A DNA stretch of 63,350 nucleotides, counting the filler, from Sanchytrium tribonematis (taxonomy: Eukaryota), in the NCBI GenBank assembly GCA_018985235.1. It is 18 parts of 18 records of this genome, joined end to end, with 100 filler letters (N's around TTAATTAATTAA, not from the genome) between each part and the next. Parts side by side here need not be neighbours in the genome. Positions count along the whole stretch, not along the records: positions 1 to 17,689 come from JADGIG010000121.1; 17 more parts are not named here. One strand, 5' to 3'. Numbering within the stretch: the stretch's first letter is position 1; the number at the start of each line of letters is the position of its first letter. The position numbers were made by a program, and so were the translations under genes. The notes below the pieces were generated by a model. That model had not been told where the DNA came from, ran no database searches, and worked only from the letters and a program-made list of their open reading frames with translations. Below are positions 1 to 63,350 of the stretch, piece by piece.

Positions 1-1
1 A

Positions 2-3000
2 TTTCTGGACAGTGATGTCAAATCCATTATAATAAATATAAATCTTGATGGTGGCTCGCGTGAATGTATGCCAGAACCAGATGATCAAGAACTTTCGTCA
101 GAGTGCATCATTTTTGATCAAATCCAAAATTTAGACTTGATCTCATTCAACTGCCGTGGAAATCCCAATCAGCTTCTGGACAAGGAGCTTAAAGAACTAA
201 TTGACAACCATAGACCGAGCATTATTCATCTAACCGAATTCCGTCTTAAAAAGCCTATCTATTTAAAAGGCTACAAATCTTTCCCAATGCCATTTTCTCA
301 TGAAGTGGACCGACAAATTCTCTATTGCAAGAATTACATTGAAAATGTTACTATCGTCAGTAATAGCACACATAAATTTGCACACACGATTAAAATCAAT
401 GATGAATATTTTACATTTTCGTATTTACCTCCCAGAATCCAACAAATGGATGATATTTACAGAGAGCTACAATTTGGAATGCGTCACAAGGCCTACATAG
501 TAGGCGATATAAACAAAAAGGTACCTGCTTTACAAAATGGCCATGATCGCCATGGCAGATCATTTGAGAGTTTTATGACGAACAATTGCTATGAACCAAT
601 AAACACTCCAATGGTTCCCACCATGACTCAGGGTGGGAATATACTAGACCAATTATGGTCACATAATGCACAATCTTTTAAAATTTCAAGTTTTAAAGTG
701 TTAAATGACAGTAGAACATCATCTGATCACTTCCCAATATCTTTCTCTGTGGACTTAACTAGTACTCTCTTTGTTCCGCGCTCTATTAAATGGAATAGAC
801 TCAAACATGACTCTGATTCTCAAGACTCATTAAAGAAATATCTAGACAAAAAGCATAAATTGATATTAAGTGAAATCGATACTCTGGATGTAAATGCTAT
901 ATGGGAGAGATTCAAATCTAGTGTAATTAGTGGTGCTGTAAAGTGCCTGGGCAGTGATGGTGTACTTGATGGGAAATTGATGAATGAGAAAGATGAGTTG
1001 CTTTTAACTTGGAATACTAGAAAGAAGAAATTCAAAGCTCAATTAAGGAAAGCGAGAACTGGAAGCACTCGCAGTACTAATCTTAAACGAAAAATTAATG
1101 AATTGACGAAGAAAATCACCAAATCACAAAAAAAGATGAGGACAAATGATTTTGACAAATATTTAAATAAAGTGGGAGGGTGCCAATCACGAGCCTACAT
1201 TGAAATGTGCAAGCTCCGATCAAATACTAATAGACAGCAGCAGAATTTCAAATGTGATCTAGAAACTACTATTCAATTTCATAAAGAACACTTTGAGAAC
1301 CATCATTCCAGATGGCCCACTCTTCCAACAGCCATTGATCAAGTAACATACACAGCTGCTCAAGAAATATTCAATATTGACTCGGTAACTCATTACTTCA
1401 AAACCACCAATTCTCAAAAGATCTCAGGAGATGAAATTCCCTCTTTGTTGTATAAAAATCTTCCAGACTCTAGCTATTTACTACTGCAACATCTATTTAA
1501 ACAATGCTACCTACTGAATCAGCTTCCCAATCAATGGCAGACATCCCGTATAATTGAGATATTCAAGGATGGGGATTTTGGAAATCCTTCAAGGTTTCGT
1601 CCAATAAGTTTGCTTTCCACTTGTTTTAAAATCATGCAGCAGATGATTTACTTCAATTTCTATCGACTCCAAATATTCAATAATATATCCAATAGACAGC
1701 ATGGCTTTATCCACAAGCGCAGCTGCTCTTCTCAAATTTATTCTGTTTTAAAACAAATTGATCTTTTTAATGCTGATAATGGTAGTGTCTACTGTTTGTC
1801 ACTGGATTTAAGTTCAGCATTTGACACAGTACCGCACTCTGTTATATTTGAGCATTTAAAACCCATTTTGAAACCACATGATATAAATATTCTTAAAAAT
1901 ATCATAACTAATCAAAGAATGACATTGCGAAGAGATCATACTCAAACAAGTATTGGGATGGGTAGAGGAACACCTCAGGGTGGTACTCTCTCCCCAATAC
2001 TTTTTGCTTATGTGATGGACCAAATTATTCAAAATATACCAGATTCGCCAAATTTTACCATTCATCTCTATGCTGATGATATTATTGTCATTTGTAGGTC
2101 CTACAATGAACTAGTTACTATTACTAATCAAATCAATGCATTACTGACTCAATATGGCTTTAAAATTAATATTACAAAATATCAATTTATTACAAATGAT
2201 GACTCAGTCGAATCAATTCAACTGGATGATGAAATATCAATACCAAAGCAAGAGTATTTGAAATACTTGGGCATGTTTTTAGATGCCAATGGTATTCATT
2301 ATGAGAAGGATATTCAAATGAAATTGGCTAAATGTAATTTTGCAATCTCCACGATCAGCTGGACTAAACAGTACTTACAATTTAAATCTTCATTTCATCG
2401 CTTTTACAAGGGCGTTATCTTACCTATATATTGCTATGGCATTGAAAATTATAATCAGTATGGGCGTGAACAGCTTGAAATTCATAGAAAATCCATTATA
2501 AAGAAAATCCATTCGAATAAGTACAGATATTATCAGTATTTGCATAATTATGTTGACATAGAACACCAATATGCCATTAAATTATTTGCATTTAATGATC
2601 AACTAGAGAATTTGGGACTTGCACAAATTCCGTGTGCTTTTGAATCTAAAAAAGATGTATATTTGGATAACGAGGCATTGATGGCAAAAGAATGGGATGA
2701 ACAGCCACAGAGTTACAGAAGCAGTCATTTCAAAACATCTGATCAAATCATGATCCTTGCAAGAAAAAAGAATGTTGCACATTTGCAACATCTATTGGAC
2801 TCATTTCTGACTGGAACAATGCCATTGAAACCCATTAAAAACAAGAGAGTTAAATGTAGATATTGTAATCGAGATTTCCAGAACTTGGATCATTACAGAG
2901 ACTATTGCAATGGGGAATTGCCATTTTACATCTCCAGAAATAGTATTTATAGAAATTTAAAGTCTAACTCTAAACAAGTCATCTATAAACAGTTGAAATT

Positions 3001-3043
3001 TCTAAAAAACTGTGTTTATTCAGTGTATCAGTCTATGCATTAG
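2..3043 (+). mobile_element. Non-LTR retrotransposon (LINE) ORF: APE endonuclease + reverse transcriptase + C-terminal CCHC finger; intact, 5'-partial
   Basis: APE motifs SFNCRG, LTE, VGDIN, LD, SDHFPI. RT motifs FRPISLLS, QHGF, LDLSSAFDTVPH, GTPQGGTLSP, YADD (2069), KYLG. Finger CRYC-x7-H-x4-C. The frame is open from position 2, upstream of the ATG at 68. Confidence 0.95.
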
Positions 3044-3049
3044 ACGGCT

Positions 3050-3126
3050 GGATGGACCGAGATGTGGCTTTAAACACCACTTTTATCTCACACCAATCCT
3101 AAATCAATAAATATCTTATTATCTTA
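3050..3126 (+). other. LINE 3' end: stem-loop, AATAAA and short TATCTTA repeat tail
   Basis: GGATGG..GAGAT-GTGG can pair with CCAC..ATCTC..CCAATCC (3050-3099). AATAAA at 3106-3111, then TATCTTA-T-TATCTTA. Confidence 0.5.
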
Positions 3127-3829
3127 AAATCAGCACAGTTACAATTTATCAAAAAATCCGATTTCAGAACATTTTCATTTATATTTGAGAAAAGATGCTT
3201 GATGATTATCCCATCAATGTACAAAAGCATGATCGGAAATACATTTGCATTTATGAATTCTCATCCAGAATATTCACATTATATTGGCGATGCTATTGTT
3301 TATAATGAGCTTGCTTGGAAAATTGCACTGTATAATGACCCAAGACTAAAAAAACTGGAAATTAAAAGACTAGAAGGATTTATTTTAGAAAGAGGAACCC
3401 CATACATTATGTAAAGACCGGTTTCAAGTCTTTTTTCCAGCACGTACTTCCATTTTTATTGTAAAATTATTAAATCAATTGAAAATTATGATAATATCTC
3501 TTTTGAATTTGCAAATTTGCGATGGCCAAATAAAATTAAAAAATCCATTGATAAAACAAAACCAATTGATACTTCAAATACTGTGCAAATTGATAACCAT
3601 CAATGAACACTTTAAAAGTACCAATTCCAAGAATTGATTCGAAACTAAATCCTCCTAATAAGAAACAAAGTGACAAATTGGACCGCCAAACAAACAAATT
3701 GGACAAAAGAGAAGCCACAAAGTATAAATTCACAACATCAATCTCACAAATGAGATCAGCACCAATCACCAGCAATGCAAGCAACCCCAAATTGTTTTTA
3801 AATTGGTAATTGATTCAATTGCAGAAATG

Positions 3830-5798
3830 CGAGAATAGTCACCAAACATGACCATTGCGCACTTAAACCTAAAATTACCCTCAAAATCAATGATTTTAAA
3901 ATGAAACATGTACATGATCAAGCAACAATCATTTCACCAAACTCATGTTTTTACATTTTAGTAAAGAATTATACAATTTCTCCAGTCGAAATTCAAATTG
4001 ACAAGAGGAAGCATGATGTATTTGTTCCAATTGAATTTCGAATTGATGATATTTTGCCGATCTTTGTTAGAGAACAACCAGCAGATTTTGTCATTTTAGT
4101 AAATAACAAGCAATGGATTACATGAAATCAACCAAATACAGTCAAGGGTATTCAAATCACAGCAAACATGACTAAAAAGGCAGTAAAAACTATGAATTAT
4201 TACTGGCCGAATTGCTACATAATTCAACTACTAGATTTATAGAAATACTTAAAATACTTTAATGCGATTGGATTAACATGACTGGTGCCCAATTTTATGC
4301 TAAATAATTATATCGTGCCAATTCATAAGGGAAAAATCAACGCTACGAGGATATACCTGGTTACCGGCCAATATGTCTTTGCAACATGATGCGCAAGCTA
4401 ATTGAGATCCTATTAGAACCACAAATCATGGGTTCTTTGCAAACCGCGGCAAATCAATTTGTCTACTATGTATGCTGCCTGATACTTGGAACAGCAACTA
4501 GTTGAAATGGGACATGATCCAGAAGAATACGCCATGTTTAAAGTAGATATTTCGTCTGCATTTGATAAAGTTACGCATGAACAGTTGTTAAACATATTCA
4601 GATCGTTAAACATCCCGGACAGTTTGATGGCATTGTTGACAAATCTGTGTACCCGTCAGAATATTCAATTATTAATAGTCAAAGGGGGATATTGCAAGGA
4701 ACATGCATGTTCCCTATTGTGTTTACATAATTCATTACCTGAAATATGTGCTGAAATAGATATTTATTAATACGGTCATCGAATCCCTCACTGGTATTTC
4801 AATTCATTGCCCAGTTGATGATATTCGTATTGGTGTGGATACGACACGTATTTAGCCCGTTGGCAAAAAATGACCGGCAGCTTTATGAACCGTGTTTCGG
4901 TCAAGGCAAATAAATTGGATCTAATATAATATGTCAACAAGAGTAATATGGGATTCTCAATGGATAAACAGCTATTGGACATGACAGATCAAGCACTCGT
5001 ATTAAAAGCAGTGTTTGGCAGAAAATACAAAAATAGACCAAAACATTGTAGTATCTGTATAAATATACAGAGAATGCTTTAGAAATCCACCTGAACAGCT
5101 TTGCTCAAAAACAACAAATTTGAAAACTATTTAACTCCCTGAATCATCGAAATTGACGTTGGAAAATTATCAAAATGCATTGACTAGTGAGGACACACAT
5201 GTACTGTGATGCATCATATCATGAACATCCAACCACCCAATCCAATGCAGGCAATGTCGTATTAACAAACTCAATTAAAATTATCAAATCCTACAAACTA
5301 GGAAAATTATAACTAGATGATTCAACCAGAGCTGAGATTGGCTTATTGTGTTGTGCAATAAAAGCAATACAAGCAATTCCCAGTATATTAGCAAAAAAAA
5401 TATTATATTTTACAGTGATAATTCTGCAGCCATTGATGCATTAGAACATGCTCAAAACGGTGATATTTTACTCTATAATATATTATTGTGACTTAAACGC
5501 ACAGATCTTTCCATTATTGACACCGAATATCTCATTTGAATATACGAAAGCACATGATGAGCAAAATAGAGAAAGTATAAATCATGCCGCTGATTATTTG
5601 ACACATTTCCATAGACAATCACCATTTGGGCCGCTAAAATTGACGATTGCAGATACATCCAAGAAATTGAGAAAGAGAAAAGAAAAAAATGATGCTTTGC
5701 GACTGCAATATGTGAAAGAATCCAATTTAACATATCACAAAATTCGTATATTCGATGGTATACATGGAAAATGTAGAATTGCTACTGCTTCTACCTAG
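3830..5798 (+). pseudogene. Decayed non-LTR element with RT and RNase H remnants
   Basis: Fragments across frames: PIHKGK, GYRPICLCNMMRKLIE, KVDISSAFDKVTH. RNase H acidic motifs YCDAS (about 5200), TRAEI, FYSDNSAAI, KAH..N..AD. Many stops and frameshifts. Confidence 0.75.
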
Positions 5799-6289
5799 TG
5801 TAGATAGCTTACATGAGCCAAATTTGTCTCAATAAATTTATTAAAAAAATGGCTTCTGTAGCCATAAATTGGCTGTTTTATTGGCTTTGGGCTAATACCT
5901 GAATTTATTTTTGTTATAAAGACGCTGATTGCTACTATCAAACCATGAATGTCATTACTGTTAATGGTAAGAATCGGAACTGATCCAAAGAAGGCTCGAA
6001 GAAAAACAGCTAATGGTATGGTAGATGTGGCAGAACTCAGAATTATTAGCTGGTGTATCCTACACTAATTTTTACAGTGTCACTTTATGGGGAGGTCGAT
6101 TTGTTAAAATTGTGAGAATTTTCGTTAAAGGGAGTGCAGTTAACGTATTCCTAAGTGACCGTTAAAAAACACCACGTTTTTAAATTTATTTTTTTCTACA
6201 AATGTGTGAACCTTGGAACGGATGTCAAAAAAGCGGATTTTGGAGCAATCGGATAGAGTTACAGATGAAGAACTAAACACCAAGTATAA

Positions 6290-7880
6290 TCAAACAGAAA
6301 GACTTGATGTAATTGTGCTTGTAAATTTTATCGTTTCAGTATTGTTGCCATTAAATAATCCAGTGTACCATATACCAGAATCATTATTTTTAAATAGCAT
6401 TAATTTCGGCTGAACAGTCCCACTACCTATTAAGTAAGCAGCTAATCCTGTCGCGGCAGTTAAAAGTATGTTTAAATTATTACCATAATGTTGAATTGTT
6501 TTTAAAAGACTTGATTTTCCACTTCCTGGGCCTCCTTGTATAATAAATCTATTATGCGTACTATTTAATATCATATTAAGTGCGTAATATTGATCTGGTG
6601 ATAAATTCAGAATAGGAGTGTATGAATTATTAGGAGAATGTAAACTGTACATAGACATTCCTTCGGCCTCTTCAAATCTATTGCAATAAGTATCAATTTG
6701 ATTGTCCATAAATATGTCATCTGCATCTGCATCTAATTGTCTTATTCTAGATATTGGTAAAAGAATCCGACTATAAATCATACTGGAACAGCAAGCTATT
6801 CGAACAATTTTTGTGTCGAACATAGTTACTTTTTGAGACGTCAACAAATGAGCTAACTCATGTGTAGTATAAGATCTAGTTTCTAAATATCGAGTAATTT
6901 CATCTCGATTATCAAGATGAACATTGTAAGGTTCTTCCTTAGTGCAGTATTTGGTAATTTATTTAGCAAAAATTTCGGAAGTCACAATTTTGATGTCCAT
7001 ATTACTACCCCGCATTTTTAAAATATCAGAATTGTAAGAGTTAATCAAGACATCTGCTGCACTTCTTTTTAAAACGGATCTTTGAAAATCAAAAAAACTT
7101 TCTGACGATACAATTTTGGTATTATTAAATCGACATCTTGAGGTGCCATTGAAGTACAATAAGCTCCACGGGAATAAACAATGTAAAATAGCATTGGATC
7201 GTCATTATAATCAGGAATACCACCACTAATAGAATTTAGTAAATCTGTAAAAAGCATTTCTGAGGAGACATTTGTATCGTTTAACCATAGAAATAAATGA
7301 CAATGAACAGTACCCCTATGTTGAAACTCGTATTTCCTAAAGTTATGTTTAATGGCATATCCACTATATCCATTAGTGGTAATAAATTTGATCATTTTGT
7401 TGATTCGTTCGCAACAATAATTATTACTTAGAACTGGATTTTGGACATACCAAATGCTGTCTAAATTTTCTCCTAAACCATTTAATTGTTTCGAGTTTAA
7501 ATAGAATGTATACAAAGGGTTATTATTTTTTAAGGCCGATTTGACTCTTTCATTATTCACGAATTGAAAATTGTTGTAGCTACTATTTATACCTATTAAA
7601 CCACTTAAATCACGCCAGCAGTCCCAATTTACGCTTAGTTGACTTTGCCCTAAGTATGACATATAATCTCTATTTGAAGGACAAGCGTATTGACCATATA
7701 GTTTAATAAATCTTAATAAGCTTCTTGATCATTGAGATTGATTAATTCATTTGGAATTTCATCTAAATGTATTGGAACGCATCCATTCCTGCATTTCCAA
7801 GTAAATGGTATTTTTTCATAATTAATTTTTACAGCGGTCTTCTTTTTTAAAATATTACAATTACTACACAAAAAACAATT
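6290..7880 (-). mobile_element. Decayed Helitron/Helentron RepHel gene
   Basis: VKSALKNNNPLY. HUH Rep motif KYEFQHRGTVHCHLFLW. FAK*ITKYCTKEEP (YxxKYxxK with the first Tyr replaced by a stop). PIF1 Walker A IQGGPGSGKS and TAATGLAA. Frameshifted and internally deleted. Confidence 0.9.
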
Positions 7881-8140
7881 ATGTCAAAATTTAAGTAATC
7901 AATTGGCTCTACTTCCGAACTTATACCTGGAACATGCGATAAAAATCTATGATAAGAACTATATCTCTCTAATGCTTAGTGAGTTAATTGCCCAGTTCTA
8001 TAAAAATGAAAATTAGAATGGATTCATTTAACTCATAAAATAATTGACAAGTAACTTCACTAAAATAATGACGTTGCACTTCTTGGAAGTTATAATCTAA
8101 AATATTAATCTTAGACAATGACACACTAACAAATAATGAT

Positions 8141-8668
8141 ATGAGAATGCTGTTCATTACATACAACATGGCCTTTTGTAATAATGTCAACGTAATGTTT
8201 GGAAACGTTACAAGATATACAGACCCTAAATACAAATCCGATTTCCAAAGTGGAGTTTTTGCTATTAATAATACTTTAAATGATTATGCTGATGATTACG
8301 TGACATTTTATTTAATTGAGATACTAAATTTACTTATTTGAAAGCAATTAGAAATATTAAAAATGGAGATAAATTAGTGGCATTCTACGGTGATAATTAT
8401 TTTGGAAAAAATTCAGCAATGTCAACGCAAGGTTTGTAAAAAACGATTTCCAGAATTAGAACTACATTTTAAATCATCAGAAACTTTAAGATTATATAAA
8501 AACTACAACAGTCATTTCCACCCTAATAAGAATGTATTAAATGCTTATAAATCTAACTGGAAAGAGATGAGTGATAAGACGTATATTGCATTTCATGAAA
8601 TGACTTCTTATCCAGAAATTGCCGAATTTCTTCATCCCACGAACCAATATTTGCTTCCAAACTATTAA
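8141..8668 (+). pseudogene. Decayed SET-domain gene remnant (SET C-terminus + post-SET, Set9/SUV4-20-like)
   Basis: 8341-8412 reads KAIRNIKNGDKLVAFYGDNYFGKN. After a 1-nt shift it reads QQCQRKVCKKR, like a post-SET CxCxxC with one Cys replaced by Arg. Confidence 0.55.
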
Positions 8669-8850
8669 TGCTACGAGAAAATAATTACAGATAAATATAT
8701 CAAATTGAAAATAATGAAAGTAGACTCTAAAACAAAATTCATATCCTTAAATCTGAATTACAATTATTTGACAATAACAATGATTTTGATTTAATACAAA
8801 TAGAACAAAACTTATTAAAAAGCAAAGAAGCAAAACATTATTATAAATAT

Positions 8851-9366
8851 TTGACTTATTATTATAAAGAAATTCACTACATTGCTTCATATTCACAAGT
8901 TTTAAAGGAATTGCGAGTTGATAAAACAACAACATATTGGTTTGAATATTCTGTGGTCGACGGCTTGGAAGGCGAATCTTTGCCATACCATGCTTATATT
9001 GTCATGTTTGACTGGAAAAAAGAAACAAACACTGTAGCAATTACAATTTACGAAGCGGATCCAAATTATGGATCTACCAAAGAACTGCCATTTCGTAGTC
9101 TTACACCATGGGCATTAAACAGATCCATTGCATATATAGTCACAAAAAATTGTGAAAACAAATCATATACAATTGATTTAGTTTGTGGTTTCCAAAAAGA
9201 CAATGATAAATGTCATACTGCTGCAAAAAATTTATTATTTATGAGTCATATAGTTCAAAATATAGAATTGCCAGTCGCAATATCAAGAGAAAGTCTAAAA
9301 AGAATGCAAGAAATAAGCAACGTGATACAATTGAAACGAAAAAGACTAATACAGAAAAAGAAATAA
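8851..9366 (+). CDS. Putative cysteine-protease-like domain (His-Asp-Gln-Cys order as in clan CE/Ulp1-type); probably the C-terminal part of the SET-containing ORF
   Basis: YHAYIVMF ... IYEADPN ... GFQKDNDKC. Same strand as, and just downstream of, the SET remnant. Confidence 0.35.
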   Translation: MTYYYKEIHYIASYSQVLKELRVDKTTTYWFEYSVVDGLEGESLPYHAYIVMFDWKKETNTVAITIYEADPNYGSTKELPFRSLTPWALNRSIAYIVTKNCENKSYTIDLVCGFQKDNDKCHTAAKNLLFMSHIVQNIELPVAISRESLKRMQEISNVIQLKRKRLIQKKK

Positions 9367-9476
9367 ATTAGTCGATTTCAATGACTTTGATACAATTAAT
9401 TTTCGCAGAGAGTTACTAGTATACTGTATATTTTGCCTATTAATCAAAACAAATTAAGTTTTTAAACGATTCTTTT

Positions 9477-11000
9477 TCAATCACCAAATCGACTCTTCTT
9501 TTTTAAATGATTTTTTAAATTGGTATAAACACTCTTGAATGACTTTGGATTCATATTCTGAATGTCAAATAGCTTGTATTTAGCAGGAGAAGTAGCTGGA
9601 ATGCCTTCTTGATTTTTTAATAATTTTATCAAATTCTCCTTGGAATCCATTTTTCGACAATCTGGCAAATACATAATATCCAGAGCTATGGTATTATCGT
9701 GACAGTTATTCAAATACTTGGGTGCAGCAGTGCTGATCTGCAAAACTATTGCTTTCATATCCACATCCAGAGTCATAATATGATCCAAGGCAAGATCAAA
9801 ATCGATTAATAATGCGTAAATAATAGGATTAGCAGCGTGATTATCTGACTTAATCCAATGTTGGATAATAAAATCTTTAAATCAGCCAAATTAATCTGTT
9901 TCAAAATGGTTTATGTTTTTGAATTCTCTTTATTTGAATGATGGGTGCATGTTATATGCAAAATAGAGCGCATAATATGAAATACAGCCTGTACACTATG
10001 CTTCATATCATCATTGATACATTGGATTTTAAACTTATGGTGAATATTCAAAAAATTGGCTAATAAAGCCACTTCTTGGAAGCTGTTAAACTTAAAGTGA
10101 AAGTCTTTGCCGTGGCTTGATCTGATTAAGCATGACGGTTTAGACTAAAAAAGTCAAAAGTTGAGTCAAGTCTGTCTCGACTTAAGGCAGACTCTTAAAT
10201 TTTCGACTTGACTTAACTTGACTTAGTCGCTAGCTGGAGTCAATTTAAAATAGACCTATAAATTGATCATATTTTACTGAAAATTCCCAATTTTTAATTC
10301 TAATTCGTTGTATATGTATTTTATTTGTATGAGGGTTTTAATTTTAATAAGTTGAAGCTAAAAGACACCCTAGTTTCTGATTTAAAATTTTCTCAAGTTC
10401 AAAATTCTTGAATATTATTTAATAAATTATTTAAAACAGTGGTTTTATTGTCACTCTTATTCACAAAGGATAGCTTTCAGGTCATTCTGACAATGATATT
10501 GCTAAAAATAACCAATAAAAGATCAATATTAACCAATAAAAGTCGTCAAAAAATTCGACTTAAAAATGTCTCAGTTAGCGACTTAAGGCAGATTATTTAT
10601 TTTTCGACTTGACTCGACTTGACTTAGTCTAAACCGTCATCTATAGATCTGATCAATAAAACCTACTTGAATTAATCATGTTTTTTGCATAAAATAGTGT
10701 CATCCGGGTGAGACAAAGGATACATCTGTAGTGACGTGGTGTATAAAGATCAATATTAAATTCGAAATTATGGTGTGCGCAGAGTGCTTGGATTGATTCG
10801 CACCTCTCATCAAATGACATGGGGACGTCTTCTTTACTTAGAAGCACCAGTGGATCTCTTCCATATAAGAAAAAATATTATTCGTTGTTGTTGCACCAAA
10901 ATCGTTATCTTTAATATCTGGAGCAACATGTGAGAAGACAAGAAATGATTGTTTTATTGCTTATAGTTTTTTACAGGACTTGGCGGTTCTCCGAAAAACA
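9477..11000 (-). pseudogene. Possible highly decayed hAT-like transposase, interrupted by the MITE
   Basis: Weak fragments only: GATTTNN, HYRC, AYNMHPSFK, IQHWIK, and IVLQISTAA..RKM..ENLIKLL (dimerisation-domain-like). Many stops. Confidence 0.3.
10127..10645. mobile_element. 519-bp non-autonomous hAT-type DNA transposon (MITE) with 8-bp TSD
   Basis: TSD GATCTGAT at 10119-10126 and 10646-10653. TIRs TAAGC-ATGACGGTTTAGACTAA (left) and TATAG-ATGACGGTTTAGACTAA (right, reverse complement), with a 17-bp perfect core. Subterminal GACTT/AAGTC arrays. An internal ~50-bp direct repeat at 10178 and 10579. Confidence 0.9.
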
Positions 11001-11204
11001 TTGAAAAATGAAACTAATTTGATTTTATTTTTTACAATCTCTGTAAAGAAGGTCAGAATCTGCTGTAAAATCACCATATTTTCTGTTATTTATAGTCCAA
11101 TCAATCATTAAAAAATTTAACAAAAATCCTTGCCGTAATAATTACGATCCAATTAAATGCATTCACAGGTATTTATGAAAAATATCTTCCCCATTCTAAT
11201 TGAG

Positions 11205-12371
11205 ATGAAGTTTGAATACGAGTCATTAATGAATCCCTCAAAACAACAAAAAGCCATCAGATTTGCCAAATTTCAATTCTTTAGGAACGCAAGATTGATT
11301 TCGTTGGTAATAATCTTGATATTTGGTTTCGTCGTATATCTCGCAACATCTGCAGCTGATACTGGTATTCAGACATCCAGCGAACCAACAATCGCTATGA
11401 TTCTTCCATACACAGGTGAAACTCCAGAATACGCAAAACACTTTTTTAAATCGGTCGAAAACAAGAAGATTGATTTCTATTTCGTTTCCACAGAAAATAA
11501 GACTGTGATTCCAGAGCAGCATCGTCACCTTTCCAATTTAAAGCAAATTTATTTGGATACTGAATTTTACGAATATGTTGCAAATCGTTTATGCCAAGTT
11601 TATACATGTACTGAGGAGGATAAACAGCGCATGGTTCAAATATTCAAGATTAGATTCCAAGTCAAGCATAATCTATCTGAATTGAAGACATTCAGCCCTT
11701 TTATTTTCAATGATTATTTAAAAGATTATGATTACGTTGGATGGACAGACGTCGATATTGTGTATGGTGATATCTCTATGCTGTATCCACACTTGAAATA
11801 TGATTTCATTACATTGACTATTGAATCTGATGTAGGCCTGCTTTACTTGCGAGGTCCGTTTACAATTATGCGAAACAGAATGGATGTTTTAAAGTCATTT
11901 AGCGAGTACATGTCTTTAGACTACTTTTTTAAGGTATTTAAGCCTACTAGTGACGTTAGCAAGATTGATTTAGTGCGAGAGGAAGGCGGGTACTCGAAAT
12001 ATATCGTCAAATCCAAATATTCAACTGCATTTCTGCCATTTAGGTCGGGTTTCTATAGTTGCAAGAAACTCTTGCATATTGCTGGTCATTTGGAATGTTT
12101 AGATTATAAAAGCCACAAAAAATTTAAGCCATTTGTTGCAAAAGATCCCCTAGTTTTGGATTTGCCAGATGGAATTGTCAAGAAATGTAATATATTTTGG
12201 GTCCCGAAAGAGGACAGAATGTGTATAAGAGCACCGTTCGGATTCACATTCACTAAAGATGGCCAGGCAAAGGTTTATAAGCAAGATAATCCTGGTAGTT
12301 ATCATAAAACTCCTTTACTGCATCATTACCAATTTCACAAGGACAAGTTTGAAATGGACTTTGTAGAGTGA
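11205..12371 (+). CDS. DUF6625-like putative glycosyltransferase, type II membrane protein (copy 1)
   Basis: N-terminal TM, then IAMILPYTG..PEY..FFKS, LSELK..F..YLKDYDYVGWTDVDIVYGDI (DxD). Likely start MKFEYES; an upstream in-frame ATG exists at 11157. Confidence 0.75.
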   Translation: MKFEYESLMNPSKQQKAIRFAKFQFFRNARLISLVIILIFGFVVYLATSAADTGIQTSSEPTIAMILPYTGETPEYAKHFFKSVENKKIDFYFVSTENKTVIPEQHRHLSNLKQIYLDTEFYEYVANRLCQVYTCTEEDKQRMVQIFKIRFQVKHNLSELKTFSPFIFNDYLKDYDYVGWTDVDIVYGDISMLYPHLKYDFITLTIESDVGLLYLRGPFTIMRNRMDVLKSFSEYMSLDYFFKVFKPTSDVSKIDLVREEGGYSKYIVKSKYSTAFLPFRSGFYSCKKLLHIAGHLECLDYKSHKKFKPFVAKDPLVLDLPDGIVKKCNIFWVPKEDRMCIRAPFGFTFTKDGQAKVYKQDNPGSYHKTPLLHHYQFHKDKFEMDFVE

Positions 12372-12649
12372 TGAGCACTACTACATTAATAAAGTAATTT
12401 TTATTTGAATTTCCATAAGAAGAGTTATTTTCCTTTACTACAATTTATGGATTTCAAATTTTGCAAAAATTCCAATTTCCGACCCTTAATTCTCGAGAGG
12501 GTAAATGATTTAGCGGCATTGTTTGTATTTTCTGTGAGCAATATACATTAACCAATCAAACTAAACAACAATACTTGCCCGAATAATTACGATCCAATTA
12601 AATGCCTTCACAGGTATTTATGATTAAAATCTTCCCCATTATAATTGAG

Positions 12650-13817
12650 ATGAAGTTTGAATATGAGTCACTAATGAATCCCTCAAAACAACAAAAAGCC
12701 ATTAGATTTGCCAAATTTCAAATCTTTAGGAACGCAAGAACAATTTCATTAGCAGTTGTTTTGATATTTGGATTCGTTGTATATCTCGCAACATCCGCAG
12801 TAGATACTGGCATTCAGACATCCAGCGAACCGAGAATCGCTATGATTCTTCCTTATACAGGTGAGCCTCCTGAATACGCGAGATACTTTTTTAAATCTGT
12901 CGAAAACAAAAAAAATGGATTTCTATTTCGTTTCCACAGAAAATAAGACTATCATACCAGAACAGCATCGACATCTAACCAATTTAAAGCAAATTTATTT
13001 GGATACTGAATTTTACGAATATGTAGCAAATCGATTATGTCAAGTTTACACCTGTACTGAAGAGGACAAACAGCGCATGATTCAAATATTCAAAATCAGA
13101 TTCCAGGTCAAGCATAACCTATCCGAGTTGAAGACATTTAGCCCTTTTATTTTCAATGACTATTTAAAAGATTATGATTATGTTGGATGGACAGACGTTG
13201 ATATTGCGTATGGTGATATCTCTATGTTGTACCCACACTTGAAGTATGATTTCATTACTATCTCAGTTGAGTCTGATGTAGGTATGCTTTACCTGCGAGG
13301 GCCGTTTACAATTATGCGTAACAGAATGGATGTTTTAAAGTCATTTAGTGAGTACATGTCTTTAGACTACTTTTTTAAGGTATTTAAGCCTACTAGTAAA
13401 GTCAGTGAGACAGAATTGGTGCGAGAGGAAGGCGGGTACTCGAAATATATCGTCAAATCCAAATATTCAACTGCATTTCTACCATTTAGATCAGAAACTT
13501 ACAGTTGCAGAAGAGTCATACATATTACTGGTCATCTGGAATGCTTAGATTATAAAAGCTCTAAAAAATTTAAGCCATTTGTTGCAGAAAATCCTGTAAT
13601 TTTTGATTTGCCAGATGGAATCGTCAAGAAATGTAATATTCACTGGGTTCCTAAAGAGGATAGAATGTGTATAAAAGCACCTTTCGGATTCACATTCACT
13701 AAAGATGGCATAGCAAAGGTATACAGACAAGAGAATCCCGGTAGTTATCATAAAATGCCATTACTTTATCATTACCAATTTCACAAAGCAAAGTTTAGAA
13801 TGGATTTTATTGAGTGA
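12650..13817 (+). pseudogene. Tandem DUF6625-like paralog (copy 2) with a +1 frameshift in an A8 run
   Basis: Colinear with copy 1, including the upstream region. AAC-A8-TGGAT at 12905-12920 versus AAC AAG AAG ATT GAT in copy 1. Otherwise open to the stop. Confidence 0.7.
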
Positions 13818-14439
13818 TTTGATAGACTAAATCAGTAAAGAAATCGTCATTCTCATGCCCCATTTTTGGTACTTTATGGCAATATTCTAAATACGGCAAA
13901 TCATAATTTCCCTCACAAATGTCATCATAAATTACAAATTCGTCAGTCATCTGCATATGTTGGAGTACAAGATGTACTGGCTTCCTAATCCAATTGGTAA
14001 TATGATAAGTGTCTTTGAGTACTTTTTTTCGTGCATCGTAAATGTCAAATTCCTCTTCGTCCAATTCTGAAGATTGAAGCAAATTTTGGGCTTCTTTTTC
14101 ATATTTACTGTGTTCAAACCACGTACCAAGTTCATATTGTGCCAATAAATCTGCTTCTGGGTCATTATTTCGGCGTAATAAATCCATCAAGGTCAAATCT
14201 AAAAAATCATCAAATTCATAAATTGGCGCATTATTTGATTTAAATTGAACATTTTCAAATTTCGAAATGGTATGCATGCCCAGTGTGATAAATGCGACAT
14301 CATGATTCTTTTGTAAGTCGTAAAACTTTTGAAAATCATTTCTTAAATAATACGAGTCATTTTGATAAACGCCAATAAATGTGTCATCTACATCAAAAAA
14401 GACTATTTTACATATTAAGATTGATAAAAGTATAAACAT
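13807..14439 (-). CDS. HAD-superfamily phosphatase-like protein with short hydrophobic N-terminus
   Basis: IVFFDVDDT (motif I DxD), FITLG (motif II), K, VIYDD (motif IV). 3' end overlaps DUF6625 copy 2 by 11 nt. Confidence 0.65.
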   Translation of the reverse strand: MFILLSILICKIVFFDVDDTFIGVYQNDSYYLRNDFQKFYDLQKNHDVAFITLGMHTISKFENVQFKSNNAPIYEFDDFLDLTLMDLLRRNNDPEADLLAQYELGTWFEHSKYEKEAQNLLQSSELDEEEFDIYDARKKVLKDTYHITNWIRKPVHLVLQHMQMTDEFVIYDDICEGNYDLPYLEYCHKVPKMGHENDDFFTDLVYQITQ

Positions 14440-14523
14440 GAGGATGGATGTGGACTATTTGACATTTTAAATAAGTGATTGCGACATTTGATCAGCTGGA
14501 TATTTCAATGATGCAAATATAAG

Positions 14524-14606
14524 CCAATCACATCTCATCTTTCTATTCGCCAATCATCTCTCAAAAAACCCATGATCCAATCAAATTACTCAAATCTCCT
14601 TTATAA
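14524..14606 (+). promoter_or_regulatory. H3 promoter: three CCAATC boxes and a TATA-like element
   Basis: CCAATC at 14524, 14550 and 14577 (26-27 bp spacing). TTTATAA at 14600, about 30 nt before the ATG. Confidence 0.55.
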
Positions 14607-14630
14607 TTCAATGATGCCCAAACTTCAAAA

Positions 14631-14987
14631 ATGGCAAGAACTAAACAAACTGCACGTAAATCTACTGGTGGTAAAGCACCAAGAAAACAATTAGCCACAA
14701 AAGCAGCTAGAAAATCAGCATTAAGAGAAATCAGAAGATATCAAAAATCCACTGAATTACTAATCAGGAAATTACCATTTCAAAGATTAGTGAGAGAAAT
14801 TGCACAAGATTTTAAAACTGATTTAAGATTTCAATCTTCTGCTATTGGTGCTTTACAAGAAGCATCAGAAGCTTATCTCGTTGGATTATTTGAAGATACA
14901 AATTTGGCTGCTATTCATGCTAAAAGAGTCACTATTCAAGTCAAAGATGTTCAATTGGCTAGAAGATTAAGAGGCGAAAAGGCTTAA
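14631..14987 (+). CDS. H3: Histone H3 (fungal-type core) lacking residues 30-47
   Basis: Canonical [16 protein letters not shown] joins directly to [14 protein letters not shown]. 118 aa versus 136 aa. SSAIG and TNLAAIHAK are fungal-type. Confidence 0.95.
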
Positions 14988-15234
14988 TAAATTGATGTTC
15001 ATATTATTTAATCTTTTGATAATCACGACGAGAAACATTTCGGCATTCCGGGGCGCATTTCTAACGGGTAAACAGATTAGCTTGCCTCAGCTTGCAAAAT
15101 CTTGCAAATCGCGCTCAGAGTTTACCGTATCTCTCATTGGTTCCATCCAAATTATATATATTACCAAACTCTGTTTACATCTATGTAGTTTAACAGATTA
15201 CAACATAAAAGGAGGAGATTCCCATAAATATAAG

Positions 15235-15879
15235 ATGATCTTCTCACTCCCAATTCTAGCGCTTCCAAATGACTCGCCTACAGTCACTCCTACAGATGGA
15301 TTTAGTGGAATCTTTAGACAACACCCATACAAATCCTACACAATGACCCATTCAAATCAAGCATTTACTGCTGCGAATGGAGTTGTTACTTGTAGTGCAG
15401 GAACAGTTCGGAATATTACTGCTGCAGATTGTGAAGGCAATCCAGTTGCTGCTCCAGACGTATACTCTCTTGATTTTTATGGAGAGAGCATCTGTTTGGT
15501 TGATCAATCAGGCGAATTATTTTGCGGAACAATTGGAGATGACGGAAACTTTTCTGTCGGTAAATTGGAAGTCAAGTACGGGAATGATGAAATCAATGTG
15601 ATTGATGTGAGATTATCTCAAGATGAAACTTATCCGTTTATGTGCGTCAAAGATACAAAAACAGATGTTTACTGTAAACATCTTGATCCTGAACCCAAAG
15701 CCACATGGATTTTATTGAAAGGATTGCAAGGTAAACAAATTGATACGATTCAAGCCAAAGACAACAAGATCTTTGCGCATAGTGCCACTCAAAATCAATG
15801 GATGAGTATCAAATTTGACAAAATAATCAATCAAGATGTCGGAAGCCAATATGCTGCAGTCGAGTCAGCCCCTCAATAA
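15235..15879 (+). CDS. Secreted tectonin-like beta-propeller (putative lectin)
   Basis: Short hydrophobic start MIFSLPILA. Repeats ICLVDQSGELFC and MCVKDTKTDVYC..W..L.G..I..I. Confidence 0.5.
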   Translation: MIFSLPILALPNDSPTVTPTDGFSGIFRQHPYKSYTMTHSNQAFTAANGVVTCSAGTVRNITAADCEGNPVAAPDVYSLDFYGESICLVDQSGELFCGTIGDDGNFSVGKLEVKYGNDEINVIDVRLSQDETYPFMCVKDTKTDVYCKHLDPEPKATWILLKGLQGKQIDTIQAKDNKIFAHSATQNQWMSIKFDKIINQDVGSQYAAVESAPQ

Positions 15880-15927
15880 ATTTATGAAATTCTTTTTTTT
15901 GACGTCGCTTTTTGAAACATTTGAAAA

Positions 15928-17674
15928 ATGTCTACTCCATGTAGTATTATTCAAACTACTCTATCAGCAGTAGGATATTACTTACAGCCAGATGTGAATT
16001 GTTGCACCAATAGCAATTTTCGATTAACTTGTGATTCAAACAGTCAAATCACAGAATTAAATTGGTCCAATATGAATTTATTTGGATCATTACCATCCAA
16101 TTTAGCAACAATTAGCACGTTAATCAAGGCAGATTTTAATGGAAACAAAGGGTTAACCAATTTTGACTCATTCTCAACATCTACTAGTTTGACATGGCTA
16201 GATATCTCAAATACAAATAGCCAATTGACTAAAATTCCCAATTCATTAACTACATTATATATGCAATCTAATGGTGTCACTAGTTTCTTATCTAGCACAT
16301 ATTGCCCAGTCCAACTAAAAGTATTAGATATTTCTGATAATCAAATCACTTCAATTCCTTGCGCATGGCCATTAACTGCATTATATGCACAGAATAACAA
16401 ATTGACTAGTACCGCAAACACGGCAGTAAGCACCATAAAATACTTGGATCTCTCTTTTAATAAATTAACAACCATTTCGAATGCACCATTAAATGCATTA
16501 GAATTGGCGTATCGTGGCAATAATTTGAATGATCTAGGGAGTATTTGTCAAGCTAGTGGAATGGTCTATTTAGATGTTGGTAAAAATTCAATTTCGACGA
16601 TCCCCGAGTGTTTAAACACGAATTTATTGGGATTGGCTGTAGATCATAATGTAATTAGTGATTTGAATACAAATACGACATTTTTATGCACTCATCAGAA
16701 AGTATCCTTTATTAATTTGGATAATAACATGTTAAATCGATATCCACAGTGTATGAATCATTTAACAGATATTGCGATTATTGGCAATTTAATGACCATT
16801 ACAAGTGATGGTATAGCTTCTACAGTCACTAAAAAAGGATTTACTCGATTTGTGGATATTCCAGAGACATACGACACCAATTCAACTGTATTTTCAAAAA
16901 CAACTTCTAAATATGCCAATAATGCCAATATTCCTACTACAGCACACTCAGATGTTGCAACAGATGCACCAGTGACTACGCAACCTAATTTATATACGAC
17001 AGATGATCAAGATGTGATTATTTTGACTAGAAATGTTGGAGATGAACCTGTTTCAACGAGTTCTATTTCTCCATTTGGAGTTGGAAATGTGCAAGAATTG
17101 CTATTTAATAAATCTGCAGGCGACCCATCTGCCTTGTTGGGTATCGCTTTAATCTGTTTTATGGTAGTCACTGCTGTTGGATTTCTAGTGACTTATTTGA
17201 TTCCTAGATTAAAAAGTAATGTGCCATTTTTATATGGAATTGCTGCTCATATTGGGTTGATTTTGGGTGAATTACATAGTTTTAGTTCATTTAATTTTGG
17301 TGTTGCTTTATTTGAAATGGGTAATTTATTTTAATCAAGGTTTTAGCATTGTTTTATTCAATAATGCATTTTTGCAATATTTTAGAAATCCACTCAAGGG
17401 TAATTCTATGAAATATATGATTGTGACATGTGTATATGGTGCATTTATAATTGCATTGAGCATGGGATTGTATTTTGGAATGTACCAATTGCAAGGAACC
17501 ACAGCTACTTGGTGGAAATTACTAACCGTGGCATTGAGTGGATTTAGATTGGTCGGACTATTGGTCTTTCTTTTATTGACCATGGAAAAAGAGAGCATGA
17601 TCAGAAACAGAGATATGATCATTTATTGCGTTTTAAATGGATTTGACACAATTTTATTGGCTGTGACATCTTGA
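15928..17674 (+). CDS. LRR ectodomain + Thr-rich stalk + about 6 TM receptor-like protein; join(15928..17320,17340..17674)
   Basis: Cys cap (C..CC..C..ITEL), many LxxLxLxxNxL repeats, hydrophobic helices. A 19-nt intron fuses two ORFs into 575 aa. Confidence 0.8.
17321..17339 (+). other. 19-nt spliceosomal intron
   Basis: GTAATTTATTTTAATCAAG. Removal gives FEM-G-FSIVLF and completes a TM helix. Contains an in-frame TAA. Confidence 0.75.
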
Positions 17675-17789
17675 TTGATTATTTTGTCANNNNNNNNNNN
17701 NNNNNNNNNNNNNNNNNNNNNNNNNNNNNNNNNTTAATTAATTAANNNNNNNNNNNNNNNNNNNNNNNNNNNNNNNNNNNNNNNNNNNN

Positions 17790-18214
17790 GGGTAATTTAG
17801 AATGCGAAAATAACGATCCGCACCTTGGAGACACATCCTTTTTGCAACATTTACATCGCCACAAATGACCATCAGGCTTTGATTTGTGCTTGATCAGGGT
17901 CATCGAACCATGCGTAAAGTTGTGAGGACATGTCATATTGACTGCAAAGATCCCTACTCTTTGTAAAATGAAAAACAATTCATCTGAATTGTGCAATTTC
18001 AAAATTTCAGGAATAGAATTCAAAATGGCTATGTCGTGTTCAAATGTGAAATATTCAGAAGTAGAGGTCATGAAGCAAGTGTTTGGGAAGGGACTTGAGC
18101 AATATTGAAGCATTTGCGACGAATAAAACATGTGATTTATTTTTCGTTTCATTTTTAACGTGCATGTCTCAGATTGTTTTAAATATGTAGATGGCTCATT
18201 CTAGACACATACCC
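17790..18214 (-). mobile_element. Merlin/ISXO2-like DNA transposon 5' end (copy A, cut by contig end)
   Basis: Near-identical to 59391-59815. Zn-ribbon CPHN..WRCKCCKK..S.R.GS.F..SKLP. Shared terminus GGGTATGTGTCTAGAATGAGCCATC. Confidence 0.85.
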
Positions 18215-18265
18215 AATTGGCAGACTTTGTTACATTGCTAGATTATGACAGTGTCGCTGTGATGG

Positions 18266-18295
18266 GTGAGTCTAGTGAGTCGGGTGAGTCGGGTG
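18266..18295 (+). repeat. 9-bp-period GTGAGTC repeats (likely subterminal repeats of another DNA transposon end)
   Basis: GTGAGTC at 18266, 18275 and 18284, preceded by CTGTGATGG. Confidence 0.5.
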
Positions 18296-18679
18296 CCCAA
18301 AATCAAAAATTAGAAACGTGGTTCCTCAGATCTTGTCAAAAGCTCACTAAAAATCCAATCGCGTCAATGAGTTGGAATATTTTGAGTCGTTTGGTTTTTA
18401 GTTTATTGTTAACGTTGAAATCATTCGCAATCGATAATAAGAAAGAATCTAAGACTGTGTTAAATATTGAGTGGAAGGGTACATTATTTAAGGAATTGAA
18501 TTTTTTACAACACTTTTACAGTAACGATCCAGATCCAGTACGTGTTCAAAATTATGATTTGTTATCTAAAGAAATACTAACATTATTATCATCTCGCTTT
18601 CATGAAATTCCGGAATCACAAGCACCAAATGCAAAAAGACAACGCACTTCCCAATCTGTAAATTAATAAATCATATATT

Positions 18680-19470
18680 TTATTCATTTGAATATGCCCA
18701 TGCCATTGTCAAATTACTAGATGCATACCAATCCCCAGTATCCCCATTCACAGTAGCCACTAAATATCCATTGGAAAGACTCGTGTATTTCCAACCCAGT
18801 TCTGATGTTCCCTCCCATGCTTCTAATCTTAAAACACCCATGTTATCTGCAGTATTTTTAGCCGGTGTGGTTGCATCAACACATTTAATAAACTGTTTGT
18901 TTAAATTGAGGGTTACGCCACACAAAATAGTCCCACTCATGGTCATTTGATCCAATTGGGTTTTTGGATATTTTATTTCAAATGTCATGACTGCATTTGG
19001 GGGATTGCTTAATGTGCCACAATAAATACCATCTTCTTTACTAATGCATAAAGAACCCGCATCGACTGCCATGGAATAAGATCCATCTGCAGAGGTAATT
19101 TGAACCCATTCTACATTCTCAGTGACAAATGGCGCACACCAAATTTGTTGATGGCTATTTGCCAAACACATCATGCCTGTAGATGCATCTATTTGGATTT
19201 CTTCAAGTGATCCACCGTCAATTTTACCAAAATCAACATCATAAGTGCCACTGTCATTCAATGTACCATCGATATTGTCAGTACATCTCACATCTGCTTC
19301 TCTTCCAATGACACAGGCATTAGCACCTTTAACAGTGATGTAATTCCCTTGAAATCCATCTTTTTGTTGTGGATCAGACCACGACGCACCCCCATCTGCT
19401 GTATATTGGCAATAATAAATCTCATCTTCTAACCCGACACCACATAATCGACCTACTCCAGGATTCTCTG
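18680..19470 (-). CDS. Tectonin-like beta-propeller protein (5'-partial)
   Basis: Frame is open to the contig edge. Repeats LCGVGLEDEIYYC..W, MCLANSHQQIWC..W, LCISKEDGIYC, LCGVT. Confidence 0.6.
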
Positions 19471-19570
19471 NNNNNNNNNNNNNNNNNNNNNNNNNNNNNN
19501 NNNNNNNNNNNNNNTTAATTAATTAANNNNNNNNNNNNNNNNNNNNNNNNNNNNNNNNNNNNNNNNNNNN

Positions 19571-20158
19571 GCGATATTTTATGCCATTAGCGCATTAAAA
19601 TCATCAAATCATTGGATATACACAATATTATTCTTTATTGCACTTGATTCCCAGCTAGTCATCACGTCTAGTTATGCCATTCTCAGAAATTACACATGTT
19701 TACATTATATCATTCGTATTTACTTTGTAGGTCTAGTCATTTTATCATGTACCACATTAAATATGGGATTATTATATTTAAATCCATATTGGGATTTTAT
19801 TGGAAATATTGGCATATACGTGACTGATATTTTATGCTCTAATTTAACAGGATATGTGGGATATCATATTTATAAAATGATTAAAAAGAATCCATTATAT
19901 CGCAACAATATAAAGCAAAAAACACTAAAAAATATTGCATTTGTGACATTTCCAATGATTTTAGTGTCTGCTTCCTTTATTTTCATTTGTAATTATTTGG
20001 GAGGATTTCTATTACAAAGTTGGTGTATATGCACTAGTATTTTGGTCATGGTTGTGTGCATTGTTGATTTTTTGGTCGAATTGAATAGGGGAATGGATGA
20101 TTTGGTAATTTATCGGGGTGAATTCAGTATTGCACTGAAAACAAGAAATATCGAATAA
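19571..20158 (+). CDS. Multi-pass membrane protein (5'-partial), function unknown
   Basis: Frame is open from the contig edge, with several hydrophobic helices. Confidence 0.55.
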   Translation, partial: AIFYAISALKSSNHWIYTILFFIALDSQLVITSSYAILRNYTCLHYIIRIYFVGLVILSCTTLNMGLLYLNPYWDFIGNIGIYVTDILCSNLTGYVGYHIYKMIKKNPLYRNNIKQKTLKNIAFVTFPMILVSASFIFICNYLGGFLLQSWCICTSILVMVVCIVDFLVELNRGMDDLVIYRGEFSIALKTRNIE

Positions 20159-20266
20159 ATTAGAAACCATATTTGAAGTGCTCTTTTATTTTTCATCGCA
20201 TCATTAGTACCAATCAGTAATACAAATTGCACCATCCAATTTGGCGATTTGATATCCCTGTGAGAC

Positions 20267-21245
20267 ATGAAGACACTTTCTATATTCTGCGTGTTTATAA
20301 TATTGATATTTATCTCATTTTTATTCGTAAATTCAATTGCAGATGACCATTTCATCAAGATATCTAAAATTGCATTTTGGGCAGGGATCCGACACGGATT
20401 GCAAGCTGATCATATCTGTGTTATTGACAATGTATCCCGTCAATTTATAGATCTAAATATTCATGATCCATTTATTGGATTATATTTTGCAATTGGACAT
20501 TCTATCATTGTATTTATTGCTGCATTATTTGCATTTAAAGCAATTAATGTGCCAGATATACAACAAAATGGAGAATTTATTGCATTAGTCATCAGCACAT
20601 CATTTTTAATCTTCATTGCATTTTTAAATTTGCAATTATTTTACAAATTATACCATAAATTGACAAATATCAAGAAAAACAAGGTAATTACAAATGAGCA
20701 TGTGTTTGAATTTGGAAGTGTTCTCAATTATTTATTCAGTCATTTGAATAAACCCTGGAAAATGTTTATATTAGGAAATTTATTTGGAATTGGATTGGGA
20801 TTTGAAGCAGCTTCTACAATTTTAGAGCTCTCAATGCGTGCTACTAAATCCAAATATCATCTACCCCGTGTTGAAATACTATGTTTTCCCATTTTATTCA
20901 GTTTGGGAATGTGTTTTGTCGATTTTTTAGATGGGATTTTTATGCTTAGATTATATCAATGGGCACTTGACAAGCCTGTTAAAAAACTATTTTTCAATCT
21001 CACTGTTACATTAATGGGTGTCATGATGGCATTTATAGTTAGTTTTATGCAAATATTGATGATTACAAGAAGAATTTTCAATTTTCAAGGATATTCCTGG
21101 GAGTTATTGTGGGTGGTCCATGATGCATCTGAATGGTTTGGTCTGAGTGTCATATTTTTATTCGTTGTCATTTGGATGATATTCTATTTCATATATAAAT
21201 TGCAATACAAACAAATTGTAAAAGAATACAAAATAAACCAATTTA
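20267..21245 (+). CDS. High-affinity nickel/cobalt transporter (NiCoT, Nic1/HoxN family), 3' end at contig edge
   Basis: GIRHGLQADHICVIDN (variant of RHAxDADH), FAIGHS, KPWKMF..G..FG.GLGF, DFLDG..M...Y.WA..P..K..FN. Confidence 0.85.
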
Positions 21246-21567
21246 NNNNNNNNNNNNNNNNNNNNNNNNNNNNNNNNNNNNNNNNNNNNTTAATTAATTA
21301 ANNNNNNNNNNNNNNNNNNNNNNNNNNNNNNNNNNNNNNNNNNNNGAGATATTGCCAGTGTCATCAAAATCAACATTTGTTATTTGGGATGGTTTGCAGT
21401 TTTGTATGAATAGCAAGTCATCTGATTGCTAGATGCCGTATTTGATTGGTTCGATTCAAATAAACTTGATTGTATGCGATTGTCCATAAATTGATCACCT
21501 TTGAAATCGACTCGTTTATTTTATTTTTCAAAACAATGCTTCAACATTAAAATTACCCATTTTTAAA

Positions 21568-23010
21568 ATGTACGCGCTATTCTCGACCATTTTAATTTCC
21601 ATCTCTGTAGATTGTCCCATCATCATCCAAATGGGATTAGATATGGATATCAAATACACCAATACAGCTTATCAAGTGCAATATGAAAATAATTGTTGTT
21701 TGGGAATTGGAGTTATTTGTGAAAATGAGCGTGTTGTTGAATTACATTGGTGGTTTACAACCAATTACAAACAAATCACTTACCCCATCATCCAATTACC
21801 TCCCTTATTGCGCGTATTAGATTTAAGAAGCAGTGGAAAATCATTGATTTTAAATCATTTACCAAATACTCTTAAAATATTGGATTTAAGTGGTGCTAGT
21901 GACATTATATTACAATTAAAGACCATACCTGATTTGGAATATATTAGTTTATGCCCATTCAAAGCAGATTCATCATTTTATTTACCTCGTCTCCCAAATT
22001 CATTAAAATACATCAATTTGAATAATTTCAAATTCAGCTATTTACCCATCAATCCAACCCAATTAACAGATTTATATGCCACCAATACCATGGATATCCC
22101 ACAACCCTTTCCCAATTTACCAGAATCTATTGAAAATATCAATTTATTCAATGCTCAATTATATGGTCCCATCTCTTTCAATTTCACAAATATCAAAATA
22201 TTATCACTCTACAATAATCATTTGAATGGTAATTTATCCATTACATCCCCTAATATCACATTATTAAATCTCGCTTTCAATTCATTTGATAATTTATTCA
22301 TGACACATCCAGAAAGAATCAAACAATGTAATTTAAATGGCAATTATTTTGATAAATCAAATATCAATATACTCGGTAAAATACCCAATTGTTATTATTC
22401 TGTAAAAACCACTAAATCACCAGATTGTGATAATTTTTATTTATTTCTAAAATACGCCAATTCAAATTTACTTTTAAATACAGAGTCAAATTGCTGTCAA
22501 GATCCATTCAATCGTGTTTTATGCACAAATAATCGAATCACCAGTCTAGATTTCTCAAATATGAATTTAAATGGTACATTCAATGCCACATTATTGCCAA
22601 ATACACTAGAATATTTGGAATTATCTAATAATGCATTCCATCATTCACTTCCCAATATGACCCATTTATCCAATTTAGTAGATTTGCGCATTTCAAATAA
22701 TAAATTAAGTGGTTCCTTGATGAATTTACTCCCAATTCATTTAAATACGCTATTTGCGAGTTATAATCAACTCAATGGCACGCTTCCCAACTTCAAACCA
22801 CTCTACACTTTATTGGTGTCACACAATCAATTTGAAACAGTTGAAAATGAGTGGCATCAAACGAGTTTAAAATCAATTGATGTTTCCTATAATCAAATCA
22901 GTGGAATCATTGATTTATTAAATTATAATGCACCCTTGTATTATCAATTTAAATTTAATTATAATTTCATTGATTTTATTCGTGTCAATGCACCCATTCA
23001 AGATATAGAT
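21568..23010 (+). CDS. Secreted LRR protein with two Cys-capped LRR modules (3'-partial)
   Basis: DC...CC...C...V..L cap occurs twice, followed by LRRs. Confidence 0.85.
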
Positions 23011-23110
23011 NNNNNNNNNNNNNNNNNNNNNNNNNNNNNNNNNNNNNNNNNNNNTTAATTAATTAANNNNNNNNNNNNNNNNNNNNNNNNNNNNNNNNNN
23101 NNNNNNNNNN

Positions 23111-23764
23111 TTAAATTTGGCAGAGGAATATGGAAATGTCAATCTTGAAATGCGTGAAATTGGCCTCTTGTCTGAAATATTCATAGATCCATATGTGGCA
23201 CATTATAAAAGAAGGAATTTGGTCCAATATTATCCTAAATTATATGATGGTGCTAAAATGTTGGCTGGAATAGTGAAGCACGGTGAATATAGCGAAGAAT
23301 TATACTTTCAGATATTCAATAGTGATGATTTTAAATCTGATGATATTATTAATTTGGAACCTGGTTGGACCCTGAATGCGTTTGATGAGTTGATTAAATA
23401 TTACGAATCTAAAGTATTGCAAGATGAAATCAAGGCAAATACAGTTATTACAACTGTCATTGATGCATACTGTCAATTGGATCGTGTATTTACTCAAAAT
23501 GAAGTGGATTGCATTGTGATGCGAGAATTGTATGAGAAAGTAAAAGCAGAGGATGCCACGCGAATTCCTCAATTATTAGAAGATTTGGCAGAAGTATTAT
23601 ACAGAAACAAATGCAAGTCAGACTACAGACCCGGAGAAGGAATTGAATTATTAAAAAAATATGGTATGGAAAAGTTTGTAAACACAATTCAATCACCCGT
23701 GCCAAAGAAATTAAATGCAAGATACATGGCATTTTACCAAAGTTTCCAGACAGTGAATAAATAA
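23111..23764 (+). CDS. Alpha-helical lineage-specific family protein (5'-partial)
   Basis: Open frame. Shares motifs with 46183-46971 and 59817-59944. Confidence 0.6.
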   Translation, partial: LNLAEEYGNVNLEMREIGLLSEIFIDPYVAHYKRRNLVQYYPKLYDGAKMLAGIVKHGEYSEELYFQIFNSDDFKSDDIINLEPGWTLNAFDELIKYYESKVLQDEIKANTVITTVIDAYCQLDRVFTQNEVDCIVMRELYEKVKAEDATRIPQLLEDLAEVLYRNKCKSDYRPGEGIELLKKYGMEKFVNTIQSPVPKKLNARYMAFYQSFQTVNK

Positions 23765-23839
23765 TAAAGTAAAATGTCCACGTTGCAGCGCACTCAATGA
23801 CGCACGTTATTAAATAGGCCATCAAACATTTTAAAAAAA

Positions 23840-24774
23840 ATGAAATCACTATATTTCTTATTCATTACGCGTGTATATGGGATATCCTCAGACTGCTCCA
23901 TCATCACTAATTTCCTCAAAGGATTAAATTTACATGTGACAGATCCAACCGTATTTCAAAATATTCCAGCAGATTGCTGCACGACATCTATTTCTGGTTC
24001 AAGAGGGACAGTAATAAGTATGACATGTATTGGGACGGGATCCAGTCAACATATTACAGATTTATATGTTGGAAATGTGAATATTAATGGGCTGATTCAA
24101 AGTCAATATATTCCATCAACTTTGATGGGTTTGGAGATCTCATCAACACCATTAAGTGGATCTATTCCTAGTAATTTACCAAATACGATTAGATCATTGA
24201 GATTATGGAATAATCAATTGACGGGAAGTATTCCAGATACGATTCCAAATCAAATGGTTGAATTTGCTGTTTCTAATAATCAATTGACGGGATTGCCGAG
24301 TGCATTCCCTAGTACATTGAATTATTTGTATTTGAATGGGAACAAGTTTACTAAAATGCCTATATTGCCATCTTTACTCTTGGAAGTGTATTTTTACAAT
24401 AATTTGATATCTGGACCATTGCCCACTACATTTCCACCGTCAATCAATATATTTTACGCATATAACAATCTGATTAATGGGACGATTCCTAGTGGGCTAC
24501 CGAATTCAATGGATCAATTGGATTTGTCAAGTAATAAATTACAAGGGGCGATTCCGTATCCATTGCCATCGCAGTTGCTGGTGTTGCAATTATCAGGAAA
24601 TCAATTGACTGGATTGCCAACAGCATTTCCTAGTTTGAGTGGATTGTATTTAAAAGGTAATTTATTCACTAAAATGCCTGTTTTACCATCTTCTGCCATA
24701 TACGTTGATTTCTCTAATAATTTGATTAATGACAGATTACCCAATGTATTTCCAAGTAGCTTGACGGAATTTAG
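23840..24774 (+). CDS. Secreted LRR protein (3'-partial)
   Basis: Signal-like start, SDC..CC..C cap, LxxLxLxxNxLTGxIP repeats. Confidence 0.9.
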
Positions 24775-24917
24775 NNNNNNNNNNNNNNNNNNNNNNNNNN
24801 NNNNNNNNNNNNNNNNNNTTAATTAATTAANNNNNNNNNNNNNNNNNNNNNNNNNNNNNNNNNNNNNNNNNNNNCACGGTACTGTATCGCCGACACCGGT
24901 CGCGGACTACTCCGAAG

Positions 24918-25400
24918 CTATGGAAATTCGCATCTCCCCGTTTCATAGACAAGTACGTAACACCCACGACGTATCAAGGACTTGTACATTTCCTTGTTGG
25001 TACTGTCTTTTTCATAGGCAACAGAGGTTCTTGAAAATTGAACAATGTCATCTAGTGAATGTAAAGATACTAGATCAATTGGACTGGCGGGCTTGGTCTT
25101 GGACTTGTGGTAACCTAGTGTAACAGCTGTTCCAACAGTTCCAATTATCAATGAATAGACAACAGACTTTTCTATTGTCTTGACACGATTAAAATAATCT
25201 TGCAACTGTTCTAGAGTCATTGGTTGCTTGGACTTTATTTCAAGTGTCTTGCCGGTAACCCTAGAACTGATGTTACCTCGAGTGAAATTGTTTAAAAACA
25301 AGGAAAATTGTTTATACGTAACCATTTGACTACCTGGAATCGCAATAGAAAACTGACGCTTGTCATTGGATATTTCAACGGCTGTCAACAACTGGCTCAT
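24918..25400 (-). CDS. Hypothetical protein downstream of the Sola-like transposase, possibly element cargo
   Basis: 160-aa ORF starting 58 nt after the transposase stop, same strand. No recognised motif. Confidence 0.35.
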   Translation of the reverse strand: MSQLLTAVEISNDKRQFSIAIPGSQMVTYKQFSLFLNNFTRGNISSRVTGKTLEIKSKQPMTLEQLQDYFNRVKTIEKSVVYSLIIGTVGTAVTLGYHKSKTKPASPIDLVSLHSLDDIVQFSRTSVAYEKDSTNKEMYKSLIRRGCYVLVYETGRCEFP

Positions 25401-25458
25401 AAATTTACTTTATAAAATAATAATTTAGCAAATCAAATAGGAATGAAGTCATAAATTT

Positions 25459-26535
25459 TTATTGAAATAGATATTCTTGCTTGAATTCCTCGGGTACATA
25501 TCGCGCAGCTCTCTTGAGATCTGTTTGTTTTTTAACGGTCAAATTTGGCGTTTCCAAAGTTTCAGGTTCAAAAGCGTAAAACGAATTGGGTTTTCCTTGA
25601 TGTTTCTTTAAATCGATAACAGTTGTGTTTTCATGTAAATCTTGGACATGTCGTTTCAATTCCACTTTACCAGGATCAGAATGTTTAAATACAAATGAAT
25701 GATACTGTCCAATATTTGAAATGTCAATGAAAAAGTCGTCTAATTTAGATCTGTAGTCCTTGAATCGATGACTTGGGAAAATCTTACCAGAATTCGCAGT
25801 AGAAGACTCTTGAATCAATTGGTTGGCCTGAGAAAGTGTGTAGACATTACTTTGCAAGTACTTTTTCTTGATGTTTCCAAATCCTGAATCAGGACTGAAT
25901 TTCGTATGTCCTTTAATCATGAATTTCATTTCAATAGTCTCGCATTTTCCAGTCAAGCACAACCAATTCAATAATTTCATGACGGTATTGTTTTTGTTTT
26001 GCCCTACACAATTGTCTGCAAATAAAACCAAGTGTTTACGTTGTTGTTCTGGTAAACGGTAAATGTAATCAATCAGGATACTCGTGACATTGTTGCTTCC
26101 CTTTTTCCCTTGGTCTTCACGGTAAAGGTAATTGAGTTGTTTTTGTCTTGTTTCATTGAAAATGCCAAATAAATGGATATTCAGTAATGACATGAAATAG
26201 ATTTCCGAGGGTTGATCCGTGAAACTTGGCAAACACAAGTTTTGGCTATAGTCAAACGACAGACAGGTTACATTTGCAAGAGATTTACATCGATTGTAAT
26301 CTAATCGTGCCAATTTTGCATGTCTCAAATGTTTTTGAAACTCGTTAGTAATTTGAGTCAAAGCAGTGTCAGTTGTCATTCCATTTAATTGGGTCTTGAA
26401 TTCAGTGCAAGTATCACACATGTCTGACCTCGGTGATCTGATTTTAATCATTTCACAGTCATGAAACAAGCGTCGAAAGGTTTCGAAATGTACTTGAATG
26501 GCATTTTCTGTTTGATTGTAAATACCATGCAATCG
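25459..26535 (-). mobile_element. Sola-like DDD transposase (5'-partial, open frame)
   Basis: PRSDMCDTC..H, LSFDYSQNL.LP, KGSNNV.S, LFADNCVGQNKN, KGHTKFSPDSGFG. Confidence 0.75.
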
Positions 26536-26635
26536 NNNNNNNNNNNNNNNNNNNNNNNNNNNNNNNNNNNNNNNNNNNNTTAATTAATTAANNNNNNNNN
26601 NNNNNNNNNNNNNNNNNNNNNNNNNNNNNNNNNNN

Positions 26636-28295
26636 GTGCCAGATTGTTGGCACTATTACGTTTGTTTGTAATATTTTCATTTCCCAAAACTCTTCTGAGC
26701 ATTATGGGATCAAGACTGTAATTGAGCAATAATTCTGCCGGCGATTTACCTGTGGATGAGTTTGTAGAATTATTTATCGACAAGACACTCCAGTGTAAAG
26801 CATCTGTCCAATGTGCATTATGTGAATGCTTGTATGCTCTAGCTTTATTATCCAGTTCTCTGTGAACTCTTTCTACAGGATTCTGAAAATGAGCATATGG
26901 TGCAGTTTGTTGTAATTTAGCACCTATTGATTTAGCAAAAGCGAAAAACTTTTTGCTTTTATATAATGCCATATCCACGACAATTTCTTTTGGTGGACCA
27001 AAGATTTGTATCCAATGTCTCTGAATTGCATAAATTGCATTATAGACTTTTGTAGAATTTGTTGGTATAGCATTTAAGAATCTTGAGCAATCGTCAAGTA
27101 TACTTACTATGTATTTTTCATCAGTGTGGTGATCTGGATGAATAGGTAGTGCTCCCTTGAAATCAATATGTATTCTTTCTAAAATATTTGCAGGGATTCT
27201 AGTTTCAAATTGGTGTTGTAGTTTAGGAGCTTTAGCCAAAATACAAGTTTTGCAAGATTTGACAAAATTTTTGATTCTAGATTGCTTTGAAGGAAAGTAG
27301 TAATCATTCAAGTATATAGATACCTGATGTGATCCTGCATGTCCTGAAATAGCACTATTATGTGATAGATTTAATATGAATTCTACTAACTGTTCTGGAA
27401 CACAGATTTTCATTTTGTTATTACTCAGTTTGTACAAGACTCCGTCCACTTCTGCAAGTTTTGAAGTTTTGATTGATTTTTGAGCAATTAAAGCTAAATC
27501 TTTGTTTGTTCCAATTTCCAATCAACAGATTCTAATGATTGAAGCACAATGTGATTTGGTTTAGCTTCCGAATCTGAAGGAGAAACTTGCTTTTCATCTA
27601 TGTTCTTTGCTTTTGACCTTAAATTCATTGCCTTTAACTCAACCGATGGGTCATACCAATATCTGCTTAATGCATCGGCGGCTGTGTTCTTATTACCCGG
27701 TATGAAGGCTATTGTTAGATGGTATTGCTGTAACTTGCAAACCCATCTAGTCAATCTACCGGATGTGCAAGTAGTACCTGAGGTGACAGTATTGCACTTT
27801 TTAAGTTTTCAAAAGCTTGCTGTTCCTTTTAGTCCATAGGAACTCCTCATTTTTCTTAGTTAATTCATACAGTGATTGACTAAGTGTGGCATATTTGTGG
27901 ATAAAGCATCTATAGAAGCTTGTAAATCCTACAAATTGTCTTATTTCAGTTATATTTCGGTTTGAACGCTTTTACTGCTTCAATTTTTGCTTCAGTTGGT
28001 CGGATTCCATCATTTGATACTTAGGAAGTGGATAAGCATCAAATTTTGTATGCTTATTAAGTGGCTTGTAGTTGACACAAAATCTCACTTGACCATCAGG
28101 TTTTGGATTCAGCACCACTGCGGCTCTCCAATCTGAATTTGACGGTTCGATAATTCCGTTTTCCAACATCTTTTGTACTTCTTCCTTGACAATGACAATT
28201 TCGGTTTGACTTAGTCTAAGAATTCCTGCTCTGACAGGTTTGGTGACTTCTGTCCGAATGTGATGGCGAATTTTAACTCGGCTAGTGGTTTCCTT
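26636..28295 (-). mobile_element. Degenerate Ty3/Gypsy pol: RT start, internal deletion, RNase H end, integrase
   Basis: MLENGIIEPSNSDW..VVL.PKPDG..RFCVNY..LN..T..D.YPLP. RW..LQQY...I.F.PG..N..ADALSR. HHCC finger, then IHIDF / ILDDCSRF / ERVH. Frameshift near 27505. Confidence 0.92.
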
Positions 28296-28395
28296 NNNNN
28301 NNNNNNNNNNNNNNNNNNNNNNNNNNNNNNNNNNNNNNNTTAATTAATTAANNNNNNNNNNNNNNNNNNNNNNNNNNNNNNNNNNNNNNNNNNNN

Positions 28396-29018
28396 CTATT
28401 TTGGCAGGCAATAAATAAATTTTCGTCAACATATATTAGCTTTGAAATATTGCCTTGAAAATTTAGTGATTTAATTATGGTCATGTTGTGATCCAAAATG
28501 ACGACTTTATGATCATAGCCACCTGTCGCTATGTTGTTTCTATTTACGGAAATGGTATTTAAATACTTTTGATGAGTTTGTACGATTTCACATTCCTTAG
28601 TGTGTAAATTAGTTTTTGATAATTTACCGTCTATACCTCCCATGCAAATAAAATCTTCATAAATTTCCACACATAATATTGGTGTTTTGTGTCCTAATTT
28701 ATCGGCGAGATAATAATCGTGAGGTTGAATGCAAACAGATTTGTCGACACTACTTGATATGATTCTATCGTCATGGTATTTGCAAAACAAAATGTTATCT
28801 GTGTGGGTATGCGATATTTCTTTGATATGGTAGTCCTTAAACAAAAGCGACTTTTTGCTTGAAGGATTTAGTTGAATCCACAATTTTATCAAATCTTGCA
28901 ATGTGGGTAAATCAACAGATTTGGTTTCAATATCTTGTTTTGCCTCTTTATCGAAAGACTTTAATGTCTCATTCATATCGTGGGATGTTAAAAACTGTCG
29001 AACGCATCTCCATTCCAT
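28396..29018 (-). CDS. LisH + WD40-repeat protein (3'-partial)
   Basis: VRQFLTSHDMNETLKSFDKE (LisH-like). HTDNIL..SSSVDKSV, GHKTPIL, H.KY..ATGGYDHKV. Confidence 0.75.
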
Positions 29019-29054
29019 TGTATTTGTAGCAAAAGTTCTCCATTCGAAACTACA

Positions 29055-31153
29055 ATGTCAGCAAATGCTTTTCAAAGGTTGCAACAACTGGTGGACTATC
29101 ACCCTTTAGAGGCCATTAAAGAATGCGAAAAAATATTGAAAAAACAGCCGAATATTTTAATAAAGGCTTATTTAGCACTGGCATATTGCAAAACTGGAAA
29201 TGATAAAGCAACCCCGATTATAAATGACTTGATTAGCCTTCATGTAACTGATCCGCAAATTTTAAAGATAATTAGCATATGTTATAGGCATCAGGGATTA
29301 TACAACAAAATTCCAGAAGTCTACGAATCAATTTGGAAATTAAATGAAGAATTGGCGTGTCAGTATTTTATGGCACTTATTCGAACTCATGATTTTAAAA
29401 AGCAACAGATTGTATCCTCATTTTTATACAAATTAACCAAGAAGCAAAAGTATGTAGCATGGACGGGCGCTGTTTTATATTTACAGTCTCAAGCTGAAGT
29501 AGATAAAAAGGAACTTTTATTAAAATTGGGACTAAAAACTTTTGAAAAATTAACCGAAAAGAATTGGCATACTCAATTTATATACTCTGAAATATCGAAA
29601 TCTTTAAAATTATACGAAAATGTTACTTCATTTCCTTTGAAGAATCTGGATACTGATTTACAGATTATAGAGTCTTTCAAGGCTTTAAATTTGTTGGATG
29701 ATTATTTTAAATCTGTCGAGTCAATAATTTTAAGAGATCAGGCTGAAAATTGGGATTTGTTGAAGGAATACGCAGAGGAGTGTCACAAAAACAAGAAAGA
29801 ACCCATAATACTACAACATTGCTCTATTAGCGGTCATAAAAACAAACTTTTATTTCAAATTTACTTCAACCACTTGCAAGAATTGTCAATTGATTCTTTT
29901 GTTAAGGAATATTTTGAGACTTATGGCAATCAGCCATCGCTTTTTGATGATATTGTATTTCTTTTTTCTTTAGGAATCAAAAAAGAAATAGTTAGACCAT
30001 TCCTCGAAGAGCTAGATCCCTTGACGATTGTCTCATTTTCTGAAGTCATCAAATACTCAAATATGGCAAAATTCAAATACTATTTAGATTGTAAAAATGT
30101 AACCTCTATCGAGATTTTTAATCTTTTATTGAAAAAATTTCCACCAAAAGAAGAAAAAGAAGCAAATTCAATTGATGATCTACTAATGCTTTGTGTTTTT
30201 GAGATATTGCAGAATTCCAGTATTAATTCAAAATTTGATGCATTGAAAGTGCTGCTTTTTGGTATCAAGCACAGAAAATTCAACGTTGTCATGAAAATCT
30301 GGGCAATAGAGTTACTATCGTATTTCAAACATCCATTGGCCATTAAACTATATGAAAGTCTAGAAATTAAAAATATTCAGGTGGACATGTTAAGTTACAT
30401 TTTGCTAGACAAATTAAATTTTATGGGGCTACATAAGCAAGCGATTGAACACGCATTTTTCACATCGTCACTTCAAGTTAACAATCTTCATGAAACTCCG
30501 GAAATGATTGCACAAGCCTATCATCATGAGACATTAATTAATGTTTTGGAATTTTATGATTTTGAAAAAAGAATCTCAAATTCCCTGTCTAGATATTGTG
30601 CCCAAGCGGAGGCAATTCGTGGTTATATGTTTTTAGAAAGCCAGTCATTCTCAGAGGTGCTGGTTGGTCTTGGAATGCAAATTGTTCCAGTGCCCGATGT
30701 TGTTAGAGATAATAGAGATTATAAAATTTATCAAATCATTGGAGACTATAAAATCCCATTTAGATCCGATCGTCATTGGGCACTGTTGTGGTATCACGTA
30801 TTCAAGTTGATGCTAGATTTATCTTTAAAGTTGGACATTTCTGTAATGGAAAACTTGAAAAACGTAGAGTTGTCTGGGTTATCGAAAATGTATCGAGATC
30901 ACATTTTAGAAGGCATAAAATCTAAGAAATTTATATACAAAGGTCATTATTTATTTACATAGAACATGTCGCTGATAAACTATTTAACACGCAAATCAAC
31001 AAGGAAGTTAGAAATATCCTTAAAAGAATTTCTTCACTTTCAAAAATTGAAATTGATTTGAGTGACATTCAAGTAGATCTGGATTCTATACAATCCACAC
31101 TGGAGATTGATTGTGGCTACAAAGATGCAGATCTGTTAAAATACTATAAATAA
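29055..31153 (+). CDS. NAA25: NatB auxiliary subunit (NAA25/MDM20); join(29055..30942,30963..31153)
   Basis: TPR-like N-terminus. Y.SLEIKNIQ.D.L.Y, ETPEMI.QAY...V.EF..F..R..NS. A 20-nt intron extends the C-terminus to give 692 aa. Confidence 0.85.
30943..30962 (+). other. 20-nt spliceosomal intron
   Basis: GTCATTATTTATTTACATAG. Removal opens about 63 further codons that end 1 nt before the ATG1 stop. Confidence 0.7.
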
Positions 31154-31154
31154 A

Positions 31155-33107
31155 TCAGATTTTCTGCAGCTGTTGTAATTTTTTGTTGATGATTGTCATG
31201 ACATCAATGATATTTGTTTCATAAGATTTAAAAAACAATTTGATTTTGTTACTGACCTCAGCATGCAGCAAGACACTCATTGGATCAGGGTAAAGCAACA
31301 TAGACTCTAAAATATTTAAACTTTGTTTATATTCTTGAGCTTTTAGATAATCAATGCTCTTTAAGAAAAGAAAATTGGTGTACTGTTTAATATAATGGAC
31401 TTCATCAAAGTCAGAATGGTGCAAATCATTTAGCTTTTCATATACCTGGGACAAAAATGCCAAATGCCATGATTGTAGTTTTCTCAAGTGCTTGCGAGCT
31501 GCTAAAATTGACTTTTGAATGTAGCTGATATCTTGCAGAATCATGGTACAGATTAAACACCCTACTCTAAACAAAATCGCAGTATTAGCTTGTATGACAA
31601 ATAATTGGTAGATTGTCATTAAGCGATCAATTTTTCTTTCCAATTCCTCCATAATGTGATTAACAGTTGGTTGAATGTCATCACTTAGACCAATGCAATT
31701 TTTCTTTGCATAATTCAAACAATCTTCTGCCTGCAGTAATAGATCACTCTCAGTTAGTCTGACCGATAAGTCTGTGTCAAAATTAGCCTGAACAGGAGAT
31801 TGAATTTGGCTAGTTGGTGAATAACTTAAATTTAGCCCACTTAATCTTTTTAATGGCTTATTTTCATAACTGCTTTTCTCCAAAATAACAAAGTCATCTT
31901 GTATTTTATCAGTAATACTTGTGCTTAATCCAGTGTTAGTAAGCTCTGACAATGACTGTTTTCTCGATAAATAATTTTGCAGGCTACTGCTTTTAAAGGT
32001 TGGGGGAGAGTTCAAATAAATCCTGTTGAAGCTACTATTAAATTGGATTGGTTCGGCATTTTTCAAAGGACTAAGCCTCTCTTTGCTCTTGCTAAATGAT
32101 GAAGTAGCACTACTTGTCCTTCTATGATAAACTCTTTGTCTTACTTTTGGCTGCTCATCCATATTAATAGGAATTATTGATTGGCATTGTTTGACAACAG
32201 CATGGCCAATGAAGTGGTCAAAATCAATTCTATATTTTGGATCAACCTGCAATAAATGTCTCAAAAGTTCTTGGATGTCTAATGGAATATCTGCGTAATT
32301 AACATTTGGTGTTTGGTTAATAATTTTTAATAGTTCTAGATGATTGTTGGCCATAAAAGGTACTTTTCCGATAAAACACTCATATAAAATAACACCCAAC
32401 GACCATAAATCGACTTTGTAATCATACTGCTCATATTTTAATACTTCTGGCGCCATGTACAATGGACTTCCACATATTGTTTCGGCTAGCTTATTATCTA
32501 AAATTGCGGCGAAACCAAAATCTGCAATTTTGGCCATGGGAAGATATTTAAAGTCTATCTTGCGGTAATTGACCAGCAGTATTTCTTGTTCTAAAATCGG
32601 ATAGTCATCTAAGACACTAACGAAGGGATGGATTAAAATATTTTGAGGCTTCAGATCCCTATGAATAATGTTAAATTGATGACAAAATGCCAAAGCACTT
32701 GAAATTTGAGCCAATATGAGCTTAACTATGACGGGATCTAAACCATTATTATGCTGATACATTATGCTAGGCAAATCCATTGCCGATATAGGAAATGTCT
32801 TTCTTTTTATAAAGTATCCTAAATCTGTTAAGCAGTATTCCAGAATAATATTATAACTAAATGGTGTTTTTTCCGAGGCAATTAACTTCACGATGTTGTG
32901 ATGCATTAATTTTTTATGAATTGCAATTTCTTGATCCAAATTCACCAACATTTTGCGATTCATTGATGTCACGTCAACTGCTTTTAGCGCATAAAAAGCT
33001 GAAGAATTTTTTCTCTCGCTCACTTTGTAGACAGTTGCAAAGCTGCCTTTTCCAATCTTATCTTCAACTATATAATCAAGTACGATTGATCCTTTTTGAA
33101 GATTCAT
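31155..33107 (-). CDS. ATG1: Autophagy Ser/Thr kinase Atg1/ULK
   Basis: IGKGSFATVYK, HRDLKPQNIL, KIADFGFA..LAETICGSPLYMAPEVL.YEQYD.KVDLWS, PF.A.NH.ELL, DDFVILEK. Confidence 0.9.
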   Translation of the reverse strand: MNLQKGSIVLDYIVEDKIGKGSFATVYKVSERKNSSAFYALKAVDVTSMNRKMLVNLDQEIAIHKKLMHHNIVKLIASEKTPFSYNIILEYCLTDLGYFIKRKTFPISAMDLPSIMYQHNNGLDPVIVKLILAQISSALAFCHQFNIIHRDLKPQNILIHPFVSVLDDYPILEQEILLVNYRKIDFKYLPMAKIADFGFAAILDNKLAETICGSPLYMAPEVLKYEQYDYKVDLWSLGVILYECFIGKVPFMANNHLELLKIINQTPNVNYADIPLDIQELLRHLLQVDPKYRIDFDHFIGHAVVKQCQSIIPINMDEQPKVRQRVYHRRTSSATSSFSKSKERLSPLKNAEPIQFNSSFNRIYLNSPPTFKSSSLQNYLSRKQSLSELTNTGLSTSITDKIQDDFVILEKSSYENKPLKRLSGLNLSYSPTSQIQSPVQANFDTDLSVRLTESDLLLQAEDCLNYAKKNCIGLSDDIQPTVNHIMEELERKIDRLMTIYQLFVIQANTAILFRVGCLICTMILQDISYIQKSILAARKHLRKLQSWHLAFLSQVYEKLNDLHHSDFDEVHYIKQYTNFLFLKSIDYLKAQEYKQSLNILESMLLYPDPMSVLLHAEVSNKIKLFFKSYETNIIDVMTIINKKLQQLQKI

Positions 33108-33174
33108 AATTTAGGATGTTTCAGAAATTTAGCGAAATTTATTGAGGCCAAATCTGAGACAAAAATTCTTAAAA

Positions 33175-33822
33175 TCAAGGTAATTTAAACTTTTGAGATT
33201 TTTTCTTTGCAAAATCTAGTCCATCGCGAATAAAGTACTCCAAAATTTTGTGCAATTTGTCCAAGTTTTTTAATTTGATAGTACCGCCTATTTCACTCGA
33301 CATGGCTAAATCCAACTGATAATCTAACAATTTCACCGTCAAAGTTGAATGGCTTCCATTTTCGTGAGCTGTTAAGTCGATGTCTAGACCAATGTCAAAG
33401 CTCGAGGATGGCTCAACATCCACAATAAAGGGAAGGTAAATATTGTTGTAAAATAAGTTACCTTGAACTTGTACCATTAATGGCGGATGTACTACTAATG
33501 TAAATATACTATAATCTTGAGTGGTTGTCATATTTGTACATTCAATAAATCCGTTCCAATCTATATTTACGTTAAATTCTTTTATAAATGCTAAATCTGG
33601 GTGTATTTTATCAACATATTGTCTAGCAATATTGGTTAGTAATATGTTGAGAGCATTGTGGACAGTCGAATGAATTTTGTCGCTGATCGAAAATTCTTCC
33701 GAAATAGGTGCCTTTTTCGGTTTTTTAAGCGGTACTCTACTGCCATACACAAACAGAAATATATAAAGGAAACCGGCAATAATTATTAACATTGTCAGCA
33801 TCCCTGAAATAAATTCTATCAT
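33175..33822 (-). CDS. MMM1: Reduced SMP-domain ER membrane protein, MMM1-like (ERMES)
   Basis: N-terminal TM. C-terminal DYQLDLAMSSEIGG..KLKNLDKL resembles the Mmm1 signature. Confidence 0.5.
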   Translation of the reverse strand: MIEFISGMLTMLIIIAGFLYIFLFVYGSRVPLKKPKKAPISEEFSISDKIHSTVHNALNILLTNIARQYVDKIHPDLAFIKEFNVNIDWNGFIECTNMTTTQDYSIFTLVVHPPLMVQVQGNLFYNNIYLPFIVDVEPSSSFDIGLDIDLTAHENGSHSTLTVKLLDYQLDLAMSSEIGGTIKLKNLDKLHKILEYFIRDGLDFAKKKSQKFKLP

Positions 33823-33931
33823 ATTTCAAACAAGGATTCGAAGTTTTAATCACCATGTATGTTTTAAAGACCCTAATAATGCCAAAATTTTAACAACTAC
33901 GAACAAACGTTCCAAATACAAAGCTCTGAAA

Positions 33932-36089
33932 ATGAGTTCACTTTTAGGCCAAATGTTTTATCATCTAACAGTCTATTCTCTAATAACCAATATTCAAATC
34001 AATGATGTATCGATCGCAGATTCCGACTCGATAAATTTTGTTTTTGAAGCTTTTGGAGTCGAGCACGATATCACTTTACAAAAAAATAATTTTTTGAGTG
34101 ACAATTTTACAGCTTTCGAATACTCGTCCAGTAGCATTCAGACGGTCGCCATTGAAAATTGTTATTATATCAGCGATATGGCCGCTTTCAGTTACTGCGA
34201 CAAGTTGGATGGATTATTTTTTAGCAAGGAATTGAATGAAACAATTTCAGTGAAGCCTATTGATAATAAACAGTACAATATCACCAGGAATGTTACTTTT
34301 GATCTTGGTAATGGCTGGTGTCCAGATTCTTTGCCTTTGAATTTAAAAGTCGACAAGAACCTGTTATTGAAGAAGAGAGCTCTAACTTCAGCATTAATTG
34401 AAATATTAGCAGTAGCAGATATTTCCATGTACAAAAAATACGTTGCGACTACAGCGCAACACATTTTGGATGTATTTAATTACGCTGCTTCAATATATTC
34501 ACAAAATTCTAATACTTTTGCGGTACCAATTACGTTACAGTTAAATTCAGTGATCATTTTCAAAGAACCTATGTTGACCAGATATGACACGACTAGTGTT
34601 CTCTCATCTGTACATGAATTTTATAATGATTTATCAACTAAGACTATATTTCCTAGCGCCAAATATGACTATATCAGAAATGTAGATCATGTCACACTTT
34701 ACATGACACCTTCATTTGTGGAATACGGTGTGATTGGGTATTTGAGTCTAATTTAGTGTTGCTAATTTGCAAGCAATGTGTTCACTTTATTCTGTAAGTG
34801 CCGTGTCAGAGTCATACACAAATGGTGATGTTGGTCAAACTGGATACGCGTATGGTCACGAGCTTGGTCATTCATTAGGGGCAATTCACGACGCTACAGG
34901 TACAGCTGCATCCTGTCCTGCAAACATCAATATCATGAGCCCCAGCATTATCATGTCACTACCACATACATTTTCTTCTTGCAGTGTGGCTAATATAAAT
35001 GGATTTCTAGAGAGTACTTCAAGTTCTTGTCTAGGCATTCGAGCAGGATATGGTGTTACAAGTGGAAATGTCACTATGTGCGGAAATGGAATCGTTGATG
35101 AGGGAGAGCAATGTGATACGTTTGGTGTGGCTACTGCTTGTTGTAATGCCAATTGTACTTTTAAAGCAAATGCGCAATGTGACGATTCCAATGGCCAATG
35201 TTGTCAATCTTGTAAAATTGCTTCAAATTCGACTATTTGTAGACCATATACTAACAACCCATTTACTGATGCATGCACACTTCCTTTAGATAGAAACACA
35301 AAATGTGATGGAACTAATATTTATTGTCCTTTAAAGTCTTATATCCAATCCGGTACCGTTTGCAATGCTAATAGCGCATCTGGATTTTGTAATGAAGGCT
35401 ACTGCTTGACAAGGCCTTTTATTTGTTCTCAATATGGACTTACTTTTGGAAAGTGCGATAAGCAAAACGCTTGCACTGTGATTTGCGACAATGGTAATAG
35501 TTGTTACAACACTCAAATAGAAATGACCGATGGAGTAGCTTGTGGGGCTGGATCAAATGGGACTTGTCAAGTCGGCACTTGCATATTTCCGACTCCGCCT
35601 CCACAAGTAGTCTCTTCTGCTGTTGTTTTGAACAGTTCTCCACACTCGACTGGAAGCTTCTCCAATGTTGTTTCCACTTCAAAATCAACTACATTTTTAG
35701 TTGACTTGTCAAATTCTATAGATTATACTACACATACATTGACAACCAAAAATGAGTCACTTCTTTCATATTACAATAGCACGGTTCTATTTGTGCCCAA
35801 TGAAACCTACTCAGACAACATCACCATTTCGAAAGATTCCTCTACTGTTATTAATTTACTGTCTCAAAAGAGCTTCATAAGTACGATTGTCCCTGCGACT
35901 GTGCCTACAAGAAAACCCATAATTCAAACTACGCAAAAATCTTCAACTCCATCATTTTTAACAACCAACATCGCTGTAGTTGCAAGTCCTGTAGCAACTA
36001 CAACCTCGGAGGAAACTTTGCAAATACAATATGATTCTTCCTCTATATTGTTTATTTCATGGTCTGTCTTGTTCTTTGTATTTTATTAG
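33932..36089 (+). CDS. ADAM-family metalloprotease/disintegrin with S/T stalk and C-terminal hydrophobic (GPI/TM) tail; join(33932..34737,34757..36089)
   Basis: KKR processing site, HELGHSLGAIHD zinc motif, Met-turn IMSP, CGNGIVDEGEQCD disintegrin. A 19-nt intron restores VIGVANLQAMC. An alternative start exists at 33953. Confidence 0.92.
34738..34756 (+). other. 19-nt spliceosomal intron
   Basis: GTATTTGAGTCTAATTTAG with a CTAAT branch motif. Splicing yields the reprolysin G-x-A-x3-MC motif. Confidence 0.85.
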
Positions 36090-36113
36090 TCAATAAAATT
36101 AATTTCTGGTATA

Positions 36114-36492
36114 TTATGACTGGTTTTTATCAGAATAAATTTCGAATAAATCCATAACTCTGTCTTTCGCAAGATCTTTCACATGTAGAGGACTTGTTAT
36201 TCCAACATCTTCGCATTGTCGTTTAAACTCATCACATCGAGTAAGATGCCGAACCCTCATATCTTTCCTAACAGCGCTTCTCTGATTTTTTCCGCACAAT
36301 AAGCAGGTAGCGGAACCTAAGTAAATTAGAATTACCACCATGTACAGACCGCATATGTCTATAATAATCATAAGATCGATGAAATCTCTTATTGCATTCC
36401 AAACATTTTATTAGGGAACTCACATCATCCATGATGAACATCAGCGACATTTTTGAGAGATTCCGGTCTGATATGGAAGTAAATTGAGTCAT
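36114..36492 (-). CDS. Small two-finger zinc-finger protein; join(36336..36492,36114..36316)
   Basis: CLECNKRF.RSYD..RH.RSVH spliced to GGSAT-CLLCGK..RKD..RHL.RC. 119 aa. Confidence 0.8.
36317..36335 (-). other. 19-nt spliceosomal intron
   Basis: GTAATTCTAATTTACTTAG on the minus strand. Joins finger 1 and finger 2 in frame. Confidence 0.85.
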
Positions 36493-36705
36493 TAATGTTG
36501 TTTTGGACTAGTGGTGGGACCTATTTAAATGTCCAAATGTACCGCAATAAGGCAGAAGGTCCAAAATTAATCGCAAGTTTCATTTACTCTAAATTATAGT
36601 AGCCGATACATTTTACACTCTAATCATGGATACACGCTGTATTATTCAATTTTTATACAATATAAGAATTTCGTGAAATTTAGATTTTTGTAACGGGAGT
36701 ATTTT

Positions 36706-38874
36706 ATGGGTCAAGATTTTAGCGCCCTTTCAAAACTTTACGATATTGATAAGGGACCAGAGTTAAACTCGGGAATGGCTTGGAATTTGAGGAATGCATC
36801 CAAGAATAATCAAAAACTTACACTATTTTATACTAAAAAGCAATCAAATGACCCAGTCATTATATTATTAAAGAAGGAGGTACAGATGCTGCTTAAATTA
36901 AGACACCCTAATGTTTTGCATGTTCAGCAACCTCCCACAAACATTGTTGGGTTTTCATCGGAGCCTATTAAGCTGCCATTGTTTATGGCTCAGTTGAGTG
37001 AAGTCGAAAAATTAAACGGAATGAAGCAACTTAGCACTGCAATACAATTTTTACATGAGAATGCCAAAATAATTCATAATTGCATCAATCCCTACAATAT
37101 CTACATCACTAATGACATGCAGTGGAAGCTGGCTGGATTCTATTTTGCTCAATACTTTAATTATTATTTTGCTCAATACTTTAATTATAATTCAGAAACA
37201 ATGACCTCCAACGAATACAATCTAAATGACAACATGTACATTGAGTATTGCTCTCCAGAATTTATCATTAATCATCAGATTAATATTCAAAATGACGATT
37301 ATAGTTTCGGAATGATGTTGGCATTTGTTTATGGTAAACCGCCGCCTGCTGCAAATAGTAATTTGCTTTCATTCAAGCATTTCCAGGAACGTTTATCAGA
37401 CTTTGTAGGGACTTTGCCTTTGAATATTCAGAGTCTAGTTCAGCAATTAACAACGGCCTCAATGGTTCGAATCAGTCATAAGGATTGTTTGAAGGATGTT
37501 TTGTTTACAGATAATGTCTATTTGAAGTGCTTAGATACGTTTGATAGTATCAACACGATCGCTGTTGTCGAAAAAGCTAAATTCTTTAAGGCACTCCAGC
37601 AACCTGGAATTTTCAAAGCCTTCCCTAGTGAAATGGTAACAAACAAATTCATTCCCATTTTATTGCAGCAAATTAAAGAAATACAGCTAGTTACTTTTAT
37701 AATCCCTGTATTGTTTTATTTGCTTCAAGAATATGGTACAACTAATGATACTGAACTGATTTTTCCTCAATTAAAACCCATTTGCACCCCTCAGTATCCT
37801 GCAGCTGCTCGTCTTTTATTATTTCAGCAATATCATATTTTCAAGACCAAATCTCGATCACAATATTACAAAAATGAAATTTTGGGGTTGTTGATTGTCG
37901 CATTAGAATTGCAAGAGCCAGAAACCAATGCGGCAATACTTGAGATATTGAGTGACATAGATGTCTTAAAATTGATTGATTATACTGTTCTTAAAAGAAT
38001 GATAATCAAGAAGACTGACTACTTTTTACAGGGGAAGAGCAGAATTGGCATGATGCATTTTATTAAAACTGTTATCGTGCATCAAGTAGTGGATGTTCAA
38101 ATGCTGCCAGAAATAATACAAATATTATGTGGAATTAATGATTTGAGTATATGCGAATTATTCGGTGAATTGACAGACAGTTTGGATGAGCAGTATTACG
38201 TCTCATTGATATTACCAAATATGCTTAAAACTCTGCACTCGCTAGAGAATAGGAAAAATTGTGAAGTTGTGGACGAAGTTTTCTTAAAATGTTATTCTAA
38301 AATTAAAGAAAAGCGTTTTAAGAAGTTGAGCTCCTTGTCCAATAATACACCACATACAGTTACAATCAGTTCGACAAATCCTAACAACAACTACCTAACA
38401 AATCCCAACTTAAAAACGAAAAATCCTAGTCCTGAACAATGGTCAGAAATGCAACCCGCCCCGAAAGATTTTGTTGGTTTCAATAATACTAAAGGCGTAG
38501 ATTTTGTGAATATTCCTACTGGAAATCATACATTCGCAAACCAACCTTCTACAGTTGCGATCAATAAGCAACCTTCATTGGGTCAGACAAATCGCATTGG
38601 GATGAATCAAATCATGACAAATTCACAAATTGTCAAAGAGAGTCCTGTACCTAATAATATTCCTCAGCAGACCAAAATCTCTGATCCTGATCAATTCAAT
38701 CCTTGGTCTGCACCTCCGAAGAAGGATGATTTTGGTACCTTTACTGATGCTCCGACAATGGAAAATCCATTTCAAAATGAGCAATCTTTTCCTAATTCCT
38801 TTCAATTTAGTCTTAAAAATAAGCTGGATAAAAAATCTAATAACTCAAATTCAAATTTCGATCCATATGCGTAG
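36706..38874 (+). CDS. SCY1-like pseudokinase (SCYL2/Scy1 type) with HEAT repeats and low-complexity tail
   Basis: LKLRHPNVL, FLHENAKIIHNCINP.NI.I...WKLAGF, HEAT-like middle, tail with FNPW/DDFG/NPF/DPY motifs. Confidence 0.8.
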   Translation: MGQDFSALSKLYDIDKGPELNSGMAWNLRNASKNNQKLTLFYTKKQSNDPVIILLKKEVQMLLKLRHPNVLHVQQPPTNIVGFSSEPIKLPLFMAQLSEVEKLNGMKQLSTAIQFLHENAKIIHNCINPYNIYITNDMQWKLAGFYFAQYFNYYFAQYFNYNSETMTSNEYNLNDNMYIEYCSPEFIINHQINIQNDDYSFGMMLAFVYGKPPPAANSNLLSFKHFQERLSDFVGTLPLNIQSLVQQLTTASMVRISHKDCLKDVLFTDNVYLKCLDTFDSINTIAVVEKAKFFKALQQPGIFKAFPSEMVTNKFIPILLQQIKEIQLVTFIIPVLFYLLQEYGTTNDTELIFPQLKPICTPQYPAAARLLLFQQYHIFKTKSRSQYYKNEILGLLIVALELQEPETNAAILEILSDIDVLKLIDYTVLKRMIIKKTDYFLQGKSRIGMMHFIKTVIVHQVVDVQMLPEIIQILCGINDLSICELFGELTDSLDEQYYVSLILPNMLKTLHSLENRKNCEVVDEVFLKCYSKIKEKRFKKLSSLSNNTPHTVTISSTNPNNNYLTNPNLKTKNPSPEQWSEMQPAPKDFVGFNNTKGVDFVNIPTGNHTFANQPSTVAINKQPSLGQTNRIGMNQIMTNSQIVKESPVPNNIPQQTKISDPDQFNPWSAPPKKDDFGTFTDAPTMENPFQNEQSFPNSFQFSLKNKLDKKSNNSNSNFDPYA
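37141..37188 (+). repeat. Perfect 24-bp in-frame tandem duplication
   Basis: TATTTTGCTCAATACTTTAATTAT x2, encoding YFAQYFNY x2. Confidence 0.95.
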
Positions 38875-38941
38875 AAAACACAATTTATAAAAACAGATGT
38901 GGCTTGAAACGCGAACAGAATAATAACAGGAATTAATTTCT

Positions 38942-39298
38942 ATGAGCAATAACCAAAAGCGTAAACCTAGCCTAACATCTTTGTATCAAAAATATACTAA
39001 TCAAGAATTAAGAAAAAGAGCACAAGAAAGATATTGTTTAGAATTGGTCCTATTTAAGGAGGACTTTGAACAACTGAAGCAAAAAAAGCGACATTCAGAT
39101 ATAGATTCTGTATTTGATACGTTATACCGTAAGTATCTATTAAGAGGAAGTCCCTATGAATTAAATTTACCCGGAGATATTAAAGTTAGTCTTCAAAACC
39201 AATTTGAACTTAAGCATTACAATATTTCACAGCTTGAGCTTGTTTATGATCAAGTTCGTACTATGATCACTGAAAATTTAGAACTGAATCACATTTAA
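38942..39298 (+). CDS. Stand-alone RGS-domain protein
   Basis: EYCLE-like ERYCLELVLF, YRKYL..GSPYELNLP, VYDQV..MI.EN. Confidence 0.75.
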   Translation: MSNNQKRKPSLTSLYQKYTNQELRKRAQERYCLELVLFKEDFEQLKQKKRHSDIDSVFDTLYRKYLLRGSPYELNLPGDIKVSLQNQFELKHYNISQLELVYDQVRTMITENLELNHI

Positions 39299-39621
39299 AT
39301 AATTTAATAAACTTGTTTCAAATTTTATTTAAAACTTTATTTTGGGATTCAGCCAAAAGTAGTATATTATGGTAAGCCATTCAAAATGAAGGACGTTTAG
39401 ACACCCCCATCAATTCAACCATTTTCTTTAATTTTTTTGCACTAGATACCTAATATTACTACTGACGGAACTCATCAGTGAAAAGGTACAGGCGCATAGA
39501 AAATAAGGTATACATATAGGCAGATTTGATTTTTTGAAATTGTTTTTTAAGTGGGGCGCTTGCTGTTAAGTGACACCAATGGGAAATGGTTAAAAAAATT
39601 TATTGGCGTTGGTACTCAAAC

Positions 39622-41040
39622 ATGTGGGAATTGGCTTTGATCGCTATTGTCTCTTATGTACTGTTTGACTATTTAAAAGATGTTTGCTGGTGGATAGCAG
39701 GACCGATAAATTGGTTTGGAATTGCCAATTCAATTGAGGTGGCAATGAACTACGACACTTTACTTGACTATTTCATGCTCAAATTTAGCAAGGTCGAAAC
39801 TTTTACTGTAAAGATAATGACTTTTTCCAGGTACCTAGTGACGAATAATCCGGATAATGTCAAGTACATTTTAAGGGACAATTTCGAAAATTTTATCAAA
39901 GGTAGAGAATTTCAAAGAAATTTTGAGCTACTTTTAGGAGATGGTATTTTTAGCATGGACGGGCCAAAATGGAAAGCTCAAAGACACGCTGCTGCAAAGA
40001 TTTTCCATGTTTCCAACTTTCGCGATAATATGATCCATGTATTCAATCACCATTTTAAAACTGTCAATTCAATTTTGAATCAAGGAAAGCCTGTTGATTT
40101 TCATGGCTTAATGCATGGGTTCACCCTCGACAGCTTCTCTGAAATTGGATTTGGCCAAAGTGTTGATAGTTTAAGAAGCAAGGAATCGAGCTTTGCTATT
40201 GCTTTTGATCAATTACAAAAATTAGCGAATGAGGCTTTCTTTTTGCCAAAATTTGTGGTTACTCTAAAAGATTTATTACTTAATAGATACAAGTTGAAGT
40301 CTGATCATAAGAAGACCATTGACCAATTTAGTTATTCAATTATTCAGGCTAGACTACAAAAAGGTGACGTTGACAAGGACGATTTGTTGTGTCATTTTCT
40401 TAGAATGAAAAAAGAAACTGGCGAGACTTACAAACCTGAGGATCTTAGAAATATTGTGATGAATTTTATTCTTGCGGGCAGAGACACAACTGCACAAGCG
40501 ATCAGTTGGACTGTTTATGAATTAAGAAAGAGAAAAGATATCGTGGAAAAAATCAGAGCAGAAGCTAAAGCAGTTATCAAAAATCTTGATACCCCTACTT
40601 ATGAGGAAATCAAGTCGTTGCATTATACAACTGCAGTTTTTCAAGAGTGCCTTAGATTAAACCCAAGTGTTCCTAAAAATGTCAAATTTGCAGTTCACGA
40701 TGATGTATTACCAGATGGCACTAAAATTCGAAAGGGATGGGGAGTGGCATGGTCACCTTACTGCATGGCTAGGACTCCTTCGATTTGGGGTCCTGATTGC
40801 AGAGAGTTAAAACCAGAAAGATTTTTAAGTGAAAATTATGATCCTTCCATCAATTTCACATTCCACGCCGGGCCAAGAACTTGTCTCGGTCAAAATATGG
40901 CAACCCTTGAGGCCGTTGCAACAATTGCTATGTTATATTCAAAGTTTGACATTGAAGTTTTAAATGAGACAACTTACAATGTTACGGTGACACTGCAAAT
41001 GAAGAATCCCATTATGGTGAGAGCTACATCTAGACAATAA
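39622..41040 (+). CDS. Cytochrome P450 (fatty-acid omega-hydroxylase-like; CYP704/CYP86/CYP52-type motifs)
   Basis: LLGDGIF..DG..W..QR, AGRDTT, ECLR (ExxR), PERF, FHAGPRTCLG heme Cys. An upstream in-frame ATG exists at 39586. Confidence 0.95.
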   Translation: MWELALIAIVSYVLFDYLKDVCWWIAGPINWFGIANSIEVAMNYDTLLDYFMLKFSKVETFTVKIMTFSRYLVTNNPDNVKYILRDNFENFIKGREFQRNFELLLGDGIFSMDGPKWKAQRHAAAKIFHVSNFRDNMIHVFNHHFKTVNSILNQGKPVDFHGLMHGFTLDSFSEIGFGQSVDSLRSKESSFAIAFDQLQKLANEAFFLPKFVVTLKDLLLNRYKLKSDHKKTIDQFSYSIIQARLQKGDVDKDDLLCHFLRMKKETGETYKPEDLRNIVMNFILAGRDTTAQAISWTVYELRKRKDIVEKIRAEAKAVIKNLDTPTYEEIKSLHYTTAVFQECLRLNPSVPKNVKFAVHDDVLPDGTKIRKGWGVAWSPYCMARTPSIWGPDCRELKPERFLSENYDPSINFTFHAGPRTCLGQNMATLEAVATIAMLYSKFDIEVLNETTYNVTVTLQMKNPIMVRATSRQ

Positions 41041-41095
41041 GTAAATACCATACTTTTTAAATTGCAAAAGTAAGGATACATCTTTAAATAAGAAA

Positions 41096-42589
41096 ATGCA
41101 GTGGGTCATGTTTTTTCTTTGTTCGATTTTTGGAAAATTTGGTAGTCAATATATTTCGCCCTGGGCAGATAGTATAAATTTGTCACCAATATCTCCATTT
41201 GAGCAGCAGTATATAGCCCCACCATATTTTAGATCTGTGGTAAAGTACAAGGGAGAAGTTTATGGTCAATGTAAAATTGAGGACTGGGGCGTAGTTGATA
41301 TCAATGGCATACCGCAGTGCGGCTTAGACTGCCATGAGAGCTGTAAAAGTTGCACATATCCAAATATTACTGGATATTGTAGTATTTGTCAAGTCGGTTA
41401 CAAACTTTTTCCAAATTTGAAAGAGCCAAGACGAGATATCCCAAGAGCGTTAAATGTTTATTGTGGATTGGATGTACCTTGCGCAATTGACAATGGCCAA
41501 TATCAAGATTGGCTCAGTGGAAAATGTGTAGATTGTCATTCCAGTTGCAAAACTTGTTGGGGCACTGGTTCTAATGATTGTTTGTCTTGCTACTCAGGAA
41601 GATTTCCAACATACAATCGATCTTGCCAAATTTGTGACTCATCTTGTTTGACATGTTCTTCTTCAAATGTTTGTGAATCTTGTAGAAATGGTTTTCAATT
41701 GACAAATGGGCAATGTATTGCTAATTCCGCGACCACTATTTACACAATTACAATTCAGCCTATATTTAGTACAAAAACGATAAAGGAAACTTCAATATCG
41801 ATTGCTACAAGCACTAGTACTTTGTTTCATTATAACATTTCAAAGGAAAACAATCTACACCATTTCTCATACTTTAACAGTTCAATGGTAGTCAATCAGA
41901 TCACCACTAAGATTGTCGAGCAGCCACAATGTCTACGCATTGCCACCTCCAATATTTCGAGTCAATATTCCACTGATATGTTTATGACAAAACATAACAA
42001 TACCGTCACCTACGATTTTTTCACAAGTTTATCGGTTTTCGAGACAAATTATACTAACTTGACATTGTCACCGCTCACTCTACGAAAAAATTGCAGCAAT
42101 TATTTCAAGACCTGCGAAAAGCCTACGATAGCGATTGTCACTTCTTTTGTAACTAATTATGTAACAAGTCAATGTAGAAGCAGCACATTGAATCATGATT
42201 TACAGAGTTCGTTTCAGAGCCACGAAGATCTTCAATTTCAGTCAAGCACAATGCAGACAAGAAACTCACCAACTTTGTCACAAAAAATCACATCTGAATT
42301 TAAAGATATCCTAGCAACAGAAACTTCTGAGCAAAGACTGTCAACTTCTACTGTTACTGTTGCAAATAGAGCTACAATCAATGATTCTTCTGGGTTTGAC
42401 GTGTCAAGTATGGTTGTGCTTGCTTCGAATCCAATGTTTTTAATTTTAATAATTTTGATTTGTCTTCTATTTATCATATTTGCAATGCTGATACACATCC
42501 AAAAACAAAAAATCGGAGTTTTAATGGAGCAAATGCATAATATTGATATGAATGTAAGTATTACAGAGCCAGTTAAGATGCTTCATTAA
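41096..42589 (+). CDS. Type I surface protein: furin-like Cys-rich repeats + S/T-rich stalk + TM
   Basis: CHESCKSC, CHSSCKTC..C..C and CDSSCLTC repeats. C-terminal TM. Confidence 0.8.
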   Translation: MQWVMFFLCSIFGKFGSQYISPWADSINLSPISPFEQQYIAPPYFRSVVKYKGEVYGQCKIEDWGVVDINGIPQCGLDCHESCKSCTYPNITGYCSICQVGYKLFPNLKEPRRDIPRALNVYCGLDVPCAIDNGQYQDWLSGKCVDCHSSCKTCWGTGSNDCLSCYSGRFPTYNRSCQICDSSCLTCSSSNVCESCRNGFQLTNGQCIANSATTIYTITIQPIFSTKTIKETSISIATSTSTLFHYNISKENNLHHFSYFNSSMVVNQITTKIVEQPQCLRIATSNISSQYSTDMFMTKHNNTVTYDFFTSLSVFETNYTNLTLSPLTLRKNCSNYFKTCEKPTIAIVTSFVTNYVTSQCRSSTLNHDLQSSFQSHEDLQFQSSTMQTRNSPTLSQKITSEFKDILATETSEQRLSTSTVTVANRATINDSSGFDVSSMVVLASNPMFLILIILICLLFIIFAMLIHIQKQKIGVLMEQMHNIDMNVSITEPVKMLH

Positions 42590-43229
42590 TAAATGACGCT
42601 TTCAACATTTTAATCTCATTCATAATATTTGAGCGAGCCTTGTTTTCATACTCGTTAAGGCAAAAATAAATACGTTCTCTTTGTAAAAAAATTTCTAGAA
42701 TCTCTGTTCTACCTTTAAGGTAGTCTTTTTGTGAATAATGACTGTATTCAAGTCGAATTTGTTTTGAGTACAAATCATACTGGCTTTTTTTGGCTGCTAA
42801 TATCAGAAGATCAAAATCCAGAAATAAGCTAACATCTAGATCAACTATCAATGGAAAGTGTTTTATCGTAGATCGGATCATGATACTAACCAACGAAATC
42901 AATGCTTCGCTTAATTCGACTTCCTCGGCAAAATTTTGAAAAACAATAATGCTATCCTCCTCGTTGCTTCTGGATAATGGATTGTAAACTAGATCATGAA
43001 AATATATAGCTAACAGTACGGCAACATGATTTTTGATTCTTAAGATATTCGTTTTATAGCTTTCCAGCAATGACTCCACGTGGTTTATCGTGTGATAATA
43101 CCTACCAGATTCGGCATACAGTTGCTGTATTGTTGTTTCCCATTTTCGGATAACCTCTTCCTTGATGTTTAAACTCTGACAAACTGAAACAAATGCTTTC
43201 AAGACCATTAGTTTCAGGTTGTTAAACAT
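42573..43229 (-). CDS. HD-superfamily metal-dependent phosphohydrolase
   Basis: RYYHTINHV, AIYFHDLVY.P...NE..S, T..H, FLDFDL.IL, IR.EY..Y..GR..IL. Overlaps its neighbour by 17 nt. Confidence 0.85.
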   Translation of the reverse strand: MFNNLKLMVLKAFVSVCQSLNIKEEVIRKWETTIQQLYAESGRYYHTINHVESLLESYKTNILRIKNHVAVLLAIYFHDLVYNPLSRSNEEDSIIVFQNFAEEVELSEALISLVSIMIRSTIKHFPLIVDLDVSLFLDFDLLILAAKKSQYDLYSKQIRLEYSHYSQKDYLKGRTEILEIFLQRERIYFCLNEYENKARSNIMNEIKMLKASFINEAS

Positions 43230-43266
43230 ACAATACAGTTAGAATAATTTACTGATAATATGGCAG

Positions 43267-43575
43267 CTATGAATTTGAAGCAGAGCTTTTTGGGGTTATA
43301 TGCTTCTGCATCCTTTTATTTTTTTTATAACTATATATGCAACAAAAACACGGGCAAATCATTTTAAAAAATGTTTCGCATGCTGTGTCTTGCTCGTCTT
43401 CCCACACGCTTCTGCCAGGAGCTGGTGGTGCCCCCATCGTAATAGGGATAACGTCATTATTTGTTGTTTTTGAAATCCCTTTGGTATATAACTCGCGTTG
43501 AATAAAGTCTTCTTTGACCTTCCCAGACTTAAATTCAGACTTCCGTTTGCTGTTTTTATCATTTTTATCTCCCAT
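43267..43575 (-). CDS. Small protein with Cys-rich membrane-anchor-like segment (CYSTM-like)
   Basis: Charged N-terminus, then ACETFFKMICPCFCCIY. Confidence 0.55.
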   Translation of the reverse strand: MGDKNDKNSKRKSEFKSGKVKEDFIQRELYTKGISKTTNNDVIPITMGAPPAPGRSVWEDEQDTACETFFKMICPCFCCIYSYKKNKRMQKHITPKSSASNS

Positions 43576-43631
43576 TTCTGAATCTTTAAGTGTCAATTTC
43601 GATATGGCTTGGCCTTGTATCAAAATCAAAT

Positions 43632-43880
43632 TTACTTTAGCAAAAAAATACACAGTAAACATGGAGACATGAGGATGGCATAGCAGCAGACTTCTCCGAG
43701 GCATGTATCACAACAACTGCAGCAATTGTCAGATTCTATGTACTTTTTAAGTCTTTCTTTTTTATTGGTCTTTATAGAGGCTTCCATTTTTTCAGGCTCA
43801 AACACATTTATCTTAAATATTTCTAATATATGTGCGTTGGAATCATTTTCTTCGATTTTCAACTTTTTCGTATATCCCAT
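43632..43880 (-). CDS. Small CYSTM-like protein
   Basis: C-terminal CCSCCDTCLGEVCCYAILMSPCLLCIFLLK. Confidence 0.6.
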   Translation of the reverse strand: MGYTKKLKIEENDSNAHILEIFKINVFEPEKMEASIKTNKKERLKKYIESDNCCSCCDTCLGEVCCYAILMSPCLLCIFLLK

Positions 43881-43925
43881 TAAAATGGCTGCAGATTAAT
43901 CGTTTATTAGATCTTGAAATGTTAG

Positions 43926-44168
43926 CTATGGCGTAATCAAAAAGCAGCAGCATAATAACATACAGCAACGACCAAGCATATCTCCTTTTAGTTCGTTGTC
44001 CTCTTCTTGCTTTTTCCTTCTTTTTTCCGAATCCAATTTCTTTTTGGGATCTGTTTCTCGTGCTGGAAGATCATTATCAAATATATTCGTCTTGGAAGCG
44101 GAAACATGGATGTCTGATCGTGTTTTTTCAAGCTGTTGTTTTTTGCTCGGTGCACTATTTGTTGACAT
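43926..44168 (-). CDS. Small CYSTM-like protein
   Basis: C-terminal RCCMLLCCCFLITP after a charged region. Confidence 0.6.
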   Translation of the reverse strand: MSTNSAPSKKQQLEKTRSDIHVSASKTNIFDNDLPARETDPKKKLDSEKRRKKQEEDNELKGDMLGRCCMLLCCCFLITP

Positions 44169-44222
44169 ACAAGGCTTGATTTCAATGTAACTAATACTAT
44201 TTTAAAAAATTTGATCGAGTAT

Positions 44223-44999
44223 TTATTCAAAACCATGAGTCTCTAGATATGCAGAATCGAGAGAAATATAAGATCTGCGACTGAGGTCTTCAATGCAGTC
44301 AGAATCGATGTTTGCCAATAAATCGCTGTAAAATTTAATTAGAACGCTGATTCTTAACATATAAATTATTGGTGATATTGCAAATGTGATGGGATATACA
44401 CATCGTAAAATTGCTAGACCAATTTCTAATGTAGCCATAAATGCACATGTAATTTGAAGTTGACTCTTTAGTTTTTTTGCAACTCTTGGTCTGTATTCCA
44501 AAATAAAGTCAAGTTTTTTCAACAAGATGTAATACATGTAAATTTCAATAATTGTGATGCCTAAAGAAAATACACTCCCTGCGATAGCAAAATAAGTATA
44601 TCGATCCTTAAGCAATTTAATATCTTTAAGTCCCAGTGCATTCACAAAAATGCAAGGTATTTGAAGCAGAGCAACTACACAAGGTAAATAATTGACATAT
44701 CTATCCTCATCAATGTAATTTCCCAAAGACTTTATTCTTAGAACATAAAGCCAAGACACCGTTTGAACAAGTACAAACCAAACAATATTCTTGTAAACTA
44801 TCATATTTTCCAATTTATCATCAAAGCTCTTACTCAATACTAGGGTAGAGAGCCCAAAGCAGATCAAAAGGCCAGCAATAATTAATTGGAATATCTTATT
44901 TCTCTTCTTGTCAAAGGTCATCACTGCAAGTAGGAAATTTTGAATCATAAGGCACAAAGATCCGCCCCAGCATATTTGATAAACATCTGAAAAATCCAT
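44223..44999 (-). CDS. About 7-TM membrane protein (paralog A)
   Basis: About seven hydrophobic helices. QTVSWLYVLRIKSLGNY, KLDFILEYR. Confidence 0.7.
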   Translation of the reverse strand: MDFSDVYQICWGGSLCLMIQNFLLAVMTFDKKRNKIFQLIIAGLLICFGLSTLVLSKSFDDKLENMIVYKNIVWFVLVQTVSWLYVLRIKSLGNYIDEDRYVNYLPCVVALLQIPCIFVNALGLKDIKLLKDRYTYFAIAGSVFSLGITIIEIYMYYILLKKLDFILEYRPRVAKKLKSQLQITCAFMATLEIGLAILRCVYPITFAISPIIYMLRISVLIKFYSDLLANIDSDCIEDLSRRSYISLDSAYLETHGFE

Positions 45000-45181
45000 C
45001 GACCTACTAAAGAAATCTTTGAAATTGTTCAACAGGTCAAGTACCAATTCTGAGAATCAAGAGAAAATCTAAAATTGCATATTCAGGCATAACCAAGTGA
45101 ATATGAACTAATACACAAATTCATTTGCACTAAATGAACGTGAGAACTAAAACGGTTGTATTAAAAAAAATCAGAATCCCC

Positions 45182-45940
45182 ATGGTTTCGAATCTAATCA
45201 TATCACTAACTGGATTTGCACTTACGGTTTTACTTTGCATATTGACAACTATTAAATATATACACACATTTAAAAAGAAACGGCATTCACTCTCATACCT
45301 AATCATTTTTGGAATTTTGGCCAGCATATGTCATTCTGCTTTTGCCTTAGCTTACATGATTGTAGATAAAAGTTATGGTGTTCCTACTGCTCAGGATATA
45401 TTTCTTGATATCGTAATCAGCACTACTTGGCTATTGATGCTACAAATTGAAAGCTGGTTGTATGTGCGAAGGATATCTAGTCTGGGAAACTATATGTGGT
45501 TTGACAAGTATTTAAAATATTCCCCGTTTGTACTATTAGTAATGCAGTTGCCGGTAGCAGTAGGCATCGGCTTTGAGTTGGTGTATATAGAAGATTTTCG
45601 TATTGTTCTTTACGCACTATTAGTTTGTATTTCGGTCGTTATAATCATCGCTGAAGTTGTTTTAGATATTTTCTTGATACAGAAACTAAAATTTATTCTA
45701 GAGTACCGCAAAACAACTTTGGGAAAGCTTTGTAAAATTATTTTCGTGATGTGCTGTTTTGCGATTATCTTTGAATTGGGACTAATAGTGGCATGCATTT
45801 TAAAGCCAGTCGTGTATATTTCTCTCCGGCCATTTATTTGCACTGTGAAAATTTTTTTAATGATTGAATTTTATTCAAAGCTGCTGTCAAACAAAGACCG
45901 ATACCCAGATGATTCTTTCCTAATCGAAAGCAGCACTTGA
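45182..45940 (+). CDS. About 7-TM membrane protein (paralog B, divergently oriented)
   Basis: QIESWLYVRRISSLGNY and KLKFILEYR are shared with paralog A. Confidence 0.7.
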   Translation: MVSNLIISLTGFALTVLLCILTTIKYIHTFKKKRHSLSYLIIFGILASICHSAFALAYMIVDKSYGVPTAQDIFLDIVISTTWLLMLQIESWLYVRRISSLGNYMWFDKYLKYSPFVLLVMQLPVAVGIGFELVYIEDFRIVLYALLVCISVVIIIAEVVLDIFLIQKLKFILEYRKTTLGKLCKIIFVMCCFAIIFELGLIVACILKPVVYISLRPFICTVKIFLMIEFYSKLLSNKDRYPDDSFLIESST

Positions 45941-46033
45941 TGCATTATGATTAAAAAACTCACCAATTGTCAAGAGTAGTAAATATATTTCATTTTGAAA
46001 AATATGTTATAACAATTTATTTGAATAGCTTAC

Positions 46034-46082
46034 TTATTTCTTTGTGGCTTTTTGAGCAGATTTAGTTGCTTTTCCCGAGCTT
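46034..46082 (-). CDS. Probable extreme C-terminus of translation elongation factor 1-alpha
   Basis: SSGKATKSAQKATKK* resembles the EF1A tail GKVTKSAQKAxKK. Only 15 codons are visible. Confidence 0.55.
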
Positions 46083-46182
46083 NNNNNNNNNNNNNNNNNN
46101 NNNNNNNNNNNNNNNNNNNNNNNNNNTTAATTAATTAANNNNNNNNNNNNNNNNNNNNNNNNNNNNNNNNNNNNNNNNNNNN

Positions 46183-46971
46183 CAATGCATTCACTGGTCT
46201 CACAGGATCATTAATCTTTAATAAATCATGGTAATTGAGATTAGAATTTGAAAATACGGAGAAATAAACCTGTTTGAGGCTATTTTTTGGAGTTGATTTT
46301 AATTTCCCCAATTCAAGTAATTCAATAAATTCTCTATTCATTTCATCTATTTTAATCAAATCCTCCGGATACCATGAATATATTTGAGAACTAGTGGGTG
46401 AAAATATATCTCTCAATGCAAATGGATCCTTGATGGCAAATGGTAATTTTTTGATCCAATTATTTACCATATATTGAGTTATAAATGGATATTGATTAGT
46501 GATGTGTTGAATGGCTTCTCTTTGTTCCCACTTTGATTTTGGTCGATAGACGAAAAATGTGATTGCAAAATCAACGAATATTTGTGGATTTGGATAAATT
46601 AATCGGGTGATGATGACATTCAGAATATCTGTATAGACGCCATATTGAGTCATGAATAGACCATAGTACTCCAAAGATTGGATTATTGCAAATGTAATGA
46701 GATTAATTTTAGATTCTGGGGTTGATTTCTCATTGATATATTGAGATGCATAATAAAGCGCATTGACGGGTGCCACCTTATCATAAATTTGTACTAGATC
46801 ATTATAATTAATATCTACTTGATCGTAGATTTTAAAATATTGAGATTTGAGATTAAAAAATGGTAAATTGGATGGATGAGGTAATATTTGTTGAATTTTA
46901 TCGAAATATTGGGCAGCTTGATTGACAGCTTGTTCATCATTTGCAAATAATAGTCTAAGAATGAATAGCAT
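46183..46971 (-). CDS. Secreted alpha-helical family protein with internal repeat (3'-partial)
   Basis: Starts MLFILRLLFA. YF.IY..DINYNDLVQI.D.VAPVNAL is repeated as YF.VF..NLNYHDLLKI.DPVRPVNAL. Confidence 0.65.
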
Positions 46972-47056
46972 CGCACAATACAAGGTAATTTTGACACCAT
47001 TTGGAGAAGCACGTGAAATAACAGTATTTGATTGGCTCAAATTATTTTTCAAAACC

Positions 47057-47662
47057 ATGTCAAATTTCAAGAAATTAGCCAAAACCATTCAAAAATTACA
47101 ATCAGGGACATGGGAAGACCATTGGATACATAATAATCTAACATGGGATGCTGGTAAATCATCACCTGCACTATTAAATATTATAAATGAATTACCAAAA
47201 GGGAAATGGCTCGTACCTGGATGTGGCTATGGATATGATGTCTTGGAACTATACAAGCAAGGCAATAAAGTCATTGGATTAGATTATGCACCCACATGTA
47301 TTGAGAAATGTCTTGAAAAGTATAAAATGGAGATTAATGACAAAATGCAATTTATTTGTGAGGATTTCTTCAAACACAAGGGTATTTATGATGGTGTTTA
47401 TGATTATACATTCTTTGCTGCATTGGAATTGAATATGAGGAAAGATTGGGGGTTGAAAATGGGTGAAATAATCAAAAAGAATGGGATTTTGATAACTTTG
47501 ATGTTTCCTATTGATGACCATGCTGGTGGGCCACCATTTGCTGTACAGCCTGATCATTATCAAGATGTACTTGTAGATTTTAATTTAATATCATTGGAAA
47601 ATTGCGAAAGTTTTAAACCACGGCAAAATAGAGAGAAATTGGGAATATGGAGTAGAAAATGA
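47057..47662 (+). CDS. TPMT/HOL-family thiol/halide methyltransferase
   Basis: WDAGKSSPAL, LVPGCGYGYDV, GLDYAP, YDYTFFAAL..R..W..M, G.LITLMFP..GGPPF. Confidence 0.88.
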   Translation: MSNFKKLAKTIQKLQSGTWEDHWIHNNLTWDAGKSSPALLNIINELPKGKWLVPGCGYGYDVLELYKQGNKVIGLDYAPTCIEKCLEKYKMEINDKMQFICEDFFKHKGIYDGVYDYTFFAALELNMRKDWGLKMGEIIKKNGILITLMFPIDDHAGGPPFAVQPDHYQDVLVDFNLISLENCESFKPRQNREKLGIWSRK

Positions 47663-47941
47663 TGTTTTGGGTGATTTGATGAATCAATACATTTAATAAA
47701 TATGGCTTGCATCAACGGATTGGATATTGAGTACATTGAGAAGATCCAAACCTTGCCCTTTTTGGTAAATCGTGACCCCAAAGTGACTTTGTCAAACTGA
47801 GTCACCAATTTGTTAAACTGCAAGCACGACAAAGATTAGTCNNNNNNNNNNNNNNNNNNNNNNNNNNNNNNNNNNNNNNNNNNNNTTAATTAATTAANNN
47901 NNNNNNNNNNNNNNNNNNNNNNNNNNNNNNNNNNNNNNNNN

Positions 47942-48796
47942 AGATAGTATAACCTTACGTCGGTACGCAGTGGGTTCAGCTAGTTGCAAGGGGTTGCGTT
48001 CCAAGTAAATTGTTTTTAAATTTTGATTTTGCTTCAAAGAATCCAGATTTGAAAATTCAATTATCTGGTTATCATTAAGCCATAATTCCTCCAGAAAATT
48101 CAAATGATTTAAATTTTCGAGCTTAGTTATTCTGTTATTGCCCAAATCAAGTACTCGTAGCTTAATATTTAATTCAATTCCGCATATTTTGTCAATCCCA
48201 TTATGCGAGAGATACAATTCTTCTAAGTTTTCCAACGAGCTCAAATTGTCAATAAGTTTAATTCTGTTACTAGGCAGGGAAAGAATCCTTAGGTTTTTTA
48301 ACGCCGATATACCAGCTATTTCCCGGATACGATTTTTGCCTATCCACAATTCCGACAAATTTGTCAAGTGATTTAAATTGTCCATCTCTTTGATTCGATT
48401 CGCACCAAGTTCAAGATTTCTTAATTGCTTTGAAAACTTGATAAAGGGGATTTCTTTCAAGTCATTTGAAATGAGAAAAAGTTCTTCAAGTAAAATCAAT
48501 TTGTCAAAAACCTGGCCATCAATCTCTCTCAATAAGTTGTATGATAAATCACAATATTTCAAATTGATAAGATCCGATAAAATTCCAAGATTTTTAAGCT
48601 TGTTATCGTACACATCTAAATATTCTAAAGAAAGAGGCAAACTTTCAATCTTCTCAAATAAATTTTGTCTCAATCCCAAGCTTCTTAACTTAGAAAACCT
48701 CTCTAGTTGTAATTCTTTCATATTCTTAAGGCGGCTATGTGTTAAATCTAGTTCCGTTTCTTCTAGGTCAATATTCTCCAAGTAGTCATCCTCCAT
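47942..48796 (-). CDS. SDS22: PP1 regulatory subunit Sds22/PPP1R7 (3'-partial)
   Basis: SDS22-type LRRs, LELGANRI, LWIGKNRI, LEELYLSHNGI, TIYLE.NP..YRRKV. Confidence 0.9.
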
Positions 48797-49121
48797 TACA
48801 ATTTTTCAAGGAGAAACTAAAAAGTAGAAAGATTGAAATGTTATTTGTGTGAAGCATTTTCGACTAAAAAGTTAACAAAATAGTTTAAACCAATAAAATA
48901 TTATAGGGGACCAATATAAATATTAGTCTTTAAAAATTGCCTAAAACCGATTAGTAATAGGACACGTTGGATGTTTAAGTTTGCGGTCAGCAATAATCAC
49001 ATTCTCGGTTTAAACCTCATTGAAGTGATACTTCTCCAGCGTATGGATAAATTTTATCAAGGAGTTTGTATTTATAGCATTGTTCCACGTGGACGAAACC
49101 AATCAGTGTGCCAAAAATTAA

Positions 49122-49433
49122 ATGCTACATGAAAATTGCATCATTTGTGATAAGGCAAGCAAATACACTTGTCCTAAATGCAAGGCACGATATTGCTCCT
49201 TAGATTGCTTCAAAAAGCACAAATCGATTAGCCATCTCGAGAATGCCGAGTTAAAAAATGAAATTGATGACGAGTTGTTAAAACAATTAGCAAGCAGAGG
49301 GACACGCTTTCAGTCGATTTGTAAAAATATTATGGAATCAGAAGATCCTCTTATAGCTGTCTACAGAGAAGCGAAAAAGAATGAAGATTTTGCAAATTAT
49401 GTTAAAGAATTAACTACAGCATTTGAAAAATAA
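49122..49433 (+). CDS. zf-HIT protein (Hit1/ZNHIT3-like)
   Basis: CIIC..KYTCPKC..YCSLDCFKKH plus a short helical C-domain. Confidence 0.8.
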   Translation: MLHENCIICDKASKYTCPKCKARYCSLDCFKKHKSISHLENAELKNEIDDELLKQLASRGTRFQSICKNIMESEDPLIAVYREAKKNEDFANYVKELTTAFEK

Positions 49434-49459
49434 ATATAATTAATAAATTGGTGCTTCGG

Positions 49460-49591
49460 CTATAATTCAATAGCCCATATCTCTATATTAGTACAGATAA
49501 ATTCGGTATTATTCCCTTCTATTATGGATTTTTCACCATGACTTAGACTATGTAAATATAAAATACGGCATATTGTCAAAAGTTTCGCTCT
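49460..49591 (-). CDS. C-terminus of a TLDc (Oxr1-like) domain protein; join(49567..49591,49460..49547)
   Basis: Spliced peptide SETFDNMPLS..EFICTNIEIWAIEL* matches the TLDc end (TFxNxPLS..F....ExW). Confidence 0.75.
   Translation of the reverse strand, partial: RAKLLTICRILYLHSLSHGEKSIIEGNNTEFICTNIEIWAIEL
49548..49566 (-). other. 19-nt spliceosomal intron
   Basis: GTATTTTATATTTACATAG on the minus strand. Splits the Pro codon of the TLDc NxPLS motif. Confidence 0.85.
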
Positions 49592-49691
49592 NNNNNNNNN
49601 NNNNNNNNNNNNNNNNNNNNNNNNNNNNNNNNNNNTTAATTAATTAANNNNNNNNNNNNNNNNNNNNNNNNNNNNNNNNNNNNNNNNNNNN

Positions 49692-50573
49692 TTTAATGAT
49701 TTTGAGTTATTGGTGACACTTTTTAAGTATAGTCACTACATATCATCTCATCTCCCTCTGTTATGGACAAAATTATTAGAGTTGTTGAATTCTAATGTTC
49801 AAATTGAATTGAATCCACGACTTCATTTGCCTGCAATGCTCAAAGTTAAAGACCAATTTTTAATACACTCTGAAAAGATCCCATTCGTGCTACATTTGAT
49901 TAAACCAATGCTGTCCTCAATGGATAAGCAGCAGGTTGTCGTTTTGCATATGCAAGTTCAAGAATTTTTCGAAGCACTTATATTGAATTTAGAATCAGAT
50001 GATATCAAAAAGGTGTTTGTCCAATTTTGTCTGAAATTAAATGATGCTTTATTTAAGCCAATTTTCATGGCTTTTATTGATAAATTGCCGAATCGAGAAG
50101 TCATTTTGCTTCTTCAATTATTTTGTAGTCATATGAAGCAATTGTTTAGCCCGTATGCTCAAGTTGTAAAAGCATCTCTTTTAAGTGTCAAATCTAATGA
50201 TATGCTGAATTTATTTGGAATGATTGTACAGCACACTGACTCTGACTATTTTGACAAAGACGAATTGAAGCAAATCTGCGCAGATGGTTTTGAATTTCAA
50301 AGCTCTACATTATTCAGCTATCTGCTCATCAATTGCAAGAACTCTTGGACTTATATTCTTCCTCGTCTTAACGAATATATATTGACCCTTGAAGGACTCC
50401 AGATGCTGAAAGAAATGACTGTTGTTATGGGTGCCAATTTCAATGAGATTTTACAAGAAATTCTGCCAAGTGTAGCTGAAGCCCTGGATTACCATGAAGA
50501 TTATTGCAGAAATGAGTTGATTCCTTCTATTGAAGGAGCTACGCATGCAAATGTTATGGACATGTTGAATTAA
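49692..50573 (+). CDS. UTP10: UTP10/HEATR1 C-terminal region (5'-partial)
   Basis: FCLKLNDALFKPIF (BP28CT-like), LQEILP.VAEALD..IEG. Confidence 0.75.
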   Translation, partial: FNDFELLVTLFKYSHYISSHLPLLWTKLLELLNSNVQIELNPRLHLPAMLKVKDQFLIHSEKIPFVLHLIKPMLSSMDKQQVVVLHMQVQEFFEALILNLESDDIKKVFVQFCLKLNDALFKPIFMAFIDKLPNREVILLLQLFCSHMKQLFSPYAQVVKASLLSVKSNDMLNLFGMIVQHTDSDYFDKDELKQICADGFEFQSSTLFSYLLINCKNSWTYILPRLNEYILTLEGLQMLKEMTVVMGANFNEILQEILPSVAEALDYHEDYCRNELIPSIEGATHANVMDMLN

Positions 50574-50630
50574 AATAAATAATGATATTTTATTAGAGCA
50601 TTATTTTTTTGAAACCCTGGAATTCAGACA

Positions 50631-51323
50631 ATGAAACTGAGAAACAGAAATTCACTTCAAATTCGAAAAAGGCGTAAGCTTGACACTGGATTTGACAAGG
50701 AAAACACCTTGGAAATGATCGACGCTAGGGATTCAGCTGTAGAAAGTGAATCAATGAGCGATTCGGATTTTCATTCTTCTTCCTCTAGTGAAAGTGAAGC
50801 ACATGAGGAGAATACTTCTGTTGTAGAGGAAATTGATGAAGACAATATATCGGAATCTATATCTGTGATTGAAGATAGACCTATCTTGCCTCCAACAATA
50901 ACAACTTTAGAGGAAGCAATTGCACATCTTACAGAAGAGGCTGCAAATCCGAACGATGCTGAGCCGGATCTTGAACCTGCTCCAGTAGATCAGGCAAGAC
51001 AAGAAAGGCGGGAAGCTACTAAGAAAAAAGCTCAAGAAACTAGAAGGAAAAATACCAAAGCTCAACGTGAGCAGCAACACCCGGAACTTGTGGAAATTTG
51101 GAACAATCTCTCAAACCTCGAGACTGCTGAAATTCATAATCTCGGTGAACAACCACACGGTTTAACTATCAGTCTTTTAAAATTTCAGATGGAAGGTTTA
51201 AATTGGATGAGAAGACAAGAGCACTCTATTTTTTCAGGTGGTATTTTAGCTGATGAAATGGGTATGGGCAAAACCATCTCTATGCTGAGTCTAGTACTGA
51301 GTGATCCTGGAATGACTCTTGTA
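50631..51323 (+). CDS. RAD16: RAD16-like SNF2 helicase (3'-partial)
   Basis: HPEL.EIW..L, QP.GL.I.LL.FQ.EGLNWM..QE...GGILADEMGMGKTI. Confidence 0.8.
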
Positions 51324-51423
51324 NNNNNNNNNNNNNNNNNNNNNNNNNNNNNNNNNNNNNNNNNNNNTTAATTAATTAANNNNNNNNNNNNNNNNNNNNN
51401 NNNNNNNNNNNNNNNNNNNNNNN

Positions 51424-51639
51424 AGTAAAATATTTCGACATGGTATATCGTAAGCTGGGAACCTGCCAAGCAGCAAACACTGCCAAATTTATACCAGTCA
51501 ATGTGATTAAGGTAGGATGAAGCCTAAATGTTTTTTGGATAGAGCGAAACCATTGGTAATGATATAAACTCCAGTTTGTACTTTTTGAGGCCTCAGCTAT
51601 ACCCATGGCGCCCGCAAATCCGATTACTATTCTATTCAT
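51424..51639 (-). CDS. Rhomboid protease PARL/Pcp1-like N-terminal part (3'-partial)
   Basis: I.INLAVFAAWQVP.L...M.KYF. Start codon uncertain. Confidence 0.55.
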
Positions 51640-51736
51640 AGTCCACAATGTTTCCTCCGTTTTGAGCTCACAAAGCCTAATTTGAGGCACAATTTTCCAA
51701 AGTCTTCGATTCAATTTTGGAATTCATATTTAATAA

Positions 51737-53053
51737 ATGCCACGCGTTGTAAAATATTCTCACCAATTTTTTTCAATTTACTCCTTTATGACAAAGTCCA
51801 TCCAGCAAAGACTCAATGAAATTTACAAATATTTACATTATCAATGTGGAGACATCAGTCTGGCTGATCTGTACACTCAATTTAAAGTACCAATTGCTTG
51901 TCAAAAATATGTAGAGAACACTCTTTCAAACCTCTCTTACTGCGATATATCTGATGGGATTCTTCGACTAGATGTTAATTGCCTAACTGAAAATCTTTCC
52001 AAAACAACCAAATCATTTGAGATAAGTCAACAAAAGCTTGAAGTTCTTAAGCAAATAGTGGCCTCAAAATGCGTGGGAATTTTTCAACATGAAATTGCGA
52101 ACAATATCAATGTCAATAACAAAACAATATTTTTTCAGGTGAAATCTTTACTAAGTGAGGGTCTCATTCACAAAGAACAACGAGCCGTTAACCGTAAGCC
52201 CGCAATGTGGCTAGTTCACAAAGATTTTTATGAGGAGAAAGAAGAAATAGTGGTATGGAATGGTGACACAGCGAAAGAGACTCTTATTGAAATGAGAAAG
52301 AAATACAGCCCTTTGTTCAGGAGTCAAACTCTTGGACACGCGGAATCGAAGTCAATTATTTGTGGGATTTTGTCTGTCACGGAAAACAAGATTCTCACCG
52401 TTGATGATTTGCTATATGTCTTGTACGGAGAAAGGTTTGATAAAGGCTTGAACGAAAAAGATAGGCGATATTGCAACCGGATATTATTAAGCTTGGTTGA
52501 CGACAAATATTGTAAAACTTTTATTGATTCAAAAAAAGTCAGATGTGTTAAGTTACTCAAAGAATTTGTTACGACGGTGGGAAATAATGCAAAATTTATA
52601 CCTAGTAATCTTCAAAACAGTGATCAATTTATTGTACATTACTCCGATCTTTTAAACACATCATTGGAAGATTTAATTATATTGAAGTGCTTACATGCTG
52701 GACTTTCTGGCATTAATTCCACTGAAATAGGAAGTTACTTGAAAGTGAGCCCTAAGTCACTGGATAGATATCTTGTTAAATTGACAGGTGCCAAGTCAAC
52801 TTATCCGAATACAACGCAATTACTAAAAACCATTGTTAATCAAGGAAAATTAAGACTGTCCACTTATTTTCATCCTAGTCTAATTCCAAAATTGAGTCAA
52901 GAATATGTTGCGAGTAGATCTTTTGCAAGAGCAACAGTTAAACCTGTTTTTGCAAGTTGGACATCAGGTAAAAAATTTTCTGGTTTAATGAAAGTCAGAA
53001 AGCCTAAACAATTAGTCGCAGCCAAGTATTTAAAATCTAATATTTTGGAGATT
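51737..53053 (+). CDS. TFIIIC B-block binding subunit (Tfc3/GTF3C1-like), 3'-partial
   Basis: L..I..S...GIFQHEIA......KTIF..VK.L...GLI.K winged helix, plus further wHTH-like repeats. Confidence 0.5.
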
Positions 53054-53153
53054 NNNNNNNNNNNNNNNNNNNNNNNNNNNNNNNNNNNNNNNNNNNNTTA
53101 ATTAATTAANNNNNNNNNNNNNNNNNNNNNNNNNNNNNNNNNNNNNNNNNNNN

Positions 53154-53578
53154 ATGGTGCATCTACGTCCACCAATAGTTGTGGAGCGAATTACGAAGAA
53201 TGTAATTGCGCATGTTTGATGGATATGGCCGTGTCAGGGCCACTTTAGATGAGCTTCTGAATACTGGGTCTCAGTATTTTCTAAATAATCAAAGTTGGCC
53301 ACTTCTAAATCCAAGATTGGATTATCAATCGGTTTCGAAAATGATGGGAAAAATCTTCTAATTGAATGTTCCCTATTCAATATTCCTTTAACAAATTCTA
53401 CTCCATTCTCTTCAAGGGTGAGATCGTTTGATTCAACTGCAGGACATTTATATAGTGTATCAACTTTATCAATTTGAATGTTTTTCACGCTAATATTTTC
53501 AGGCATCACGTAAAGTTTGTTTGCATCAAAATCATTACTTGGTTCACATTCTGCAAAAACCATTGAAATCCAATACAT
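53154..53578 (-). pseudogene. Secreted AsaB/CmcJ-like oxidoreductase paralog with in-frame TGA at 53234-53236
   Basis: Starts MYWISMVFA. LYKC...DLTLEENGVEFVKG is shared with the neighbouring gene. The frame continues open past the TGA to the contig edge. Confidence 0.45.
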
Positions 53579-53796
53579 GTTAAATTAGACGTGATCTGTT
53601 CAAATACATTTCCGTGTTGTACAATTTGTACAAAATTCTTTTGTGCCTTTTGTGTACTACAACATGTTACAGTTGCAAGTACAGAAATCAATTGCATCTA
53701 ATTGAAATTCAATGTCTTTGTCATTTCCGTGTGATTTACATTACGCCTTGTGTATAGTATTTGAAATAAAATCAATTACAACTCATTTATTCAATA

Positions 53797-54553
53797 CTAT
53801 TGCGCAAGTTGTTCAAAAGACTTTACGATATTTAAAAGATCTGATGGCAATTTAATGCAAGAAAACACAATTGATTTTCTTTCTACTTCTCTTTCAGGAT
53901 CAACTTTATCTAATTGTAAATGAGTACCTAATGACCCATGTAAATTAGTAGCATCAAAAAAGATAGCATCACCATATTCCATATTTTCATAATAATAAAG
54001 TGTATTTTTGGGTTTGTTATTTGGTGCAATGACTAATGGGAAATCTTTGATGGTAGACCCCACATTAATCCATAAATTGAACATGTCAAATAATGCATCG
54101 TTTTCATAGTATTTTTAAAATGTGGCATTTTGTTCTGCTGTCAACTGTAAATGGAATTTTGACACTAAAATATCAAAACGGGCTTTTAAATGTTGTCATG
54201 CGATCTTCATGCAAGGGATTAGGAAATATACTTCTTTGTACATGGTGAATCGGGATCAAATCATGACAAAATAAATCATTTATCGCCCATTTCTTCCAAA
54301 TAAATTGGTACAATTGTTTTCTATATTTTTGCAATTTATCTAATTGACTCAATGCATCAAATTCCTGTGAATTGAATTCTATGTTTAGAGTCATGAACAA
54401 TCCCTTTACAAATCCGATTCCATTTTTCTTCAATTTCAAATCTTTAGATTTAATTGGATCGCAACTATAAAGTATTTTACCTTGAAGATGTTCAATGTCG
54501 TATTCTCCTTGACTCACTCGACATGCTGCATAAATTATTACAATCCAAATCAT
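53797..54553 (-). pseudogene. Secreted AsaB/CmcJ-like (Fe/2OG-type) oxidoreductase, frameshifted near 54190 with in-frame TAA near 54116
   Basis: L.KNGIGFVK, PLHED (HxD), FNLWI..IKDFPLV, YYY.NM..GDAIFFD...HGS, RKSI. Confidence 0.55.
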
Positions 54554-54880
54554 GTAATTTTTTAATCCCGTTCCATTCAAATACATTTTAAAGTAACACG
54601 AAAGAATACAAAGAGTGCAATACTCTGTGATCAATTACACAAAATACGCAAAGGTGTACATGTGAAACTGTAAAGTGTATTCACTTAATAACATTGTATT
54701 TTATTTTATGGCGTCTGATTTGGCTTCCAAAATTCTTTCAAATGATTCAAAACTCCCATGTAGTCTTCTGGAAATGTAGCNNNNNNNNNNNNNNNNNNNN
54801 NNNNNNNNNNNNNNNNNNNNNNNNTTAATTAATTAANNNNNNNNNNNNNNNNNNNNNNNNNNNNNNNNNNNNNNNNNNNN

Positions 54881-56507
54881 GCATGGCAATCAATTTTCCG
54901 AACAAATGTTGCAGCATTTTAAAAAAATTGCACCTTTGAAGGGACTGACCAAGTATCCAACTTTGAAATCACAGGTCGAGCGATATTCAAGATATTTTGA
55001 ATATGTTCGAGCATATAATTTGTTAAATTGGTGCGATGCATTCGATTTTGATTTTGAAAAACTTCAAGATATTCAGCTGTGCGAAGAATTTGAAGAATTG
55101 GTTGACTTTCTGAAACACTATGCCATAACACATTGTTCTACGAATGAAGAATTCAGTGCTAATTGCTTTTCTAAGTTGCAATATTTAGATACGTCTTGCG
55201 CTAAAGAATGCTCTCTTAAACTAGTCAAATCTATAGGATCGACACAAAATAAGGCTGAGTATGGGTTTATTTACAAACAAGAATATTTCAAAATATCATC
55301 AATCAATAATATATTGGAAATTTTCCATACAGACACGAATGACAGAATCTCTTATGGAGGACCACCCGCAAGATCCTTTTTTTCGGTGCTACTACTAGAT
55401 GATAACCTCTACATATATGGCGGAAGAACTGGAAAGGTATTTTCGGACTTTCACAAATTTAATTTCAAATTAGAATCATGGTGCTCATTGCCATCTTTCA
55501 AACCAATTTACAGGCATCACATGTACCACTTTGAAAGCCAATTTTTAGTAGTCGGAAATGAATTTTACAAATTTGACATAATCAATAGCTCTTGGACAAG
55601 TTTGAATATCATTTTTCCATATATGAATTTTGCCTCAACACAAAGTGGCGCTAAAATTCTTATACATGGTGGTATAAGCAAAAGTTTAATGATCAGCGAT
55701 AATTTGTACGAATATTCTATAGGAGAAAACTGCCTTAAAATAGTTGGTAAATTGCAGCCTCGATTTGGCCACCATATTTTTGATCAGGGCCCATACAAAA
55801 TTTTGATCGGCGGCAGCAGTAATCAGGAAGTTGCAGATGTAACAATTATTGCAAAGCACCTAATAAGAAATTGTAGTATTCCCAACATTTACCCAATCAA
55901 CTGTAATATATATTTTGAGGATGGAGACTTGGTGGTTATGGGGGGTCTTGCGACCTGCTTTAGTTTTGGAAGTCATCGCAATGCAGCTTGTTCTATTTTT
56001 GAATCATTTTTTAAATTATTAAGGATACCAGGTTATATGTTTGGTCGAGTTAAATCTGATATCTCACTCTCAAATTTAAAGGACATAGGTAAAGTTAGTA
56101 TTCATCAAAGTGAATCAGCTAACTTTAATTTTGTGGAAAAAAATTTTGAATACAAAACAATGGATTTCGAAGAGTTCCGGACATTACTAAGTAATAAGAA
56201 AAATGTTTATTTGAGGTCGCTAAATCCAAAACAACCACTTAAGAAACCCTCGGATATTCGGCAGCTTATAAATTATGAAATTCCTGATTATGTAGACGAA
56301 GATGCAATTTATTCGGTGGTTCTTCGAATAAGTTCTGAAGGAATTCATTTATGGGGTCACTACGATTTGATGGACAATATTTTGATTCAATACGAGGGAT
56401 CGAAGACCATATTTCTTTTCCCACCTTATGAATATGCAAATTTAAAGATGGTCAGGTCTTGCTCTTCTATTGTTCCTTGGAATGAATCCACCTTTAAAGG
56501 TCTTGAG
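54881..56507 (+). CDS. PPM2: tRNA wybutosine synthesis protein 4 (LCMT C-terminus + Kelch + JmjC), partial at both ends
   Basis: YPTL.SQ..R..E.FEE...F..HY, Kelch IYGGR/IHGG/GG..CFSFG, YLRS, LRISS..LWGHYD.MDN.L.Q..G.K. Confidence 0.8.
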
Positions 56508-56607
56508 NNNNNNNNNNNNNNNNNNNNNNNNNNNNNNNNNNNNNNNNNNNNTTAATTAATTAANNNNNNNNNNNNNNNNNNNNNNNNNNNNNNNNNNNNN
56601 NNNNNNN

Positions 56608-57105
56608 TTTCCATTCCAGGAGTAAGGCTTCTCTAAGACTAAAATAATCTCGATCAATAGATCGGATTTCTGAGTAAATCTTAGGAGGAAGTCGTAACTT
56701 TGTTTGACGATACAACTTTTCCTCGTCCCATTCATAATCCAATGCAATGTCTTCCATCATTTCCAACCAATCTTCAATCTTATGCTGTTTAGGATCAAAT
56801 GATGTCAAGTCAATTTTAGGACTTTTCACTTTAGGTAAAGCTACTAAGGGTGCCTCTGAGGTTACTTCCTTCTGTGGAGTTTGTCGTAACCCAATCATTT
56901 GTTTTTCCATTTCAGCCATACGTTTTCTCATTTTAAATAAGTCCTCTTGGCAATCTTGGATAGAAATTGGTTCACTTGTAACGATTTTCCAAGGCTTAGA
57001 CTCATCACTTGATTTTTTTGTTTCTTTTTCAATTTTCTCATTTTTTCTTTCTTTTTGATTTTCGTTTGTTTCTTCAACTGTCTGTTGTTCATCAACCTTT
57101 TGCAT
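56608..57105 (-). mobile_element. LTR-retrotransposon gag-like fragment
   Basis: Coiled coil, then L..FDP....IEDWL..ME..A....W.EE..L.L (capsid-like). Confidence 0.6.
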
Positions 57106-57887
57106 TCCGATATTTTGCAATATATGAATAACGGAATAGAAATACATGTGAAATTTTCATATAGCGATATCAACTATCTACATAATTTGTTTTCACCATA
57201 TATCATTTTTATTAAACCCGTTGGGGCTAAGTTTGCTTTGAGTTGTAATAAATAATTCAAAATACTCCTATAGCATCCGCGAGATCAGATCTGAGGTCGT
57301 CTTTAGAAAATATTTTGCCAAATTTTTTGATCATAATCGTAAAACCCATTTTTTGGTACTTTTCAATCAAATCTCGTGTACTTTTGCACTTAAAAGGTTG
57401 ACAGAACAAAGTTCTTTCTAATCCAGGCTTTTGGATTTTTGTTGCAATTATAAATATGAATTTGTTTCTTTAATTTTCCTGTACATACTAATTTAATTGT
57501 TTAAGTCTTTGTTATCTTCAGTGCCTCTTTTTTCAGCATATTTATGTTGAGCCGTAAAAAAATCTTTCAAAATTTCAAAACCCAGTGTATTATCAGGAAA
57601 ACATTCTAAAGATAACAATCTCTGGCAAATTAATCAGTATCATTAAAGACTCCCTAGTTTTGGACCGCCGTGGCTTTTAATGAAAATGAGCCAATAAATT
57701 GTTAAAGGAGCAAAAAGTATGTAACATCTTTATGACTGAGTTTACTAAAATACAGTTGCTTGATTGACTTAAACATTCTTTAATAGTAACTGTTTTGGGT
57801 GTTTACGACATCTAAATCGATCAGATGATTGGTCAAAAATTGACACAAACTTAAGTAATGGTTTTTTAAAGGAGACTTGAGTAAGCA

Positions 57888-58233
57888 ATGAAACGGAATT
57901 TTATTACACGTGAGAATGGTTAAGCGGAACCGACTTTAGCTGAACCAGAAACCTTGAATAGATAAATTTTTAAAACATTAGTAGAAATATGTATTGCAGC
58001 TGGCTTATTGGCTCAGTCAATGTCGTGTACAGTATGTAATAGGGATTGTAAGTTAGCTAGAAGAAAGAACGCCAATGGTTACCATTGGACCTGCAATAAG
58101 AATGGTCATAATAAAATCTCCATTTCTGTTCGCAATAACTCAATATTAAGTGACTACAAAGTACCACTAGTAGAATGTTTACTAACATTAAGATACTTTC
58201 TCAATGGTAAACCTGTTAAAGATATTATTTCCA
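57888..58233 (+). mobile_element. Decayed Merlin/ISXO2-like transposase N-terminus (different family)
   Basis: GLL...M.C..C...L......GY.W.C....SVRNNSIL. Upstream in-frame stops. Confidence 0.65.
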
Positions 58234-58867
58234 NNNNNNNNNNNNNNNNNNNNNNNNNNNNNNNNNNNNNNNNNNNNTTAATTAATTAANNNNNNNNNNN
58301 NNNNNNNNNNNNNNNNNNNNNNNNNNNNNNNNNATAATAAAGATAATAATTCATAATCTTTATTTTTAGTCAATTGAAAACAAGACCTTTCATTTGATAC
58401 TAGTCACGTTTTTCTGAGATGAGTGGATCCAAAGATAGAATTTGAATGTGGAAGTGATTTTGCAATTAAAATAAAAAAAGGATTTACCTTATTGTACATT
58501 TCATAATAAACTTATTGTCTTTTTTTTGAGCATTTTTATGTAGCATTTTACGTTGGCTAACACATACAAATACTGTTTAAATTCCATATCTTAAAATAAA
58601 AGCACAATACCGTTTTGTTTCAAAAATAAGGATTTCCCCAAATCCTTATCTCATTTCAACATATTAAACTTTTATAATAAATATATATTAGTTTTGGCTT
58701 AAGCAGCTACTCAAAATTAGCAATAATTTTTATCTAGCATTCATATTGATTGAGTAATAGAGGGTAGAATATTTGAATTTTTTGGAATCATTAAAGTTGC
58801 TAAATTTTAGTCAAAATATCATTTATTATATTTATTTATACTTGCTGATCACTGTTTGAGGGCTCAT

Positions 58868-59815
58868 CTACTTCTCCTGTCGCCACAACTCCAATGTTAT
58901 ATTCTGTGTATGGATATTGGGATTTTCGGGATCGACATAATTTTCGGCATGATTAACTTTAAAATGAACATATTTGTCGTCATAATCAATCCAATCGTAT
59001 GACTTATACGAGTCTGAAAAAATTGTTGAATTTGGCGCAATACACTTTCTAATAAAATACTGCATAGTAGAAGATTTTCTATTGAGCACTGGCATCATTA
59101 TTATTTGTTTCTTGCAGCCAGGTTGTGGATGCCTTTCAATAAAACCAAGTATCCAAAAGGTACATTTTAGTCGACCTCTATTAAACTTTCTTTTTCTCCA
59201 AATAGCCTCGTCTACTTCAATTTCACCCTCAAGAGGCTTAAATAAAACTCTAATTGCCTGCTGCATGTATTCTCGCAATTTGGCAAAAAATAATGAAACC
59301 GAAAATCTATGAATTTTTACATAATATGCCGACTTTTTTATATTCTCTCTTGCAAAAAACAGATTCAGTAACATGCAACATTTCCATATTGGTAATTTAG
59401 AATGCGAAAATAACGATCCGCACCTTGGAGACACATCCTTTTTGCAACATTTACATCGCCACAAATGACCATCAGGTTTTGATTTGTGCTTGATCAAGGT
59501 CATTGAACCATGAGTAAAGTTGTGGGGACATGTCATATTGACTGCAAAGATCCCTACTCTTTGTAGAATGAAAAACAATTCATCTGAATTGTGCAGTTTT
59601 AAAATTTCAGGAATAGAATTCAATATGGCTATGTCGTGTTCAAATGTGAAATATTCAGAAGTAGAGGTCATGAAGCAAGTGTTTGGGAAGGGACTTGAGC
59701 AATATTGAAGCATTTGCGACGAATAAAACATGTGATTTATTTTTCGCTTCAATTTTTAACGTGCTTGTCTCAGATTGTTTTAAGTATGTAGATGGCTCAT
59801 TCTAGACACATACCC
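58868..59815 (-). mobile_element. Merlin/ISXO2 (IS1595-like) DDE transposon (copy B), C-terminally truncated
   Basis: EIEVDEA..RK.NRGR..WILGFIER, PV.NR..T...I...I..DS.KSY, VNH..NYVDP..HTQNI, then an early stop. GG terminus at 59815. Confidence 0.92.
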
Positions 59816-59816
59816 A

Positions 59817-59944
59817 GTCGTCTACTCATTTGACCTTTTAGATGCACAATTCACTCAAAAACGGGTCTATTTCACAGTGATGCTCAACATTTATGAATAT
59901 ATCAGAGAATATAATCCAAAGAGAATACCTGAATTATTGAGGGA
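59817..59944 (+). pseudogene. Mid-gene fragment of the helical family abutting the Merlin terminus
   Basis: YSFDLLDAQFTQKRVYFTVMLNIYEYIREYNPKRIPELL aligns with AYCQLDRVFTQNEVDCIVMRELYEKVKAEDATRIPQLL of the 23111 ORF. Confidence 0.6.
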
Positions 59945-60044
59945 NNNNNNNNNNNNNNNNNNNNNNNNNNNNNNNNNNNNNNNNNNNNTTAATTAATTAA
60001 NNNNNNNNNNNNNNNNNNNNNNNNNNNNNNNNNNNNNNNNNNNN

Positions 60045-61175
60045 AAAGATGGGAGTGATGATGATAGCCTGAATCAACAAATAATTGGAATATGCGTAAT
60101 AAGATTGAACTTCTGCATTATTTGTAAAATAGCCATAATAATATCCATAATAATAGCCATACGAGAATATTTCATGCTCATATAATTTGACTCCAATGTA
60201 TAAAATGATTAAAGTAAATAAATTGGCAATTCCAAATCCCAATACTGCATTTTTTGACCCATGATATTTTACATTTTTAACATCAAATAGTTTTTGGACA
60301 TCTTCAGAGGCATTATCGAGTAATTTGGCTTGATTTTTACCATTTTTATATGCCGTGTATTGAGTACATGCACATAAAGCCAATCCTGCTAAAATTGGGA
60401 GAATAATTATGAGGAAAATGAAGAGTAAATAACTTTGATCATTCGGATAATATGGATAATAATCATAATAAGTGGCAACAGGGGAAGCAGTAGAAGAGAC
60501 TGGTGTATTAGGGACATAGGGTCTGTATCTCAATACATCTGATTTCTTTAAATCTGCCAAACAATATTTCTCTAATGGATTTGGAGGGAGAGGTGGCGCA
60601 GGAGGCGGAGATGGATTGTTATATGTGTTATTGTAAATAAAACAATCACCAGCATATAAATCAGATGGATCATCAATTTGGATGTTTGTAAGAAGATTAC
60701 TTTGAAGATAAACTTGAGATGGATGATTTAAAGAAATGGAACCAGATAGTGAATTATGGCTTAAATTAATGACAGATATATTGGAGATACCAGTTGGTTG
60801 ACCTGTGATATTATTATGGGATAAATCTAAATAGTTTAGGGAAGATGGAAGAAGCGGAAAATTAATATTTAATTGATTATTGGATAAATCTAGATGGATT
60901 AAATTGGGGAGTAATGGGATGGGTGGTTTTAATTGAGAATGACGGATGGTTAAATTGGTAAGATGAGGTGGGAAATCATTGGCATCAATAGCTGCATTAA
61001 TGGGTAATTCATTCCAATAAATGGATTTGATTTCATAGTTGACACATTTAACATCAATAAAACTACAACAATCAGATGTGTTGGGTGGATAATGACTTGC
61101 TAGATTGTACTTTGTGATTAATTGATTGAATAAGTCACAATCTGAAAGTCCAAAAATAGTTTGAATGAGAAACAT
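60045..61175 (-). CDS. LRR + Pro-rich stalk + multi-TM receptor-like protein (3'-partial)
   Basis: MFLIQTIFG-LSDC..CC..C cap, LRRs, PSPPPAPPLPP, at least 2-3 TMs, GYYYGYYYGY. Confidence 0.8.
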
Positions 61176-61419
61176 ATGTTTCAAATAGCGACGTATCCCA
61201 CATTTTATTTGATATAGCACGTTACAAGACGCTGATATCACATGTCAAGTGCTTCGTTGATTCAAAATTGGTTGGTTTGAATATTTATGATGAATTTGAA
61301 CTAAATTGCATTGAAGATGTCAAAATTATATTTCAGCTGGTGTGATATGCAACCTAATCTGCTGGTAGACCATTCATATTTAAAGTCAAGTAATTGGTGG
61401 CTTGACACGCGTGAAACAA

Positions 61420-61649
61420 ATGAAACGAGCTTCCGAAGACTCTTCAAAAATCGGGGAGCAGCTCAGAATTGGGGATACGGTCCCGATGGACTCCGTACGT
61501 ACCATCGAGAATATAGATATACCATTGGTGAACAGTACTGGAAAAGTCCATTTAAATCTACGACGTTTTTCAGGATGTCCCATGACGAATCTAAATATGC
61601 GAGAAATAGCAAAAGAATTACCAACTATTCAAGATGCTGGTGTGCGCGA
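61420..61649 (+). CDS. Bacterial-like AhpC/TSA (peroxiredoxin-like) protein, 3'-partial
   Basis: GDTVP...TI....VHLNLRRFSGCPMTNLNMR.....I.DAGVR resembles bacterial VHLQFRRFAGCPxCNLH. Confidence 0.65.
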
Positions 61650-61786
61650 NNNNNNNNNNNNNNNNNNNNNNNNNNNNNNNNNNNNNNNNNNNNTTAATTA
61701 ATTAANNNNNNNNNNNNNNNNNNNNNNNNNNNNNNNNNNNNNNNNNNNNTTTGCTATAAATTCCGCATCCTCTCCAAATCCAATCT

Positions 61787-62239
61787 ATGTTGACCTTTTT
61801 ATATTTTGCGTTTGCTGAGCAAGTAACAAAATCGATTGGCCTAGCAGGATCATGCGTATTATCAATCAACTATGATAAAAGCTCCGACACCGTCGTTCCA
61901 ACTGTAACAAACTCGACCAAACTCAACTCCTTGATAAGTGATAGTTTTGTTTACAGTACTGCAACGTATACAACCACAGGAGATTGTTCAAAATTGCATG
62001 TGTATGACCACGCAAAAGGCGAGGCTCCTGTAGAATTGCAAGCTAATACTCTGGCAGTCAAAAACACCACTCAGTGCGATGACAAAACAAAGCAGAGACA
62101 TTATATGTTCGACCTCTGGAATTCCTCCATGATTGAACAAGAACTCAATTTGTACTATGTTTGCAAAAGTCAAAGTAACGGATCAGGAACTTTAAGCCTT
62201 GTCGCTTTGTTTGTTGTATTTTGGATTGTTTTACAATAA
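61787..62239 (+). CDS. Small secreted, probably GPI-anchored protein
   Basis: Starts MLTFLYFAFA, 4 Cys, ends SNGS plus a hydrophobic C-terminus. Confidence 0.6.
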   Translation: MLTFLYFAFAEQVTKSIGLAGSCVLSINYDKSSDTVVPTVTNSTKLNSLISDSFVYSTATYTTTGDCSKLHVYDHAKGEAPVELQANTLAVKNTTQCDDKTKQRHYMFDLWNSSMIEQELNLYYVCKSQSNGSGTLSLVALFVVFWIVLQ

Positions 62240-62268
62240 TAAAAACAGATTTTCTTTGTTTTCCAAAT

Positions 62269-63350
62269 ATGCGCTGGTGGATCTATGTAATACTGAATCT
62301 AGTAAGTTTAAATATTGTTTATGTATTAATGGGAATTTTTACAATTTTTGAGACACATCAGGAAGTGAAAAATGTAATTGCTCAAGTGGATCATCAAATT
62401 GAAATAATGTGGCTCAATTCAAATCGATTCGGAAATGCTTTAAGCAAATCTCCAAAATTAATCAATCAGATAGTAGAAAATCAGGTAAATGGAATCGTTC
62501 AAAAATCTAATTCTATCGCAAGTAAAATGATACACTTAATATTTAAAATGACAACTCAAATTATCATATTCATTTTTGAGGCTCTTACAGGTACACTGAA
62601 ATGTTTTCTCAATCTATTTCTTGATATTGGCGCATCTCTCTCGTCCCAAGTATTAGTGGAGATTCAGAAAAATATCAATGATTTAATTGATGTCATATCC
62701 CAAGTTGTTAAAGATATAGAAAATAGTATTTCGTCACTAATAAGAGACACTGCAGATTCGTTTGTAGGTATAAAGGACTTGGTGAATATCATTATTGGAG
62801 ATACTAAATTTGTGAATCAGATTGACTCACTTTCTAAATTAAAATTTCCTGAACTAGTGGAACTTGATTTAGCCAAACAAATTACAAATCAATACATCGA
62901 TCAAGTCATTGCTCCATTTTTAAAGTCGAAACCTAATATCAATAATTATTGGGACACTGCAACTTCCCTTTTGGATACCAAAGTAGCAGATTTATTGAAA
63001 CAATTTGAAGCACCATCTTTGCAATTTGAAGCTTTTAGAATTAGCGACAATGTCTTAGAGACTGATAAAATTTTTATAGAGTTTAATTCCAACAAAGATT
63101 TATTATTTACTGAAATAGATGGCGCCTTTTTTAATATATATTTAGCTGCATCATTTGTGTTTTTGTTGATAATTTTGTTCAATTTACTTCATAGCCTTTA
63201 TAATTTGATGAGTGACGCAAGGAAAAAGAAAAATATGGCGTTGATGTCGAGCAAGTCCTCCTCTTTAAAAAATGTCAGCTCCATTTATGATTATCTTCAA
63301 TATCCAATTTTATATCAATTTTCTACAATCATGCAACCGTTGGGCTTAGA
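62269..63350 (+). CDS. PRM1: PRM1-like plasma-membrane fusion protein (runs off window; absent from ORF track)
   Basis: Open frame of about 360 codons from the ATG at 62269. N-terminal TM, IIIFIFEALTGTLKCFLNLFL (Prm1-like IxFxxxxxxxTxxCL), amphipathic helices, a second TM. Confidence 0.5.
   Translation, partial: MRWWIYVILNLVSLNIVYVLMGIFTIFETHQEVKNVIAQVDHQIEIMWLNSNRFGNALSKSPKLINQIVENQVNGIVQKSNSIASKMIHLIFKMTTQIIIFIFEALTGTLKCFLNLFLDIGASLSSQVLVEIQKNINDLIDVISQVVKDIENSISSLIRDTADSFVGIKDLVNIIIGDTKFVNQIDSLSKLKFPELVELDLAKQITNQYIDQVIAPFLKSKPNINNYWDTATSLLDTKVADLLKQFEAPSLQFEAFRISDNVLETDKIFIEFNSNKDLLFTEIDGAFFNIYLAASFVFLLIILFNLLHSLYNLMSDARKKKNMALMSSKSSSLKNVSSIYDYLQYPILYQFSTIMQPLGL

What the first reader, a model, noticed from the sequence alone, without database searches (positions are those of the whole stretch)
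14631..14987. Histone H3 with a precise in-frame loss of residues 30-47 (no K36/K37, H39-R42, or start of helix alpha-N)
Seen: ...AAA TCA GCA|TTA AGA GAA... with the junction at 14720/14721. 18 codons (canonical PATGGVKKPHRYRPGTVA) are missing, while the rest is near-canonical, codon-biased and has an intact triple-CCAAT promoter. Known: K36 is the Set2 target, and residues about 37-45 pass between the DNA gyres at the entry/exit site. Inference: either a real shortened variant making looser nucleosomes that cannot be K36-methylated, a recent Ala-to-Ala microhomology deletion, or an assembly/amplification artefact among multicopy H3 genes.
Basis: partly seen in the sequence, partly recalled or inferred. 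Interest (0 to 1): 0.7.

Follow-up and report, generated by a model that had tools for sequence, protein, structure and literature searches.

The report
Shortened spare histone H3 copy
One histone H3 gene in this fungus-like genome lacks an internal stretch of 18 to 20 amino acids, while sequencing data that match this DNA also hold H3 copies with that stretch, so it is likely a recently broken spare copy or an amplification error rather than a new kind of histone.

Summary
The in-frame gap is in the window: a 118-aa H3 joins A29 to L48. It is not the only H3. In run X1, the one run holding this DNA, a 247x contig carries the missing RYRPGTV codons, a 66x paralogue has 60 extra bases, and none of 18 laid contigs bridges the junction. 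A 138-aa protein (P0046) matches all 118 residues and has 20 more, so the loss may be 20 codons. All 7 listed coding differences from the majority copies are synonymous: no variant-specific change, no decay. The junction was found in no other protein or metagenome searched. It removes Y41 and T45, each lethal as alanine in yeast (PMC7308085). The same contig ends in an inverted join that X1 does not support. X1's contigs also lack this copy's own SNPs, so they cannot separate a real recent deletion (about 0.50) from an amplification or assembly artefact (about 0.43). A selected short variant is about 0.06. Low interest; raw reads would decide.

The parts
14631..14987 (+). Histone H3 ORF, 118 aa, intronless, with an internal in-frame gap (canonical residues 30-47; 20 residues against P0046)
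14715..14723 (+). Junction (codons S28, A29/A47, L48); 2-nt overlap at 14718-14719 against the majority copies; bridged by no laid X1 contig
14524..14581 (+). Three CCAAT boxes; three X1 contigs with other upstream DNA resemble the window from 14524 on (shared promoter module, inferred)
14621..14933 (+). Copy-specific alleles: 2 listed in the 5' leader (14621, 14626) and 7 synonymous coding sites (14642, 14760, 14792, 14879, 14909, 14918, 14933); a tenth difference is counted but not listed
15816..15840 (+). Template arm of the inverted contig end
17665..17689 (-). Contig end that is a perfect 25-nt inverted copy of 15816-15840; the 92x X1 contig leaves at 17669 into 130 other letters (5-nt overlap; likely chimeric join)
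17690..17789 (.). Artificial linker (44 N, 12 nt, 44 N) between concatenated contigs; the window holds 18 contigs

Best explanation
This is one of several near-identical H3 genes, and this copy (or one haplotype of it) has likely suffered a very recent 54-60-nt deletion that would leave a damaged spare protein, while the cell likely runs on the intact copies. Shown: the gap is in the assembled DNA; X1 holds copies with the missing codons at high depth; the copy's other listed coding differences are all synonymous. Inferred: an ordinary end-joining or slippage event at a 2-nt overlap made the gap, and it is too young to have gathered decay. Predicted from yeast data: the unchanged histone fold would still bind H4, but nucleosomes carrying it would hold entry/exit DNA loosely (R40, Y41, R42, G44, T45 gone; R49, R52, R53, K56 kept) and would lack K36 on that tail. 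With this gene as roughly one of four or five H3 genes the effect would be diluted.
For: Intact copies: the 247x contig runs upstream of 14718 into 21 letters coding RYRPGTV; the 66x paralogue has 60 extra nt. At the 3' branch the window's flank has 69x and other flanks 170x. 7 of 7 listed coding differences are synonymous, P about 3e-5 if neutral, so the copy was under purifying selection until recently and the gene body is not noisy consensus. The window runs without a break through copy-specific alleles on both sides of the junction, and 5 of the 8 X1 pieces shown (all in the flanks; 321, 117, 448, 190 and 2129 nt) match with 0 differences. Short direct joins are rare in MDA: 11 of 475 chimeras, about one per 950 kb (PMC1855051). 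Histone genes turn over by duplication and loss under protein-level purifying selection (PMC5880237 passage). One K36 per nucleosome is enough to silence cryptic transcription in yeast (PMC5626479 abstract).
Against: No X1 contig holds the junction (0 of 18 laid). The same contig ends in a join that X1 does not support, so this assembly admits rare junctions. Depth bookkeeping fits the window's alleles at full locus depth (62-70x) only if the family total is about 300x; with totals of 239-261x it predicts 195-222x against 247x observed, which favours a minor or rare source (weak, contig depths are noisy). No frameshift, stop or promoter loss marks it as a pseudogene.
Confidence: 0.5

Rival explanations
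1. The junction is not in the cell. It arose in whole-genome amplification or library PCR as a short direct chimera, and the assembler threaded it through a multicopy gene because it made a unique path.
For: 0 of 18 laid X1 contigs bridge 14718-14721, and the 247x contig passes the rejoin point without a break. The contig's last 25 nt are a perfect inverted copy of DNA 1.8 kb upstream with a 5-nt overlap, unsupported by the 92x X1 contig; only 1 of the 36 contig ends checked has a match of 13 nt or more elsewhere in the window. That is the commonest MDA chimera form: 85% inverted, mostly under 10 kb, 2-21-nt overlap (PMC1855051). The discordance falls in the one collapsed repeat of the laid stretch. 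Depth fits a minor source slightly better.
Against: All of the copy's SNP alleles are also missing from X1's contigs, and these contigs are graph-simplified and lossy (PMC12424806 passages), so absence of the junction proves little. Direct joins under 10 kb are 2.3% of MDA chimeras. A rare edge would have to beat the true path inside a contig, not at a tip. Depth over 13820-17689 outside the gene is fairly even and two haplotypes keep about 2:1 on both sides. X1's library method is not on record.
Confidence: 0.43
2. A selected short H3 variant that makes loosely wrapped, K36-free nucleosomes, working like short H2A variants or like the frayed DNA ends of CENP-A nucleosomes. The shift would place K9 at canonical position 27 and K18 at position 36.
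For: Frame kept; promoter CCAAT boxes and codon bias intact; 0 of 7 coding differences change a residue, which a still-working gene would also show. The shift equals the K9-K27 spacing exactly, so ARKS 7-10 lands on canonical 25-28. R49, the residue that matters most for wrapping in simulations (PMC4365049 section 11), is kept.
Against: No residue of its own outside the gap (118 of 118 equal P0046). No other carrier: 0 matches to the degenerate junction pattern in JGI metagenomes and IMG/VR, 0 of the 204 other proteins held. Y41A and T45A are lethal in wild-type yeast; R40A, K42A, G44A and V46A are lethal with rsc1 deletion (PMC7308085 Table 2). Frame retention has a 1 in 3 chance.
Confidence: 0.06

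Closest known systems
Damaged copies in multicopy core-histone families (birth-and-death evolution; PMC5880237 passage citing Rooney et al. 2002)
   Same: Several genes with identical protein and synonymous DNA differences; one copy carries a lesion.
   Different: The lesion keeps the frame and no second lesion is seen, so it is not a demonstrable pseudogene.
P0046, 138-aa H3, named Sanchytrium tribonematis (EukProt) by its source
   Same: Identical at all 118 residues, including the unusual C-terminal end; the only 100% match among the 120 listed hits for residues 70-118.
   Different: Has 20 more residues between A29 and L48, with K36, K37, H39-R42 and the start of alpha-N.
MDA chimeric junctions (PMC1855051)
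   Same: Short overlap at the join; an inverted join of the classic form ends the same contig.
   Different: The H3 join is direct and very short-range, the rare class (11 of 475); amplification of this DNA is inferred, not on record.
Short H2A variants (H2A.B/L/P/Q; PMC5880237) and CENP-A (PMC4365049) as loose-end nucleosome variants
   Same: A protein lacking residues 30-47 is predicted to loosen entry/exit DNA.
   Different: Those are conserved across species, diverged in sequence and expressed; this copy shows none of that. Its tail and histone fold are canonical, not CenH3-like.
Scattered gapped H3 database entries (e.g. P0038 Polypedilum, P0040/P0042 Funneliformis, P0041 Xenopus)
   Same: 21 of the 120 listed hits are short H3s with in-frame gaps of 4-22 residues within canonical 25-53.
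   Different: None has this junction; clusters hold 1-3 members; taxa are unrelated. Four pairs share breakpoints with each other. Probably gene-model errors or broken copies (inferred; their DNA was not checked).

Membership tests
Canonical/H3.3-type histone H3 | Histone-fold domain (Pfam PF00125) | tested here: met
   E 8.1e-39, 133 bits against cut-off 26.4
Canonical/H3.3-type histone H3 | Canonical N-terminal tail, residues 1-29 | tested here: met
   identical to PDB H3.3 chain residues 1-30
Canonical/H3.3-type histone H3 | K36/K37, DNA-contact residues 39-45 and complete alpha-N | tested here: not met
   absent; present in X1's majority contig and in P0046
Bona fide histone variant (short-H2A-like) | Same form kept at the orthologous locus in related species or isolates | tested here: inconclusive
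   0 junction matches, but no related locus could be fetched: the lineage-motif scan gave 1 unrelated contig
Bona fide histone variant (short-H2A-like) | Variant-specific amino-acid signature beyond the lesion | tested here: not met
   118 of 118 residues equal P0046; 0 of 7 coding differences non-synonymous
Bona fide histone variant (short-H2A-like) | Expressed and incorporated into chromatin | not testable with these tools
   needs RNA reads or proteomics
CenH3/CENP-A | Divergent N-tail and altered loop 1/CATD (features recalled, not from a call) | tested here: not met
   tail and fold align without change to H3.3 and fungal H3
Histone pseudogene | Stop, frameshift or relaxed selection | tested here: not met
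   open frame; 7 of 7 synonymous; fits only a very recent lesion
MDA chimera | 2-21-nt overlap at the join | tested here: inconclusive
   2 nt at the H3 join, which chance gives in 27% of cuts; 5 nt at the contig end, 1% by the same count
MDA chimera | Junction rare among reads, few start points | not testable with these tools
   X1 is kept as contigs only

The most novel reading that the evidence does not exclude
An early-diverging fungus keeps, under an intact histone promoter, an H3 whose tail is slid in by exactly one K9-to-K27 period: K9 sits where K27 was, K18 where K36 was, and the residues that clamp entry/exit DNA are gone. It would be a natural loose-wrapping, K36-free H3 variant lacking two positions that are essential in yeast.
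Probability: 0.06. Interest if true: 0.7.

Novelty: new member of a known kind. Interest (0 to 1): 0.12.

Why it matters
As a broken spare copy or an artefact it matters little, except as a warning: a fragmentary eukaryote assembly can put a striking 'histone variant' into a protein database (this exact 118-aa sequence is in EukProt). If it were expressed and kept, it would show that a eukaryote tolerates H3 without residues 30-47, including Y41 and T45, and would give a natural test of how entry/exit contacts and K36 marking can be dropped. None of the 10-or-fewer library searches run showed such a variant (listings only).

Tried and rejected
Whole genome: none held, so H3 copies and Set2 could not be counted in the assembly; Set2 is untested. 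No second H3 lies in the window. No RNA holder listed. Splicing or retro-copy origin: the readable ends of the missing stretch do not give GT..AG in any register allowed by the 2-nt overlap (my reading; the middle of the stretch was not seen); rejected. Gene-model error: rejected, the gap is in the DNA itself. Repeat collapse at the junction: no repeat of 18 nt or more there. Lineage-motif scan of metagenomes: 1 hit, a GC-rich divergent H3-like gene with introns, unrelated. AlphaFold2: pLDDT 49.7 for the short protein (one helix 18-47) and 50.6 for the intact control, which did not give a reliable fold either; not used. Depth as a test of the deletion: a 62x deleted haplotype would move the 247x mean by about 5, not measurable. 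Bacterial promoter/terminator scan: chance level and not apt for a eukaryote. Paper searches for systematic yeast H3 tail deletions gave nothing usable; 'sanchytri' with 'histone' gave 1 classification paper, listing only. Earlier scan findings: none in this genome, none by words, 8 by sequence on unrelated histone genes.

Full report
Observation. The ORF at 14631-14987 encodes 118 aa, matches Pfam Histone and aligns to solved H3.3 in two blocks, 1-30 and 46-136. The gap is in the DNA, not in a gene model. CCAAT boxes at 14524, 14550 and 14577 and strong A/T-ending codon use are present. The window is 18 contigs joined by an artificial linker; the gene lies in the first contig (1-17689), about 2.7 kb from its end. 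No whole genome is held and the window has no second H3.

Organism and the intact protein. A search with residues 70-118 listed 120 of 3189 passing proteins (7992 scored). One, P0046, was 100% identical. It has 138 aa, equals the window protein at all 118 positions and has 20 more residues between A29 and L48. Its source names it Sanchytrium tribonematis. I infer that the window comes from that species or a close relative; the next hits are chytrid and other fungal H3s at 94% or less. The loss is thus 18 codons against canonical H3 and 20 against the only intact H3 with the same C-terminus.

What the sequencing run shows. One run, X1, holds the stretch (0.91 of 463 words; contigs only; library not on record). 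It may be the window's own source and is not independent support. Laid on 14200-15400, 18 contigs matched and 8 of 19 pieces were shown. A 198x contig follows the gene to 14719 and leaves with 6 other letters. A 247x contig covers 14718-14992 and runs upstream into 21 letters coding RYRPGTV. A 66x contig is a diverged paralogue (39 differences in 267 nt; 0 residue changes in the 20 codons listed) with 60 extra bases at the same place. The mean depth of the bin around the junction, 266.2, is reproduced exactly by these three records alone, so none of the 18 bridges it. At the 3' end the window's flank has 69x and other flanks 170x, which suggests about three near-identical loci plus the diverged one (inference; contig depth is not a copy number). 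Intact H3 with K36 is therefore present and dominant.

Why that does not settle the junction. Outside the gene, 5 of the 8 pieces shown (20 laid) match with 0 differences, and a second haplotype at 27-32x appears on both sides. Inside the gene the window differs from the majority contigs at 10 counted sites, 9 listed, and at most of them no laid contig has the window's letter. The whole copy-specific path is missing, not only the deletion. Logan contigs are simplified, lossy consensus paths (PMC12424806, two passages). Minor paths survive in the flanks at depth ratios of 3.0-3.5; in the gene the ratio would be 3.4-4.8 or more. A removal threshold near 4 is recalled, not from a call. Depth bookkeeping leans slightly to a minor or rare source for the window's alleles but depends on an uncertain family total.

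Selection. All 7 listed coding differences are synonymous; 23% of possible changes are, so P is about 3e-5 under neutrality. The copy was constrained until very recently. It shows neither decay nor any residue of its own. The overlap at the join is 2 nt against the majority copies, which 27% of random cuts would give.

Signs of chimerism nearby. The contig's last 25 nt are a perfect inverted copy of 15816-15840, the only such end among 36 checked. The 92x X1 contig matches to 17669 and goes on into 130 other letters. An inverted join 1.8 kb apart with a 5-nt overlap is the typical MDA chimera (PMC1855051, parts 1-2 of 4 read). So this assembly likely admits rare joins. The same paper finds direct joins under 10 kb in only 11 of 475 chimeras, about one per 950 kb, which weighs against an MDA origin for the H3 gap itself.

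Other carriers. A degenerate DNA pattern for the junction found 0 matches in JGI metagenomes and 0 in IMG/VR; no positive control was run for these scans. The junction peptide is in 0 of the 204 other proteins held; these are the best-listed hits of two searches that scored about 8000 candidates each, not the whole database. Against my reading, 21 of the 120 hits are short H3s with in-frame gaps in the same region, and four pairs share breakpoints. They are clusters of 1-3 members from unrelated taxa, none with this junction, and the search favours such entries; I take them as gene-model errors or broken copies but did not check their DNA. A scan for this lineage's H3 motif gave one unrelated contig, so conservation at the orthologous locus is untested.

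How the protein would behave. The histone fold is unchanged, so H4 binding is predicted. Lost are K36, K37 and residues 39-47. In yeast Y41A and T45A are lethal and substitutions at 40-45 lower DNA end-to-end FRET to 52-72% of wild type, P43A excepted (PMC7308085, passages and Table 2). R49 is kept (PMC4365049, abstract and section 11). One K36 per nucleosome suffices against cryptic transcription (PMC5626479, passages), so a minority short copy could be buffered. The shift moves K9 to position 27 and K18 to 36; I treat this as coincidence. Structure predictions were uninformative for both the short and the intact protein.

Comparison with known systems. It is an H3 by fold and tail but fails the K36/alpha-N feature. 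It would work like a loose-end variant if expressed, but fails or cannot be given the membership tests of true variants: conservation, own signature, expression (PMC5880237, passages). It is not CenH3. Searches (listings only) showed no description of such a variant; the library lacks most subscription papers, and no supplements were read.

Verdict. Observation confirmed. Recent deletion in one redundant copy or haplotype 0.50; amplification or assembly artefact 0.43; selected short variant 0.06. The first two cannot be separated without raw reads, and both are ordinary. Interest 0.12.

Noticed in passing
window 17665-17689 and 15816-15840: The contig ends in a perfect 25-nt inverted copy of upstream DNA that the 92x X1 contig does not follow; likely an amplification chimera kept by the assembler.
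   Followed up: yes
window 13865-13903, 14233-14281, 14398-14454, 15411-15540: A second haplotype at 27-32x against 62-76x, with clustered differences, on both sides of the gene: heterozygosity, mixed isolates or a duplicated segment.
   Followed up: partly
window 11157-12371 and 12602-13817: Tandem pair of DUF6625-family genes, 87% identical; the second has one extra base in an A-run near 12907 that shifts the frame. Not checked against reads.
   Followed up: partly
window 68-3043 and 6290-7662: A 991-aa reverse-transcriptase ORF (LINE-like, inferred) and Helitron-like fragments (PIF1, Helitron_like_N, below Pfam cut-offs) in the same contig.
   Followed up: no
window 14778-14822: A 124x X1 contig matches only this 45-nt part of the gene with long unlike DNA on both sides; possibly a further, more divergent H3-family gene such as CenH3.
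   Followed up: no
window 14631-14720: The gap equals the K9-K27 spacing, so the ARKS motif at 7-10 lands on canonical 25-28 and K18 on 36; probably coincidence.
   Followed up: partly
window 13807-14439 (-) and 14995-15879 (+): The two neighbouring ORFs (210 and 294 aa) have no Pfam family and are single-member clusters.
   Followed up: no
P0046: The intact H3 has a two-residue insertion after S28-A29-P30 (138 aa), as do several fungal H3s in the hit list; its source contig name carries a k-mer coverage of 0.49.
   Followed up: no
window 17791-18215 and 59391-59816: A 426-nt stretch shared at 97% by two different contigs, probably a transposon piece.
   Followed up: no
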